From contig CBDBBI010000010.1 in NCBI GenBank assembly GCA_965202625.1, positions 2,720,001-2,784,000 on the forward strand: a stretch of DNA of 64,000 bases, in the 5' to 3' direction. Source of the stretch: a bacterium (GTDB lineage Bacteria; UBA8248). The notes beneath the pieces were generated by a model that made no database searches, had not been told where the DNA came from, and saw nothing but the letters and a program-made list of their open reading frames with translations. The translations under genes were made by a program, and so were the position numbers. Of this stretch, positions 1 through 64,000 are shown piece after piece (the stretch's first letter is position 1; the number at the start of each line of letters is the position of its first letter).

Positions 1-1551
1 GAACGTAATCGCCTTTTGCGGCCCCAGCTGGTCCAGCAGTTTGACGGTGGCCAGATTCAGGGACGATTGCAACGCTCTTCTCATGGTGACGGGTCCATGG
101 AATTTGTTGCTGTAGTTTCTGGGTTTCCAATCCTTGAGCGTGCCGGGCATCCGGCGGACGAGCGGAGTGTCCATGAGAATGTGGGCGGGAGTGTAGCCTT
201 GGGATAGTGCCGTCCCCATGATGATCGGCTTCAGGGCCGAGCCGGGCTGGCGGCGCGCCTGAGTGCCCCGATTGAATGGAAAGCGGCGGAAATTGGTTCC
301 GCCCACAAGCGCGCGGAGCGCTCCGGTTCTGGGGTCGAACGCGACAACGGCGCCCTGAACGGTTTCCTGCCATTCCAGAAAGAGTTTCCTCGCACCGCGA
401 TCCACTTTGACCGCGCGTCCTAGGAGAAGGTCTCCCGCTCGCAGTCTGTTGGGTTTGACCCGTTCGGGAAGCGACATTTCGGTTTCATAGTTTCCGATGA
501 GTCCGCTTACCATGTTTCCCTTGATATCCAAAGCGTGAAACTGGAATCCGTCCCCCAGGCGCGGAGGTCTTCCGGTTTTCTCTTCCGGGCGGAGGAATCC
601 GCGGTTTCGGTTTATTTTTTCTACCCCCTTGACGAGCGCCCGATGCGCGTTTTTCTGCAACGCGAAGTCGATGGTCGTATGAATCTGAAGACCACCCTGA
701 TAGAGGGATTGTCCAAATCTGCGGCTGAGGAGAAGGCGTGTCTTTTCGACGAAGTAGGCAGCCTCTGGAACGAGGTTGGCGACGTGAGGAAAGAGCTGGA
801 CGGGTTCTTCAAGGGCGATTCTTTCTTGTTCGGCGGTGATAAAGCCGGATGTCCGCATTCTTTTGATGACCAGGTTGCGTCGTTCCAGCCCTCTCTCGGG
901 ATGGATTTTGGGGTTGAATCGCGTAGGCGCCTTGGGCAACCCCGCGATCATTGCGGATTCCGCTATAGTGAGTTGGGCGACCGTTTTTCCAAAGTAGATT
1001 TGGGCGGCCGCTTGTACCCCATATGCTCCGCTGCCGAGGTAGATTTGGTTTAGGTAGAATTCGAGAATTTCATCCTTTGTGAAGCGACTCTCGATCTCAA
1101 GAGCGAGGAGCGCTTCTCGAATTTTCCGTTTGAGTTTTTTCTCGGGCGTCAGAAAGAGAACCCTCGCGAGTTGCTGGGTGATGGTACTCCCCCCCTGAGC
1201 GAAATGGCCCGCCCGCAGGTTTTTGAGAAACGCCCGGGCAATATCCGGATAGCTGACGCCCGGGTGCTCGTAAAAGCGGCTATCCTCTATGGCGAGAAAC
1301 GCCTGACGTAGTGTGAGGGGAATTTGCCGCAAGGGGATGGGCCTTCTTTTTTCCTGGTATAGTTCCGCGAGGAGTTCGCCTCCTTGCGCGTAAATGCGCG
1401 TGATGGTACTGGGTTTGTAGTTTTGCAGGCGCTCGAGTTCGGGAAAGTCATACAGATAGCTGAAACCCGCGCCGATGCACGTTCCACCCACAAGCGCGAT
1501 GACGCCCAGCGTCAGAAGAATGGTTTTGCCGCGTCGAGAACGGGGAAGCAA
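1..1551 (-). CDS. mrcA: Class A penicillin-binding protein (PBP1A family), partial; 3' end runs off the window start; absent from the ORF track
   Basis: Manual minus-strand translation gives an N-terminal TM segment and transglycosylase motifs AIEDSRFYEHPG, QGGSTITQQLAR, RKIRE, KDEILEFYLNQIYLG and AMIAGLPKAP. Likely TTG start at 1551 with AAAGAGG upstream; an in-frame TAA at 1579-1581 bounds the 5' end. Confidence 0.9.
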   Translation of the reverse strand, partial: MLPRSRRGKTILLTLGVIALVGGTCIGAGFSYLYDFPELERLQNYKPSTITRIYAQGGELLAELYQEKRRPIPLRQIPLTLRQAFLAIEDSRFYEHPGVSYPDIARAFLKNLRAGHFAQGGSTITQQLARVLFLTPEKKLKRKIREALLALEIESRFTKDEILEFYLNQIYLGSGAYGVQAAAQIYFGKTVAQLTIAESAMIAGLPKAPTRFNPKIHPERGLERRNLVIKRMRTSGFITAEQERIALEEPVQLFPHVANLVPEAAYFVEKTRLLLSRRFGQSLYQGGLQIHTTIDFALQKNAHRALVKGVEKINRNRGFLRPEEKTGRPPRLGDGFQFHALDIKGNMVSGLIGNYETEMSLPERVKPNRLRAGDLLLGRAVKVDRGARKLFLEWQETVQGAVVAFDPRTGALRALVGGTNFRRFPFNRGTQARRQPGSALKPIIMGTALSQGYTPAHILMDTPLVRRMPGTLKDWKPRNYSNKFHGPVTMRRALQSSLNLATVKLLDQLGPQKAITF

Positions 1552-1763
1552 CGAAACGTCCTCTTTGGAAGAGGGATTTTAAAGACGTCTCCCCGCACTT
1601 TGGCGGAGCACGCTCATTGTAGATTCGATGCGGTGTTCGCGCAACGTCTGAAAAGAGCGCGCCTGCGTTGACAAGCGTGAATCAGGGCGACATAAAGGGA
1701 GGCAAGTCGTGTTTCGTATCCTTCCTGTCCCATCGTCCGTCGCAATTGAAGGGAGCGTGTAGA

Positions 1764-2271
1764 GTGTTTAAGCAATTACGTGTTCTGGTGCTCAATCAGA
1801 AGTATGAGCCGATTTACGTTTGCGACGCGCGATTCGCATGACGATCAAGGGGAAAGCGGACGCCATCGAAACGAACGGCTTGCTCTTCTGCAGCGAGGCG
1901 ATGCGGTTTCATCTTCCTTCCGTCATACTTCTGCGGGGGTATGTCTTCGTTCCGCACAGGAGCCAAACGCCGTTCAGCAAAAGAAACTTGATGCGTCGCG
2001 GCAGCGCGGCAGGAACATCTGTCAGTATTGCGGCGCAAAAGGCAGTCATTTGACGGTGGATGACGTTTTGCGGCGGTCGCTCCACGTGGGAGAACATGGT
2101 TTGCAGTTGCCGGAAATGCAACACGAAAAAGGAGATCGCACTCCCGACGAGGCAGGTTTGAGTTTAAGAACAAAGCCGCAAGAACCCACGTTTTTCGTGT
2201 CGTGTCACCTGAACCATCGTTTTCCGCAAGCCGCGCCGGGCGTATGGGATAAGTATTTCTACCTCACCTAG
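1764..2271 (+). pseudogene. HNH endonuclease (McrA-like) pseudogene with several frameshifts
   Basis: Homologous segments lie in different frames: VLVLNQKYEP / RRAIRMTIKGKADAIE..PSVILLRGYV..FSKRNLMRR / CQYCG..LTVDDV / GGRSTWENMVCSCRKCNTKK / GDRTPDEAGL..WDKYFY. Confidence 0.85.
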
Positions 2272-2345
2272 TTCATGAAGTCTCAGGGTTTATCCGCTAG
2301 AATGCCCGGGTGTCGCGTCCTACAGGTGGAGGCGGTTTGTCATCT

Positions 2346-4355
2346 ATGAGCGCATTCGAGCTCCACTCGAAATTCTCGCCCACGGGCGATCAGCCCGAAG
2401 CGATAGACGCCATCATCCGACAATTCGAGGAGGGCCAGAACCATCAGGTTCTCCTGGGTGTCACCGGTTCCGGCAAAACATTCACGGTCGCGAACGTCAT
2501 CGCGCGGATGGGGAAGTCTACCCTCGTCATCGCTCACAACAAAACGTTGGCCGCCCAGCTTTACAATGAGTTCAAGGGATTCTTCCCGAACAACGCGGTG
2601 GAATATTTCGTTAGTTATTATGACTACTATCAGCCGGAGGCTTATGTCCCCACGACGGATACATTTATCGAAAAAGATGCCTCCATCAACGACGAGCTAG
2701 ACTGTCTACGCCACTCGGCTACGCGCTCCGCCTTGATGAGGGAAGACGTCATCGTGGTGGCGAGCGTGAGTTCTATCTACGGGTTGGGTTCGCCGGCCGA
2801 TTACTTTGATCTCCATATCGACGTTTCCGTCGGCATGGAGATGGACCGAGAGGAGTTGCTCACGCAGCTGACGAGAATTCAGTATCGACGCTTGGACGCC
2901 GGTCTGCGCCGCGCCACCTTTCGCGCGCGCGGAGACGTCGTCGAAATTCTGCCCGCCCACGAAGAGGAGCAAGCGATTCGCGTAGAGTTCTTCGGAGAGG
3001 AGATCGACAGCATCGCGCAAATCGATCCGATGCGGGGAGTCGTCTTAAGAAAACTCGACCGGGTGGAGCTCTACCCCAACAGCCATTACATTACGCCCGA
3101 GGAGAGGCTCTCGTGCGCCATTGAGGGCATCCAGAAAGAGTTGTGGGAACAGGTAGCGAAACTCGACGCGTTGGGAAAATCCTATGAAGCGCAACGCTTG
3201 CGGCAGAGAACTTTGCAGGATGTCGAGATGCTCAGAGAGGTCGGCTACTGTCACGGGGTCGAGAACTACAGCTTGCACCTCGACGGACGTTTGACGGATG
3301 AGCCGCCGGCGACATTGTTCTCCTATTTCTCCCGGGATCATCTGGTGGTGATAGACGAGAGTCACCAAAGCATCCCCCAGTTACGGGGAATGTACCGAGG
3401 AGATCGCTCGCGCAAGGAAAACCTGGTGGCGTATGGCTTCCGATTACCTTCGGCCCTGGACAATCGCCCTCTTCGCCTAGAGGAATTCGAAGCGAACCTC
3501 AAGAACACGATATATGTTTCTGCGACCCCCGGCCCCTACGAACTTAAGAAGAGCGAAGGCGTTGTCGTCGAGCAGCTGTTAAGGCCCACTGGCTTGGTGG
3601 ATCCCCCGGTGGAGATTCGTCCAGTGCAGGGGCAGGTGGACGACTTGCTTGCCGAGGTGCGACAGGCGGCGGCGGCGGGCGATCGGATTCTCGTCACCAC
3701 CCTGACGAAGAGGTTTTCCGAAGATTTGACGGAATATTATGAGGACTTGGGGGTTCGGGTTCGCTACATGCACAGCGACATCGACGCTCTCGAACGGGTG
3801 CGAATCATTCGCGAGCTGCGGTCCGGCGTCTTTGATGTGTTAATCGGCATCAACCTGCTGCGCGAAGGTCTGGATTTGCCTGAAGTCGCTCTGGTGGCCA
3901 TATTTGATGCGGATAAGGAAGGGTTTTTACGATCTGACACTTCCTTGATTCAAACGTCCGGCCGCGCGGCCAGGCACGTCGGCGGCCGCGTCATCATGTA
4001 TGCGGATCGCGTCACCGACAGCATGCGCCGCGCGCTTGACGAGATGGACAGGAGAAGAGGGGCGCAAATCGCTTACAACGAGGCGAACGGGGTCGTTCCC
4101 CGCTCCATCAGCCGCAGGATGGATGCGCTTTTGGAAGCGTCCGATGGGCGGGATGGGGACGAAGCCTTTGAATGGGACAATGCGGGAATCCCGCCTCCTT
4201 CCGAGATGGACGCGTCGGCTTTGGATGCGCTTCGCTCCCAGATGCGCGAGGCAGCGCAAAATCTGGAATTTGAAAAAGCCGCCGAGATCCGCGACAAGAT
4301 TCTCGTCATCGAGCGTCGCCAGCTCGGCCTCGCCCCTCCTCAGGTCATGATATGA
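2346..4355 (+). CDS. uvrB: Excinuclease ABC subunit B
   Basis: GVTGSGKT Walker [11 protein letters not shown] beta-hairpin, DESH, C-terminal UVR coil; ATG at 2346 after GGAGG. Confidence 0.98.
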
Positions 4356-6265
4356 GCGTCGGTGCCCTTCCCGCCGGCTCTATCCACGTGGGAGAGGACC
4401 GTTCGTTCTTGAAGTCTCTGCCGGAGAAGCCGGGGATATACGTTTTCAGGGGCCGGACGGGAGATGTCCTCTACGTCGGCAAGGCGCTGCGTCTGAGAAG
4501 CAGGGTGCGCAGCTATTTCGCCAAAAGGACTGGGCGCGGCCCCTGGATTCAGAAAATGGTGGAGGAATCCTCCACCATTGAGCATGTGGTGACGGCCAAC
4601 GAAATCGAGGCGCTCATCCTCGAGAGCAATTACATTAAAAAGCACAAGCCCCGGCACAACGTGTTGTTGCGCGATGACAAGCACTTTCCCTATCTCAAGC
4701 TGAGCATGGGCGAGAGCTATCCGCGCCTGAGCGTCGTTCGCCGTCCCGCGGGAGACGGTTCCTCCTATCTGGGGCCTTTTCCGTCGGCGAGCAGCCTCAG
4801 ACGGACAATTCGCTTTTTGCAAAAAACGTTTCATATTCGGCCCTGCGCGGGCGGCATTGAGGACAAGACGGCGAAGCGGTGCATCTACTTTCAGATGGGT
4901 CAGTGCCTGGGTCCCTGCGACGATCATCAAAGCCTCAAAGCCTATCGGGATGGCGTTGCGGACGCTCTTGATTTTCTAAAGGGAAAAAACCTAGAGCTGA
5001 TCCGAAGACTCAGGAAGCAGATGCAGGAGCATTCCCGGGATCAGCGCTACGAGGCCGCCGCCAAGGTGCGGGATCAGATTAGGGGAATTGAGCACGTTAC
5101 CGAACGGCAGACCATGTCGTCTGTGCGGGGAGGCGATCAGGATGTGCTCGGCTACCATCGTGGGAGGGGGAAGGCGACTTTTCGGGTGTTTTTCGTCCGA
5201 GGGGGCAGGTTGTTGGGCGACCAGGGATTTCACGTGGCCGCCCGGGAGGACGTTCCCGACGGGGAGGTTGTCTCCGCGTTTGTGAAGCAGTATTACTGGG
5301 ATAAGAGTTTTTTCCCCGACAAGGTGCTCTTGCCCTCCGCCGTGGATGACGCCTCGCTCATCGCTATGTGGCTATCCGAGAGGCGGGGAAAGAGAGTATC
5401 CGTTTTCCATCCTCTCCGGGGGGATAAGCGCAGGCTGGTCGAGATGGCGAGCGAGAATGCGTCGCACGCCCAGGAGCGGGAAGACGCTTTGGTCAAAAAG
5501 GAGCAGCAAACGCTCGAGGAGATTCGCAGGGCGTTGGCGCTTGAGGGATTGCCGGTGCGGATCGAGGCGTTTGACGTGTCGAATCTGCAAGGGAGCCATG
5601 TTGTCGGCGCCAGTGTCATGTTCCAGGAGGGACGGCCGCTGAAGGATGGCTACCGCCGCTACAGGATCAAGAGCGTGGAGGAGTCGCCCGATGACTATGC
5701 CTCTATGCGTGAGATCGTTTTTAGACGCATGGAGCGTCTGGTGAACGAGGGAGGCGAGATGCCGGATCTTCTGCTGATCGACGGGGGAAGGGGACAACTC
5801 TCCTCTGCCGCCTCGGCGCTGGAGGAACTTGGAGTGGCGGACGTGGCGTTGTGCGCGATTTCGAAGGGCAGAAGTGCCGACAATCCCGAAGCGCAGGACG
5901 TCATTTTCCTTCCCGGACAGACTGACCCCGTTCAGTTGGAGGAGGGGAGCGCGCCGAAGCGTATGCTCCAAAAGATTCGCGATGAAGCGCATCGGTTCGT
6001 CTTGACGTTTCATCGGACGCGACGCCGGCACGCGGCCATGAGGAGCGGCCTTGACGACGTGCCGGGTCTGGGCCCGAAGCGCAAGCGTGCGCTTTTGCGA
6101 ACTTTTGGCAGCTTGCGGGGTGTTTTGGAGGCGAGCGAAGAGGCGCTCCTTGAAGTGGAGGGCGTCACGCCGAAACTCGTGAGCGTCTTGAGAGAAAAAC
6201 TCGGCGGGGCGAGCGCGTTCGCCGAAAGCACCGCGAAAAGCGCCTTACGGGCGGGCGAGCTTTGA
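4352..6265 (+). CDS. uvrC: Excinuclease ABC subunit C
   Basis: N-terminal GIY-YIG (PGIYVF..LYVGKA), [24 protein letters not shown] and a C-terminal HhH. Confidence 0.97.
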
Positions 6266-7806
6266 AGGCGCGAGACGCGGGGTACGCCATATTCTCGGGT
6301 CTTTTGCTGGCGTCCTTGTTTCCGCCATTTCGGTTTGAGGTTTTGGCGTGGATTTCGCTCGTCCCTTTTTTGTGGGCCTTGAAGGGCAAAAAGCCGCATG
6401 AAGCGTTCATGCTAGGTTGGCTGACCGGGCTGGCTTCTTTCGGCGTCATCATCTGGTGGGTGAAAATTTCCATGACCACCTATGGCGGCCTCTCTTCTGG
6501 GCTCGCGTGGGTGGTGACCGCCGTCCTCGCGGCCTATCTGGCGTTGTACCCCGGGCTATTCGCGTTTTTCATGGCGCGGATGCGGGCGGATTCCATCCTT
6601 GTTGTTCTCGCCGCGGCGCCTTTTTGGGTTTCGTTTGAATTGCTTCGCGCCCATGTTTTGTCCGGTTTTCCATGGGCGTTGCTGGGTTATAGTCAGTATC
6701 GCTCGCTGCACGTCATTCAAATCGCGGATCTGACGGGCGTGTATGGTGTATCGTTTTTCATCGTGTTCGTCAACGCGGCGATTTGGCATTTTTTTCGCTT
6801 CCCGCAGAGGGTGCCCTACGCCATGGTCGTCGGCGTTTCGCTCGTGACAGCGTTCGTTTTGGGCTACGGTCACTTGCGGCTCCGTGAAGTGCCTGTCGAG
6901 ACGAGGGGCGCGGCGCGTCCGATAGGCATCGTCCAAGGCAACGTGGATCAGTCCGTGAAATGGTCTCCCCAATGGAGGAGGTCCATCGTCGAGAAGATGG
7001 GAGAGTTGACGAGGGACCTCAAGAGTCGTTTTCCGGAAAGCGGATTGCGCACTCCTCCACTCCTCGTTTGGCCGGAGGCGGCAGCACCTTTTGTGTACCA
7101 AAGAGAAGAGGGTGGGAGAAGGTATGTTCGCCGGCTCGCGAGAGAGGTGAACGCCTATCTGCTGTTTGGCGCGCTCGGGCAGCGCGATGGAGAGGAGGCG
7201 CCAAGGTTGACGAATTCGGCGTATCTCCTTGGTCCGAATGGCGAGGATATGGGCCGATATGACAAGATGCACCTGCTGCCCTTCGGCGAGTACGTTCCGC
7301 TCGGTGCGCTTTTGTTTTTTGTAAAAAAACTAGTGCCGGTAATTGGCGCGTTCAGTCCTGGAGATACCCCGAAAGTGTTTGAAGCCGCCGGCGCGAAATT
7401 CGGCGTCTTGATTTGTTTTGAGGCGATTTTTCCCCGCGTGGTGCGGCGGATGAAAGACGCGCAGTTTCTCGTCAACATCACGAATGACGCTTGGTTTGGA
7501 AAAACCGCAGCATCTGAACAGCATTTGTCCATGGTGGCTTTCCGGGCGGTGGAGTTTCGCACTCCGATCGTCCGCTCGGCCAACACGGGGATCAGTGCGT
7601 TGATCGCCCCCACCGGAACGATTCGCAAGCGAAGCCCCCTTTTTGAGGAATGGATACACGCCGACGCCGTTTCGCTGAAAAAAGCCCCCCCCAGCGCTTA
7701 CGCCAGGATGGGCGACGTGTTCGCATATGTGTGTGTCTTCGTCTCCGTGGCGGCGATTTGGTTGTTTCGTTCCAGCCGGCGCTCTTGGATGTGGTATCGT
7801 AAGTAG
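6262..7806 (+). CDS. lnt: Apolipoprotein N-acyltransferase
   Basis: Multi-TM N-terminus with GFPW; nitrilase triad motifs WPEAA, YDKMHLLPFGEY and ICFE; TNDAWFG; RSANTGIS. Confidence 0.96.
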   Translation: MKARDAGYAIFSGLLLASLFPPFRFEVLAWISLVPFLWALKGKKPHEAFMLGWLTGLASFGVIIWWVKISMTTYGGLSSGLAWVVTAVLAAYLALYPGLFAFFMARMRADSILVVLAAAPFWVSFELLRAHVLSGFPWALLGYSQYRSLHVIQIADLTGVYGVSFFIVFVNAAIWHFFRFPQRVPYAMVVGVSLVTAFVLGYGHLRLREVPVETRGAARPIGIVQGNVDQSVKWSPQWRRSIVEKMGELTRDLKSRFPESGLRTPPLLVWPEAAAPFVYQREEGGRRYVRRLAREVNAYLLFGALGQRDGEEAPRLTNSAYLLGPNGEDMGRYDKMHLLPFGEYVPLGALLFFVKKLVPVIGAFSPGDTPKVFEAAGAKFGVLICFEAIFPRVVRRMKDAQFLVNITNDAWFGKTAASEQHLSMVAFRAVEFRTPIVRSANTGISALIAPTGTIRKRSPLFEEWIHADAVSLKKAPPSAYARMGDVFAYVCVFVSVAAIWLFRSSRRSWMWYRK

Positions 7807-7872
7807 GACGCTTGGGTGCGTTCCTGCGAAAAATCATCGGGTTTGTTGGACTGCGGAGGATGGGAACTATCC

Positions 7873-8995
7873 ATGGAAGAATTATGCAAGAAATGTGAGC
7901 TACTGGAAGCGCGCCTCCTTGAACTGCGAGGGCGGCTTTGACCTCGATCGACTCGAAACCGATCGCGCCGCGTTAGACAAACGGGCTGGAGAGGCGAATT
8001 TCTGGAACGATCCCGAAGCCGCGCAGAACACGCTGAGGCGTCGCTCCTCCGTTCAGAAAACGATTCAAAGCTGGGAGAATCTGAACGTCGGACTCAAGGA
8101 GCAGAAGGAACTTCTTCAACTTCTTCAGTTGGAGGAAGGATCCGAATCAGCACTCCTTGTTGATATCGAGAACGCCCTTTCTTCTCTTTTCAGTGAAACC
8201 GAGCACCTAGAGTTCCGCTTGGTCATGGATTCTGAGGAAGACATGACCAACGCTATTCTCTCTGTGAATGCGGGAGCAGGGGGCGTTGAAAGCCAGGATT
8301 GGGCCGAGATGCTCTTTCGCATGTATGCGAGGTGGGCGGAGGAGAGGGGATACCAAGTGCGTATTGTTTCCATGCTCGGGGGAGAAGAGGCAGGCATCAA
8401 GAACGCGACCCTAATCGTTCAGGGGGATTACGCTTACGGGTATCTTCGCTCGGAGGTCGGCGTGCATCGCTTGATAAGGATTTCACCTTTCGACGCCAGC
8501 GCGAAGAGGCACACCTCTTTCGCTTCTGTGGACGTCGTTCCCGAAGTGTCGGATGATGTGGAGATCGAGATCGATGAGAATGATTTGCGGATAGACGTGT
8601 TCAGGAGCTCGGGCGCTGGCGGCCAACACGTGAATACCACGGACTCCGCCGTGCGGATTACCCACTTGCCGACGAACATCGTGGTTTCGTGTCAAAATGA
8701 GAGAAGCCAGCATAAGAACCGCGCCACCGCCATGAAACTGCTGCGCGGCCAGTTGTATGAGATGGAGAAGCGAAAGCGCGCTGAGCAGAAGGAAACGCAG
8801 CATGCGATGAAGAAGACGATAGGATTCGGGAGCCAGATTCGCTCCTACATATTGCATCCGTATCGGATGGTGAAGGATCATCGAACTGATGTGGAGCACT
8901 CCGACGTGAACGCCGTGCTGGACGGGAACATTGATGTGTTTGTCGACGCCTATCTCCTCTCCTTGATAGAGGAGAAGACAAACGCACGCGCGTAG
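7873..8995 (+). CDS. prfB: Peptide chain release factor 2 with a programmed +1 frameshift at 7936-7942
   Basis: ATG at 7873 reads MEELCKKCELLEARLLELRGRL into CTT TGA C; the +1 frame continues with SPF and GGQ motifs. Confidence 0.97.
7928..7942 (+). promoter_or_regulatory. RF2 autoregulatory frameshift site (internal SD plus CTT TGA C)
   Basis: Sequence GAGGG CGG CTT TGA C matches the canonical prfB slippery site. Confidence 0.93.
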
Positions 8996-9075
8996 TCGTC
9001 GAGGGATTATGTGAGGTACTGAGAGGCGCATGGAGAAAACGGGAGTTTTAGCCATATGATGAAAGAGGACGCGGG

Positions 9076-10620
9076 ATGAGGGAGCCTGTGGCGGACGAAG
9101 CGGCATCGCCTCCGGGCGCGCGCGAGGATGAGAACGTTTTGATCCAGCAGCGGAGAAGAAAACTCGACGCGATTCGCGCTTCTGGAGTCAATCCCTTTGT
9201 GAATCGATTTTCGACGACGCACCAGATTGGCGCTATCGTTTGTGCGTTTCGTGAAACGCCGACAGATGGTTTTGATGAGGCGAGAGAGGCGCGTTTCTCT
9301 GTGGCGGGGCGCATCCTCGCTAAACGGGTGCAGGGGAAAGTCGTCTTTGTCGATCTTCGGGACGGGACGGGACAAATCCAGTTGTTCGTTCGAATGAACG
9401 ATGTTGGCGAGGAGGCTTTTCAGTTCGTGCGGGAGATGGACGTCGGCGACATCGCCGGAGCGGAGGGCGGCGTATTCCGCACGAGGATGGGTGAGCTCTC
9501 CGTCTGGGTGCGGCGGATATGTCTGCTGACGAAAAGTGTAAGGCCGTTGCCGGAAAAATGGCATGGCCTGAAAGATGTAGAAGCGCGCTACCGCCAGCGC
9601 TATCTGGATTTGATTGCCAACCCCGACGTGGTCAAGGTGTTTCGGGTGCGCGCTCGGATGATTCAGTTGATACGACGTTTTTTGGACGACTTGAATTTTC
9701 TGGAAGTCGAAACCCCGATGATGCAGGCCATCGCCGGTGGGGCAGCGGCCAGACCGTTCGCCACTTACCACAATACGCTGGAGATGCCCTTGTACCTTCG
9801 AGTGGCGCCCGAGCTCTATCTCAAGCGTCTTGTGGTCGGTGGCATGGATCGCGTCTATGAGATCAACCGCAATTTCAGGAACGAGGGCATATCCACGCAA
9901 CATAACCCAGAGTTCACGATGCTTGAGTTCTATATGGCCTATGTGGATTACAACGACCTGATGCGCCTGACGGAGAAGATGGTGGCGTCTTTGACGCGGG
10001 ACATTCTGGGCGGAGACGCCCTCAAATACGGGGATGAGGAAATATCGTTTCAGGCGCCCTGGGCGAGATACAAGTGGCGAGATTCCATCGTGGTCTTGGG
10101 CGGAGCGCCGAGCGTGACGCTCGAAGACGAGGCAGAGGCGCGTCTTTTTGCGAGGGCGATTGCGGGCCCTAAAGGGTATCCCATACCGGATGGGATGGGT
10201 CACGTCCGCATTCTGGAGTATCTGTTCGAAGAATTAGTGGAGCCGAAACTCAAGCAACCGACCTTTATCTATGATTTTCCCAAATCCCTTTCGCCGCTGG
10301 CCAAGAGCAGGGAGGATGACCCCGATACGGTGGAGCGGTTCGAGCTCATCATCGCCGGGCGCGAGATTGCCAACGCCTATACGGAATTAAACGATCCGAA
10401 CGATCAGCGTGCGCGCTTCGAGGAGCAGGCGGCGGCGCGCGCCGCTGGCGACGAGGAGTCCCACGAGATCGACAGAGATTATTTGGAAGCTTTGGAATAC
10501 GGCTTGCCACCTGCCGCGGGCGAGGGAATCGGGATTGACAGACTCGCGATGCTGCTGACGAATACGCATTCGATTCGCGACGTGATCCTTTTTCCCCTCA
10601 TGCGGAAACGTCAGGGATGA
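9076..10620 (+). CDS. lysS: Lysine--tRNA ligase (class II)
   Basis: OB fold, [44 protein letters not shown]. Confidence 0.98.
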
Positions 10621-10621
10621 A

Positions 10622-11899
10622 GTGTCCTTCTCCGTAGAGGCGTTCATTGGCCTCAGACACCTGCGCTCGAGGGGCAAACTCGCCTTCATATCGCTCACGA
10701 CCTGGATATCCGTGCTGGGGGTCGCGCTGGGCGTTGCCACCCTCATCGTCGTCGTGGGGGTGATGACCGGGTTTCAGCGCGAATTCCGCGAAAAAATCCT
10801 AGGGACGCAAAGCCATGTCGTCGTAGTGAAGTCCGGCGCCGGACTGATGCCGCAATGGCGGGACGTCCTACAGAAGGTGCGTGACCAGGCGGGGGTGGTG
10901 GCGGCGAGTCCCTTCGTGTATGGCCAGGCCATGTTTTCATCCAATGGTCGGACGACGGGGTCGGTCGTGCGGGGGATTGACCCAGTGCGGGAAGTCGACG
11001 TGACGGATATCAAGAGATATTTGAAGGATGGCGCGCTGGAAAGGATTTTAGAGATGGGAAATGGTGCCGGAGGGACGCCCGGCAAGCCAGGCGTCATCCT
11101 CGGAGAGGAACTCGCAAAGAATCTGCTCCTCGGCGTAGGCGATTCGGTGACGATGGTCAGCCCCGTGGGGGTGGTGACACCGATGGGCCTGGTGCCTCGA
11201 ACAAAGAATTTTCAGGTGGCGGGAATCTTTCGCAGCGGGTTTTATCAATACGACGCCGGCCTCGCGTTTATTTCCATGAAGGAGAGCCAAATCTTCTTTG
11301 GTCTCGGCGATTCTGTCACGGGGGTGCATCTGCGCGTGCGGGATATTTTCTCGGCCGAGCACATCTCCCGGAAGATTCAGAGCACGCTCTCGGGGGCGTA
11401 TTGGTCGCGCTCGTGGCAACAAATGAACCGAAACTTGTTCTCCGCCCTGAAAACGGAAAAAACCACACTCACCATCTTGTTGCTTTTGGTCGTCGTCGTT
11501 GCCGCATTCAACATCATAGGTTCTCTCGTAATGGTGGTGATGGAAAAGGGACGCGAAATCGCAATATTGAAATCGATGGGTGCGACGAACGGAGCAATTT
11601 TGAGAATTTTCTTCATTCAGGGGGCTTTCATCGGCCTTCTGGGCGCTGTTCTGGGGATCATCGGCGGACTGTTTCTGGGGTGGAATCTCCATGTGGTGGA
11701 GGATTTTCTAGAGCGCTCGTTTGGTCTGGACATTCTGCCCCCCAGCGTTTATCATATAGAGAAATTGCCAGTGCAGATGACGCCTTTTGACGTCTCTATC
11801 ACTGCCTCGGCCGCTTTTTTCATTTGTTTGGCGGCGACGCTTTATCCTGCATGGCGTGCGTCGTGCGTCGATCCGGTAGAAAATCTCCGCTATGGTTGA
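10622..11899 (+). CDS. lolE: Lipoprotein-releasing ABC transporter permease (LolC/E)
   Basis: GVALGVATLIVVVGVMTGF, AAFNII..LVMVVMEKGREIAILKSMGA, LYPAWRAS. Confidence 0.93.
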   Translation: MSFSVEAFIGLRHLRSRGKLAFISLTTWISVLGVALGVATLIVVVGVMTGFQREFREKILGTQSHVVVVKSGAGLMPQWRDVLQKVRDQAGVVAASPFVYGQAMFSSNGRTTGSVVRGIDPVREVDVTDIKRYLKDGALERILEMGNGAGGTPGKPGVILGEELAKNLLLGVGDSVTMVSPVGVVTPMGLVPRTKNFQVAGIFRSGFYQYDAGLAFISMKESQIFFGLGDSVTGVHLRVRDIFSAEHISRKIQSTLSGAYWSRSWQQMNRNLFSALKTEKTTLTILLLLVVVVAAFNIIGSLVMVVMEKGREIAILKSMGATNGAILRIFFIQGAFIGLLGAVLGIIGGLFLGWNLHVVEDFLERSFGLDILPPSVYHIEKLPVQMTPFDVSITASAAFFICLAATLYPAWRASCVDPVENLRYG

Positions 11900-12620
11900 T
11901 TCAGGCATATTGGAGGTGAATGAATCCGCTTCGATAGAAGATGCGTCGCCGCATATTATCGTCGCCAGAGGGCTGGAGAAATCATACGAGATGGGCGGCG
12001 GCGAGGTGATGGCTCTGAGCGGAGTTGATCTCGAAGTGTCCTGTGGCGAGATGGTCGCCGTCATGGGGGTGTCGGGAGCGGGGAAAACCACCTTACTGCA
12101 CCTTTTGGGGGCACTGGATAGGCCGACGAAAGGAGAGGTAATTCTGGGTGGTAGATGCCTCTCTGATTGCTCGGAAGTGGAATTGGCGCGATTGCGGAAT
12201 CAGCATGTGGGCTTCGTATTCCAGTTCCACCACCTGCTGCCAGAGTTTTCTGGCCTGGAAAACGTCATGATGCCGGGGTTGATTCTCGGTGCTCGAAAGA
12301 GAAAAGTGGAGGAGAGGGCACGGGAATTATTGAGACGGCTCGGCTTGGCCGACAGATGGGACCATAGCCCCGGAGAACTTTCGGGAGGAGAGCAGCAAAG
12401 GGTTGCCATCGCCCGTGCCTTAATGAACAATCCTTCTGTGATACTTGCGGATGAGCCCACGGGGAATCTGGACTCATCAACTGCGGGGAAGATATTCGAG
12501 ATGCTCCGGGAGATTAATCAAAGGAGCAGGCAAACAATCTTGGTGGCGACGCACAACAGTTCCATGGCGAAAAAAATGGATCGCGTGCTCGTCGTGGTCG
12601 ACGGGAAAATAGCCCGATAA
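11892..12620 (+). CDS. lolD: Lipoprotein-releasing ABC transporter ATPase
   Basis: GVSGAGKT, GFVFQFHHLLPEF (LolD motif), LSGGEQQR, ADEPTGNLD. Confidence 0.95.
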   Translation: MVDSGILEVNESASIEDASPHIIVARGLEKSYEMGGGEVMALSGVDLEVSCGEMVAVMGVSGAGKTTLLHLLGALDRPTKGEVILGGRCLSDCSEVELARLRNQHVGFVFQFHHLLPEFSGLENVMMPGLILGARKRKVEERARELLRRLGLADRWDHSPGELSGGEQQRVAIARALMNNPSVILADEPTGNLDSSTAGKIFEMLREINQRSRQTILVATHNSSMAKKMDRVLVVVDGKIAR

Positions 12621-12644
12621 AAAGTCAAAAATAAGGAGGGCCGT

Positions 12645-15089
12645 ATGTTTAAGCGATTCACCGAGCGTGCCCGCAAAGTCATCATCTTGGCCAGAGAGGA
12701 AGCGGAACACCATCGTCACGAATATCTGGGGACCGAACATATCCTTCTTGGCGTGTTGAAGGATGGGGGTGGAATCGCCATAGCGGTTTTACAGAAGCTG
12801 GGCGTCGATCCCAAGCAGCTTCGCCTCGAACTGGAGCGCAATTTACCCAAGAGCCTGAGCGGCCCCGTGGAGGGGGATATTCCATTTACCCCGAAGGCTA
12901 AGAAGGTGCTGGAATACGCTGTGGAGGAGGCTCGATTGATGGGCCACAACTACATTGGTACCGAGCATCTATTGTTGGGCATCGTCAGGGAGAAGGACGG
13001 TCTGGCGGCTAAAATCCTGGCCAGCTTTGGCGTCAAACTTCAGCAAACGCGCGAGCAGACTATCAACCTTCTCCGGGAACCGGTGGCGGCGCGCTCGCGC
13101 GAGAAGAGTAAGACGCCGGCGCTCGATGAATTTGGTCGAGACCTTACGGAGTTCGCCGACGAGGGGCAGCTGGATCCCGTCATCGGGCGAGAGGGCGAAA
13201 TCGAGCGTGTCATCCAGATTCTCGCGCGCAGAACGAAAAACAACCCTGTGCTGATCGGGGAGCCTGGCGTCGGGAAAACGGCAATTGTCGAGGGCTTGGC
13301 CCAGTCGATCGCCTCAAAAGAAGTGCCCCAAATTTTGTATAACAAGCGCGTGGTACAGCTAGATTTGGGCGCCTTGGTGGCGGGAACGAAATATCGCGGG
13401 CAATTTGAGGCGCGTTTGAAAGCCATTATGAAAGAGATCACGCAAAGCCGGGACGTGATCATCTTCATCGATGAGTTACATACTTTGGTGGGCGCAGGCG
13501 CGGCGGAAGGCTCCATCGACGCTTCCAACATGCTGAAGCCCGCGCTCAGTCGGGGCGAAATTCAATGTATCGGCGCCACGACATTGGACGAATATCGAAA
13601 ATACATCGAGAAAAATGGCGCTTTGGAGCGTCGTTTCCAGAGCGTGATGGTGGATCCGCCCTCCATCGACGACACGGTCAACATATTGAAGGGCTTGAAA
13701 GACAAATACGAAAAACATCACCGTGCGCAGTTGACCGAGGATGCGATTCTCTCCGCCGTTCGCCTTTCCTCGCAATACGTGTCGGATCGCTTCTTGCCGG
13801 ATAAGGCGATAGACGTCATTGACGAGGCGTGCAGCAAGGTTCGCCTTGAGAAGGAAACCTTTCCGATCAATATTCGGGATCTGCAGCGTCAAATCGAGGA
13901 GACGGTTCGCACGAAGAAGGACATGATTGAAAAGCAGGATTTTGAAAAGGCTGTTGAACTGCGCGACAAGGAAGAGCAGAACAGAAGCCGGCTTGATGAA
14001 TTGAAGGCGGAATGGGAGGCGGGGCAGACGGATGAGGAGCCGTTCGTCACCGAGGATGACGTGGCGTACGTGGTGAGCCGAATGACGGGCATTCCGTTGC
14101 AGCGTATCGGGGAGGTGGAGAATGAGCGTCTTCTCCGAATGGAGGAAGAGCTGAACAGCCACATCGTCGGGCAGGAGGAAGCCACGCGTGTCTTGACGAA
14201 AGCGGTGCGCCGGGCGCGTGCAGGCTTGAAAAGCCCGAAGAGGCCGATCGGCAGCTTCTTGTTTCTTGGGCCCACGGGCGTGGGCAAGACCGAGATGGCC
14301 AGAATGCTCGCCCAGTTTATGTTTGGCGACCCGAACGCGCTGATCCGCATCGATATGAGTGAATACATGGAAAGATTCAACGTTTCTCGCCTCACGGGAG
14401 CCCCTCCCGGCTATGTGGGATATGAAGAGGGGGGGCAACTTACCGAGCGCGTGCGTAGAAAGCCTTATTCCGTCGTGTTGCTTGATGAGATAGAGAAGGC
14501 GCACCCTGACGTCTATCACGTGTTGTTGCAGGTGATGGACGACGGTCTGCTGACGGATAGCTATGGCCGCAGCATCGACTTCAAGAACACCGTCATCATC
14601 ATGACTTCAAACTTGGCTGCGCGCTCCATTGAAAAAGGAACGTCCCTCGGCTTTCAGAAGGTGGAAACGGGCCTTGGCTTCGATAAGGTGAAAGACAGGA
14701 TTCGAGATGAGTTGAAGCGCACTTTTAATCCGGAGTTTCTGAACCGGGTTGACGACGTCATCATCTTCCGGCCTCTGGCCCATGAGGATATCTTGAAAAT
14801 CGTGGACATTGAGATTGCCAGGGTTAACGAGACGCTACGAGAGAAAGAAATGCTGATTGAGTTGAGTGAAGAAGCAAAGGACTGGATTGCGAAGCAGGGG
14901 TTTGAGCCGGCTTATGGCGCAAGGCCGCTGCGTCGCGTCATCCAAAGGCATATTGAGGATACCCTCAGCGAAGAAGTTTTGCACGGAAAATTTCAGGATG
15001 GAGGTACGATTTTGGCGAAGCTGGCTGGAGATGAGCTCATGTTTGAACTGAAAGAAGACACGGAAGTACTTAGTGTTCAGGACCTTTAG
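12645..15089 (+). CDS. clpC: ATP-dependent Clp protease ATPase ClpC
   Basis: [12 protein letters not shown] double Clp-N repeat, two AAA+ modules ([16 protein letters not shown]), UVR-type M domain and an LGF ClpP-docking loop. Confidence 0.96.
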
Positions 15090-17457
15090 TTTCACTGGAC
15101 AGGCAAAACGTGTTCTCCTTTCTTGCTTGGGTGGTGCCTTGAAGTGTGATGTGGCGAGGGCGTTAGTCTGCGCCGTTTCTCTCATCGCATCTTTTTTCGC
15201 TGCCTCCCATGAGGCAATGGGACAGTCGGTCTTGCCAACCATCACGATCCGGGCTGTTGAAGTGCAAGGAAATCGCCGGGTGGATCGCTCCACGATTTTT
15301 TTCTATGTTCGGCTGAGAGAGGGGAAGAGATACACCAACATAGAGTTGGTCAAGCAAATACGCGCGGACGTTCGGTCGATATACAAACTGGGATTCTTTC
15401 GCGATGTCCGGGTGCAGGTCGAGTCTCTCGAAGGAGGACTTCGTGTCGTGTATGCGCTGAGCGAAAAGCCCACGGTGAACAAGATTGAAATTATGGGCAA
15501 CAGCGGCGTGGACGCCGAGAAAATCCGTGATCGCATCACGGTCAAGCCCCAGACCATCGTCAACGAATCCGCCCTGAAAGAAACCGTTCGGAATATCCGA
15601 AAGTTGTATCTGGAGCAGGGCTATTACTTCGCGCGCATAGAAGCCGTGCTGAAAAAAACTGCGCAGAACGCCGTGTCCGTCACGTTCTTGATAGACGAGG
15701 GGGAAAGCGTACGCATTGAGGCGATTCATTTCCGAGGGAATGAGAAGGTAGCCAGAAGAGATCTGCTCAAGGTGATGGAAACGAGCGAGGTGGGTTTTTT
15801 CTCCTTTATTACGAACTCGGGAGTATTTGACGAGGATGCGTTGCAGAAGGATTTGGTGCGAATCCGCATTCTGTATGAGAGCCGGGGGTATGTGAGCGTT
15901 CAGGTGGGGGAGCCCGTCATCCGCGAGGATCGGGAAAGAGGCCAGATTCGCATCACGATACCCATCAGTGAGGGTTTTCAGTACAAAATCGCAAAAATTG
16001 ACGTTCAAGGTGGGGAGGATGTCATCCCTCACGAAGAGCTCAAACGGGAGATGTCTCTTTTCGTCGGCGACGTTTTCAACAGAACCAGCCTGCTCTACGA
16101 CACGCGGAGGCTGAAGAGCAGGTTTGCGAACCGTGGCTATGCGTTTGCTGACGTTCGTCCTCTCACGAGGCAGAACGACGAGAACAAGACGGTTGACGTA
16201 ACGATTCGAATCAATAAAGGGAGAAGGGTATATATCGGAAAAGTGGAGGTCAGGGGCAACACGCGGACCCGCGAGAACGTCATTCGCAGGGATGTCCGCG
16301 TTGTTGAAGGGTCTTTGTACACCGCGAAGGGATTGGCCCTGACGCGCCAGCGTCTCACGCGCACGAATTATTTCGAGAAGGTGGAAGTTGTTGAGAAAGG
16401 CCGTCCCGATAGCGATGAAATACTCGATATCGACATTGAAGTGGAGGAAAAGCCAACTGGTTCCATCACGGGCGGAATCGGGCTCAATAGCGGCGAAGGG
16501 GTATATCTGCAAGGAGAGATAAGGGAGTCGAACTTGTTCGGCAAAGGTTTGATTGGCGAGCTGTTCACCAGAGTTTCTTCTGAGCGTTTTGATCTGTCCG
16601 CCCAGTATTTGGACCCGAATTTTCGCGATACGGGATTCTCGCTCGGGGGAAGGCTGTTTTTTGTCGATCAGGAATTTGAGACCTTTGATAACAAGACGAA
16701 AGGCGGCCGAATCACCGTGGGCCGCGAATTACGGGAATTTCTGAATGCCTCGCTCTCCTATGAACTCTCGGAGTCCCGCATCAGCAATGTCGATGCCACG
16801 GCGGCATCGTCGATTCTTGAGCAAGAGGGAGAGACGTTTTTTGAAAGTCGGATTACGCCCAACCTCGTCTATGACGACCAAAACAGGCGCTTTTTCCCAA
16901 CGAGCGGAACGTTCTGGAGCATTGCGCCTACGATTTCGGGCGGGATTCTGGGCGGAAACGTGGATGTGTTCTCGTTTGAGGCGGAATTTAGGCAACACCA
17001 TCAAATCGGAGAATATATCCGTGTTCGCGCGTTGCGGCAATTGATCCTCAGCCTCAGGGGGAACGTGCGCTATATTGACTCATTTGAGGGCGATTTGCCC
17101 GCCTTTCGCCGGTTATACGCTGGCAGAAGGCGCGCCGTCCGAGGTTTCCACTCCAATGACCTTGGTCCCAAAGACTCGCAGGGCGAAGCGATAGGCGGGT
17201 TGTCTGCCGCGCTCGCCTCCATCGAGCTCTGGCATCCGTTTATCGGCCCGACCCATGTCGCCGCTTTCCTCGATGCAGGAAATATATGGGAAACGCACAA
17301 TGCATTTGACATCGGCGATTTGCGGTATGGCGCTGGATTCGGGTTGCGCCTCGTGACGCCAATCGGCCCCATGCGCGTCGATATCGGATATAAACTGGAT
17401 AAAAAGTCGGGGGAGCGCAGGCGAGAAACACATTTAGGAATTGGCGCCGCGTTCTAA
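15073..17457 (+). CDS. bamA: Outer membrane protein assembly factor BamA (true start may be slightly downstream)
   Basis: POTRA repeats (VQGNRRV, RGNTRTRENVIRR), EEKPTG, VRGF motif, TPIGPMR and a terminal Phe. Confidence 0.95.
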   Translation: MFRTFSFTGQAKRVLLSCLGGALKCDVARALVCAVSLIASFFAASHEAMGQSVLPTITIRAVEVQGNRRVDRSTIFFYVRLREGKRYTNIELVKQIRADVRSIYKLGFFRDVRVQVESLEGGLRVVYALSEKPTVNKIEIMGNSGVDAEKIRDRITVKPQTIVNESALKETVRNIRKLYLEQGYYFARIEAVLKKTAQNAVSVTFLIDEGESVRIEAIHFRGNEKVARRDLLKVMETSEVGFFSFITNSGVFDEDALQKDLVRIRILYESRGYVSVQVGEPVIREDRERGQIRITIPISEGFQYKIAKIDVQGGEDVIPHEELKREMSLFVGDVFNRTSLLYDTRRLKSRFANRGYAFADVRPLTRQNDENKTVDVTIRINKGRRVYIGKVEVRGNTRTRENVIRRDVRVVEGSLYTAKGLALTRQRLTRTNYFEKVEVVEKGRPDSDEILDIDIEVEEKPTGSITGGIGLNSGEGVYLQGEIRESNLFGKGLIGELFTRVSSERFDLSAQYLDPNFRDTGFSLGGRLFFVDQEFETFDNKTKGGRITVGRELREFLNASLSYELSESRISNVDATAASSILEQEGETFFESRITPNLVYDDQNRRFFPTSGTFWSIAPTISGGILGGNVDVFSFEAEFRQHHQIGEYIRVRALRQLILSLRGNVRYIDSFEGDLPAFRRLYAGRRRAVRGFHSNDLGPKDSQGEAIGGLSAALASIELWHPFIGPTHVAAFLDAGNIWETHNAFDIGDLRYGAGFGLRLVTPIGPMRVDIGYKLDKKSGERRRETHLGIGAAF

Positions 17458-17500
17458 GATTCGGAGCGCCATCAGGTCGTCTTTGGCCAGGAGGGGTAGC

Positions 17501-18070
17501 ATGAGGGGTTTCGGACTATGGGTTTTGATCCTGTCGATCTTTTTCGCCTTTGCCTGTGCGGGCGACGCGGAATCGGCGGACGCGAAATATGGCGTCGTCA
17601 ATGTCCAGAGGGTATTGCAGGCCTCAAAAGCCGGACGAGACGCGAGGGCGTCTTTGGACAGGGAGAAGAAGAGGCTGGGAGATACTCTTAAGAAAGGACG
17701 CGAAGATTTGGCGAATTCGGCGAATAAGGTACGGGATTTACAGCTGGAGATCGATCGTAAAAACGGCGTTTGGCGTCAGGAGGAAAGAGAGCGCAAGACC
17801 TTTGAGTTGAGGTCTCAAAAAAGGTTGTTCGCGCGCAAGCAGGATAATCTGAAGCGATTGTTGCGCGAGAGCGAACGGGATCTTCAAGATCGCCAAAAAG
17901 CAGCCTTGGCCAGGATTTTCAAGGAAGTTCGCGGTATCGTTCATGAAATCGGAAAGAAAGAAGGTTTCGACGTAGTTGTGGATAGCGCGTCTGGAGGGGT
18001 GTTGTTCGCCAACCCGAAGGTAGATCTGACAGACAGGGTGATCAAACGATACGATCAGAAGAAGAAATAA
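17501..18070 (+). CDS. skp: Periplasmic chaperone Skp/OmpH
   Basis: Signal peptide, [11 protein letters not shown], coiled coil, [15 protein letters not shown]; sits between bamA and lpxD. Confidence 0.9.
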
Positions 18071-18071
18071 A

Positions 18072-19079
18072 ATGCTTCTTGCAGACATCGCGAATCTGCT
18101 TGGCGAGGAATTGATCGGCGATGGCAACCTGGACGTCCTGGACGTAGCGGAGTACGAAACAGCCTCGTCGAGAGATTTGAGCTACGTGGACTCGGCGAAA
18201 AGGCTCAACGCGACATCGAATGCGGGCGCCCTCATCGTCCCAAAGGGTCTGGAAGTCGATCGTCCCGCTATTTCTGCGAAAAACCCCCGGTTGTCTTTCG
18301 CCCGCGCAGTGTCGTTTTTGCGTCCGCCTCGAAAATTCCAACCGGGAGTTGACCCCAACGCCAGCGTCTCTGGCGTGGCCCGTTTGGGAGATGGGGTATA
18401 CGTGGGTCCATTCGCATCGCTCGCCGCTGGCGTGGTGGTGAGCGAGGGATCCTATATCGGTGCGGGTGCGCGCGTCGGTGAGAACGTAAGGATAGGCCCA
18501 CAATCCTACATATACCCAAATTGCGTCTTATACGCTGAGGTGGAGATAGGCGCGAGGGTGATCCTCCACGCCGGAGTCGTCGTCGGAGCGGATGGATTCG
18601 GATACGTTTCCGATGAGGATGGCCATATCTTCAAGTATCCGCAAACGGGTAGGGTCGTCATTGAGGATGATGTGGAAATCGGGGCGAACACCACGATTGA
18701 TCGGGCGTCGTTGCAGGAAACGAGAATCGGCCGAGGCACGAAAATTGACAATCTGGTGCAAATCGCCCACAACGTCATCGTTGGAGAGAATTGTATTCTG
18801 GCGAGCCAAGTGGGTATCTCAGGCAGCGCGAGGATTGGCCGGGGCGTTGTGATGGGCGGAAACGTCGGAGTGGCGGATCACGTCGAAATTGGCGATGGGG
18901 CGAAGCTGGGGGCGAGAACCAGCGCGCCCAAAAGCCTAGAGGGCGGGAAAGTGTATCTCCACACTCCGGCGGCGGAAATTCGTGAGGCGCGCAGGCGAAT
19001 CGCAGTATTGAGGAATTTACCCAATCTGGCGGAAAAAATAAACAAACTCGAGAAAAAGATTGCTGAGTTGGAATCATGA
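18072..19079 (+). CDS. lpxD: UDP-3-O-acylglucosamine N-acyltransferase
   Basis: Hexapeptide repeats, [29 protein letters not shown]. Confidence 0.96.
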
Positions 19080-19513
19080 TGGATAAGCGGCGGATACAGG
19101 CGCTCATTCCACACAGGCATCCATTTCTTCTTGTTGACGAGGTGCTCGACATTAACCCGGAGAAAATGTCCATCGTGGCCCGAAAAAACGTCACTCCGGA
19201 TGAGCCGTATTTCGCGGGCCATTTCCCCGGTCGCCCTATCATGCCGGGTGTGTTGGTCGCGGAGGCTTTGGCGCAAACCGGCTTGATTTCCCTGTTCGCA
19301 CTGAAACTGCTCGAGCCGGGTGTGGATTTTTTTTTAGCCGGCATGGAGGGTGTGAAATTCAGGCGTCCCGTCGTTCCCGGCGATTCGTTGCAACTGCGCG
19401 TAAAGCTTCTGAAGCATAGAAAAACGTTGTGGAAGTTTGAAGGACGCGCGTTTACGGAGGATCAGATAGCCGCCGAGGGTTTCTTCACCGCCTATGTTTC
19501 CCTTCCAGCCTGA
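19076..19513 (+). CDS. fabZ: 3-hydroxyacyl-ACP dehydratase
   Basis: [40 protein letters not shown]. Confidence 0.97.
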
Positions 19514-19519
19514 TATCCA

Positions 19520-20302
19520 TTGAACGATATAGCCCCCACTTCTTACATCGACACGAAAGCGCAACTCGGGCGGGATTTGAAGATCGGGCCGGGTGCTTTT
19601 GTGGGCGCGGAAGTGGTCCTTGAGGACGGATGCGAAGTCGGGTCGAACGCGAGCGTTCAGGGCCCTGCGTTGGTCGGTGAGGGATGCCGTATTTTCCCGA
19701 ACGCCGTCATCGGTGCAGAGGCGCAAGTTGTCCATTTGGCGTCGGATGCAGGCGGTCTTGAAATAGGAGCGGGAACCATCGTTCGCGAGACGGCGACGAT
19801 TCATCGTTCCATGCGTCGGGGCGAAAACACGAGGGTGGGCAGAAAATGCTACATCATGGTCGGTGCACACGTGGCGCATGATTGCCGCGTAGGCGATGAG
19901 GTGATTCTGGTGAACCATTGCTCTTTGGGAGGACACGTGGAAGTCGGAAACAAATGTTTTGTGTCCAACTTCGTCGGCGTCCATCAGTATGTGCGGGTAG
20001 GAGAGGGCGCGATCGTCGCCGGCCCTGCGGCGGTGCGAAAAGATGTCCCCCCGTTTGTCAAAATGACGGGCGAGCCTCCTCGTGTCATCGGGTTGAACGT
20101 AGTGGGTTTGCGTAGAGGTGGGGTTTCGACCGAAGCGAGAGAAAGTCTCAAGAGAGTGTATAAAATTTTTTTTAGTACGCCGGGCGCAGTGGCGCAAAAA
20201 ATAAAGAGAATAGAAACGCAGGCGCCGTTGGGAGCGCAGGTTCGTGCCGTGGTGGAATTTATGCGGACCTCGAAGCGTGGTGTCTACCAAGGCCGGATGT
20301 AA
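19520..20302 (+). CDS. lpxA: Acyl-ACP--UDP-GlcNAc (or GlcNAc3N) acyltransferase
   Basis: Hexapeptide repeats, HVAHDC, GGHV, VHQY, KDVPP, GLNVVGLRR. Confidence 0.93.
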   Translation: MNDIAPTSYIDTKAQLGRDLKIGPGAFVGAEVVLEDGCEVGSNASVQGPALVGEGCRIFPNAVIGAEAQVVHLASDAGGLEIGAGTIVRETATIHRSMRRGENTRVGRKCYIMVGAHVAHDCRVGDEVILVNHCSLGGHVEVGNKCFVSNFVGVHQYVRVGEGAIVAGPAAVRKDVPPFVKMTGEPPRVIGLNVVGLRRGGVSTEARESLKRVYKIFFSTPGAVAQKIKRIETQAPLGAQVRAVVEFMRTSKRGVYQGRM

Positions 20303-20335
20303 GCGTGGACGCTTTGGCGAGGTGAAAATCCCGTG

Positions 20336-21304
20336 ATGGATTCTTTGCAAGTGGGTGTCGTCGGCTGTGGGCATATGGGTAGTTATCACATCGCGGCGCT
20401 CTCTGATCTCCTGGACGCGAATTTGTCGGCCGTCTGTGATGTGGATCCCGCTCGCGCCGAGGAACTGGCGAATCGATACGGGATCGAGGCATTTTCCGAT
20501 CCATCTGATCTCATCGGCCTTGTGGACGCCGTCAGCATTGCTGTTCCTACCTCCCAGCATTTCGCGGTGTCGCGCCTGTTTCTTGAAAATGGCGTTCACG
20601 TGCTGGTGGAGAAGCCCATTTGCGAGATGATGGAAGACGCGCGGAAATTATTCGACTTAGCGCGCGAAAATAACCTGGTTCTTCACGTTGGTCACGTGGA
20701 GCGGTTTAACGGAGCGGTTCAGGAGTTGTGCCGCATCATAGATAACCCGTTGCTTATTGAATGTCGCAGGCTCGGGCCCTTCACGTCCAGAGCGAAGGAA
20801 GATGGAGTTGTGTTCGACTTGATGGTGCATGATCTCGACATCGTTTTGCGGCTGGTGGACGAGAGTATCTCCTGCCTTTCGGCAACTGGAGCCAGCGTCT
20901 TGTCCGAACATGACGACGTGGCGAACGTGCAGATTGGGTTTGAGGGCGGATGCGTGGCGAACCTTATCGCGAGCCGGGTGACGCAGAACAAGGTCAGGAC
21001 GCTTTCTGTGTCCCAGCCGAGCGCGTTTATTACGCTTGACTACGCGGAGCAAGAACTCAGAATACATCGCCAGGCGATGAACGAGCATCGCTTGACGCTC
21101 GAGAACATCACGTATCGTGAACAATTTCAGATGGAGAGGGTATTCGTTCACAAGGACAATCCGCTCAGATTGGAATTACGGCATTTTCTGCAATCGGCGC
21201 GGGCGCGGGAAGTTGTTCGCGATCCCGAAAAAGAGTTGCGCTCTTTGGCCGTCGCGATTCGCGTCCTGGAAATGCTGAAAACCTCCATGTTCTCGACGCC
21301 CTGA
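20336..21304 (+). CDS. Gfo/Idh/MocA oxidoreductase, GnnA-like (UDP-GlcNAc 3-dehydrogenase candidate)
   Basis: GCGHMG, HVLVEKP, VGHVERFN, VVFDLMVHDLD; located between lpxA and lpxI/lpxB. Confidence 0.8.
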   Translation: MDSLQVGVVGCGHMGSYHIAALSDLLDANLSAVCDVDPARAEELANRYGIEAFSDPSDLIGLVDAVSIAVPTSQHFAVSRLFLENGVHVLVEKPICEMMEDARKLFDLARENNLVLHVGHVERFNGAVQELCRIIDNPLLIECRRLGPFTSRAKEDGVVFDLMVHDLDIVLRLVDESISCLSATGASVLSEHDDVANVQIGFEGGCVANLIASRVTQNKVRTLSVSQPSAFITLDYAEQELRIHRQAMNEHRLTLENITYREQFQMERVFVHKDNPLRLELRHFLQSARAREVVRDPEKELRSLAVAIRVLEMLKTSMFSTP

Positions 21305-21311
21305 CACCCCC

Positions 21312-22142
21312 ATGCCGAATTCCCGGACAAGAATTGGTCTCGTCGCGGGTGCAGGAACGCTGTCGTCTGACTTCGTCTCTCGCGCGAAGGAACGGGGCAA
21401 GTGCGTGTTCGTGGCGGCGTTGTCTCCCGAAGTCGAGAGCGCGTTGTCGAGAGAGGCGGATTTCGTCTCGCGTATTCCTCCTACCCAACCAAATAAGATC
21501 ATACGGTTCTTTAGGGACAACGACGTCGACGAAATAGGGTTCGCTGGAAAGGTAGAGAAAAAGCTCCTATTTCAGTCTTTACGCTTCGATATGACGGTGC
21601 TGCGCTTCATGAAAAACGCCAGGAACATGGCCGATGCAACGATCATGGACGCCGTCATTGCGTTTGTGGAAAAAAATGGCATGAAGGTGGTTTCGCAAAC
21701 GGAGTATCTGAAACATCTCATCACCCCCAACGGCGTCATCACGAAAAGGAGATTTCGTCAGAGTCAACGCAAAAGCGCGGAGTATGCGTTTCAAGTGGCC
21801 CAAAGAGTCGCGGACCTGGAAATCGGTCAGACTGTGGTGGTGCATAAAGGGGCGGTGACCGCCGTGGAGGGTTTGGAGGGGACGGATGAGGCGATTCTGA
21901 GAGGGTGCGCTCTCGCTGGGCGCGGGGCTATCGTTTGCAAGGTGGCTCGCCCCCATCAGGATATGCGTTACGACGTGCCCACTGTCGGGCTCAAGACGCT
22001 GGAGGCGATGCGGTCGGGAAGCGCATCGGCTTTGATCTTGGAGGCGGGCCGGACTTTTCTCATCGCTCGCGATCGTTTTATACGGGAAGCCGACGCGGCT
22101 GGTGTCATTGTTGTCGGCTGGTCGCAAAATGGACAAAGATGA
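21312..22142 (+). CDS. lpxI: UDP-2,3-diacylglucosamine pyrophosphatase LpxI
   Basis: GLVAGAG, EIGQTVVV, AVEGLEGTD, KVARPHQDMRYDVPTVG. Confidence 0.93.
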   Translation: MPNSRTRIGLVAGAGTLSSDFVSRAKERGKCVFVAALSPEVESALSREADFVSRIPPTQPNKIIRFFRDNDVDEIGFAGKVEKKLLFQSLRFDMTVLRFMKNARNMADATIMDAVIAFVEKNGMKVVSQTEYLKHLITPNGVITKRRFRQSQRKSAEYAFQVAQRVADLEIGQTVVVHKGAVTAVEGLEGTDEAILRGCALAGRGAIVCKVARPHQDMRYDVPTVGLKTLEAMRSGSASALILEAGRTFLIARDRFIREADAAGVIVVGWSQNGQR

Positions 22143-23292
22143 ACTCAGGATGTGCGACGTCATGGTGGTCGCTGGCGAGCCGTCCGGCGACGTTCACGCC
22201 GCGAATCTGGTGAATGCTCTTTCCGCCAGGATTCCCCGTCTCCGGGTATCTGGCATGGGTGGGCGATGGATGGCCGAGGCGGGCGTGGATCTCGTTCACG
22301 ACGTCAGCTCGATATCCATCGTCGGTTTTGCCGGAATTCCTCGTGTTTATCCCAAGTTGCGAAGAATCAAAAAAGACTTGCTGGGGAGAATCGAGGAGAA
22401 AAAGCCCCAAGCGGTCATTTTCGTGGATTATCCGGGCTTTAATCTCTCTTTGGCGCGTGCGATGCGCGCTTTGGCGCAGTCGCCGAAGCGCATCTATTTC
22501 ATCACCCCCCAAGTATGGGCATGGTGGAGGGGCCGCGCCCGCACCATCGCAGAGATTTTTGACCTAGCGTTGAACATATTTCCTTTTGAGCCGCGCATTT
22601 TTGAGGAATGGGGCGGAAGAGCGAAGTTCATCGGAAATCCCCTCGCCTATTCTCTCCGGGACGCACCCTCCAAAGAAGTCGCCCGACGTGCGCTGAACGT
22701 GCCGACGGGTGAGAAGGTGGTTGCGTTTCTTCCGGGCAGTCGCCTCAAGGAAGTCGATGCGCACATGGACGCCATGGTGGGTGCGCTGAGGATAATGCAC
22801 GAGGAAACGCCGGGGCTGCGCTTTTTGGTTTCAGAGGCGGACTCCCTTCCCGAAGGCTACGTTTCGAGTCGATTGCAGCCCTCGGGGGTCGAGATACGGC
22901 CCCTCAGAGGAGATTCTCATCAGGCGATTCGAGCGGCTGATGCCGTAGTCGTGGCGAGCGGCACGGCTTCTTTGGAGACTGCCCTTTTGGGCGTGCCGAT
23001 GGTTGTTTTATACGCCGGGGATGCGCTTACGTATATTCTGGCCAAGTATTTTTTGGTTCATGTGGACTACCTGAGTCTCGTGAATTTGCTATCCGGATAT
23101 GAGGCCGTTCCCGAGTTGTATCAAAACCATGTGCGCCCGAAACTTGTGGCGAACGCGTTGCGGGATGTGTTGTGGAATCAGCATGTGAGGAGGAGGCAAA
23201 TCAAGGCGTTCGAAAGGATTCAAGACGCTCTGAGAGGGGCGAACCCCTATACGTGCGCCGCCGCGCACGTCGCGGCGGCGCTTGGCCTTTGA
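22129..23292 (+). CDS. lpxB: Lipid-A-disaccharide synthase
   Basis: VAGEPSGD, VDYPGFN, PQVWAW, FLPGSR, ASGTASLE. Confidence 0.96.
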   Translation: MDKDELRMCDVMVVAGEPSGDVHAANLVNALSARIPRLRVSGMGGRWMAEAGVDLVHDVSSISIVGFAGIPRVYPKLRRIKKDLLGRIEEKKPQAVIFVDYPGFNLSLARAMRALAQSPKRIYFITPQVWAWWRGRARTIAEIFDLALNIFPFEPRIFEEWGGRAKFIGNPLAYSLRDAPSKEVARRALNVPTGEKVVAFLPGSRLKEVDAHMDAMVGALRIMHEETPGLRFLVSEADSLPEGYVSSRLQPSGVEIRPLRGDSHQAIRAADAVVVASGTASLETALLGVPMVVLYAGDALTYILAKYFLVHVDYLSLVNLLSGYEAVPELYQNHVRPKLVANALRDVLWNQHVRRRQIKAFERIQDALRGANPYTCAAAHVAAALGL

Positions 23293-23309
23293 CGCGCGGG
23301 AGTGAGGGG

Positions 23310-24047
23310 ATGAGTGAAGTCTCGTGCTCGCGTGTTTATGATGAATGGGGCCGCGCCTTCGACGCGCCGTTTTCGGCGCGGCTGGGCGGTATGGTTATAG
23401 CGTGCTACTTGAAAGCGGTATACGCCACTTCGACAAAGATCTTTCTGCAAACGGATTTTCATGAAAAAGTGATAAAGGCGTCCGGCAAGAGGTATATTTG
23501 GGCGTTCTGGCATCGGCACGTGGGGTTGGCCCCCTTCTTCTCTTCGAGCGCCGGTCGCCGCACTTGTATGGCGAGCAGAAGTCGGGATGGGGAATTGAGC
23601 GCCCAGGTGATGTGCCGCCTTGGTGTTCATTGCGCAAGGGGCTCCTCTTCCTTGTCAGATGGGACGGACAAGGGCGGCGGCGGCGCGTTTCGACAAATGG
23701 CGAGAGCCGCGAAAAAAAATGGGCACCAACTTGTCATTACGCCAGATGGGCCGAAGGGTCCGCATGGGAGGGTGCGGATGGGCGTGGTCTCTTTGGCCAG
23801 CGTCACGGGGTATCAGATTTGTCCGGTCGCTTGCGCGGCGTCCCGCTTTTTCACCATCCCCACGTGGGATGGGACGATTTTTCCCCTGCCGTTTGGGAGG
23901 ATATCCGCTTTTTGTGGCGAGCCGCTGGACGTGCCGCGCACCCGGGACAAAAGGGTATTGGAGGCAAAGCGCGTGGAGCTAGAAAAGCGGCTCATTCACG
24001 TGAATAACGAGGCAAAATCCTGCCTGGAAAAGTCCGCTGAGGTGTGA
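23310..24047 (+). CDS. DUF374 / LpxJ-like lipid A late acyltransferase
   Basis: AFWH, ASRSRDGEL, RGSS, ITPDGPKGP, WDGTIFPLPF. Confidence 0.85.
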   Translation: MSEVSCSRVYDEWGRAFDAPFSARLGGMVIACYLKAVYATSTKIFLQTDFHEKVIKASGKRYIWAFWHRHVGLAPFFSSSAGRRTCMASRSRDGELSAQVMCRLGVHCARGSSSLSDGTDKGGGGAFRQMARAAKKNGHQLVITPDGPKGPHGRVRMGVVSLASVTGYQICPVACAASRFFTIPTWDGTIFPLPFGRISAFCGEPLDVPRTRDKRVLEAKRVELEKRLIHVNNEAKSCLEKSAEV

Positions 24048-24054
24048 TCCGCCG

Positions 24055-25326
24055 ATGCTGTTTCTCTACAATGCACTCCTCCTTCTGCTCTCGCCCGCTT
24101 TGCTCGCCTATTTGCTGTTCCGTCTGTGGCTGCGCGGGTCCGATCTTCGGGCGGTGCGTCAAAGGTTCGGATTTCCGCCGCAGTTGCCCGATGTGGCGGA
24201 AGGGCGCCTCTGGCTCCACGCCGTATCCGTGGGGGAAGTAGGCGTGGCCGCCCATCTGGTCCCTGCAATTTTGAAAAAAAAACCGAAATTGAAAATCGTT
24301 CTTTCCACGGTGACGCAAACGGGAAGGGAGGAGGCGGAGAAAATACCCGGGCTCGAGCGGCGTATCTATTTTCCGCTCGACTTCTCCTTGGTTGTCCGCT
24401 GGGCTTTGAGGCGAATTCAACCGTCCATGATCGCACTCATCGAAACGGAGATATGGCCGAATCTCGTGAGTGAGGCCGCGAGAAAAAACATCCCTGTGTC
24501 CATCGTCAACGGGAGGCTCTCGGCTCGTTCGTATAGCGGTTACAGGCGCTTTCAGTTTTTTTTCTCTCCAGTTCTCAGGCGTCTCAGGGGCGTTCTAGCG
24601 CGTGGAGTGGACGACGCCGAGCGATTTTTGAACTTGGGGGCGGTTTGCGTACAGGTTTCCGGAAACGTGAAATTTGACGCGCCTCCGCCGGTGCGGGAGT
24701 CGTCGTCCGCCTCTTATGGCTTGAGCACGTGTCGGGACGTCATCGTGGCTGGCAGCACGCACCCGGGGGAGGAGAGTTTGATTGGGGAGGTCGTATCGTC
24801 CATTCGTCGAAACATGCCCGAGGTGGGTCTCCTCCTCGCCCCACGTCACCTTGCAAGAATCGATCAAGCGGAAGAAACCCTGCGCACCTTGGGGGTTTCT
24901 CCCGTGCGATGGAGTCGCGTGAAAAATGCGGACGAGGATCATCGGGTTGTCATTCTGGACGTGATGGGCGAACTCGCGGACGCCTATGCGTGCGCGACGG
25001 TGGCGATTATCGGTGGAAGTTTCATTCCTCATGGAGGCCAAAACCCGATAGAAGCGGCGCGTTGGGCCGTGCCATGCTTGTATGGTCCCCATATGGAGAA
25101 TTTCGCGGAAGTGGCGCGGGAGATGGTGGAGAGGGGCGGTGCGATTCAAGTGAGCGACCGTAGGGCTTTGGAAGCCGCCATCGTGAAATGGCTGCATGAT
25201 CCGGTATCCCGAAAGCGGGCGGGTGAGGCGGCGCGCCGAGTGGTCCGGGACAACCGGGGCGCCGCCGATAGAACCGCGGAATACATCGCTCGCATTCTGG
25301 CGGAATCGGATGGAAGCACGGCATGA
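24055..25326 (+). CDS. waaA: Kdo transferase
   Basis: WLHAVSVGE, ETEIWPNL, NGRLSARS, GNVKFD, AGSTHPGEE, APRH, GGQNPIEAA. Confidence 0.96.
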   Translation: MLFLYNALLLLLSPALLAYLLFRLWLRGSDLRAVRQRFGFPPQLPDVAEGRLWLHAVSVGEVGVAAHLVPAILKKKPKLKIVLSTVTQTGREEAEKIPGLERRIYFPLDFSLVVRWALRRIQPSMIALIETEIWPNLVSEAARKNIPVSIVNGRLSARSYSGYRRFQFFFSPVLRRLRGVLARGVDDAERFLNLGAVCVQVSGNVKFDAPPPVRESSSASYGLSTCRDVIVAGSTHPGEESLIGEVVSSIRRNMPEVGLLLAPRHLARIDQAEETLRTLGVSPVRWSRVKNADEDHRVVILDVMGELADAYACATVAIIGGSFIPHGGQNPIEAARWAVPCLYGPHMENFAEVAREMVERGGAIQVSDRRALEAAIVKWLHDPVSRKRAGEAARRVVRDNRGAADRTAEYIARILAESDGSTA

Positions 25327-26408
25327 GCCTTCGTCGGGGCATTCTGATGGCCTGGGAGGGTAATCCCTTGTCTCCTACCTGGTCCCGTGTGCTGGCGAGC
25401 GGTCTTCTGCCTTTGGGAGTCGTCTATGGCGCGGCAATGGCGTATCGGCGCGGCCGCTATGCGGCGGAAAAAATTCGGGTGGAGAGGATTCCCGTGCCCG
25501 TCATCTCTGTCGGTAACCTCGCGTTTGGGGGGACGGGCAAGACGCCCACCGTCGCGTGGGTTCTGGAGAGATTACTCCTCAAGGGTCGAAGACCGGCCGT
25601 GGTGAGCCGAGGCTACGGCGGAAGGTCTGGGGACGTGATGGTCGTGTGTGATGGTGGGGGTGGGCGGATGCCGTCGCCGCCGGCCGGGGATGAAGCCGCG
25701 ATGCTCGCCTGGCGATATCCCCATCTTCCCATTTTAACTGGCGTGGATCGCTCTTTTGTCGCCCAAAAAGCGGCGGAGGAATTTGGAGCGGATGTTGTCG
25801 TAGTCGACGACGGATTTCAGTACCTGTCCCTTTTCCGGGAGATGGATTTGGTGCTTCTGCGGGGAGATTGTCCCTTTGGAAATGGGAGGGTGACTCCTGC
25901 GGGGGTTCTACGGGAACCGGTTTCGGCCTTGAGGCGCGCGGACGCCGTTTTGATGACGGGGGAATGCTCTGATCGCGCGAGGGGCGAGATTCAGTCTCTG
26001 GTGCAGGAGGTTCCCGTTTTTACCGGAAGTCTCGAGCCCGATTCGATTCTGAATTCACAGGGAGAAACCGTAGGTGCGCCCGATGTGCTGAGGGGGAGGA
26101 AAGTTGTCGCCGTGAGTGGCGTGGGGAATCCGTATGGCTTTGAGAGGACGCTCGAATCGTTGCGCGTCGAGGTCCTGGCGCATCATGCGTATCCGGATCA
26201 TGCTCGTTACGTGGTGGCCGATGGCGCGCGCCTTGCTTCATCGCTCCAGAAAACGGGGGCCGATTTCATTCTGACGACGGAGAAAGACGCGATAAAACTG
26301 ACCCCCTTCCTGGGTGAGACACCGTTTTACACGCTTCGGGTGGCGATGAAAATCAACGACGACACAGATTTGGCCGCCTTGGTTGAGGAGAAACTCTTTT
26401 CCTCTTGA
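25323..26408 (+). CDS. lpxK: Tetraacyldisaccharide 4'-kinase
   Basis: SVGNLAFGGTGKTP, SRGYG, DDGFQ, PAGVLRE, TTEKDAIK. Confidence 0.96.
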   Translation: MSLRRGILMAWEGNPLSPTWSRVLASGLLPLGVVYGAAMAYRRGRYAAEKIRVERIPVPVISVGNLAFGGTGKTPTVAWVLERLLLKGRRPAVVSRGYGGRSGDVMVVCDGGGGRMPSPPAGDEAAMLAWRYPHLPILTGVDRSFVAQKAAEEFGADVVVVDDGFQYLSLFREMDLVLLRGDCPFGNGRVTPAGVLREPVSALRRADAVLMTGECSDRARGEIQSLVQEVPVFTGSLEPDSILNSQGETVGAPDVLRGRKVVAVSGVGNPYGFERTLESLRVEVLAHHAYPDHARYVVADGARLASSLQKTGADFILTTEKDAIKLTPFLGETPFYTLRVAMKINDDTDLAALVEEKLFSS

Positions 26409-26416
26409 GCGGAGCG

Positions 26417-27505
26417 TCAGCCTCGTATGGAGGCGAGCAAATAGGCGCCTCCCGTGAGGAAGATGGCGTTGGGTCCCCAGGCCGCTAGAATGGGTGGCAG
26501 GCGTCCGGCATGTCCGAGCGAGAGGCTCGCATAGAAAAGAACGAGATAGACGGCGCCAACCCCGATGGTGATGGCGACGCCCAGAGCGGCTCCGCCGCTT
26601 CTGCTGCTGCGAATGGAGAAGGGGACGCTCACCAAAACCAGAACGAAACTGATGAAGGGCATAGAAATTTTGGCCCACATATCTACGATGTGGCGGGTGG
26701 GATAGACGCCGCTTCTCCTCAGGTTCTGGATGTAGCGGCTGAGCTCTTGGTAATTCATCGTTTCCGGTGCTCTGCCCGTTTTTTTGAAATCTTCCGGTTT
26801 TTCCATGACCATGAAAATTTTTTTCTGGAAAGTTTCTCGCCTGATTTTTCCCTCGTCCTCAAAATGATGAATGAGGCCTTGATGAAACACCCAGTGCTTT
26901 CTCTCAGGTGCCCAGGCCACCTTGCGCGCGTCGACGCGTTGCGATAGGCGATTATCCCGGTCTATTCGGTACAGCGTAACGCCTCTCATTGTTTTCGTGT
27001 TCGGATTGTAGTGCGTGATTTGCCAGATGGTGTTGTCCCCCGAGCGATACCAGATCTTGTCTCTCTGGGCATGGGTTCGCAAGCCGACTTTTTTGATGCG
27101 GACTCGCCAGACGTAGTTCTCGCGCATGTTGGCTATCGGCACGACGTATTCGTTCGCCAGGAAGTTGAGGAGACTAATTCCTAGGCTGGCGATGAGGATT
27201 GGCGTAATGATTCGGTAGATGCTCAGCCCGTTGGCGCGCATCGCGACAAATTCGTTTCCCCTGGAGAGAAGAACCAGCGTGAGCGTGCTCGCCAGCAGAA
27301 CGGTGAGCGGAACGGAGAGGAAGACGAGCTGGGGCATTTTGTAGAGGAAATATAGGGTGCCATCGATCAGAGTCGCTTTTCTTTCGATAAAATCATCAAT
27401 TCGTTCGACGAATTCCGCTATAAAAAAAAGTGTGATGACCCCCGCCTGACAGATGAGCGCCATTCTGAAAAACTGTTTGAGAATATAGCGGTTGAGTAAG
27501 TTCAT
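26417..27505 (-). CDS. lptG: LPS export ABC transporter permease LptG
   Basis: LptF/G architecture, LSRGNEFVAMRANGLS, AAWGPNAIF. Confidence 0.9.
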   Translation of the reverse strand: MNLLNRYILKQFFRMALICQAGVITLFFIAEFVERIDDFIERKATLIDGTLYFLYKMPQLVFLSVPLTVLLASTLTLVLLSRGNEFVAMRANGLSIYRIITPILIASLGISLLNFLANEYVVPIANMRENYVWRVRIKKVGLRTHAQRDKIWYRSGDNTIWQITHYNPNTKTMRGVTLYRIDRDNRLSQRVDARKVAWAPERKHWVFHQGLIHHFEDEGKIRRETFQKKIFMVMEKPEDFKKTGRAPETMNYQELSRYIQNLRRSGVYPTRHIVDMWAKISMPFISFVLVLVSVPFSIRSSRSGGAALGVAITIGVGAVYLVLFYASLSLGHAGRLPPILAAWGPNAIFLTGGAYLLASIRG

Positions 27506-27513
27506 GCGGGAGT

Positions 27514-28731
27514 TTAAAGCGGATTGCGCGGGAGCAAAGCGAGGGGTTTCAAGAGCAAACCCCGGATGTCAATGGCGTTGCGCCGTTTCACGGTTTGGAC
27601 CATATAGCCTGCAATGAGGGCTAAAAATATGTTCGGCCCCCATACGGCGAAGGAGGGATGAATTCGCCCGTTCTCTCCCATCCCTTCGGCAAAGGTGAGA
27701 ATTACGTAATAGAGAATCAGGACACCCAGGCTCAGGGCGAAACCACCGTGACGTCCTGAGCGTCGGTTTTGCGCTCCAAGAGGTGCTCCCAGGAAAGCCA
27801 GAATGAGGCAGGCGAAAGGAATGGCGAATTTCTTGTGTATCTCCACGAGAATGGCGTTATATCGGATCGTTCCTGGTTTTTGTTGTTTTAATTTTCTTCT
27901 GAGCGCGCTTAACGGAAAAGAGGGCAGGCTCGTCCGAAGCGCTTTCGATTTCCCGATAGTGGTCGTGAGGTCCAGGTTGAGGTCGTATGTCTCGAAGCGA
28001 GTAACTTGATAATGATTGTTATGGAGGGCGAAAAGGTTGTGCGTGCTTGTTTTTTTGCGAGGGGCTTTTTCAGTGCCGCCGACCGTATGAACAGTTCCCC
28101 TGACGAGACGCAGCCATACTTTCGGGGACATGGGAGATTTGATGAGCATACCATGGTCCGCGAAGATGACCTGGTTCTTTTCCTTTTCTCTCGTATTCGA
28201 AATTATGATCCCTCGCATGATCTTGCTCAACGCTTCGACTTCTTGAACGTAGATCATGATTCCGTCGAATCTGTCGTTGAAAACCTGCTCCCGCACCTCG
28301 AATGCAGCGGTTCGGCTGCGGAGTATCCGCTGGCTGAGCTCCAGGGTGGTGCTTTGGCTCCAGGGAAGAGCAAATATCATGAGGAATCCACTCAGAGCCG
28401 TGGCGGCTATTCCGGTAACTCCCACAGGGATGAGCTGAGAGTAAAAACTCACACCAGAGGCGGTTATCGCGACAAACTCGCTGTCGCTTGACAAACGGCT
28501 GAACGTCATTATGCAGGCGATGAGAATAGAGATGGGCAATGTCGCCAGGAGAAGAACGGGTAGGGCGGCGAAAAGGAATTGCGCCACAATCGAGAACGGC
28601 ACTCCTCGGTTCAGCACCAAATCCGTGAATTGTAGCATTTTGTTGAGTAGAAGGATGAACGTCAGAAAAAATAACGATATGAGGAGATAGGATGCCAGTT
28701 CGCCCAGAATGTATCGGTGTAGTATTTTCAA
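27514..28731 (-). CDS. lptF: LPS export ABC transporter permease LptF
   Basis: RLSSDSEFVAITASGVS, EIHKKFAIPFACL, AVWGPN. Confidence 0.9.
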   Translation of the reverse strand: MKILHRYILGELASYLLISLFFLTFILLLNKMLQFTDLVLNRGVPFSIVAQFLFAALPVLLLATLPISILIACIMTFSRLSSDSEFVAITASGVSFYSQLIPVGVTGIAATALSGFLMIFALPWSQSTTLELSQRILRSRTAAFEVREQVFNDRFDGIMIYVQEVEALSKIMRGIIISNTREKEKNQVIFADHGMLIKSPMSPKVWLRLVRGTVHTVGGTEKAPRKKTSTHNLFALHNNHYQVTRFETYDLNLDLTTTIGKSKALRTSLPSFPLSALRRKLKQQKPGTIRYNAILVEIHKKFAIPFACLILAFLGAPLGAQNRRSGRHGGFALSLGVLILYYVILTFAEGMGENGRIHPSFAVWGPNIFLALIAGYMVQTVKRRNAIDIRGLLLKPLALLPRNPL

Positions 28732-28924
28732 TAGGGATCCTCTGGGAGGCGTTCACCGAACGCTCCTATATCACCCTATACGAGCAGTTGCCGGATTGCA
28801 AAGCGTTTTTCCCGCTCGTTGACGCTCATGGCATCGGTTGATAGCGTTGAAAAAAGGGGGAGTTTTGCTTCGTCGTGCCTCTCGGGGCCGTGGCGCGGAG
28901 CGGCTCTTGGAGGAGGAATAGGGA

Positions 28925-30013
28925 TTGAGCAGTGACGTTCAGAAGAGGGAATTGCACCTGGTAGTGGCTCCTACGTGGATAGGCGACACGGCCATGGCCG
29001 CTCCTTTTTTCTCATCGTTGCGCAAGGCGCATCCCGGAGCGAGGGTGATGGCGGTGGCGGGCCCCTGGACTTCCGGTCTACTTCGCAGCTTTCCCTGGAT
29101 AGATCGAGTCTTGTCGGTCGATGAGGGGAAATGGAGAAGATTCTTTTCGCTGAAGGGGATGCTGAAGGGTGAGACGGTAGACTGTGCGTGGATTCTGCCC
29201 AATGGTTTTCGCGCGGCGTTGCTGGCGAGGTGGTTGGGGGCGAGGCGCCGCATCGGGTACGTCGTCGACGCTCGAGGCTGGCTCTTGAGCGATGGCGTGC
29301 TCCGCTCGCCGAACGCGCCTCATTTGGCGGATTATTATCTTCGTCTTCTTGAGGCGCAAGGATACACGACCCAGCCCCAGGTGGATGATTTCTATATCAC
29401 GCCAAAGGCGCAAGAATTCGCAGAGAATTTGTTAGAGGGGCATTCTGGCGGTGAAGGTGCCCCGTTGGTGGGTGTCCACCCCGGGGCTTTTTTTGGCGAG
29501 TCGAAGACCTGGCCGCTGGAGCACTTCAAAGCGCTCATCCACCGTCTCATCGACGGCGAGGGGGCCCGGGTCTTCATATTGGGCGGGCCGGGCGAACTGG
29601 TACTTGCGGAGAAATTGGACACGATGTCTGGCCGGCGCGCGACGAATCTGGCCGGAAAGGACACTTTACAAACGCTGCCCGCTTTGTTGTCTCGCTTGGA
29701 CGTGCTTATATCCGGCGACACGGGCCCGCTTCACGTGGCGGCGCTCGTCGGCACGGCAACGATTGCGCTGTTTGGCCCTACGGATTATCGTCAAACGGCT
29801 CCAAAAGGCCTTCGGGCCCGGACCATTCATAAGAATCTCGATTGTAGCCCGTGTTTTCAGAGGACATGTCCGCTCCGTCATCACGACTGCATGAAGCGGA
29901 TTACGCCTGAAGAAGTGGCGGCCGAGGCCGTAGGGTTGCTACGTCAAAAATTTGAGGCGCGCAAGAGTGGAAATAGAGGAAGTCATGCCCATGAGGCCGG
30001 CGATATTTTTTGA
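28925..30013 (+). CDS. waaF: LPS heptosyltransferase II (GT9)
   Basis: PTWIGDTAMA, HPGAFFGESKTWP, GDTGPLHVAA, C-terminal CSPCFQRTCPLRHHDCM. Confidence 0.9.
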   Translation: MSSDVQKRELHLVVAPTWIGDTAMAAPFFSSLRKAHPGARVMAVAGPWTSGLLRSFPWIDRVLSVDEGKWRRFFSLKGMLKGETVDCAWILPNGFRAALLARWLGARRRIGYVVDARGWLLSDGVLRSPNAPHLADYYLRLLEAQGYTTQPQVDDFYITPKAQEFAENLLEGHSGGEGAPLVGVHPGAFFGESKTWPLEHFKALIHRLIDGEGARVFILGGPGELVLAEKLDTMSGRRATNLAGKDTLQTLPALLSRLDVLISGDTGPLHVAALVGTATIALFGPTDYRQTAPKGLRARTIHKNLDCSPCFQRTCPLRHHDCMKRITPEEVAAEAVGLLRQKFEARKSGNRGSHAHEAGDIF

Positions 30014-30569
30014 CAGGGATGGAACTTTGAATCGTGACGTGGGCTATGTCACCCATCTTGACATATATGAACTCCTGCCGAGGGCGGCGGCGGCTGTGCG
30101 AAAGGTGAACGAGGCGGGGTGGCTCGCCATACTGATTACGAATCAGGCGGGCGTGGCCAGAGGCTACTTTCCGGAATCCTTTTTGGAAAGAGTGCATCGC
30201 AAACTCCGGAACGAGCTCGGCACCAAAGGAGCACGGCTCGATGCGATCTATTACTGTCCACACGCTCCGAATGGAGACGTCCCCGGTTATGTGTTCGATT
30301 GCAAGATGCGAAAGCCCTATCCCGGCATGGTTTTGAAAGCGGCGGCGGAGTGCGACGTCGATTTGGAGCGATCCGTCATGCTGGGAGATAAATACTCCGA
30401 TTTGGAGGCAGGCTGGCGTGCGGGTTGCAGGTCGGGCCTGTTGCTCACGGGGTATGGACGGGGGGAGAGAGAACTGCGCGGTTCTCAGTGGCCCCGTCAG
30501 CCGGATTTCGTGGCGCAAGATGCGTATCATGCAGTGGAGATCGTTTTGGGCGCGGCGGGGAATTGCTAG
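29985..30569 (+). CDS. gmhB: Heptose-1,7-bisphosphate 7-phosphatase
   Basis: FFDRDGTL, TNQAGVARG, YCPH..CKMRKPYPGM, GDKYSD. Confidence 0.93.
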   Translation: MPMRPAIFFDRDGTLNRDVGYVTHLDIYELLPRAAAAVRKVNEAGWLAILITNQAGVARGYFPESFLERVHRKLRNELGTKGARLDAIYYCPHAPNGDVPGYVFDCKMRKPYPGMVLKAAAECDVDLERSVMLGDKYSDLEAGWRAGCRSGLLLTGYGRGERELRGSQWPRQPDFVAQDAYHAVEIVLGAAGNC

Positions 30570-30570
30570 T

Positions 30571-31563
30571 ATGGATTCGAAACTGGCGGAATACGTCGAA
30601 AAATTTTCATCAGCCCGCGTGGCGGTGCTCGGCGATTTCATCGCGGATGAATTCATCCACGGCGCCACCTCTCGCATCAGCAGGGAGGCGCCCGTTCTCG
30701 TTCTGGATTTCATTGGCCGCGACGTCGTTCCCGGCGGTGGAGGCAACGCGGCTATGAACGCGGCAGCTCTAGGCGGAAATGTGAGCGCGATCGGCGTTTT
30801 GGGCGCCGATGACATGGGCGAGGCTCTCTGTCGCGAGATGGGGCACCACAGGGTCGACACGAAGTGTTTGTGGGAAGACGCCGAGCGCGTCACCCCCACG
30901 AAGACGCGCGTGATGGCGGGCGGCCGAAACACCACGCGCCAGCAGGTGATTCGGGTGGATCGTGAAAAACGGTTGGAGATGAGCGCGCGGTTTGAGTCTC
31001 GAATGGTGCACGAAATCGAACGGATAGGAAGTGACGGCGTGGACGCCCTCATCGTCTCTGACTATGGCTTGGGGGTTGTGACGAATGTCGTGAAGGCGTC
31101 GATTCGGAAATTGCCTGAAAAGATGGTCGTCACCGTAGACAGCCGATATGGGGGGGACTCGTTTTTGGGCGTCACCGCCATCACGCCCAACGAAGAGGAA
31201 GTGGAGGAGTTGCTCGGCTATCGCCCCGATGGGGATCATCTTGACGACGCTGGTGCCGCTTTGCTTCAAAAAACGGGCGCCCGAGGAGTGTTGATCACCC
31301 GGGGCGACAAAGGGATGAGCCTCTTTGAAGGGAATTCTCCAAGGTTTGACGTCCCTATTCATGGTTCAAGCCAGGTGCTTGACGTGACTGGGGCGGGAGA
31401 TACGGTGATCGCCGCGTTCACGCTCTCCCTGGCCGTGGGCGCGTCGATGCGGGAGGCGGCGGAGATCGCCAATCGGGCGGCAGGACTGGTGGTGATGAAG
31501 GCCGGGACGACGGTGGTGGAGCCTCGCGAGCTTCTGGCCACGTTCGAGGAGGATGGCGTGTGA
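30571..31563 (+). CDS. Heptose-7-phosphate kinase (stand-alone HldE domain I / HldA)
   Basis: [39 protein letters not shown]. Confidence 0.9.
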
Positions 31564-32057
31564 GCCTCGGAGAAAGAGCGTGTCGGGGGAAGTGGATGCA
31601 GATGGATGCGCTGAAGCCGGCGTTGGAAGGATTACGCGAACAAGGCAAGCGCATCGTGTTTGCCAACGGGTGCTTCGACATCCTCCACGTCGGGCACGTG
31701 CGTTATTTCCGCGCCGCGAAAGAAAACGGGGACGTGCTGGTGGTGGCGGTCAACAGCGACGTCTCGGCGCGCGAGCTGAAGGGAGAGGGGCGACCGTACG
31801 TGGCACAGGATGAGCGTCTCGAGATACTCTCCGCCCTGGAGCCGATCAATTATCTTCTGCTGTTCGATGCGCTCAATGTGTCGAGCCTTTTGCTCGCCCT
31901 GAAACCCGACGTTCACGCCAAGGGGACGGACTACACACCGGAGACGGTCCCTGAACGGGAGACTGTCCGAAGCTATGGCGGGGAAGTCGTCATTTGTGGA
32001 GATCCGAAGCGACATTCCTCCTCAAGCCTCGTCGCGCGCCTTAGGATGCGGACCTAG
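31560..32057 (+). CDS. Heptose-1-phosphate adenylyltransferase (stand-alone HldE domain II / HldC)
   Basis: [33 protein letters not shown]. Confidence 0.92.
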
Positions 32058-33146
32058 ATGGGTGAACGATTCCTGATCATCCGTCTGGGCGCCGTGGGCG
32101 ACGTCGTGCATGCCCTTCCCCTGGCTTCCGCCATCAAGGATGCGCGGCCTGATTCTCACGTTACGTGGGCGGTTGAGCCCGGTCCGGCGCAGGTTCTCCT
32201 CGGGAATTATGACGTGGATGGAATCCTGATTGTTGACTCCAAGAGGTGGAGAAGAAACCTGCCCGTTGGCGGTTTTTTCGCCTTTATGCGCGATCTGCGC
32301 GCCGTGCGAGACGCGCGGCCCGACGTGGTTTTGGATGCCCAAGGACTCATAAAAAGCGGTTTGCTGGCGTGGGCGTCGAGAGCGCCTGTGCGTGTGGGGT
32401 TTGACCATCGTTTTTGTAGGGAAGGGATGAATGTTCTTTTTACGACGCGCCAGACCCTTCCTTTGGAAACCCCGCATCACGTTGTCGAGAAGAATCTGTC
32501 TCTCCTAAAGCCGTTGGGGTTGCCCATTCCTTCGAAGGAGAGATACCGTTTTCCCCTTCAGGAAACGTATCAAGAGGGCGAGCAGGCAGAAAAATATCTA
32601 GAGAGCGTGAATCACGTGGATGGCCGCCCCTTGTTGGTGATCCACCCAGGAGGAGGATGGGCGACGAAACGCTGGGCGCCGGCCCGCTTCGCGCGGCTTG
32701 CGGATTATTGGCGGGAAAGCGACATGGGAGGCGTTCTCTTGGTTTGGGGCCCGGGCGAAGAAGAGACGGTGAAGAAGGTCGCGAACGCCATGCGAACGCA
32801 GCCTTGTGTGGCGCCAGGGACGAGCATCCGCGAGATGATGGCCTTGATTCGGCGCGGCGATTATTTCGTGGGTGCTGATTCGGGGCCTACGCACCTCGCT
32901 GCCGCGATGGGCGTCCGATGCCTGACGATCATGGGGCCTACCGAACCCGTGAGAAACGGCCCTTGGGGATCGGGGCATCTTGTTTTGCATCATCGCCTCG
33001 CCTGCAGTGGCTGTCATGCGAGAGAATGTCGGGACGTAGAGTGTTTGGAGCGCGTGAAAGTCGAAGCGGCGATAGATGGTTTGAACCGTCTTCGTCTGGG
33101 CGATGAAAAACATGGCGAAGTATGCGAAAATAAGGCGTTTTTGTGA
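32058..33146 (+). CDS. waaC: LPS heptosyltransferase I-like (GT9)
   Basis: RLGAVGDVVHALP, DAQGLIKSG, HPGGGWATKRW, DSGPTHLAAA. Confidence 0.85.
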   Translation: MGERFLIIRLGAVGDVVHALPLASAIKDARPDSHVTWAVEPGPAQVLLGNYDVDGILIVDSKRWRRNLPVGGFFAFMRDLRAVRDARPDVVLDAQGLIKSGLLAWASRAPVRVGFDHRFCREGMNVLFTTRQTLPLETPHHVVEKNLSLLKPLGLPIPSKERYRFPLQETYQEGEQAEKYLESVNHVDGRPLLVIHPGGGWATKRWAPARFARLADYWRESDMGGVLLVWGPGEEETVKKVANAMRTQPCVAPGTSIREMMALIRRGDYFVGADSGPTHLAAAMGVRCLTIMGPTEPVRNGPWGSGHLVLHHRLACSGCHARECRDVECLERVKVEAAIDGLNRLRLGDEKHGEVCENKAFL

Positions 33147-33248
33147 ATGAAGCCGGCCATTTTTTATTTCCTGAGGTGACGGCGCCATCGCTCTGATGAT
33201 TTGTATGTCGTCTTGGCGTTTTGACCGAAAAATGGGGAGAGGCGAAAA

Positions 33249-33446
33249 GTGAGCGTGGACAAGGAGTTGTTGGAGATATTGGCGTGCCCCGTCACCAAGA
33301 CCCCGCTTGAGTTGAGTGGGGACGGAAATTTTTTGATCGCCCGTAAGTCGGACCTGGTCTATAAAATCGAGGATGGTATCCCTATCATGCTCGTCGACGA
33401 GGCCATTCCGCTTGATGAGTGGGAGAAGGCACAGGAAAAGAGCTAG
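33249..33446 (+). CDS. Trm112/YcaR family protein
   Basis: LLEILACPVTKTPL..YKIEDGIPIMLVDEA. Confidence 0.92.
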   Translation: MSVDKELLEILACPVTKTPLELSGDGNFLIARKSDLVYKIEDGIPIMLVDEAIPLDEWEKAQEKS

Positions 33447-33451
33447 CGAAA

Positions 33452-34276
33452 ATGTCTCGCCTAGCGGAAACGTCCGCCGAAGCCGGCCTGGGGAGAGTGT
33501 CTGAACGCGAAACGACAAGAGAACCGCTGAGCGTCGTGATTATAGCCCAGAATGAGGCGGACCGCATCGGCGCGTGCATTGATAGCGTTTCCTGGGCGAA
33601 TGAAATTATCGTTGTGGACGCAGGCAGCACAGATGGCACCCATGAAGTGTGCCTTGAGCGCGGCGCGGTGGTTGTTCATCACACTTGGGAGGGCTATTCC
33701 GCCCAAAAAAATTTCGCTATCTCCAAAGCTCGTCACTCCTGGCTTTTGAGTCTGGATGCCGATGAATGTGTGAGCCCTGGGCTTGCGAAGGAGATTCTCT
33801 CTGTTTTGTCCGCCGATAGTCCGGCACCAGGGTATCGCGTGCCCCGAAAAAATATATTCTGTGGCCGCTGGCTTCGCCATGGCGATATGTGGCCAGATTA
33901 TCAGGTGCGGTTGTTCCTGCGCGATGCGGGAGCGTTTAACGAGCGATGCGTTCATGAGTCCGTTGTCGTGCGTGGGAGGGTGGGCGTGTTATCGTCCCCT
34001 ATCGATCACCGCAGTTATGACGCTCTTTCAGATTTCTTCCACAGGCAGACTAAATACGCCAAGTTGTCGGCGGAAGATTTGTTTTCCAAAGGCGCGCGGC
34101 CGGGGATAGGCGATTTCTTCATCCGTCCTTTTTGGCGCTTTTTCAGAAGCTACGTCTTGAAGATGGGCCTTCGGGATGGCGTCGAGGGGTTGTTGGCGTC
34201 GGCCGGTTCCGCTTGGTACGTGTTCATGAGAGTTGCCTTTTTGTGGGAGCTGTGTCGAGGGCGTGCGCATCCTTAG
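33452..34276 (+). CDS. LPS core glycosyltransferase (GT2)
   Basis: SVVIIAQNEAD, VVDAGSTDGT, LDADE, WPDYQVRLF, VHE. Confidence 0.9.
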   Translation: MSRLAETSAEAGLGRVSERETTREPLSVVIIAQNEADRIGACIDSVSWANEIIVVDAGSTDGTHEVCLERGAVVVHHTWEGYSAQKNFAISKARHSWLLSLDADECVSPGLAKEILSVLSADSPAPGYRVPRKNIFCGRWLRHGDMWPDYQVRLFLRDAGAFNERCVHESVVVRGRVGVLSSPIDHRSYDALSDFFHRQTKYAKLSAEDLFSKGARPGIGDFFIRPFWRFFRSYVLKMGLRDGVEGLLASAGSAWYVFMRVAFLWELCRGRAHP

Positions 34277-35369
34277 CGTTGTTCATATGGAAGCCTCTCG
34301 AGGTCTGGGGGGACAGGAGAAGCGGATATTGCTCGAGGCCGCCTCTTTCATCGAGCGTGGGCACAAGGTCCTTTTAATTGGCCAGCCCGACGGCAAACTA
34401 TGGAGAGAGGCGCGCCAGGCGCGTGTGCCTTTTGAGCCGATGCGCATGAGGGTTTCTTGGGATCCGGTGGCGTTGATCGGGCTCATCAGACTGATTCGCA
34501 AGCGTCGCCCAGATTTGATTCATACGCACAGCAGCAAAGATTCCTGGCTCGGAGGGGTTGCGGGCAGGGTTCTCGGCGTGCCTGTTGTTCGTACCCGCCA
34601 CGTGTCCATACCCGTGAGTTCGCACTGGCTGAACTGGGTGTATCGGCTTCCGCATCGGATCATTACGACCGCTGGCCTCACCCGGAATCTTCTGGTTGAT
34701 TACGGGGGGTGCGCGCCTGATCGGGTGAGGGTGTTGCCAACGGGCGTGGACTTCAGACGTTTTCACGAGGGGGTAACGGGCGATGGCTTTCGCCGAGAGA
34801 TGGGATTGGAGCCGGACACGCCCGTCGTGGGAATGATGTCCCCACTCAGGGGAAGCAAGGGACACTACGAGTTTCTGAAGGCTGCGCGCCTGCTGAGGGA
34901 CGAGGGATGCGGCGCGAGGTTTTTTATCGGCGGGGGTGGAAAACGGCGGGGGGCGTATGAGGCCGAAGCCGGACGTCTCGGTCTTTTGGATGGCACCGTC
35001 ACCTTCATCGGGTATCGAACGGATGTGCCCGAAGTCATGGCCGGTCTCGACGTGTTGGTCATCCCGTCCAAACACGAGGCGATTCCACAGGTCGCCCTTC
35101 AGGGGATGTCTATGGGTCTCCCCATCGTGGGCACCAACGTTGGCGGCATTCCGGAAGTTCTGGAGCCATCAGGCGCCGGAGTCATCGTGCCCCCCCGCGA
35201 CTCCGTTGCGCTGGCGAGCGGTATTCGGCGCCTGCTTGGAGATCCGGTCGCTAGGGAAAAAATGGGTCGTTCGGGTTGCGAATATGTGCGCAGATGGTTT
35301 TCGCTTGATAAGATGGTGGTCGATACGCTGGTTCTGTATGAAGAGGTCATCTCAACTTGCGGAAGTTAA
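34263..35369 (+). CDS. Glycosyltransferase family 4
   Basis: GGQEKR, HTHSSKDSW, RTRH, PSKHEAIPQVALQGM. Confidence 0.9.
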   Translation: MRILSVVHMEASRGLGGQEKRILLEAASFIERGHKVLLIGQPDGKLWREARQARVPFEPMRMRVSWDPVALIGLIRLIRKRRPDLIHTHSSKDSWLGGVAGRVLGVPVVRTRHVSIPVSSHWLNWVYRLPHRIITTAGLTRNLLVDYGGCAPDRVRVLPTGVDFRRFHEGVTGDGFRREMGLEPDTPVVGMMSPLRGSKGHYEFLKAARLLRDEGCGARFFIGGGGKRRGAYEAEAGRLGLLDGTVTFIGYRTDVPEVMAGLDVLVIPSKHEAIPQVALQGMSMGLPIVGTNVGGIPEVLEPSGAGVIVPPRDSVALASGIRRLLGDPVAREKMGRSGCEYVRRWFSLDKMVVDTLVLYEEVISTCGS

Positions 35370-36532
35370 GCGTCGTTCAGGTGGTCGGCACCCCTTGGTG
35401 GTCGGGCGCGGGGGAGCCTGCGCTGTTTCTGGCGTCCGACTTGGCCAAAAGGGGGCATCGTGTGGAATTTGTTTGCGTTCCCGGAGGGCGTCTGGAGGAA
35501 AAGGCGGTGGAGGAGGGTTTGCCCACTGTGTCCGGCTTGGTGCCGACGCGAAGCACGAACCCAAAAAAAGTGCGGAATTTCGTCTCCGGTTTGTCGGCTC
35601 TGATACGGGAGATGAACGCCGATATCGTTCACGTCCACTTGACTGCGGACCATTGGCTATCATATCTCGCCCTCAAATGCGCACGCCGCAGCGCGCTGCT
35701 GGTGCGCAGCGTCCATCACCCCCGAGCGGTGGGCAAGAGCATAGCGTCAAGATATCTGCTCGGCCGTGCGAGCGACGCTTTGATACCGGTGAGCTGCTAC
35801 CTAGGGGACGTTCTTTTTACGCGGGTCCAGCCCTCCCCCGAGAAGGTGCACGTAGTTTCAGGTGGGGTGGATTTGGATAGATTTCGGCCAGCGGGTGCGA
35901 AAACCCGGACGACGGGGCGAGAAATACTGGGCGTTTCGCCCGACGCCTTGTTGGTGGGCATCGTGACGCGCCTTGCCGCCAACAGGGGGCTTTATGAATT
36001 ATTGGAGGCGTTTCAGAGGGTGGTGGAGGATGTTCCGGATGCGCGTCTCGCAGTTATTGGCAGAGGCGCGTTTCGGCCGCGCCTGGAGGAGAGGGCGCAA
36101 CGCCTGGGAATTGAGGATCGGGTGAATTTCGCCGGTTACCGTGGGGACGATCTGGTGGAGGTGCTCGCCGCGCTGGACGTTTTCGCGCTCATGTCGCCCG
36201 GTTCTGAAGGGACTTGCCGCGCGGTGCTTGAAGCCATGGCCATGGGGCTTCCCTGCGTGGTGACGGACAAAAACGGCCTGTCCGAAATCGTCAAGGAGGG
36301 CGAAACGGCGCAGGTGGTGCCTTTGGGGGGTTTTGGGAGCCCGGAATTGATGGCCTCCGCGCTGAAGGGGCTTCTGACGGATGCGGGGCGCCGCCTTTCC
36401 TACGGCCAAGCCGGCCGGGAGCGCGTGGAGAGGCTCTACGGCCGCGTGAGACGCGCCGCACTCGTCGAGCGGGTATACGCCTGGGCGCTTCATATGGCGC
36501 CGGAGTGGGATTTTGAAGAGGATTTCGGATGA
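35357..36532 (+). CDS. Glycosyltransferase family 4
   Basis: GGVDLDRF, EGTCRAVLEAMAMGLP. Confidence 0.9.
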   Translation: MRKLSVVQVVGTPWWSGAGEPALFLASDLAKRGHRVEFVCVPGGRLEEKAVEEGLPTVSGLVPTRSTNPKKVRNFVSGLSALIREMNADIVHVHLTADHWLSYLALKCARRSALLVRSVHHPRAVGKSIASRYLLGRASDALIPVSCYLGDVLFTRVQPSPEKVHVVSGGVDLDRFRPAGAKTRTTGREILGVSPDALLVGIVTRLAANRGLYELLEAFQRVVEDVPDARLAVIGRGAFRPRLEERAQRLGIEDRVNFAGYRGDDLVEVLAALDVFALMSPGSEGTCRAVLEAMAMGLPCVVTDKNGLSEIVKEGETAQVVPLGGFGSPELMASALKGLLTDAGRRLSYGQAGRERVERLYGRVRRAALVERVYAWALHMAPEWDFEEDFG

Positions 36533-38316
36533 GCCGCACCCGGGTTTATCTCAGACTCTTAGGGTATTTGCCCCCATATCGACTGCGGTTTGGCGTCGCC
36601 GTCGCCTGCACGGTCATTGTCAGCGGGCTGAACGCTTACCCCGCCTACCTGGTTCAGCACATCATCAATGATATTTTGATCTCGAAGCGATCGGAAGTCG
36701 TCCTGCTCATTTGCTTGTCCCTTCCCGTCGTTTATCTGACGAAGGGCGCGGCCGCCTATTTTCAAAATTATTTCATCTCCTGGGTCGGGCAACGCATCGT
36801 GATGGACATCCGCAATGCGCTTCATCGGCACTTCATCTATTTGCCGCTTCGGTTTTTTGAGACGAAAACGACCGGAGAACTGATGGCGAAAATCATTTAT
36901 GACATTTCTTTGATGCAAAAAGCGGTGACCAGCTCCGTGCGCGATTTGTTCCTTCACGGTCTTACCTTCATTGCTTTGCTCGGCGTGGCTATCTACCAGA
37001 GCCCCGAGATGGCGATGATATTCATCTTCGTGGTTCCCTGCGTGGGGTTTTTCGTCGTGCGGATGGGAGAGACGATTCGCCGCATCACGCGCAGGAGTCA
37101 GGTGCGGATGGGGAACATGAGCACTTTGATGAAGGAAACCTACGCGGGCATGCGCGTCGTCAAGTCCTTCCGCGCGGAGACCAAGGAGGAGAGCCGCTTC
37201 GTGCGTGCCTCCCTCTCTTTTTTTGAAACCGTGATGGGCGCCATGTGGATTCGCTCACTGGCTCCCCCGACGGTGGAGATTATCGGCGGCTTTTTGGGGG
37301 CGGCGGTTTTATGGTTCGGCGCCCGGGCGGTCATCCATGGGAGCATGGATGCGGGAAATCTGACGAGTTTTGTGGTCGCCATGGGAATGGCCTATAGCCC
37401 GCTGAAATCCTTCACTCGTGTCTTTCACGGCTTGATGGAGGGAATCGCGGGCGCCCAGGCAGTCTTTGAGATGATGGACGAGCACGCCCATGAAGATAAG
37501 AACCCGAATGGCGCAGTGATGAGGCGGCTCTCCAAACACATTCGATTCGAGGGCGTGTGCTTTTCCTATTCGGACGCGAGGGCACTGGAGGATATCAGCG
37601 TGGAGGTGCCGGCGGGTTGCATCTTTGCGGTTGTGGGCATGAGCGGTGCGGGAAAAACCACGTTATTGGATCTGATTCCTCGCTTCTACCTACCCAGTCG
37701 GGGGAGCATCTCCTTCGATGGGAAAGAGGCGTCCCTGTATTCGCTCGACAGCCTGCGTGCCCAGATAGCCGTAGTGAGCCAGCAGGTCATCTTGTTCAAC
37801 GATACGGCGGAGAACAATATCGCCTACGGAGCGAAAGACGCCGTCAGTCGTGAGGCAGTCGTCTCTGCGGCGAAAGCGGCCAACGCGCATGACTTCATCA
37901 TGGGGCTTGAAAATGGATATGAAACCATGCTGGGAGAGGATGGGGTGCGCCTATCGGGCGGCGAACGCCAGCGCATCGCCATTGCCCGCGCGATTTTTGG
38001 AGACCCTTCCATCTTGCTGCTTGACGAAGCTACGAGCGCGCTCGACGCTGAAAGCGAGCAGTTGATTCAGGAAGCCCTTGAGCCTTTGATGAAAGGTCGC
38101 ACCACAATCGTGGTGGCCCATAGGCTCTCCAAGGTCCGAAACGCTGATTTGATCATCGTGCTCGATGGTGGACGCATTGTGCAGAGGGGGACGCACGACG
38201 CCTTGATGAGTAGCGATGGCTTGTACCAAAGGCTCTACGAAATGCAATTTACGAGCGAGGAGGCGCCCCTTTCCGATGAAATGGGTGTCGCGCCCGCGCA
38301 GGGAAAAACGTCTTGA
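36529..38316 (+). CDS. msbA: Lipid A/LPS flippase ABC transporter, MsbA-like
   Basis: Six-TM domain plus NBD (GMSGAGKT, LSGGERQR, LLDEATSALD) inside the LPS cluster. Confidence 0.88.
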   Translation: MSRTRVYLRLLGYLPPYRLRFGVAVACTVIVSGLNAYPAYLVQHIINDILISKRSEVVLLICLSLPVVYLTKGAAAYFQNYFISWVGQRIVMDIRNALHRHFIYLPLRFFETKTTGELMAKIIYDISLMQKAVTSSVRDLFLHGLTFIALLGVAIYQSPEMAMIFIFVVPCVGFFVVRMGETIRRITRRSQVRMGNMSTLMKETYAGMRVVKSFRAETKEESRFVRASLSFFETVMGAMWIRSLAPPTVEIIGGFLGAAVLWFGARAVIHGSMDAGNLTSFVVAMGMAYSPLKSFTRVFHGLMEGIAGAQAVFEMMDEHAHEDKNPNGAVMRRLSKHIRFEGVCFSYSDARALEDISVEVPAGCIFAVVGMSGAGKTTLLDLIPRFYLPSRGSISFDGKEASLYSLDSLRAQIAVVSQQVILFNDTAENNIAYGAKDAVSREAVVSAAKAANAHDFIMGLENGYETMLGEDGVRLSGGERQRIAIARAIFGDPSILLLDEATSALDAESEQLIQEALEPLMKGRTTIVVAHRLSKVRNADLIIVLDGGRIVQRGTHDALMSSDGLYQRLYEMQFTSEEAPLSDEMGVAPAQGKTS

Positions 38317-39524
38317 CTACCCACAAACCCTGCCAAACCCTGCGAGTGAAATCATCCCTTGGGACGAAAAAGGATGAGCGGTCCCTCTCGGTGCTGCAAA
38401 TCATGACGTGCCGGGGCTGGAACTCGGACGCCTGGGCGGCGATGTGTCTCACGCTGGGACTCCAGACGGATGGCCATCGCGTGATGCTGCTTTGTCGAGA
38501 CGTGGAGAGAGGACATGAAGTTTCCGAGCGAATACGCGCGGCGGGCGTGGAGGAAATCGATTTTATAGAGGCGAGTGGGAATTTCAGACCTGCCAGCTAT
38601 CTGAGGGACGTTGTAAAACTCAGGATGTTGATTAGGGAGAGGGAAGTGGACGTGGTGCACGCGCACAGGGGAGTGGAGCACTGGCTCGCCGCCGCTGCCC
38701 TGTTGGGGAGGCGAAGCCCCGCTTTGGTGAGAAGTCGCCACATATTGCGGCCGGTGCGCCGCCATTTATTGAATCGGTGGCTTTATGCTCTGGCTACGGA
38801 TAGGACCGTGACGGTGACGGAAAAAATTCGCGAGGGATATATGAAGGGTCGGGCGTCTTTGAGGGGCTCATTTCTCACGGTGATGGGCGGAGTGGACGCT
38901 TCGAGCTATGATCCCACCGCCACGGGGGCGGAATTTCGGGATTTTTGGAGGATTCCGCGAAATGCCCGCGTGGTCGGCGTGGCAGGCAGCATCAAATTTT
39001 CGATCAAAGGCCAGGACATGCTCTTGCGCGCGGCGGCGCGACTGATTCGGGAGAAATCTCTTTGGCTCATCGTGATTGGTGAGGGGAGGGACCTCGACCT
39101 TTTGAAGCGATTGGCGGTGGAGTTGGGGATAGCGAAAAGAGTGGTGTTCACGGGTTTTCTCTCTACACTTGCCGATGCACTCTCCGCCTGCGACGTTTTG
39201 GCGTTTCCGTCTGTTCGCTCGGAAGGCACGAGCCGGGTGTTGTTCGAGTATCTCGCGGCGGGCAAACCCGTCGTGGCCAGCGACGTGGGAAGCGTGGATG
39301 AGATCGTTCGGGACGGGAGAGAAGGAATTTTGGTGCCCGCGGGGGATGAGCGCGTGCTGTCTCAGGGACTGGAGAAATTGATCTCGGAGATCGGCCTTGC
39401 CCGGTCCATGGGACGCTCTGCGCGCGAGCGCGCGAAGCGGGATTTTGACAGGGGCGTCATGGCACGCCGAATGGTGGAGATATATCGTGAAGCCATGCGT
39501 TCGAGAGCCCGCCTCGCCGAATGA
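38313..39524 (+). CDS. Glycosyltransferase family 4
   Basis: VVHAH, KGQD, EGTSRVLFEYLAAGKPVVASDVG. Confidence 0.88.
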   Translation: MTTHKPCQTLRVKSSLGTKKDERSLSVLQIMTCRGWNSDAWAAMCLTLGLQTDGHRVMLLCRDVERGHEVSERIRAAGVEEIDFIEASGNFRPASYLRDVVKLRMLIREREVDVVHAHRGVEHWLAAAALLGRRSPALVRSRHILRPVRRHLLNRWLYALATDRTVTVTEKIREGYMKGRASLRGSFLTVMGGVDASSYDPTATGAEFRDFWRIPRNARVVGVAGSIKFSIKGQDMLLRAAARLIREKSLWLIVIGEGRDLDLLKRLAVELGIAKRVVFTGFLSTLADALSACDVLAFPSVRSEGTSRVLFEYLAAGKPVVASDVGSVDEIVRDGREGILVPAGDERVLSQGLEKLISEIGLARSMGRSARERAKRDFDRGVMARRMVEIYREAMRSRARLAE

Positions 39525-39691
39525 GAGATGCGTCCCCGCGTCCCGATCTGATTGCGGGGAGGGAGTGCCGCGTGATTGGTTTTCACCGTCCATGAAAGCG
39601 CAAGTCTTTCCGCCGTCTCGTTCCGGAACATCGTGTGGGTGGCGCGGCGAATGATGTCCAGAAGTGCCGTTTGGCTGCAAGTTCGGCGATC

Positions 39692-40849
39692 GTGAAAATT
39701 GCGCTCATTCGATCCGCAGTGCATCGGCATGGCGGAGTGGAACGCTACGTCTGGCATCTGGCCGAAGAGTTGGACCGTCGCGGGCATGAGGTTCATCTCA
39801 TTGTGAGGAGGCGCCCTGAACCCCCGTCCCCCTCCGTTCGTTTTCACACTGTGCCCGTTGCGGGTATTTTTTCGTTCTCCAAGGTTTTGTCCTTCGCGAG
39901 AGGGGTGAAAAAGGTCTTGGAGAAAGAGTACTTCGACATTGTTCACTCATGCGAGCGAATTCACCGATGCGACGTCTACCGGGCGGGAGAGGGCTTGCAT
40001 CGTGAATGGCTACGCGTCTCGTCGCTATATCTTTCGCCTTGGGCGCAATTCATCAGAAACTTGGATCCGCTTCACAACGTCCTTTTGAAGATCGAGGAGA
40101 ACCTCATCCGCCACGGCGGTGCCAGGTTCGTGATGGCCAATAGCCGCAAAGGAGCCGAGGAGATCAGGAAACATTTTGGCACTAGTAGGGCGTCCGTCAT
40201 TTATAATGGCGTGGACAGCGCGGAATTCAGGCCTCCGAGAGATTCAGAGCGCAAGGAGATGAGGGGAAGAATCCATCTGGCGGAAAGCGACTTTGCTGTG
40301 CTCTACGTCGGCAGCGGTTTCTTCCGCAAAGGTCTGCGCTATTTGATAGAGGGCTTCGCCAAGATGGGAAGTCCCCAAAACGGCAAAAAACCTTATTTGC
40401 TGATTCTCGGTCGAGGCGCCAGGGGGACTTATGAGAGGTTGATACGCGCGCATGGCCTCAGCGGGCGGGTTCGTTTTTTTGGCGATGAAATATCCGCGGC
40501 GCAGCTCTATCAGGCGGCGGATGTCTTCGTGTTTCCCACCCTGTATGACCCGTTTGCGAACGTCTGTTTGGAGGCGCTGGCGAGTGGGTTGCCTTGCGTG
40601 CTCTCGTCCAGAAACGGCGCGGCGGAAATTATCTCTGATGGGAAAGAGGGCTACATTTTGGATGATCCTACGGACACCGACGACATTGCGCGTCTCGCTT
40701 CGTTGTGTATGGATGAAGAGAAAGCGGCTGCCATGGGCGAGGCGGCCCGCGCCCTCTCCCTGAAGTTTACCTGGCGGGCCAACGCCGATGAGACGGAGAA
40801 GCTCTACCGGAAAATTCTTCTGGGCGAGGGGGTGGCCTCCGGAACATGA
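39692..40849 (+). CDS. Glycosyltransferase family 4 (RfaG/WabG-like)
   Basis: HGGVERY, DVYRAGEGLH, VGSGFFRKGL, PTLYDPFANVCLEALASGLP. Confidence 0.9.
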   Translation: MKIALIRSAVHRHGGVERYVWHLAEELDRRGHEVHLIVRRRPEPPSPSVRFHTVPVAGIFSFSKVLSFARGVKKVLEKEYFDIVHSCERIHRCDVYRAGEGLHREWLRVSSLYLSPWAQFIRNLDPLHNVLLKIEENLIRHGGARFVMANSRKGAEEIRKHFGTSRASVIYNGVDSAEFRPPRDSERKEMRGRIHLAESDFAVLYVGSGFFRKGLRYLIEGFAKMGSPQNGKKPYLLILGRGARGTYERLIRAHGLSGRVRFFGDEISAAQLYQAADVFVFPTLYDPFANVCLEALASGLPCVLSSRNGAAEIISDGKEGYILDDPTDTDDIARLASLCMDEEKAAAMGEAARALSLKFTWRANADETEKLYRKILLGEGVASGT

Positions 40850-40995
40850 CGATGCGCGTTAGGGGCCGCATCCGTTCGGGCCCAGAGATGAATCCAAGAG
40901 AGGGGCGATGGATTGCGCCTGCGTCAGAATACGCCTCCCTGACGCGCCTGGATTGTTGATGTCAAGTGGGGAAACGAAGCAAAAAAGGAAGTGAG

Positions 40996-41736
40996 ATGGA
41001 AGAAACGGAAATTGACGTCACTTTGGTCGCTGGTCGGCGGCCGGAATTGCTCGCGCGCACGCTGTGCTCATTTGAAGAGAAAATCTTCAGGAACTTTCGT
41101 ATATCAAAGGTTTTCGTGAACCTAGATCCGTTTTTGGGATGCTTGGCCGACGGGGTGGTCTGTCCGAAAATCGTGCTTGAGCATTTCCCCGACGCGGAAA
41201 TCACGGAACCCGACGTGGCGAGTTACGCCCAAGCCGTGAAAACCCTTTGGTCCAAAATCCAGGCTCCTCTCGCGCTCCACATGGAGGACGACTGGGTCGC
41301 CCTCGATACGATTTTTCCCGATTGCGTTTTTCCTTTTTTTTTTGAAAACCGCGTTCGTATGTTGTCTCTGATGGCGCGCGAGAAAATCTGGAATGGCCGT
41401 GCGAAGCGTGCCACGCAGCGCATTCTGGTGCCGTTCACCCCGCTGCGGTTTCGAGCGCCCCATTTCTCGGTGAGTCCTTGTTTTGTAGAGAGGGATTTCG
41501 CGTTGGTCTACGCCGCCCTCCTCAAGCCGGCGCTGGACCCTGAAAAGTAAACTCAGAAATGTCAAAACCTGAAACTATTGAGATACTGCTTTCGCTTTGC
41601 AAGCGCCTTCCTCGTCTCGACGCGCAGAAATGCTTCTGACGTGCTCCTGGACATCGGCCGCGAGTGGCGCCGTGAGCGCGGAATCGAGAAAATTGTGAGG
41701 AACGGCCGAAGCCTGTGGGTGCAAAGCCAAAAATGA
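40996..41736 (+). pseudogene. GT-A-like protein interrupted by an in-frame TAA at 41548-41550
   Basis: RRPELLARTL and LHMEDDW motifs; after LDPEK-TAA the same frame stays open for 61 codons (..DIGREWRRERGIEK..) to TGA at 41736. Confidence 0.65.
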
Positions 41737-41928
41737 GGCAGGTCATGGCGCCGGAGGCAGCGTTCTTTCTCGTCTCGTTCGCATCCTCCGGGCGGGCGCT
41801 TCTAAGGGCTTCGCGTATTCGACGTCGCTTTGGGCGAAGGATGCCGTCAGGCGCTTTTTCAAACGGACAACGAAATGTGTTTCGAATCTGAGGCGAGAGC
41901 GACCTTGAGGGGTAAGTGGAAGGCGGCG

Positions 41929-43134
41929 GTGACCTTCTTCACCGAATTGGATGAGCGCTTTCAGAGGCGCTCACCGCTTTCACGGGTGGCATTTGGCGGG
42001 CTTTTGTGTTTTGCCGCCGTCGCCCCGTTTTCGATATCGCTCGCCCAAATTTGCGTCTTCACGGCCATGGTGGCATGGCTGGCTTCCATGGGGAAAGAAG
42101 CTCCCTTGCTGACCCAGAAATTTCCCCTGTGGAGGCCTTGGCTTCTTTTCGCGCTGTTGACCCTCGCAAGTGCCTTCTACTCTCTCGATCCGCTCAAAAG
42201 CCTGCTCAAGACGAGGGAATTGACCCAAATCATGATTTTTTATTTGGCCATCAACGCCATTGAGGATGACAAGGAGGCGCTTTGGCTGGTGAAAGTCCTC
42301 TTCGCAGCCACGAGCGTTGCTGTTCTATATTCTCTGGCCGTTTCCCTGGAACTGCCCTTGTCGTTGCGCAACCGGCTATCGGGCTTTTTGAATAATCCTA
42401 TGACGCTTGGCGGTTTTTTGCTTCTGGTGGCGATCTTGGCCCTTTCTTATGTCTTCGTGCCCGCCCGGAAGCGAGGGGGCGCATGGGTCTATGGGTCGAT
42501 CGTGCTGATCATCGTGGCATTGGTGGCCACCTTAAGTCGCAACGCATGGGTGGGCATTGTCGTGGGGATGGCCGTCGCCGCCGGGGCGTGCAAGAGCAGA
42601 AAAGGGGGACTGATCTTGGCGGCGGCGGTCGTATCTATGCTGTTCATGACACCCGATGTCGTGCGTCAGCGCGTGAAGAGCATCGTAAATGTTCAAGACG
42701 GGTCGATCGCGACACGGATATACATGTGGAAAAGTGGCGTGCGGATGTGGTCGGACAGGAAAATTCTGGGTTTCGGCCCCGGCCTGCTCAAAAACCATTA
42801 CTATGCGCGATATGCAAACCCCAAGGCGCCGATGAAATCTTACGGCCATTTGCACAACAACGTAGTGCACTTGGCGGCTGAGCGCGGGGCTCTCTCCTTG
42901 GGCGCATGGGTTTGGGCCTGGGTCGGGTATTTCATTCTGGTGATCAGGCGGCTCCGAGACGCGCGGGCCGCGCCTTTCGGAACGCGATTTCGGATCGTGG
43001 GTGGCTTGGCCGCCGCCGCGGGTTTTTTGAGTGCGGGAATGTTCGAATATAATTTTGGCGATTCCGAGGTGGTGATGCTCGCGTTTATGGCGACGGCTCT
43101 GCCTTTTATGGGAAAGAAGGACAAGACTTTTTAG
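41929..43134 (+). CDS. O-antigen ligase family protein (WaaL-like)
   Basis: About 12 TM segments, RLSG, TLSRNAW, RIYMW, GFGPG, HLHNNVVHLAAERG. Confidence 0.9.
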   Translation: MTFFTELDERFQRRSPLSRVAFGGLLCFAAVAPFSISLAQICVFTAMVAWLASMGKEAPLLTQKFPLWRPWLLFALLTLASAFYSLDPLKSLLKTRELTQIMIFYLAINAIEDDKEALWLVKVLFAATSVAVLYSLAVSLELPLSLRNRLSGFLNNPMTLGGFLLLVAILALSYVFVPARKRGGAWVYGSIVLIIVALVATLSRNAWVGIVVGMAVAAGACKSRKGGLILAAAVVSMLFMTPDVVRQRVKSIVNVQDGSIATRIYMWKSGVRMWSDRKILGFGPGLLKNHYYARYANPKAPMKSYGHLHNNVVHLAAERGALSLGAWVWAWVGYFILVIRRLRDARAAPFGTRFRIVGGLAAAAGFLSAGMFEYNFGDSEVVMLAFMATALPFMGKKDKTF

Positions 43135-43161
43135 AGACCGGGTTTCTTTTTGCGTCGCGTA

Positions 43162-44346
43162 TTACCAAAATCGCAACAAAGATTGGAAAAAGCCCGCTTT
43201 TTCTACTGGCTCAGCGGCTACGAGGATGACCTCGCCAAGTTTGTTTCCGCCCAGCTCATATATGACGCGGCCCACCCTTTGGCCGGCGCGGACGGGCGCT
43301 GGTATCGCTTGCGGCAATTCCGCCTTCATGGATATGTGTTTCTCTTCGCCTCGTTTCACCAACGCCTTCACCATTCCCTGAGGCTGGATGCGGATCGTTG
43401 GTTTCCGGCCGTTAAGCACCCTGATTTGCTGGTGTTTCAGTTTCTTTTTTTGCCCGGCGTCGATCCATCGATATTGAGCGAAACCCCAGGTGAGTAAGCG
43501 CTTGGCTTCCTTGAAGCGGCGTCGAGAGTGGCTCGAACCCGTCACGACGGCGATCAGCCTCAAATTTTTCCGCTTGGCCGTGGCGACGATGCTGAACCCC
43601 GCTTTTCGGTGATAACCTGTTTTCAAGCCGTCCATTCCCCGAAACCGACCCAGAAGAGTGTTCGTGTTGGTGAGGATGAACTTCCCGTTCCGGAAAGGTG
43701 CCCTCTTGATGGCGCTCCACTTCCTGATCAATGGGTATTTCAACAGCTCTCTAGCGAGAATGCTGGCGTCTCGAGCACTCATTCGATTGCCCGGTCTCCC
43801 TCTCCTCGAGGGAAGGCCGTTGACGTTCACAAAGCGGGTGTCCGTCATGCCGAGCTCTTTGGCGCGCTGGTTCATCATTTCGACGAACACCTCGACGTCT
43901 GCGGCAATGTGCTCCGCCACGGCGTAGGAGGAATCGTTCGCGGAGCTGATGATGATGGATTTCATCAAATCTTCTACGGGAACTTTCTCTCCTTGCTTCA
44001 GATACACTTGCTGCCCCCCGATTTGGGAGGCGCTTCTGCTCGTAGTGACCACCTCGTCTAGGCGGATGACGCCTCTTTTCATATGCTCCATGGCGAGCAG
44101 CGCTGTCATCATTTTGACGATGGACGCAGGTCTTATGGGGAGCCGCGCATTGCGTGATTTCAGAACCTGCCCCGTGTCCGCTTCGAGCAGCAGGAAGGAG
44201 CGATAGGGGATAACTTTACTTCGAGAACGCCCTTTGCGGGCGGAAGCCGGGTCGATGTTGAACGTCAGGAAAGATGCGAATGCGAACGACATAAATGTGA
44301 TGATGGAGCACAGAAATCGTCGGCGGCGTTTCGAGGCGAATAGCAT
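43162..44346 (-). CDS. dacA: D-alanyl-D-alanine carboxypeptidase (PBP5/6, S11)
   Basis: SxxK (PASIVKMM), SxN (SAND), KTG (GLKTGY) and a PBP5 C-terminal domain; ATG at 44346 after AAGGGGAG. Confidence 0.92.
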   Translation of the reverse strand: MLFASKRRRRFLCSIITFMSFAFASFLTFNIDPASARKGRSRSKVIPYRSFLLLEADTGQVLKSRNARLPIRPASIVKMMTALLAMEHMKRGVIRLDEVVTTSRSASQIGGQQVYLKQGEKVPVEDLMKSIIISSANDSSYAVAEHIAADVEVFVEMMNQRAKELGMTDTRFVNVNGLPSRRGRPGNRMSARDASILARELLKYPLIRKWSAIKRAPFRNGKFILTNTNTLLGRFRGMDGLKTGYHRKAGFSIVATAKRKNLRLIAVVTGSSHSRRRFKEAKRLLTWGFAQYRWIDAGQKKKLKHQQIRVLNGRKPTIRIQPQGMVKALVKRGEEKHISMKAELPQAIPAPVRAGQRVGRVIYELGGNKLGEVILVAAEPVEKAGFFQSLLRFW

Positions 44347-44745
44347 GATGATCTCCCCTTGGCGTCGAGCGAATCTCAAGAATTCTCTCAATACAATAGC
44401 ATAAACCATTGAATATGAAAAACATTATACTTTTTGAGCGTGTTTGTCAAAGGGAGAACATTATTGGAAATAAGCGTAATTGTAGAAGAGATGCCATGAT
44501 GGTTCACCTTAGTGTTTCTATCGTTAATCTGTGGTGGAGGGCAGGGGCGGGGCTATATGTCCATGCCGGGGGCGTGAAATTCCGTTTGTTTATTGCGCCT
44601 CGTGATTCGCTCTGGTAAGGTGAACTTTATCTAAACGTCATGGGATGCCCATTTTCGACGTGGCGGTTGCGCGTGAATTGTGCTCGGTGACAAAGCGAGG
44701 CTTGAGATTCTTTTTTCCACTGAGGGAGAAGAAGGAGGTCTTCTC

Positions 44746-45636
44746 ATGTTCAAGGGCTCTTATGTCGCGATGGTCACCCCGTTTCGCGACGGAAAACTCG
44801 ATGAAGAGGGTATTCGCTCTCTGGTGGAATTTCATATCGAAAATGGAACGCATGGGATTGTGGCGTGTGGAACTACGGGAGAATCCGCCACGCTGAGCCA
44901 CGAAGAGCACGACCGGGTTGTGGAGTTGGTAATCGAGCAGGTCGGCGGGAGAATTCCCGTCATCGCCGGCTCCGGATCGAACAGCACGGCGGAGGCGGTG
45001 CAGCGCACCCGATTCGCCATGCGCGCCGGAGCGGATGGCGCGCTCCTCGTGGCGCCCTATTACAACAAGCCGACGCAAGAGGGACTTTATAAGCATTTTC
45101 ACGCGATCGCGGAATCGACGGACATCCCCATCGTTCTCTACAACGTGCCCGGCCGCACGGTCGTCCAGATAGCACCCGACACGGTGGCGCGTCTCGCGGA
45201 GATTCCCCACATCACCGGCATCAAAGAGGCGACGGGGAATTTGGCGAATTGCTGCGATATCATCTCCCGCGCGCCGGATGATTTTATCGTGCTTTCCGGG
45301 GATGATTTTGTCACCTTGCCGATGATGGCGATGGGCGCGGTGGGCACGATTTCGGTGACCGCGAACGTGGCGCCCGCAGACGTGTCCCAGATGTGTCAGG
45401 CCCAGCTGGATGGGGACGCCGCCAGGGCGAGAAAATTGCATTACAAGATGTGGGAGCTCAACCACATGATGTTTTGCGAAACGAATCCGATTCCTGCGAA
45501 AGCGACCCTGGCGATCATGGGGCGCATCGCGCTGGAGTACAGGCTGCCTCTCTGTGCGCCCTCGGACGCTAACATGAGGAGGTTGGAGGCGTTCACGAGG
45601 AAATACGGGTTGATCGAGGAGGCGGTGACGACGTAG
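44746..45636 (+). CDS. dapA: 4-hydroxy-tetrahydrodipicolinate synthase
   Basis: CGTTGESATL, PYYNKPTQEG, LYNVPGRT, GIKEA, SGDD, ETNPIP. Confidence 0.96.
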   Translation: MFKGSYVAMVTPFRDGKLDEEGIRSLVEFHIENGTHGIVACGTTGESATLSHEEHDRVVELVIEQVGGRIPVIAGSGSNSTAEAVQRTRFAMRAGADGALLVAPYYNKPTQEGLYKHFHAIAESTDIPIVLYNVPGRTVVQIAPDTVARLAEIPHITGIKEATGNLANCCDIISRAPDDFIVLSGDDFVTLPMMAMGAVGTISVTANVAPADVSQMCQAQLDGDAARARKLHYKMWELNHMMFCETNPIPAKATLAIMGRIALEYRLPLCAPSDANMRRLEAFTRKYGLIEEAVTT

Positions 45637-45698
45637 CGTTCGGACGAAGTAGTGGAATCTGGGCACTCCCACTTTTGGCTTTTGACGTCCCGCGACGA

Positions 45699-46577
45699 CT
45701 ATTCTTCCAGCCCTAAGACCTTGAGGGCGTTTCCGCCGAACCAGAGGTCTTTTACGTCGTCTTTGATCGGGAACTTGTTGAATTCGGCCAAACTCTCCTT
45801 GGGGCTGATCATCGGCCAGTTCGAGGCCCAGAGAATCTTATTCTTGAGCACGGAATTTCCATAGCGAATCAAGGGTTCCCATCCGGTGTCGGGCGTGCCG
45901 ATGTATCTGGGCATCGTGCCGCTGATCTCGATATACAGATTGGGGTGCCGCCAACTCACCGCGATCATTTCCGCGATCCACGGCCAGCCCCCGTGGACCG
46001 CCACGATGCGAAGCTCCGGAAAGTCTCTCGCCACCTCGTCCAGGTAGATCGGGCGTCCAAAGTCGAGCAGGTGTGAACGCGAGAGGTTCATGGACGTGTG
46101 GAGCAGAACGGGGACGTCCAACTCCACGCATTTGGCGTAAATGGGGTAGAATTTCTTGTCGTTCGCGTAAATACCGAGCTCCCATGGCCCCATGTTCACG
46201 CCTCTGAGTCCGTAATCCTTCACGTCGCGCTCCAGATCGCGCAGCGCGTCCATGCCGCGAAAAGGGTCGCACCCAGCCGTTCCTAGGAGGCGGTTCGGAT
46301 GATCCTTGATGTATTCGTGCAAAACCTCGGCGGGGAATTTCGCGCCGTGGATCGTCGTCATGTCGGAAATTTTGATTAGTGCCTTGTCCACGCCTTGCGC
46401 GTCCAGGAAGGCGACGAACACATCCGGCTTCATGTAGTCGTGTTCCTCCTCGTTCCCGTAAACCTTGTCTCCATAGTGCCTGGCGTAGTCCGTGAAGCGG
46501 CCTTTTGGCTTCAGGTATCTGTCCAGACCCTCGGGGATGGGGCACGAGACTCTAAAATCAACGATGGGGGTACGCAT
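45699..46577 (-). CDS. Amidohydrolase_2 family (TIM-barrel) protein
   Basis: FYPIYAKCVELDVPVLLH, DEVARDFPELRIVAVHGGWPW, HPNLY, KILWASNWP; ATG at 46577 after GGAG. Confidence 0.85.
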   Translation of the reverse strand: MRTPIVDFRVSCPIPEGLDRYLKPKGRFTDYARHYGDKVYGNEEEHDYMKPDVFVAFLDAQGVDKALIKISDMTTIHGAKFPAEVLHEYIKDHPNRLLGTAGCDPFRGMDALRDLERDVKDYGLRGVNMGPWELGIYANDKKFYPIYAKCVELDVPVLLHTSMNLSRSHLLDFGRPIYLDEVARDFPELRIVAVHGGWPWIAEMIAVSWRHPNLYIEISGTMPRYIGTPDTGWEPLIRYGNSVLKNKILWASNWPMISPKESLAEFNKFPIKDDVKDLWFGGNALKVLGLEE

Positions 46578-46801
46578 CCCTACACTCCAGAGAACGAGAA
46601 CCGCAAGCGCTTGGAATCGCAACCCAGAGGATACATCACGCCGGTCGTTTTCGGGTAGCGATGAGAAGAAAAACCTCCCCTGCCTCGCCACGCCGGAGGA
46701 TACAGTTATCTACCCTCTCCCCATCTTGGAACAGAAGGTTTTTTCGTGAAAGAGCGCAGTCCGCCGCAACGCCATTGGCTTTGGGCTATTTGCAGGTGCC
46801 C

Positions 46802-47754
46802 ATGATGCTCGTCTATGTGAACTATGTGGCGGCGCTGCAGTTGTTCAAGGCGGAATGGGGTCTGCGCAGTGCGCAGGCGGGCACGATTTATGCGGCGTTT
46901 TACGTGGGCTACATCCTCGCCTCGGCCGTGCTGTCGACCGCCACGGAATACATGAGCGTGAAAAAGATGTATTTGGTATCGAGTTTTTGGTTGATGATCT
47001 TGAACTTCATGTTTCCATTCCTGGCCGATGGGTTTGTAAGCGCGTCGCTTTTTCGGGATCTCACGGGTGTGGGGCTGACCGGGACCTATGCGCCTGCGTC
47101 GAGATTGATGGCGGATATGTTTCGGAGGGGAAGCGCGCTCGCATGGTGGAGTCTATACGCTCTTTTATACCTTGGGCGTCGCCGTCTCGCTCTTATAATA
47201 ATGGGTACCCTCATTGCGAATTACGACTGGCGCACCGCCTTCGTTTCACGTCAATGGGTCCGGCGGTCGGATTTTTGGTCATGGCGTTTTGTTTCTGTCT
47301 TTGCCCTCCCCAAAGGGTCGGTGAGGGAGCGGGGTTTGAATTGCCCAGACTTCCGGCTCCCGTATGGGTGTTGGTGGGCGTCGTGGGTGCGCACAGGTGG
47401 GAGGTGTTCGCGTTCCGGAGCTAGATAGTCACTTTTTTGGCGGCCTCTAGGTGCTATTTCGGATCGGCATTGGGAATGCAGTCGGGTCTGGGCTTTTTGC
47501 TAGTTTCCCTCTCTCCGTCGGTGGTGGAAAAATTTTTGGACATGAGCAACGATTCGGGCGATGGTGGGTTTTCCGTGAATTGGGATTGGGCGTTCGTCGG
47601 CCCGGGGCTTGCGGTGCTCGCAGGCGCAATCGCCACTATTTTCTCGCGCGGCCTCTCGGCTGTGGAGGGAGCAAAACGGGAAAATGCGAGGCTTCCAGAA
47701 GGCACAAGGGTGAGTCCGCCCGCTCTTAACAGACAGCGACCCTCGGTGGAATGA
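46802..47754 (+). pseudogene. MFS transporter pseudogene (frameshifts and internal deletion)
   Basis: WGLRSAQAGTIYAAFYVGY..GLTGTYAP in one frame, HRWEVFAFRS* in another, and ALGMQSGLGF..WDWAF in the downstream ORF; too short for 12 TM segments. Confidence 0.75.
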
Positions 47755-47761
47755 TGCCTTC

Positions 47762-47789
47762 TTGACCATATGGGCAGTTTTGATATAAT
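47762..47789 (+). promoter_or_regulatory. Sigma70-type promoter for the ABC operon
   Basis: TTGACC (47762)-N16-TATAAT (47784) with an extended -10 TG at 47781. Confidence 0.6.
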
Positions 47790-47921
47790 ATGGGACCATA
47801 AATTTTGAGAAATATGATGACGTGATGAATTGCTTGTAACCGGATATAGGCGGGGAGACATGGGAGACATGTCTTTTCGCACTCTTTTCATTGTTGTTCC
47901 ACGAGCAGAGGAGAATGAAAA

Positions 47922-48935
47922 ATGCTCAAGCGAATTGTATTTGGCCTCATGGCGGCGGCTTTCTTGAGTGCGCCGGCGTTCGCCGCCGACGAAGCCACCA
48001 TGCGCGCCGCGAAGAAAGAGGGGAAGGTTACCTGGTATTCTTCCATCACGCTGAATATCGCGCAGGATATCTGCAACCGCTACAACAAGAAAAAAACGGG
48101 TGTGCAGTGCGTCCTCCACCGCGACGGCTCAGGTAAACTCTATCGTCGTTATCTGCAAGAGCGCAAAGGCGGAATCTATGTCGCCGACGTGATTCACACG
48201 TCAAACCTGGGACATTTCCTGAACCTCAAGAGCAAGAAAATCATCACGCCCTACAAGCCGGCCGGAACCGACAACTTCAATCCGAAGTTTGTCACGAAGG
48301 ACAATTACTGGACGATTCTCCGCGCGGGCTTGCTGATGCCGTTCTACAACACCAACAAGATCAGCGCGAAAGACGCCCCGAAGACGTATGCGGGCTTTCT
48401 TGATCCCAAATGGAAGGGTAAAATCGCTCACTCGCATCCGAGCTACAGCGGATTCGTCACGAACGGCATGATCAGCATCGTGAACAAATTCGGCTGGGGC
48501 TATTACGAAAAGATGGCGATGCAAAAGCCTAAAATTGTGCAGTCCGCAGCCGGCAGCATTCCCCTCGTCGCGCGCGGCGAGCTCTGGCTGGGAGCGGGCA
48601 CGACTTCCTATTCCCTGCTCAAGAAGATACAAGGCGGCGAGCCGCTCAAGCCCATCGTTCCTCCAGCCGGTCTTGCGCTCGTGACTTCGCCCAACGGCGT
48701 GTTCACGCAAGCGCCGAATCCCAACGCCGCGCGGGTGTTCACCGATTATCTGTTCAGCCAGGAGACGATGCAGCTTCTGGCGGACTACTTCCTCTACGTG
48801 GGCAACCCTGACGTGAAGTACCCCGAAGTGTTGCCGCCGCTCAAGGACATCAATCTTATGGCCATTGACGGAGATGAGCTGAAGAAGAAGAATAAGTCGA
48901 CGCGCAAGAAATTCAAGCAGCTCTTCGGCGTGTAA
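47922..48935 (+). CDS. ABC transporter substrate-binding protein (Fe3+/polyamine/2-AEP-like class)
   Basis: Signal peptide, AAKKEGKVTWYSS, LDPKWKGKI, APNPNAARVFTDYLFS. Confidence 0.9.
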   Translation: MLKRIVFGLMAAAFLSAPAFAADEATMRAAKKEGKVTWYSSITLNIAQDICNRYNKKKTGVQCVLHRDGSGKLYRRYLQERKGGIYVADVIHTSNLGHFLNLKSKKIITPYKPAGTDNFNPKFVTKDNYWTILRAGLLMPFYNTNKISAKDAPKTYAGFLDPKWKGKIAHSHPSYSGFVTNGMISIVNKFGWGYYEKMAMQKPKIVQSAAGSIPLVARGELWLGAGTTSYSLLKKIQGGEPLKPIVPPAGLALVTSPNGVFTQAPNPNAARVFTDYLFSQETMQLLADYFLYVGNPDVKYPEVLPPLKDINLMAIDGDELKKKNKSTRKKFKQLFGV

Positions 48936-48942
48936 AAAACGT

Positions 48943-48988
48943 GAGCGGAAGCGGTTTCTCGTGCAAAATTAAGAAATCGCTTCCGCTT
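48943..48988 (+). terminator. Intercistronic stem-loop after the SBP gene (terminator or mRNA stabiliser)
   Basis: GAGCGGAAGCGGTTTCT ... AGAAATCGCTTCCGCTT followed by CGTTTT. Confidence 0.7.
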
Positions 48989-49062
48989 CGTTTTCTGTTC
49001 TGGCGGGCGGAATTTTTTTGCGGGCAGTTTAACGCCGCGCGAAAAAAAGGGAAGGCGCGCAT

Positions 49063-50808
49063 ATGACGCAAGGCGCACAGCGACTCCCAGGAATGATGTC
49101 GGGCGGCGGTCCCTCATCCGCCAGGAAATTCGATTACACCGCCATCGTCTGGGTGATGATGTTCATCCTGCTGCTCATCCTGGTGGCGAATCCGATCTTT
49201 CAGCTTTTCAAAGAGAGTTTTTTTGTTTCGGAAGATGAGACCGGCGGCTTCACCTTTCAAAATTATTTCGACGCCTTTCAGACGTCGGAATACTACAAGC
49301 CAATGTATATCACCATCATGCTCGCTATTTCCGTTGGTTCCATATCCCTGGTGGTGGGAGCGATGATGGCCTGGGCAGTGAGCCGGACGGACATCCCGTT
49401 CCCGAATTTACTCAGAAACGGCATTTTGGCTTCTTTCGTAACCCCCCCTTTTCTGGGTGCCATCGCCTGGATATTCCTGGCGGGCAGAAACGAGGGGTGG
49501 CTGAACAAGTTGGTGCGCTGGGTATTTCACCTGAGCGACGAGTTTTATCTGTTTGACATATTTACGATGAAGGGCGTCGTATTCGCCATGTCGCTCTACA
49601 CCTTCCCTCTCGTCTTCATCGTCGTTCTATCCGGTTTGAACAGCATCTCCTCCGACGTGGAGGATGCGGCCAACGTGGCGGGCGGCGGCACTTTTCACAC
49701 GATGTTCAGCATCACCTTGCCGCTCGTGGCGCCCTCGCTGTTCGCCGGTTTCATTCTGGCGGCACTGGAGGCGATGATCCTTTTCGGCATCCCCGCCGTA
49801 TTGGCGATTCCCGCCGGCCAGCACACCATGACCACCCAGCTTCGGGCCTTCATGGTCTCCGAAGACGATCTCCTCGGCCTGGCCTCCGCCTACGCGATGC
49901 CCATGCTCGTTTTAGCGATCTGCATGGTCTGGACGCGGGGCGTGATTCTGGGCCGAAGGGGCTACGCTACGGTTGGGGGCAAAGGAGGCCAGAGGCGGCC
50001 GCAAAAGCTGGGAGTTTGGCGAATTCCGGTGTTTCTGTTCTGCCTGTTGCCGTTGGTGTGCGCCATCGTGTTGCCCGCGATGTCTTTGCTGACCACGTCG
50101 TTCATGAAAAACCTAGGCGGGGGGTTGGTTTGGGCGAATTTCACTCTGTGGAATTATCATTTCATCCTGACGAACGATGCGGTGAGGGTGGCGATATACA
50201 ATACGATTCTTCTGGCCATTATGGCGGCGACCGGCGCCACCGTCGTGGCTGCGATCTCCGCCTTCATCGCGCAGCGCAAGCTCATCAAGGGGCATCAATA
50301 TCTCGGATTCATGGCGACCGCGCCTATCGGAATTCCCGGCATCGTTTTGGCGGTGGGTCTTTTCGCGGCCTACACGAAACAGCCCTTCGTGCTCTATGGG
50401 ACGCTCTGGATCATGTTTTTGGCCTACCTCACCAAATATCTGCCCCTGGCGTATCAGACGTCGAACGCGGCGCTCACGAGCATTCATCCGGAGCTGGAGG
50501 AGAGTTGCCGCATCATGGGCGCGAATCGTCTTCAGGTTTTCAAGGACGTGACGGTGCCCTTGTTCAAGACCGGCATCATCGCGTCCTGGATTTTGGTGTT
50601 CATGCCCTCGCTCAGGGAGCTGAGCGCCTCGGTTTTGCTGTGGACGACGAATACGAAGGTCATCTCGGTGGTCATCGTTGATTTTTACGAGGAGTCGTTG
50701 CTGGGTCCTATATCCGCATTGGGAGTTTTGTTGCTGTTGATCACGCTGGTGGCCATTGCGGCTGGTTTCCGCTTGGTGGGAAGAGACTTCATGCGGTCCG
50801 CCGGATAG
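49063..50808 (+). CDS. ABC transporter permease (FbpB-like, duplicated domain)
   Basis: Two EAA-loop regions (VEDAANVAGG, LEESCRIMGA), TPPFLGAIAW, IPGIVLAVG. Confidence 0.92.
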   Translation: MTQGAQRLPGMMSGGGPSSARKFDYTAIVWVMMFILLLILVANPIFQLFKESFFVSEDETGGFTFQNYFDAFQTSEYYKPMYITIMLAISVGSISLVVGAMMAWAVSRTDIPFPNLLRNGILASFVTPPFLGAIAWIFLAGRNEGWLNKLVRWVFHLSDEFYLFDIFTMKGVVFAMSLYTFPLVFIVVLSGLNSISSDVEDAANVAGGGTFHTMFSITLPLVAPSLFAGFILAALEAMILFGIPAVLAIPAGQHTMTTQLRAFMVSEDDLLGLASAYAMPMLVLAICMVWTRGVILGRRGYATVGGKGGQRRPQKLGVWRIPVFLFCLLPLVCAIVLPAMSLLTTSFMKNLGGGLVWANFTLWNYHFILTNDAVRVAIYNTILLAIMAATGATVVAAISAFIAQRKLIKGHQYLGFMATAPIGIPGIVLAVGLFAAYTKQPFVLYGTLWIMFLAYLTKYLPLAYQTSNAALTSIHPELEESCRIMGANRLQVFKDVTVPLFKTGIIASWILVFMPSLRELSASVLLWTTNTKVISVVIVDFYEESLLGPISALGVLLLLITLVAIAAGFRLVGRDFMRSAG

Positions 50809-50826
50809 AGAAGGGGGAGGTTTGCG

Positions 50827-51906
50827 TTGGCGGTTTTAGACTTGAGGGGCTTGCTGAAGATATTCGGAACGAGCGTTCGCGCGGTGGACGAGATAGACCT
50901 CCACATTGAGCACGGGGAGTTGATCTCTCTGTTGGGCCCCTCCGGTTGCGGCAAGACGACCACGCTGCGGCTTGTGGCTGGTTTCATCGAGCCCAACGCG
51001 GGTGAGATCGTGATGGATGGAGAAGTCATATCGAACGGCGACAGCGTTATTCCACCAGAACGGCGCAACATGAGCATGATTTTCCAGAGTTACGCTATCT
51101 GGCCGCACAAGACGGTGGCCCAAAACGTGGGCTACGGGCTAAAATTTCGCGGCGTCACTGGCGCCGATGCGGACAAGCGCGTGAAAAACTTGCTTTCCAT
51201 CGTTCAGATGGAGCATTTGGGCTCCCGGTATCCGGGGGAGCTTTCGGGCGGCCAGCAGCAGCGCGTGGCACTGGCCCGCGCCCTTGTGGTCGAGCCCGCC
51301 GTGTTGTTGCTTGACGAGCCGCTCTCGAACCTCGACGCCAACCTGCGCGAGGAGATGCGCTTTGAGATCCGGCGTTTGCATGATGAGTTTCACATCACGA
51401 GCATTTATGTGACGCACGATCAGGCTGAAGCCATGGTCACCAGCGACAGAATTTGCGTCATGAACAACGGGAAGATCGAGCAACTCGGCAAACCCTCGGA
51501 GATATACGACGTTCCGGCGACGAAGTTCGTGGCCGAATTTGTCGGCGTCACCAACTCGATTCAGGGAAGGATAAGCGCTCCGGGCCTTTTTGAGGCCAGC
51601 GAAGGGGCGAAGTTCATGATGAATTCCCATGGAGAGAAAACGGGTGGACTCGTCTCGATACGGCCCCATCGCGTTCGGGTGCATTCCGAAGACGCCGACG
51701 TGGGCGGCGCGGACGCTCAAAACGTTCTCGAAGGCGAGGTCACGCGGGGGTATTACTTCGGCAGCACGGTGGATTATCTCGTGAAGGTGGCGGGCTTGGA
51801 CGAGCCGCTTCGCGTCATTGGCGATCCCCATCAATTCTTTGGCGTGGGCAGCAAGGTGAGGCTGACCATCGACAAGTCAGCGGTCGTTCTCGTGAGCGAC
51901 AGTTAA
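50827..51906 (+). CDS. ABC transporter ATP-binding protein (FbpC/PotA-like)
   Basis: GPSGCGKT, FQSYAIWPH, LSGGQQQR, LLDEPLSNLD and a TOBE C-terminus. Confidence 0.95.
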   Translation: MAVLDLRGLLKIFGTSVRAVDEIDLHIEHGELISLLGPSGCGKTTTLRLVAGFIEPNAGEIVMDGEVISNGDSVIPPERRNMSMIFQSYAIWPHKTVAQNVGYGLKFRGVTGADADKRVKNLLSIVQMEHLGSRYPGELSGGQQQRVALARALVVEPAVLLLDEPLSNLDANLREEMRFEIRRLHDEFHITSIYVTHDQAEAMVTSDRICVMNNGKIEQLGKPSEIYDVPATKFVAEFVGVTNSIQGRISAPGLFEASEGAKFMMNSHGEKTGGLVSIRPHRVRVHSEDADVGGADAQNVLEGEVTRGYYFGSTVDYLVKVAGLDEPLRVIGDPHQFFGVGSKVRLTIDKSAVVLVSDS

Positions 51907-51916
51907 TTCATCGTTT

Positions 51917-52879
51917 ATGCGCATCGCTATTCCAGACGATAGTTTCCGCTTGTTCGAAGGTGCCGAAGCCCTTGGGCGATTGCGCGCCCTGGGCGATGTG
52001 CGGCACCACATGGACAACGCCGAAAGCGACGAAGCCCTTCGTGAGCGCCTTGAAGACGCAGAAATCATTTTGACGACGAGGTATCAAACCGACTTCAAGA
52101 CGACCGACTTGCTGGACCACATTCCCCATCTGAAAATGATTTCCGTGATGGGCACGCGCCCGCGCATGATCGACATGAATCGCGCCAACGAGCGCGGCAT
52201 CGTGGTGAGTATCACGCCCGGAGCGAGCGCCTCCTCGGTGGCTGAGCACACGATGATGCTGATGCTGGCGTTGGCGAAGAGGATGCCGCTCTTGTTCCCC
52301 GCCATGCGGGCGGGAGGTTGGCCCCGGGAGCATGGGGTCGAGCTTGCCGGAAAGACGCTGGGCCTCATCGGTTTCGGGCATATTGCTCGCCTGGTTTGCC
52401 GCATGGCGTTGGGTTTTGGAATGCGGGTCGTCGCTTGGTCGCCTTCGATGACGCCTGCGCGCGCGCGGGCGGAGGGGGCGAAAGCGGCTTCAGTTGATGA
52501 ATGTCTCTCATCCGACGTAGTGTCGCTCCATCTCCATTTACCAGTGAGCACCGCGCCTTTCATGACGAGAGAGAAGTTCGCCCGAATGAAGAGGGCGGCG
52601 TATTTCATCAATACCTCGCGCGCTCAAATCGTGGATGCAGGCGCGCTGCTGGATGCCCTGCAAGACGGACGCATCGCCGGTGCCGGCCTCGACGTTTTTG
52701 ATCCTTTCGAGCCGTTGCCGAAGGATTCCGCGTATCGATCTTTGGACAACGTCGTCATCACGCCGCACTCGGCGTGGATCACCGACGGGACATACGCCAG
52801 GTTCCGGAACATGCCGGTGGCGAACGTCGAGGCGTTCTTGAAGGGCGCGCCCATCAACGTCGCTACGGAAAACGCCTGA
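51917..52879 (+). CDS. D-2-hydroxyacid dehydrogenase family protein
   Basis: VAEH, GLIGFGHIA, INTSR, GAGLDVFDPFEP, TPHSAW. Confidence 0.92.
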   Translation: MRIAIPDDSFRLFEGAEALGRLRALGDVRHHMDNAESDEALRERLEDAEIILTTRYQTDFKTTDLLDHIPHLKMISVMGTRPRMIDMNRANERGIVVSITPGASASSVAEHTMMLMLALAKRMPLLFPAMRAGGWPREHGVELAGKTLGLIGFGHIARLVCRMALGFGMRVVAWSPSMTPARARAEGAKAASVDECLSSDVVSLHLHLPVSTAPFMTREKFARMKRAAYFINTSRAQIVDAGALLDALQDGRIAGAGLDVFDPFEPLPKDSAYRSLDNVVITPHSAWITDGTYARFRNMPVANVEAFLKGAPINVATENA

Positions 52880-53077
52880 AAACCAGGCGCGGGCCGCCCG
52901 CCGGGGCAACGTAGCTTCCCTTGCTTGACCGCCGAAACTGCCTCTCATAAGGTTTTTGCCCGCCCACTCAGATGAAAATGCTTCCCTTGCATATCTCTTT
53001 GATGTAAGCGAATATGTTGCGAAAATTTTGCGTCGTTATAATTTGATAACACGAGTTCCATTTCGGGAGCACACGCC

Positions 53078-55984
53078 ATGCCGCGCCAGACGGAACCCAG
53101 CGCCAACAATGTCCTGGGAGATTTGCTCCGGGCGATGATGCCCGGTTGCGAGGTGCGCTCGGAGAATACGCAGGTTCTCATCGAACATGCAGGCCGCCGT
53201 CCCGACGTTCTGATCATGGCCCCCGGTCGCGCTCCGGTTGTCATAGAGGCCGAGTTTGAGCCGTCGCCGGGAGTGGAAGGAGACGCTCGGGAGCGGTTGG
53301 GGCTGAGGATTGCGGGCGAGGCGCGCCCTATTGAGGCCGCCATCGCTCTTCGCTACCCGCAAGCGGTGGAGGACGCTTATGACGTGGCCCAGACCCTCGC
53401 CGAGGCGAGGGTGTCCTGGTGCGTGCTACGGGAGGACGGCGTCCGTTTTCCCCTATCGGGCTGGTTGGGAGGGTCGGTGGCCGCCCTGGCTGATAGTATC
53501 CGTCTGGTCTCCGTGCCGCAGAAGGAGGTGGACCGGGCGGCTGACTCCTTGCAGGCCGGAGTGGGCGAGGCGGCAACGATTCTGAATGAGGTAAGCGTTT
53601 TACGACCCGCCATGATGGAGAAAATCGCCGGAATACTCGAGTCGGGCGACACTCTCCAGACCCGCCGCATGGCCTGCGCTATTTTCACCAACGCTATGGT
53701 GTTCCATGAGCGCATCGCCGGAACGCAGCATGATGTGGATATACCCCCCTTGGACCAGGTATGTGGGCCTGAGGCGACCAATCCCAAAGAAAGCGTCCTG
53801 GCTGCTTGGCGAAGTATCCTGCAGGTCAATTATTTTCCGATATTCGACGTCGCCGCGCGGATGTTGGGAGAGCTGTCGTCGGGCTACGCCGCCCGGATTT
53901 TATCCAGGTTGCGCGGTACCGCCCAGCGGATGGACGCCGCCGGCATTCCCCACGCCCACGACCTGACCGGTCGGGTATTCCAAAGGCTCATCGCCGACCG
54001 GAAATACCTGGCGACTTTTTACACGCGCCCGGCGTCGGCTTCGCTTCTGGCGCACATAGCGGTAGCGAAACTGGGGGAAGTGGACTGGTCTGACCCGAAA
54101 GACATCGGAAGCTTGCGGGTTGCGGATTTCGCCTGCGGGACGGGCGCGCTTCTCTCTGCGGTTTATGATCAGATGGCCGCTCGCCACGAGCGGGCCGGCG
54201 GCGATTTGGCGAAAATGCATCCAGTGATGATGGAGGAAGTCCTCTACGGCTGCGACGTGATGCCCTCGGCAGTGCACATCACGAGTGCGACCCTCTCTGG
54301 AGTCCAGCCGGCAATCGTCTATCGCAACTCCCGCATCTACACCATGCCCTACGGGCGACAGAACGAAGGCGCGGCGGCGATAGGTTCTCTGGAACTGCTG
54401 GACAAGAGCGGCCAATTGATTTTGTTGAACATGAACGACCCCGCCCGGCGTGTCGGTAGCGTTGGAGAGGAAACCGCCCCTCAAAACGTGGTGGAGTTTC
54501 CGGATGCAGGCTTCGACCTCGTCATCATGAACCCACCGTTCACGCGGGCGGGATCCGATTGGGATGGTGATAAAACGAAAAAGGGATCAATTAAACAGTT
54601 CGAAGGATTAAGAACCGATCTGGAAACTCAAAAGGAAATGTCCGCTAGGGCAGCGCGATTCGCCAAGGACACCTGCGCCCATGGATACGCCGGCATCGCT
54701 TCTTTCTTCGCCGCTCTGGGGGATCTGAAGCTCAAGCCGGGCGGCGTGTTTGCTCTCGTTTTGCCCTTGTCCGCCGCCACGGGCATATCCTGGGAAAAGT
54801 TCCGCCAAATGCTTTCTGACGACTACGCGGACCTGGAAATGCTGAGCATTGCCGCCAATGGCGATGAGATGTCTTTTTCCTCAGATACGAGCATGGCGGA
54901 ATGTCTGGTTATCGCCCGCAAGCGCAAAGCGACCGACCCTCCTGCGCGGAGTGCGCGCTTTACCTCCCTGCGCCAACGTCCGCAGGGCTTCGTCCACGCC
55001 GCCGAGATAGGCAAGAATATCCTCGCCACCGATGCCGTGAGGCGACTCGAGGACGGACCATACGGCGGCACGCCCCTGATGGTGGGTGATGAAATGGCGG
55101 GAGAGATGCTGACGTCGCCTCGTTCCGCAAACGGTGGCGCGTTGGCCGGAGTGCGCATATCGGACTATTCCCTTGGCCAAACCGCTCATGCGCTGGCGGA
55201 CTCGAAACTATGGTTGCCCGGTATCCTGACGGCACTGGAATTGAAAACCGCGCCCATCGACCTTGTGGGCCGTCGTGGTGTGAGTGATAAGGACATCGTA
55301 GGGCACTCCGCTTTTGCCCCGTTCAGCAAGACATCGCCTAGTCTTACCGCTACTTACCCATGTTTGTGGAATCACGACGCCAAAAAAGAAACCCGGATGA
55401 TCTGCGAGTCTGATTCGTCGTTAATCGTGCGGCCGGGTATGGAGAAGAGAGCCGCCGATGTTTGGGCTACAGCCAGCCGCACCCACCTAACACGTGACTT
55501 TCGTTTCAATTCCCAGCCACTGGCGGTTGCGTTTACTGAGGAAAAATCTATCGGTGGAAGGGCATGGCCAAATGTATTTTTCCCCGATGACAGATTTGAC
55601 TCCGTATTTGTCGCATGGAGCAATTCCACTTTAGGTCTGTTGCTGTTCTGGTGGCACTCTAATCGGCAGCAGGGCGGCCGGGGGCAGATAACCATCAGCA
55701 GGGCCGACACTCTCCCCGTTCTCGACTTGCGCACCTTGAGCGATGCGCAGCTCGCCCTCGCCGAGGAGACGTTTGAGGAGTTTCGGGAGAAGGAATTGAA
55801 GCCGGCGTATTTGGCTGACGCGGATCCGAATCGCGCGCTTCTGGACGAGCGAGTAATCTGCGACCTGTTGGGGTTCGACCAATCTGTGTACCGTGGCGTG
55901 CGGCGTCTGGCGGCCAAGTGGTGCGCCGAGCCGTCGGTGCACGGAGGCAAGAAGCGGCCGCCGGATTCTAAGCTGGTGGCGTAG
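53078..55984 (+). CDS. Single-chain (type IIG/IIL-like) restriction-modification enzyme: nuclease, amino-methyltransferase and TRD
   Basis: N-terminal PDVLI..IEAEF; TFYTRP (motif X); DFACGTGALL (motif I); VIMNPPF (motif IV); TRD-like C-terminus (WSNSTLG..LPVLD). Confidence 0.85.
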   Translation: MPRQTEPSANNVLGDLLRAMMPGCEVRSENTQVLIEHAGRRPDVLIMAPGRAPVVIEAEFEPSPGVEGDARERLGLRIAGEARPIEAAIALRYPQAVEDAYDVAQTLAEARVSWCVLREDGVRFPLSGWLGGSVAALADSIRLVSVPQKEVDRAADSLQAGVGEAATILNEVSVLRPAMMEKIAGILESGDTLQTRRMACAIFTNAMVFHERIAGTQHDVDIPPLDQVCGPEATNPKESVLAAWRSILQVNYFPIFDVAARMLGELSSGYAARILSRLRGTAQRMDAAGIPHAHDLTGRVFQRLIADRKYLATFYTRPASASLLAHIAVAKLGEVDWSDPKDIGSLRVADFACGTGALLSAVYDQMAARHERAGGDLAKMHPVMMEEVLYGCDVMPSAVHITSATLSGVQPAIVYRNSRIYTMPYGRQNEGAAAIGSLELLDKSGQLILLNMNDPARRVGSVGEETAPQNVVEFPDAGFDLVIMNPPFTRAGSDWDGDKTKKGSIKQFEGLRTDLETQKEMSARAARFAKDTCAHGYAGIASFFAALGDLKLKPGGVFALVLPLSAATGISWEKFRQMLSDDYADLEMLSIAANGDEMSFSSDTSMAECLVIARKRKATDPPARSARFTSLRQRPQGFVHAAEIGKNILATDAVRRLEDGPYGGTPLMVGDEMAGEMLTSPRSANGGALAGVRISDYSLGQTAHALADSKLWLPGILTALELKTAPIDLVGRRGVSDKDIVGHSAFAPFSKTSPSLTATYPCLWNHDAKKETRMICESDSSLIVRPGMEKRAADVWATASRTHLTRDFRFNSQPLAVAFTEEKSIGGRAWPNVFFPDDRFDSVFVAWSNSTLGLLLFWWHSNRQQGGRGQITISRADTLPVLDLRTLSDAQLALAEETFEEFREKELKPAYLADADPNRALLDERVICDLLGFDQSVYRGVRRLAAKWCAEPSVHGGKKRPPDSKLVA

Positions 55985-56008
55985 GGGCGGTCTGCGGACC
56001 ACCCCTAC
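55981..56008. repeat. GTAG-flanked REP-like palindrome, possibly a bidirectional terminator
   Basis: GTAGGGGCGGTC-TGCG-GACCACCCCTAC: 12-bp arms with one mismatch, between convergent genes. Confidence 0.65.
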
Positions 56009-56014
56009 TTAGTT

Positions 56015-56695
56015 TTACCCTTTTTTGATCAATATGTTGTTGTATAAGAGTGCCGCCGCTACGCCGCCGATGATGGGCCCTATCCAATAGACGAGGTGGT
56101 TGACCCCGTCAAAGCCACCTCCGGCCAACGCGGGGCCGAACGTGCGCGCCGGGTTCATGGCCGCGCCCGTGAGTGGGCCGCCCATCAGAATGTCCGCAGA
56201 GACGGTGAGGCCGATCGCAAAACCGCCCACGTCGGGACGCCTGTCATCCACGGCGGAGCCCCAGATGGCGGTGACCAGGAGGAACGTGAGGATGATTTCG
56301 ATCAGAATCCCCATCCCGAAGTTCACGTCGCCCGCAAGAGTCGGCGTCCCCAGATTCACCTTTTGCCACACCTCGGCGTCGAAGATGATTCTCAGCAGGA
56401 TGCCGGCCACGGCTCCGCCCACGAGTTGGCTGATGATGTAGGAAATGCCCGTGCCGCCGTCGGTCTTTTTCGTCACCATGAAGCCGATGGTGACGGCCGG
56501 GTTGTAGTGACCGCCCGAGACGTGTCCCATGGCGGAGATCATGGCCGAGAGAATCAGCCCATGAGCGAGGGCGATGCCGATCAGCCCCACGGCCCCTCCC
56601 GTTTTCTGGTTCAGTATGATGGCGCCGGCGCCGATGAAGCACAGCGCGAAGGTGCCGATGGCTTCGGCTAGACAGGCCCTTCCTGTGGGACTCAT
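56015..56695 (-). CDS. MIP/aquaporin channel
   Basis: SGGHYNPAVT and AMNPARTFGP NPA boxes, six TM segments, VYWIGP. Confidence 0.96.
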   Translation of the reverse strand: MSPTGRACLAEAIGTFALCFIGAGAIILNQKTGGAVGLIGIALAHGLILSAMISAMGHVSGGHYNPAVTIGFMVTKKTDGGTGISYIISQLVGGAVAGILLRIIFDAEVWQKVNLGTPTLAGDVNFGMGILIEIILTFLLVTAIWGSAVDDRRPDVGGFAIGLTVSADILMGGPLTGAAMNPARTFGPALAGGGFDGVNHLVYWIGPIIGGVAAALLYNNILIKKG

Positions 56696-56826
56696 TTTTT
56701 CTTCTCCTTGTCCATTCGGGCGATAAGAATTGATGCGAAATCCGCGCCCCCCTTCGGTTCTACACGAAGGACGACGAGCAATGGGGACGGCTCATCCTCC
56801 AGGTTTCCATGCGCCATTATAGCAAA

Positions 56827-57786
56827 TTATGGCGAGGGCACCACGTTTTGCGGCTTTCCCGAGAGGGCGGCAGCGACGTTTTCCACCGACATGAGGAGGC
56901 CCGCTTCCGTCACCTCGGGCGTGATGCCCGCATTATGCGGGGAGAGAACCACGTTTTTCAGTTTCCCCAACGGATGATTCAGAGGCAGGGGCTCCTCGTC
57001 GAATACGTCGAGGCCCGCCGCAGCCAGAGTCCCGTCTTCCAAAGCAGATATGAGCGCCCCCTCGTCCACGATCGCCCCCCGCGCGGTGTTCACCAAAATG
57101 GTGTTTGACCTCATACGGGAGAACGCCCCGGCGTCGACCATGCCGATGGTGTCCGCCGATTGTCGCACGTGGATGGAAACCACGTCGGCGCGTTCATACA
57201 AGGCGTTCAACTCGACGAGCTCCAGTCCCGCCTCCGCGGCGAAAGCCTCGTCCGGATGAAACGTCCAGGCGATGACGTTCATCCCGATGCCCGAAGCGAT
57301 GCGCGCCGTCTGGCGGCCAATGGCACCTAAGCCGATGAGGCCGAGCGTCTTCCCGCTCAGTTGCGTCATCTGGCCTCGGGGCCATGCGCCCGCCCGCGTG
57401 GCGGAATCATTCTGGGGTATCTGACGCGCAGCCGCCATCATCAGGGCTAGGGCGTGTTCCGCCACGGAAACGGCGGCCACGCCCGGCGTGTTCGACACGA
57501 TGATGCCGGCGGCGCCTGCCGCCCCCAGATCGACGTGGTCCGTTCCTGTTCCCCAGATCGAGAGTGTCTTGAGAGCGCGGCAGTTCGAGAAAAAAGCCGC
57601 GTCGAATCTGCAGAAGGCGCGGATGTTGATGACGCCGTCGGCCCCATTTACACGGCGGAGCAATTCTTCGGGCGTTTGCGGGTTCGACGTGTGAATTTCC
57701 ACATCCCCGACCTTCCGCAGACGCGCCTCGGCGGCGCTGTCCAGGAAAACGGAAGGGTAGTCGTCTGGCACAACAATTCGGCTCAC
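56827..57786 (-). CDS. D-2-hydroxyacid dehydrogenase family protein (paralog of 51917-52879)
   Basis: VAEH, GLIGLGAIG, VNTARG, AGLDVFDEEP, SPHNAG. Confidence 0.92.
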   Translation of the reverse strand: MSRIVVPDDYPSVFLDSAAEARLRKVGDVEIHTSNPQTPEELLRRVNGADGVINIRAFCRFDAAFFSNCRALKTLSIWGTGTDHVDLGAAGAAGIIVSNTPGVAAVSVAEHALALMMAAARQIPQNDSATRAGAWPRGQMTQLSGKTLGLIGLGAIGRQTARIASGIGMNVIAWTFHPDEAFAAEAGLELVELNALYERADVVSIHVRQSADTIGMVDAGAFSRMRSNTILVNTARGAIVDEGALISALEDGTLAAAGLDVFDEEPLPLNHPLGKLKNVVLSPHNAGITPEVTEAGLLMSVENVAAALSGKPQNVVPSP

Positions 57787-57906
57787 GGTATAATCCCTTT
57801 AAGTGATAAAAAACGGATGTTCTCATTATTTGCTTTCGCCGCCCTTGCTTGTGCGATATGGTTCTCTCGCTCACACTATTTATGCCACCTAGAGGAGACA
57901 AGACAA

Positions 57907-58461
57907 GTGCCCCCACTCGATCCGCGTAAAGACAGCGTCGTTCCCGGCGAACGCACCATTGACAAGCCGGAACTCCCCTCGCAGGGCTACGCCTTCACCA
58001 TGTCTGCCGACACTGAAACGGTGGAGGGGAAAGGGCAGCTCAAACTGGGGACGCACAGACACTTTGAGGTCTATTGCGATGAGCCGCCCCGCATCGGTGG
58101 GGAGGATTCCCACCCGCAGCCGCTTTGCTACATCGCCATGGGGGTAGGGTTCTGACTCCTCACCCAGCTGGCGCGGTACGCGCACATGATGAAGGTATCT
58201 TTCACGCGCGCGAGAGTGCGCGTGGATTTCGATTATTTTCTGAGCGGCTCCGTTCTCAAGGGCACGGTGAACGCCGGCTGCACGGAAGTCCGCACGCATT
58301 TCGAGGTGGAGTCCGAGGAAACGGCGGAGAAGGTTTTGGCGGTCGTCAAGAACGCGAAGCAAGGGTGCTTCGCCGAGCGGATGGTGACGGACGCCGTTGC
58401 CCTGAAAAGCACGATTGCCTTGAACGGCGATCCGATTTCTTTGAGCGGGGTCACCGAATAA
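57907..58461 (+). CDS. OsmC/Ohr-like protein, probable selenoprotein (UGA = Sec at codon 83, 58153-58155), 184 aa
   Basis: GTG start after AGAGGAG; DEPPRIGGEDSHPQP..AMGVGF-TGA-LLTQLARYA continues in the same frame to AKQGCFAE and TAA at 58461; SECIS-like hairpin downstream of the TGA. Confidence 0.85.
58156..58195 (+). promoter_or_regulatory. Candidate bacterial SECIS element
   Basis: GCGCG-GTA-CGCGC apical stem-loop (58171-58183) with the loop G 21 nt after the UGA; possible lower stem CCTCA/TGAAGG. Confidence 0.65.
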
Positions 58462-58622
58462 GGCGCGCGAGCGCATAGGGCGGACGCCAGGATGCCGCCG
58501 TTTCGTTTTGAGAGTGAGCGGGGAGGCGGCGGCACTGGCTCCTTGACCCATCCGTCCGGGTCGACGATGCGCGGGATGGACGCCTTGTGCGCGGCGCCCC
58601 GTCTCTCTCTAAAACAGGGACG

Positions 58623-60125
58623 CTAGGAGGTCGAATTCGCCGCGACGGCGCGCTTTCCGGCGGCGTTGCCCGCTAGTCGGCCGTAGACGGCGCCCAGGGT
58701 TAGCCCCGCCCCTCCAGGGTAGTTGAAGTAATAGACGCCGCCCACGAGCTCGCCCGCGGCGAAGAGCCCGGGAATGACCTCGTTCTCGGTGTTCACGACT
58801 TCGGTTTTGGGCGTCACGCGGACGCCGCCGAAGGTGAAAGTGATGCCTGTGGTGACGGCGAAGCCGAGATAGGGCGGCTCGTCAATGGGAAGTGCCCAGT
58901 TCGATTTGGGCGGATCGATTCCCTTCGTGTGCTTGCCGTCCTTGATGGTCGGGTTGTATTCCCCCGGCTGGATGGCGGCGTTGTATTCTCGAATCGTTTT
59001 CACGAAAGCGTCGACGTCGATATCGAGTTGCGCGGCGAGTTCCTCCAGGGTATTCGCCTCTGCCTTGGTGACCTCGCGGATGCGGTATTCGTCTCGAAGC
59101 ATGTGCGCCGTTTTCTGGTCGAATATCTGAAACGCGGCTCGCTGAGGCTGCTGGAGAATGTCGCGACCGTATTTGGCGTAGGTGTAGTTTCTGAAGTCGG
59201 CTCCCTCGTCAACGAAGCGTTTGCCCTTGACGTTCACGATGACTCCGAGGGGGTAGGAGTGTTTCTGATAGGATTCTCCCACCGTGAGGTTGCCGAAGGG
59301 CGGAGCGTTCAGATCCCATGCGACGGCGTGGCAGCCGCTCCAGTTGCCGTAGGGCTGGGCGCCAATGTCGAGCGCCATCCTGATGCCGTCGCCCGTGTTG
59401 TAGGGGGTGCCGCGAACTTTCGCGAGTTCCCAGCCCGGACCCAGGTATCGGCAGCGCATCTCCGCGTTCGCCTCGAAGCCGCCCGACGCCAGCACCACTC
59501 CGTGGGCCTCGACCTCGTAAGGACCTTCGGGACCTTTCACCGCAACGCCCGTTACGGTGCCCATGGGGTCGGTGAGGAGGCGAGTCGCCTTTGACCCGTA
59601 GCGGATTTCGACTCCGGCTGCGCACGCCGCGTCAAGGAGCGAGTCGATGAGCCCGCGCCCGCCACCGACGATTTCGAGGATCAAACCGCCCCAGAAACGC
59701 ATCTTGCCGTCCACCTTGAAGGCCTGCCGCCCGCTTGCGAGGATGAGCCGCAAGCCCTTTGAGCGCATCCATTTCAGAGTCGGGAGCGACTCGTGAACGA
59801 GAACGGAGGAGAGGTCGCCGTCGGTCTGGTATTCGGTCAGCAAGGCGAGGTCGTCAAAGAATTTCTCGGAAGTGTAGGGTTCGATCTCGATGGTTTTTTT
59901 TTCGGTCTCGGAAAGGTCCGGAACGAGCGCGTAGATGTCCTCAATGCTGTGAAAGGCAAAGCGAAACAATCCTCCCGAAAAAGCCGAATTGCCGCCGCGC
60001 CATGCTTCGGGCGCCTTCTCGAGCACCAAAACCTTGGCCGCTCCCTGGTCTCGCGCCGCAAGTGCTGCGCAAAGAGCGGCGTTGCCGCATCCCACGACGA
60101 CGACGTCGTATTTCTCTTTTGGCAC
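58623..60125 (-). CDS. tcuA: FAD-dependent oxidoreductase, tricarballylate dehydrogenase TcuA family
   Basis: GCGNAA FAD site, RGGNSAFSGG, LASGGFEAN, RFVDEGADFRNYTYAKYG, GITFTFGG, NYPGGAGL. Confidence 0.85.
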   Translation of the reverse strand: MPKEKYDVVVVGCGNAALCAALAARDQGAAKVLVLEKAPEAWRGGNSAFSGGLFRFAFHSIEDIYALVPDLSETEKKTIEIEPYTSEKFFDDLALLTEYQTDGDLSSVLVHESLPTLKWMRSKGLRLILASGRQAFKVDGKMRFWGGLILEIVGGGRGLIDSLLDAACAAGVEIRYGSKATRLLTDPMGTVTGVAVKGPEGPYEVEAHGVVLASGGFEANAEMRCRYLGPGWELAKVRGTPYNTGDGIRMALDIGAQPYGNWSGCHAVAWDLNAPPFGNLTVGESYQKHSYPLGVIVNVKGKRFVDEGADFRNYTYAKYGRDILQQPQRAAFQIFDQKTAHMLRDEYRIREVTKAEANTLEELAAQLDIDVDAFVKTIREYNAAIQPGEYNPTIKDGKHTKGIDPPKSNWALPIDEPPYLGFAVTTGITFTFGGVRVTPKTEVVNTENEVIPGLFAAGELVGGVYYFNYPGGAGLTLGAVYGRLAGNAAGKRAVAANSTS

Positions 60126-60276
60126 TTTGCAAAACCTCCTCAGAGCAGGCCGCTCACGAAGGCCGGCCCATTTTGTGAATACCTTTCGGGGAAGTCGCGC
60201 AGAAACGGCGATCTATATCCGCCCCCTCGTTAACGGAATGGCGGGGCGGGGACGATGTGAGTGGAGCGGGACGTTC

Positions 60277-60663
60277 TCAACCGCGCTGGGCCATTTCGAT
60301 GCTGACGTTGTCAGGTCCCTTGACGAAGGCGATTTTCACGCCCGGGCGTATCTCCCAGGGTTCGCAAATCCATTCGGCGCCCTTCTCGGTCAACTCTTTT
60401 TGCGCCTCGTCCATGTCGTCGACCAGCAGACCGAAATGATCCAGCCCGTAGCGAGGCTCGGAGCCCGTCCGCACCGGGTCCTCTCCTTTCGCACGGCCCG
60501 ATACGAGGAACGTCATGCCGTTCAAATCCATGTGGAACGACGGGGCACCGCCCAGCTCCCTTTCCTCCAGGACGGTGGCCCCGAACATGTCGATCCAGAA
60601 ATCGCGCGCAGCGTGAGGGTCCTCGCTCCTGAAGTGAATATGATCATATCCGTATTTGGCCAT
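60277..60663 (-). CDS. VOC/glyoxalase family protein
   Basis: YDHIH, GLDHFGLLVDD, AFVKGPDNVSIE metal-ligand pattern. Confidence 0.9.
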   Translation of the reverse strand: MAKYGYDHIHFRSEDPHAARDFWIDMFGATVLEERELGGAPSFHMDLNGMTFLVSGRAKGEDPVRTGSEPRYGLDHFGLLVDDMDEAQKELTEKGAEWICEPWEIRPGVKIAFVKGPDNVSIEMAQRG

Positions 60664-60800
60664 GCGGCAATCCCCTCTCGATAAGCAGTTCCAGGCCATC
60701 ACGTTGGATGATGTATTCAGTTTTCGTTGGACGATGTAAACGCAAACCCTTGGAGTGTAAAGGTTATGGCGGGAAGTGGCAAGAGGAGCAAAAGAAAGCC

Positions 60801-61442
60801 CTAGCCGGGGCCGCCCTCCTCCACCTTGATGAGGTTTTCCGCTTCGGCCATCTCATGGAAAAGCTGGCAGGTGGCCGAGAAATCTTTTTCCAGCTTGTTG
60901 AAGAGCTGGGAAATTTGCTCGGGGGAGACGACTTTGGAGAGTTCACCGTGAACGGCGCGCCAGGCGTGCGTTCCGCGCTCTCCGCGCTGAAGGTCCGTCT
61001 CCGCGCTCTCCGTGATGGCGTTATACGCCTCGCCCTCGCGCTCGAGCAGATCTCTAAGGACAGGCTCGTAGTTGGGATCGTTGGAGAGGAGGTAGCGCAT
61101 GAGGTAGGGCCTGAATTGGCGCGCGCTCGCGATCGGCTGCTGGTCTGGCGTCTCGCGCAGAGCCTGGCACGTGGCGGAGAAATCTCTCTCCATGCGCTCG
61201 AACAACTGCTCGATGTGAAACGGGGTGAGAATGTCGGTCAGTGCGGTGAAAACAACATGCCAAGTCTGGGCGCCTCGCTGCCCCCGCTGCATTTCCGCAT
61301 CTTCACTCGCCGTAATCTGGTCATAGACCTCGTTTTCGAAATTCAGCAGATCTCTGAGAACAGGCTCATAATTCGGATTGTTGGAGTGAAGGTATCGCAT
61401 GAGGTAGGGCTTGAAATTCCGCACTTTCTGGAGTCTGGCCAT
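60801..61442 (-). CDS. Hypothetical protein made of two tandem 100-aa repeats (213 aa)
   Basis: ATG at 61442 after GGAGG; PYLMRYL.SN.PNYEPVLRDLL and DFSATCQ each occur twice, exactly 300 nt apart. Confidence 0.8.
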   Translation of the reverse strand: MARLQKVRNFKPYLMRYLHSNNPNYEPVLRDLLNFENEVYDQITASEDAEMQRGQRGAQTWHVVFTALTDILTPFHIEQLFERMERDFSATCQALRETPDQQPIASARQFRPYLMRYLLSNDPNYEPVLRDLLEREGEAYNAITESAETDLQRGERGTHAWRAVHGELSKVVSPEQISQLFNKLEKDFSATCQLFHEMAEAENLIKVEEGGPG

Positions 61443-61673
61443 GGGGTCTTCCTCCATATCAGGGTCGTGGGACGAATTTAGAGAATGCGCCGAATCATAG
61501 TCGGTCGAGGAGCGCCTGCATGATCGTGAGCGTCCACTATAGCATGATCCTATCACACATTTGGTCCATCTCGTTACGAATAGCGGCGAAATGTGGCATG
61601 ATTCCTGTGGAATTTCTGCATTCGAAGCGGATATCGCGGCGTGAATCATGCGTGATTCTGGGAGAATTTGAGG

Positions 61674-62795
61674 ATGGAAGATGTAAGAGTGGAGCGAATG
61701 GCGGAGATCATCACAGGGTATTCCGCGCGGTTGAGGTCAGGCGACCTAGTGGGCGTCCGGGGAAGCGCGGCGGCGGCCCCTCTCATTCGGGCGGTTTATG
61801 CCGAGTGCCTCAAGCGCCGCGCTTATCCCTATGTCGACGTGTCGCTGCCGGGGATGGAGGAGATTTTCTACAAGCACGCCAATCGCCATCAGCTCTCCTA
61901 CCTCTCGCCTTTGCGGCGTTTTGAGATTGAAAACGTGGACGTCGTCATCAGCATCTTGTCGGAGACGAACACGCGGCGGCTGTCGGGCACCGACCCCAAA
62001 AAACAGGCCTTGGCGTCCAAAGCCAGGCAGCCCATCATGGAGACGTTCATGAGGCGTTCCGCCCAGTATGAAAAAACGCGGGAGAAGGGTTTGAGATGGA
62101 CGCTCACGCTCTTTCCGACGGAAGCCTACGCGCAGGATGCGGAAATGGGCATCGGCGAGTATGAGGATTTCGTCTTCGGCGCGTGCTTCGCCGATGAAGC
62201 GGGCGGCGTGAAACGTTGGCGCGCCCTGGACAGGCGCCAGGAGCGTATCGTTCGTTATCTAGAGGGTCGCAAGGTGGTGGAAATCAAGGCCCCGGGCACC
62301 GATTTGCGGGTGGGCATCGCGGGGCGTCCGTTCATGAATTGCTCGGGGCGCAACAACTTTCCGGATGGGGAGATATTCACGGGTCCCCAGGAGCGGAAAA
62401 TCGACGGGAAGATTCGCTATTCGTTTCCTGCCTGCATCTCGGGGCGTGAGGTGGAGGGGGTGGAGCTTGAGTTTGAAAAAGGGGAGGTCGTGAAGGCCAC
62501 GGCGGAGAAGAACGAAGCCTTCCTCCGTTCTATGATTGGCATGGATGGCGGTGCGAGGAGGGTGGGGGAGTTCGCCTTCGGCCTCAACTACGGCATCCAG
62601 CGATTCACGAAAAATACGCTGTTCGACGAGAAGATCGGCGGTACCCTGCACGTCGCCCTGGGCAAGGGCTATCCCCAGAGCGGCTCTAAGAACGACTCCG
62701 CCCTGCATTGGGACATGGTCTGCGATTTGCGCGATGGGGGCGAGGTGTACGTGGACGGAAAACTCTTCTCTCAAAACGGAGAGTTGAAGGTTTGA
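61674..62795 (+). CDS. Aminopeptidase, M29 (AmpS/AmpT) family
   Basis: NFPDGEIFTGP, GEFAFG, TLFDEKIGGTLHVALG, SALHWDMV. Confidence 0.94.
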   Translation: MEDVRVERMAEIITGYSARLRSGDLVGVRGSAAAAPLIRAVYAECLKRRAYPYVDVSLPGMEEIFYKHANRHQLSYLSPLRRFEIENVDVVISILSETNTRRLSGTDPKKQALASKARQPIMETFMRRSAQYEKTREKGLRWTLTLFPTEAYAQDAEMGIGEYEDFVFGACFADEAGGVKRWRALDRRQERIVRYLEGRKVVEIKAPGTDLRVGIAGRPFMNCSGRNNFPDGEIFTGPQERKIDGKIRYSFPACISGREVEGVELEFEKGEVVKATAEKNEAFLRSMIGMDGGARRVGEFAFGLNYGIQRFTKNTLFDEKIGGTLHVALGKGYPQSGSKNDSALHWDMVCDLRDGGEVYVDGKLFSQNGELKV

Positions 62796-62905
62796 TGGCG
62801 TCAGGAAAAAGCGGAGTCGAATGCGCGCAACCTCACTTGGGTCGGCCCAGACGATAGTCGCCAACGAACCCTTGAGATGTTATTCTCATCGCGCCATTTC
62901 CACCC

Positions 62906-62981
62906 GGGCGGGTAGCTCAGCTGGCAGAGCGGTGCCCTTACAAGGCATAGGTCGGAGGTTCGAGCCCTCTCCCGCCCACCA
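62906..62981 (+). tRNA. tRNA-Val (anticodon TAC)
   Basis: GGGCGGG/CCCGCCC acceptor stem, TAGCTCAG D-arm, GTGCC-CTTACAA-GGCAT anticodon arm, GGTTCGAG T-loop, encoded CCA. Confidence 0.97.
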
Positions 62982-63083
62982 AGGCACCTAGGAGTCGCAC
63001 AGGAGGCGTGAATATCTGCGTTTTAGTCGTTTTTGGACTTGGGAATTCAATCGGCGAGTCAACTTAGGAAAGGAGACTGAAAT

Positions 63084-63644
63084 ATGAAATTCAAGATTTA
63101 CGGGCCGTTTGAAGTTCCAACGGGAACGGAAGAAGGAAGCTCGAAAAATCGGATTGGGAAGAAAGACGCGACATTATTTTGGGAAAAAGTAGAAGATGAC
63201 CATAAAGGTTTGTCGGCAGCATGTGGATGTTATGTTTTCGCACTTAGAGCAGGAGGCGACAAGGCCAAGGAAAAACCGTGGTACGTTGGCAAGGCCGAAA
63301 AACAGCCTCTCAAAAAAGAATGCTTCCAGTCTCATAAACTGACGATATACAACGATAGTATAGGTCAAAAAGGCAATCGCAGTAGCCAACCAGTGATGTA
63401 TTTCTTGGCGAGGTGTAGAGACAAAACGGGCACATTCTCAAAGCCATCTAAAAATGCATATGAGGACATACAATTTGTGGAAGAGATGTTCATCGGAAAA
63501 GGAGTTTTACAAAACCCGAAACTTAAAAACATTCAGAACACGAATATACCCAAAAAATTGTCTGTGGAAGGATTCTATGGACCCCAAAGTCGTGGAAAAC
63601 AACCCAGTCATGTAGTGGAATTCAAGAAATTATTTGGTGAATAA
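63084..63644 (+). CDS. AT-rich hypothetical protein, GIY-YIG-like nuclease
   Basis: AGGAG RBS; GCYVF..WYVGKA; VEEMFI; PKLKN; visibly AT-richer than flanking genes. Confidence 0.6.
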   Translation: MKFKIYGPFEVPTGTEEGSSKNRIGKKDATLFWEKVEDDHKGLSAACGCYVFALRAGGDKAKEKPWYVGKAEKQPLKKECFQSHKLTIYNDSIGQKGNRSSQPVMYFLARCRDKTGTFSKPSKNAYEDIQFVEEMFIGKGVLQNPKLKNIQNTNIPKKLSVEGFYGPQSRGKQPSHVVEFKKLFGE

Positions 63645-63830
63645 AATAAAATTCTCGTCAGCAAGTGCAATTTCATGAATGGAAGAACGGCTCACATCTC
63701 GCAAAATTCTATTGGACTTCAAAATGACCCAAGGTTCACCGTCTTCATCTGTTTAGCTTAAAGTTCGTCATAAAAGATAGAACCCACCATATCGAGTGCC
63801 CTGTGATGGGTTTTGAGAGTCGCACCGAGC

Positions 63831-64000
63831 CTACCTCGCCACGGCCCCGGGCCGCCGCTCGGGGATGATCGGCAAAAGCAGGTGCGAGGGGTGCTGTGGG
63901 CCCGTGTGCAGGGTGGTGCGGCCCCCGAATACCTCCTTCGAGCGGTCGATGGGGTGATCGTGAAGAAACGGCCCCGACCCACGCGAGGGGACGTAAGCCG
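63831..64000 (-). CDS. C-terminus of a CocE/NonD (S15) hydrolase, partial; absent from the ORF track
   Basis: Manual translation ..AYVPSRGSGPFLHDHPIDRSKEVFGGRTTLHTGPQHPSHLLLPIIP..; TAG at 63831-63833. Confidence 0.8.
   Translation of the reverse strand, partial: AYVPSRGSGPFLHDHPIDRSKEVFGGRTTLHTGPQHPSHLLLPIIPERRPGAVAR

Follow-up and report, generated by a model that had tools for sequence, protein, structure and literature searches.

The question raised by this locus is whether a single in-frame TGA separates two small genes or is decoded inside one larger gene. In the list of open reading frames (ORFs) of the window, by which we mean the whole stretch of 64,000 nucleotides that was analysed, the plus-strand ORFs 57454..58155 and 58186..58461 share one frame, and an earlier note proposed that these fragments, split by a single TGA, join into one OsmC/Ohr-like selenoprotein of 184 amino acids. 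Retranslation agrees with this proposal: positions 57907-58461 of the plus strand give 184 residues with one internal stop, the TGA at 58153-58155, which corresponds to residue 83, and the frame closes with a TAA at 58459-58461. The GTG start at 57907 is preceded by the sequence AGGAG (57893-57897), which stands 9 nt before it, and the starts of the homologues fall at the position equivalent to this GTG. The features of the locus are as follows.

57765..57794, plus strand: promoter-like CTGGCA and TATAAT separated by 18 nt, in the divergent intergenic region upstream of the gene (10/12 matches in a consensus scan only, which is not evidence of function)
57893..57897, plus strand: Shine-Dalgarno-like AGGAG, read off the sequence
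57907..58461, plus strand: complete coding sequence (CDS) of a predicted OsmC-related selenoprotein, 184 codons and TAA (translation with TGA as U, Pfam, NCBIfam, AlphaFold)
58153..58155, plus strand: UGA codon 83, predicted selenocysteine that opens the UxxT motif (U-L-L-T) (TGA conservation, Cys alignment)
58171..58183, plus strand: putative bacterial SECIS-type hairpin with a 5-bp stem (58171-58175/58179-58183) and a GUA loop (58176-58178) (RNAalifold, covariation)
58366..58368, plus strand: TGC for Cys154, the second (resolving-type) Cys, in the motif G-C-F-A-E (31/31 homologues; Cys in 3cje and 2onf)

We consider, with a probability of about 0.93, that a single intact gene occupies 57907-58461, that it encodes a redox protein of 184 residues with the OsmC fold, and that its UGA codon 83 is decoded as selenocysteine (Sec) in a hairpin-dependent manner. 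The internal TGA is almost certainly read as Sec, assisted by a short RNA hairpin. By analogy with the standard bacterial pathway, SelB together with Sec-tRNA(Sec) would bind the hairpin at 58171-58183, the loop of which starts 20 nt after the UGA, and Sec would be delivered when this codon is in the ribosomal A site, so that translation would run on to the TAA at 58459.

Conservation of the TGA and the selenocysteine machinery

The NCBIfam model NF041052 was searched in the window’s genome and in 40 relatives (41 genomes). A match above the cut-off was obtained in 31 of the 41, including 22/22 other genomes of the same genus, and every one of the 100 listed matches above the cut-off has exactly one TGA, while the lower-scoring OsmC paralogues in these genomes mostly have none. 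The region was extracted for 63 of the 100 listed matches (three from the own genome, 20 loci from the search and 40 fetched further), to which the best 80 of 365 metagenome relatives were added, giving a total of 143 sequences, which comprise 125 distinct 72-mers. The codon that aligns with residue 83 is TGA in 143/143 sequences and in 125/125 of the distinct 72-mers, all of the best 80 of the 365 metagenome relatives included. The sequence is conserved on both sides of the TGA in the 31 aligned homologues.

These data bear directly on the possibility that the TGA is a true stop and that the locus consists of two separate small genes, is a pseudogene or owes its TGA to a sequencing error in a Cys codon. 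Standard ORF calling does split the frame at this point, TGA is the commonest stop in the genome, and the energy of the downstream hairpin is, taken alone, non-significant. However, a codon that is identical in all distinct homologues, with both of its flanks conserved, and that occurs exactly once in each listed match of the relatives is hard to reconcile with termination, as are the covariation of the hairpin and the full Sec machinery of the genome, both considered below; we regard a true stop as very improbable. A sequencing error at 58153-58155 is implausible because the TGA is kept across genomes. The position of the TGA reflects more than chance, since it is shared by the 125 distinct 72-mers and since the covariation of the hairpin exceeds that of all 500 shuffles.

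The protein database consists of gene-caller products, which cannot read through a TGA, and it yielded eight homologues. Their residue in the Sec column is Cys in five cases and Leu, Trp and Ser in one case each (P0003, P0006 and P0009, respectively). The earlier note had expected TGA or Cys, and neither Trp nor Arg, at position 83 of the homologues; this agrees with the TGA of all distinct DNA sequences and with the Cys of five of the eight database proteins, while Trp occurs in one of these proteins and Arg in none. Pairing of Sec with Cys in this way is how selenoprotein families are classically recognised. The Trp of P0006 may stem from translation of a TGA with a different code table, and both P0006 and P0009 diverge downstream as if they were frameshifted.

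The Cys form was also sought in DNA. With the Cys-form protein P0004 as a query, no relative was found in the genome contigs, and a motif search for the Cys form, built from a smaller alignment and run across one genome per species in ~185,000 species, gave three pattern matches and no relatives. Cys-form DNA, which was intended as a negative control for the hairpin, was thus recovered neither from the genome contigs nor from the best 80 of the 365 metagenome relatives.

Reading of the TGA as Sec implied to the earlier note that selABCD should be present elsewhere in the genome, and the search of the window’s genome (3.09 Mb, 10 contigs) located tRNA-Sec, selA, selB and selD. The tRNA-Sec gene reaches 75.8 bits (gathering score 47) and is called by ARAGORN as tRNA-SeC with the anticodon TCA. 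SelA scores 495.3 bits, the SelB-specific winged-helix domain, which is encoded ~3 kb from selA, 76.6 bits, and SelD 332.6 bits; all four components lie above the curated cut-offs.

The selD gene of this genome (G000:C10:1611050-1612009, minus strand; locus L011) has its own in-frame TGA in the context G-G-U-G-S-K, and a hairpin with a small loop starting with G is found ~17 nt downstream of it. Since the in-frame TGA is followed by a hairpin, the selD product is predicted to be a selenoprotein itself.

It may also be asked whether the UGA is read as Trp, Cys, Gly or Arg, either by a reassigned code or by near-cognate suppression, as the Trp of P0006 could suggest. TGA is not reassigned in this genome: it closes most of the long frames (570 of the 1128 frames that span 400 codons or more from stop to stop), and the neighbouring glyoxalase-family gene terminates in TGA as well. 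The site aligns with Cys, not with Trp, in five homologues and in five PDB chains, the dedicated tRNA-Sec, SelA, SelB and SelD exist, and insertion of another amino acid would leave a hairpin with an invariant G-U loop without a role. We therefore attach very little weight to such a decoding and continue with Sec as the predicted residue 83.

Hairpin downstream of the TGA

According to the earlier note, a hairpin GCGCG-GTA-CGCGC with a G in its loop is located about 20 nt downstream of the TGA. We find this element at 58171-58183, embedded in Ala-Arg-Tyr-Ala-His codons; a spacer of 15 nt separates the TGA from its stem, and the loop G (58176) occupies position 21 of the sequence that follows the TGA. 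In single-sequence folding, the minimum-energy structure of a 66-nt segment lacks the hairpin in favour of a competing pairing (z = +1.05), and in a 43-nt segment the hairpin is present with no excess stability relative to the shuffled controls (z = +0.16). An Rfam search of 57000-59500 at a permissive threshold left the hairpin without a match and gave two chance matches at other positions.

The same CDS contains a further hairpin of 11 pairs, which is GC-rich, is followed by a T-rich stretch and is terminator-like in appearance (58201-58226, plus strand, 46 nt past the TGA). In the 66-nt fold, this hairpin competes with the 3' arm of the SECIS-type hairpin, and its own 5' arm differs in most orthologues.

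The comparative analysis gives a clear signal. RNAalifold, applied to an ungapped alignment of 62 sequences, returns a hairpin of six pairs (columns 27-32 with 36-41), which is the one pointed out in the earlier note, and compensatory changes are observed in 5/6 of these pairs. The covariation score, obtained for an 8-pair version, is 0.345 versus 0.111 ± 0.013 in the shuffles, with 0/500 shuffles reaching the observed value, and sliding of the 3' arm by 1-3 columns reduces it to 0.015-0.111. The 8-pair helix as a structure was dropped because its two outer pairs are unpaired in 56/60 and 47/60 distinct sequences.

The pair formed by columns 29 and 39 is the most instructive for separating RNA from protein constraints. 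Among the 125 distinct sequences it is C-G in 99, G-C in 10, A-U in 15 and mismatched in one. Column 39 corresponds to the third, synonymous base of an Ala codon and column 29 to the middle base of the codon lying three residues upstream; selection on the protein cannot explain their coupling. Codon usage within the hairpin is equally uniform. Codon 89 ends in G in 125/125 sequences and is GCG in 91/91 cases of Ala, and codon 90 ends in G in 125/125 and is CGG in 120/120 cases of Arg, versus 812 GCG among 1752 Ala codons (46%) and 384 CGG among 1297 Arg codons (30%) in the rest of the same genes.

The loop is GUA in 119, GUU in five and GUG in one of the distinct sequences, its G and U being invariant (125/125). 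In the window copy, the sixth pair of most orthologues is replaced by a G-A mismatch, which leaves five pairs and a loop of 3 nt, and such a loop is small for a SECIS. To judge from the aligned sequences, the hairpin is strongly supported by covariation and not by folding energy.

In the bacterial SECIS of the E. coli fdhF type, a hairpin with G-U in its apical loop follows the UGA immediately, within the CDS. The window hairpin shares with it the location directly 3' of the UGA, the position inside the CDS and the invariant G-U of the apical loop. It differs in being much shorter, with 5-6 pairs and a 3-nt loop (5 nt if the closing pair opens), and, unlike the E. coli element, it has no conserved bulged U that we could identify.

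Family, fold and putative chemistry of the product

The read-through product matches the Pfam family OsmC (PF02566) at 46.7 bits (cut-off 27.5) and the NCBIfam model NF041052, named “OsmC-related (seleno)protein”, at 175.5 bits (E = 5.5e-52, cut-off 95), its residues 32-174 covering the profile positions 2-144 of 144. The predicted Sec opens the local motif U83-L-L-T86, that is, UxxT. Relative to NF041052, the window copy has the same Sec position as 100/100 listed above-cut-off matches in the related genomes and no family-defining difference; it carries ~30 residues before the modelled domain, an extension common to most homologues.

The earlier note stated that OsmC-like selenoproteins had already been predicted computationally, which is consistent with the literature. 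Table 3 of the Sargasso Sea survey by Zhang, Fomenko and Gladyshev (2005) includes an OsmC-like selenoprotein family with the motif UxxT, the survey files it under COG1765, “predicted redox protein” (PMC1088965), and the family also appears in review tables of 2022 and 2026 (PMC9312934, PMC13188914). The features shared with the family of Zhang et al. are the OsmC homology, Sec in UxxT and, downstream of the UGA, a small hairpin whose apical loop contains a G (PMC1088965). The set tabulated in 2005 comprises three marine sequences, and its subfamily identity with the window gene rests on the motif and on the name of NF041052, not on sequence comparison. Sec forms are generally rarer than Cys forms according to the survey, whereas here all recovered DNA homologues are of the Sec form (PMC1088965). 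Based on the NF041052 model and the published UxxT motif, the window gene is assigned to an already known selenoprotein family, and it shows all the computational hallmarks of a bacterial selenoprotein gene; it is not new in kind because this family was described in 2005 and is curated as NF041052.

The AlphaFold2 model, calculated from a 31-sequence alignment, has a mean pLDDT of 93.2 and a pTM of 0.86. In the Foldseek comparison with the PDB, the top matches are OsmC/Ohr crystal structures (2onf with E = 3.4e-10, then 1lql, 1vla, 1n2f and others), with 64 matches at E <= 0.001. The earlier note placed the TGA at the first catalytic Cys of OsmC/Ohr proteins and considered the second Cys to be retained, and both placements hold: in sequence alignment, the conserved first Cys of 3cje, 2opl, 9wo1, 1vla and 2onf (5/5 PDB chains matched) coincides with residue 83, and the second Cys in 3cje and 2onf coincides with Cys154, which is invariant in 31/31 aligned homologues. 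The predicted Sec83 sits on a long helix (residues 72-94). At residue 74, the aligned 1vla and 2opl have a Glu, which we take to be the catalytic Glu next to the peroxidatic Cys, and Glu is present at this position in 0/31 family members.

Ahead of the OsmC domain, the product has a conserved N-terminal extension (P-G-E-R-x-I-D-K-P-E-L-P-x-x-G; window 57907-58070, residues 1-55). It is modelled at pLDDT >= 90, and nothing is aligned to it in the matched PDB chains of OsmC and Ohr.

In a direct comparison with the homodimeric Ohr/OsmC thiol peroxidases, represented by P. aeruginosa Ohr (1n2f) and T. maritima OsmC (1vla), the window protein has the same fold (Foldseek probability 1.00), and both conserved Cys positions are filled, by the predicted Sec83 and by Cys154. 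It differs from them in having Sec for the first Cys, in an identity of only 12-20%, in the missing Glu at aligned position 74 and in the presence of the N-terminal extension.

In the Ohr/OsmC proteins, the peroxidatic Cys attacks the hydroperoxide and forms an intramolecular disulphide with the second Cys, which is then reduced by lipoylated proteins (PMC8945050). By analogy, Sec83, at the first conserved position, would react with an oxidant, most probably a hydroperoxide, and become linked to Cys154, at the second, through a selenenylsulfide; a thiol donor, which in Ohr/OsmC is lipoyl-dependent, would then reduce this bond. Peroxidase chemistry of the window protein, suggested by this analogy, is the weakest step of the proposed mechanism.

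A quite conceivable alternative, although not the one we favour, is that the product is a genuine selenoprotein and not a hydroperoxide reductase, that is, a Sec/Cys protein of the YhfA/COG1765 type that serves a different redox function, such as thiol-disulfide or selenenylsulfide exchange or the handling of sulfur or selenium species. The classification of OsmC-like selenoproteins under COG1765 in the 2005 survey (PMC1088965) is consistent with this role, and so are the absence of the 1vla/2opl Glu from 31/31 members, the conserved N-terminal extension without a counterpart in the matched PDB chains and the score of the product against the Ohr equivalog model, 14.6 bits versus a cut-off of 240. 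In the YhfA-type proteins, as described in PMC8945050, the Arg and Glu close to the peroxidatic Cys are missing, and no activity is known for these proteins. On the other side, the product retains the two conserved Cys positions of the family, with Sec in one of them, the fold matches the OsmC and Ohr peroxidases, and glutathione peroxidase selenoproteins carry a UxxT motif as well (PMC1088965). The hydroperoxide reductase scheme stays our working proposal for the chemistry, and the assignment of the product as a Sec protein is common to both readings.

Paralogues, gene neighbourhood and meaning of the finding

Among the matches listed, exactly three Sec paralogues are present in 20 of the 23 genomes of the genus (the window’s genome included), four in two genomes and two in one genome that is 79% complete. 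The paralogues form three groups with the 5' stem arms G-C-G-C-G, G-G-G-C-G and U-C-G-C-G, which are mutually compensated versions of one stem.

The own genome carries two further OsmC-related genes, at G000:C10:2332558-2332980 (L155) and G000:C10:1742383-1742778 (L014), both of which share the hairpin and the position of the in-frame TGA codon with the window copy. The 5' arm is U-C-G-C-G in the L155 copy and G-G-G-C-G, compensated on the 3' arm, in the L014 copy.

The divergent upstream neighbour of the window gene, which encodes a D-2-hydroxyacid dehydrogenase, is kept in 20/20 orthologous loci, and the convergent downstream neighbour, a gene for an FAD-binding oxidoreductase, in 19/20; all of these loci come from close relatives. 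Genes for aquaporin-family, glyoxalase-family and Eco57I-like methylase proteins are located nearby. The two paralogues sit among different genes from those around the window copy. We infer no functional partner from the neighbours because the loci belong to close relatives and the surroundings of the paralogues differ.

Two gene types recur near one of the paralogues. Glyoxalase-family and Eco57I/type ISP-like methylase genes lie near the window copy at 60277-60702 (minus strand) and 53078-55984 (plus strand), respectively, and paralogue 2 is near the same two types (L155 2383-2865 and 3-2459, both on the minus strand), which may be a coincidence. Window positions 60708-61481 (plus strand) contain an ORF of 257 residues with no Pfam family at E <= 0.001.

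One may speculate further that the OsmC-related subfamily is Sec-dependent almost without exception and that it performs a chemistry which Cys cannot support, unlike the peroxide reduction by Ohr/OsmC, so that it would represent an uncharacterised selenoenzyme activity; we consider this rather unlikely. The suggestion of Sec dependence comes from the TGA in all DNA homologues, from the absence of a Cys-form relative in the search of ~185,000 species and from three anciently diverged Sec paralogues, each with a compensated hairpin. The suggestion of a distinct chemistry comes from the lack of the Glu and the presence of the conserved N-terminal extension, taken together with the Sec-only record.

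For the OsmC-related selenoprotein family, which has been listed since 2005 and is biochemically uncharacterised, the window gene adds a well-documented case. The comparative data define a minimal SECIS, composed of a 5-6 bp stem and a G-U-N loop within Ala-Arg-Tyr-Ala codons, and the RNA structure constrains the synonymous sites at the hairpin codons. The main practical gain is a corrected gene call: ORF finders split this gene in two, and the same split applies to the two paralogues of the own genome and to about three genes per genome across the genus.
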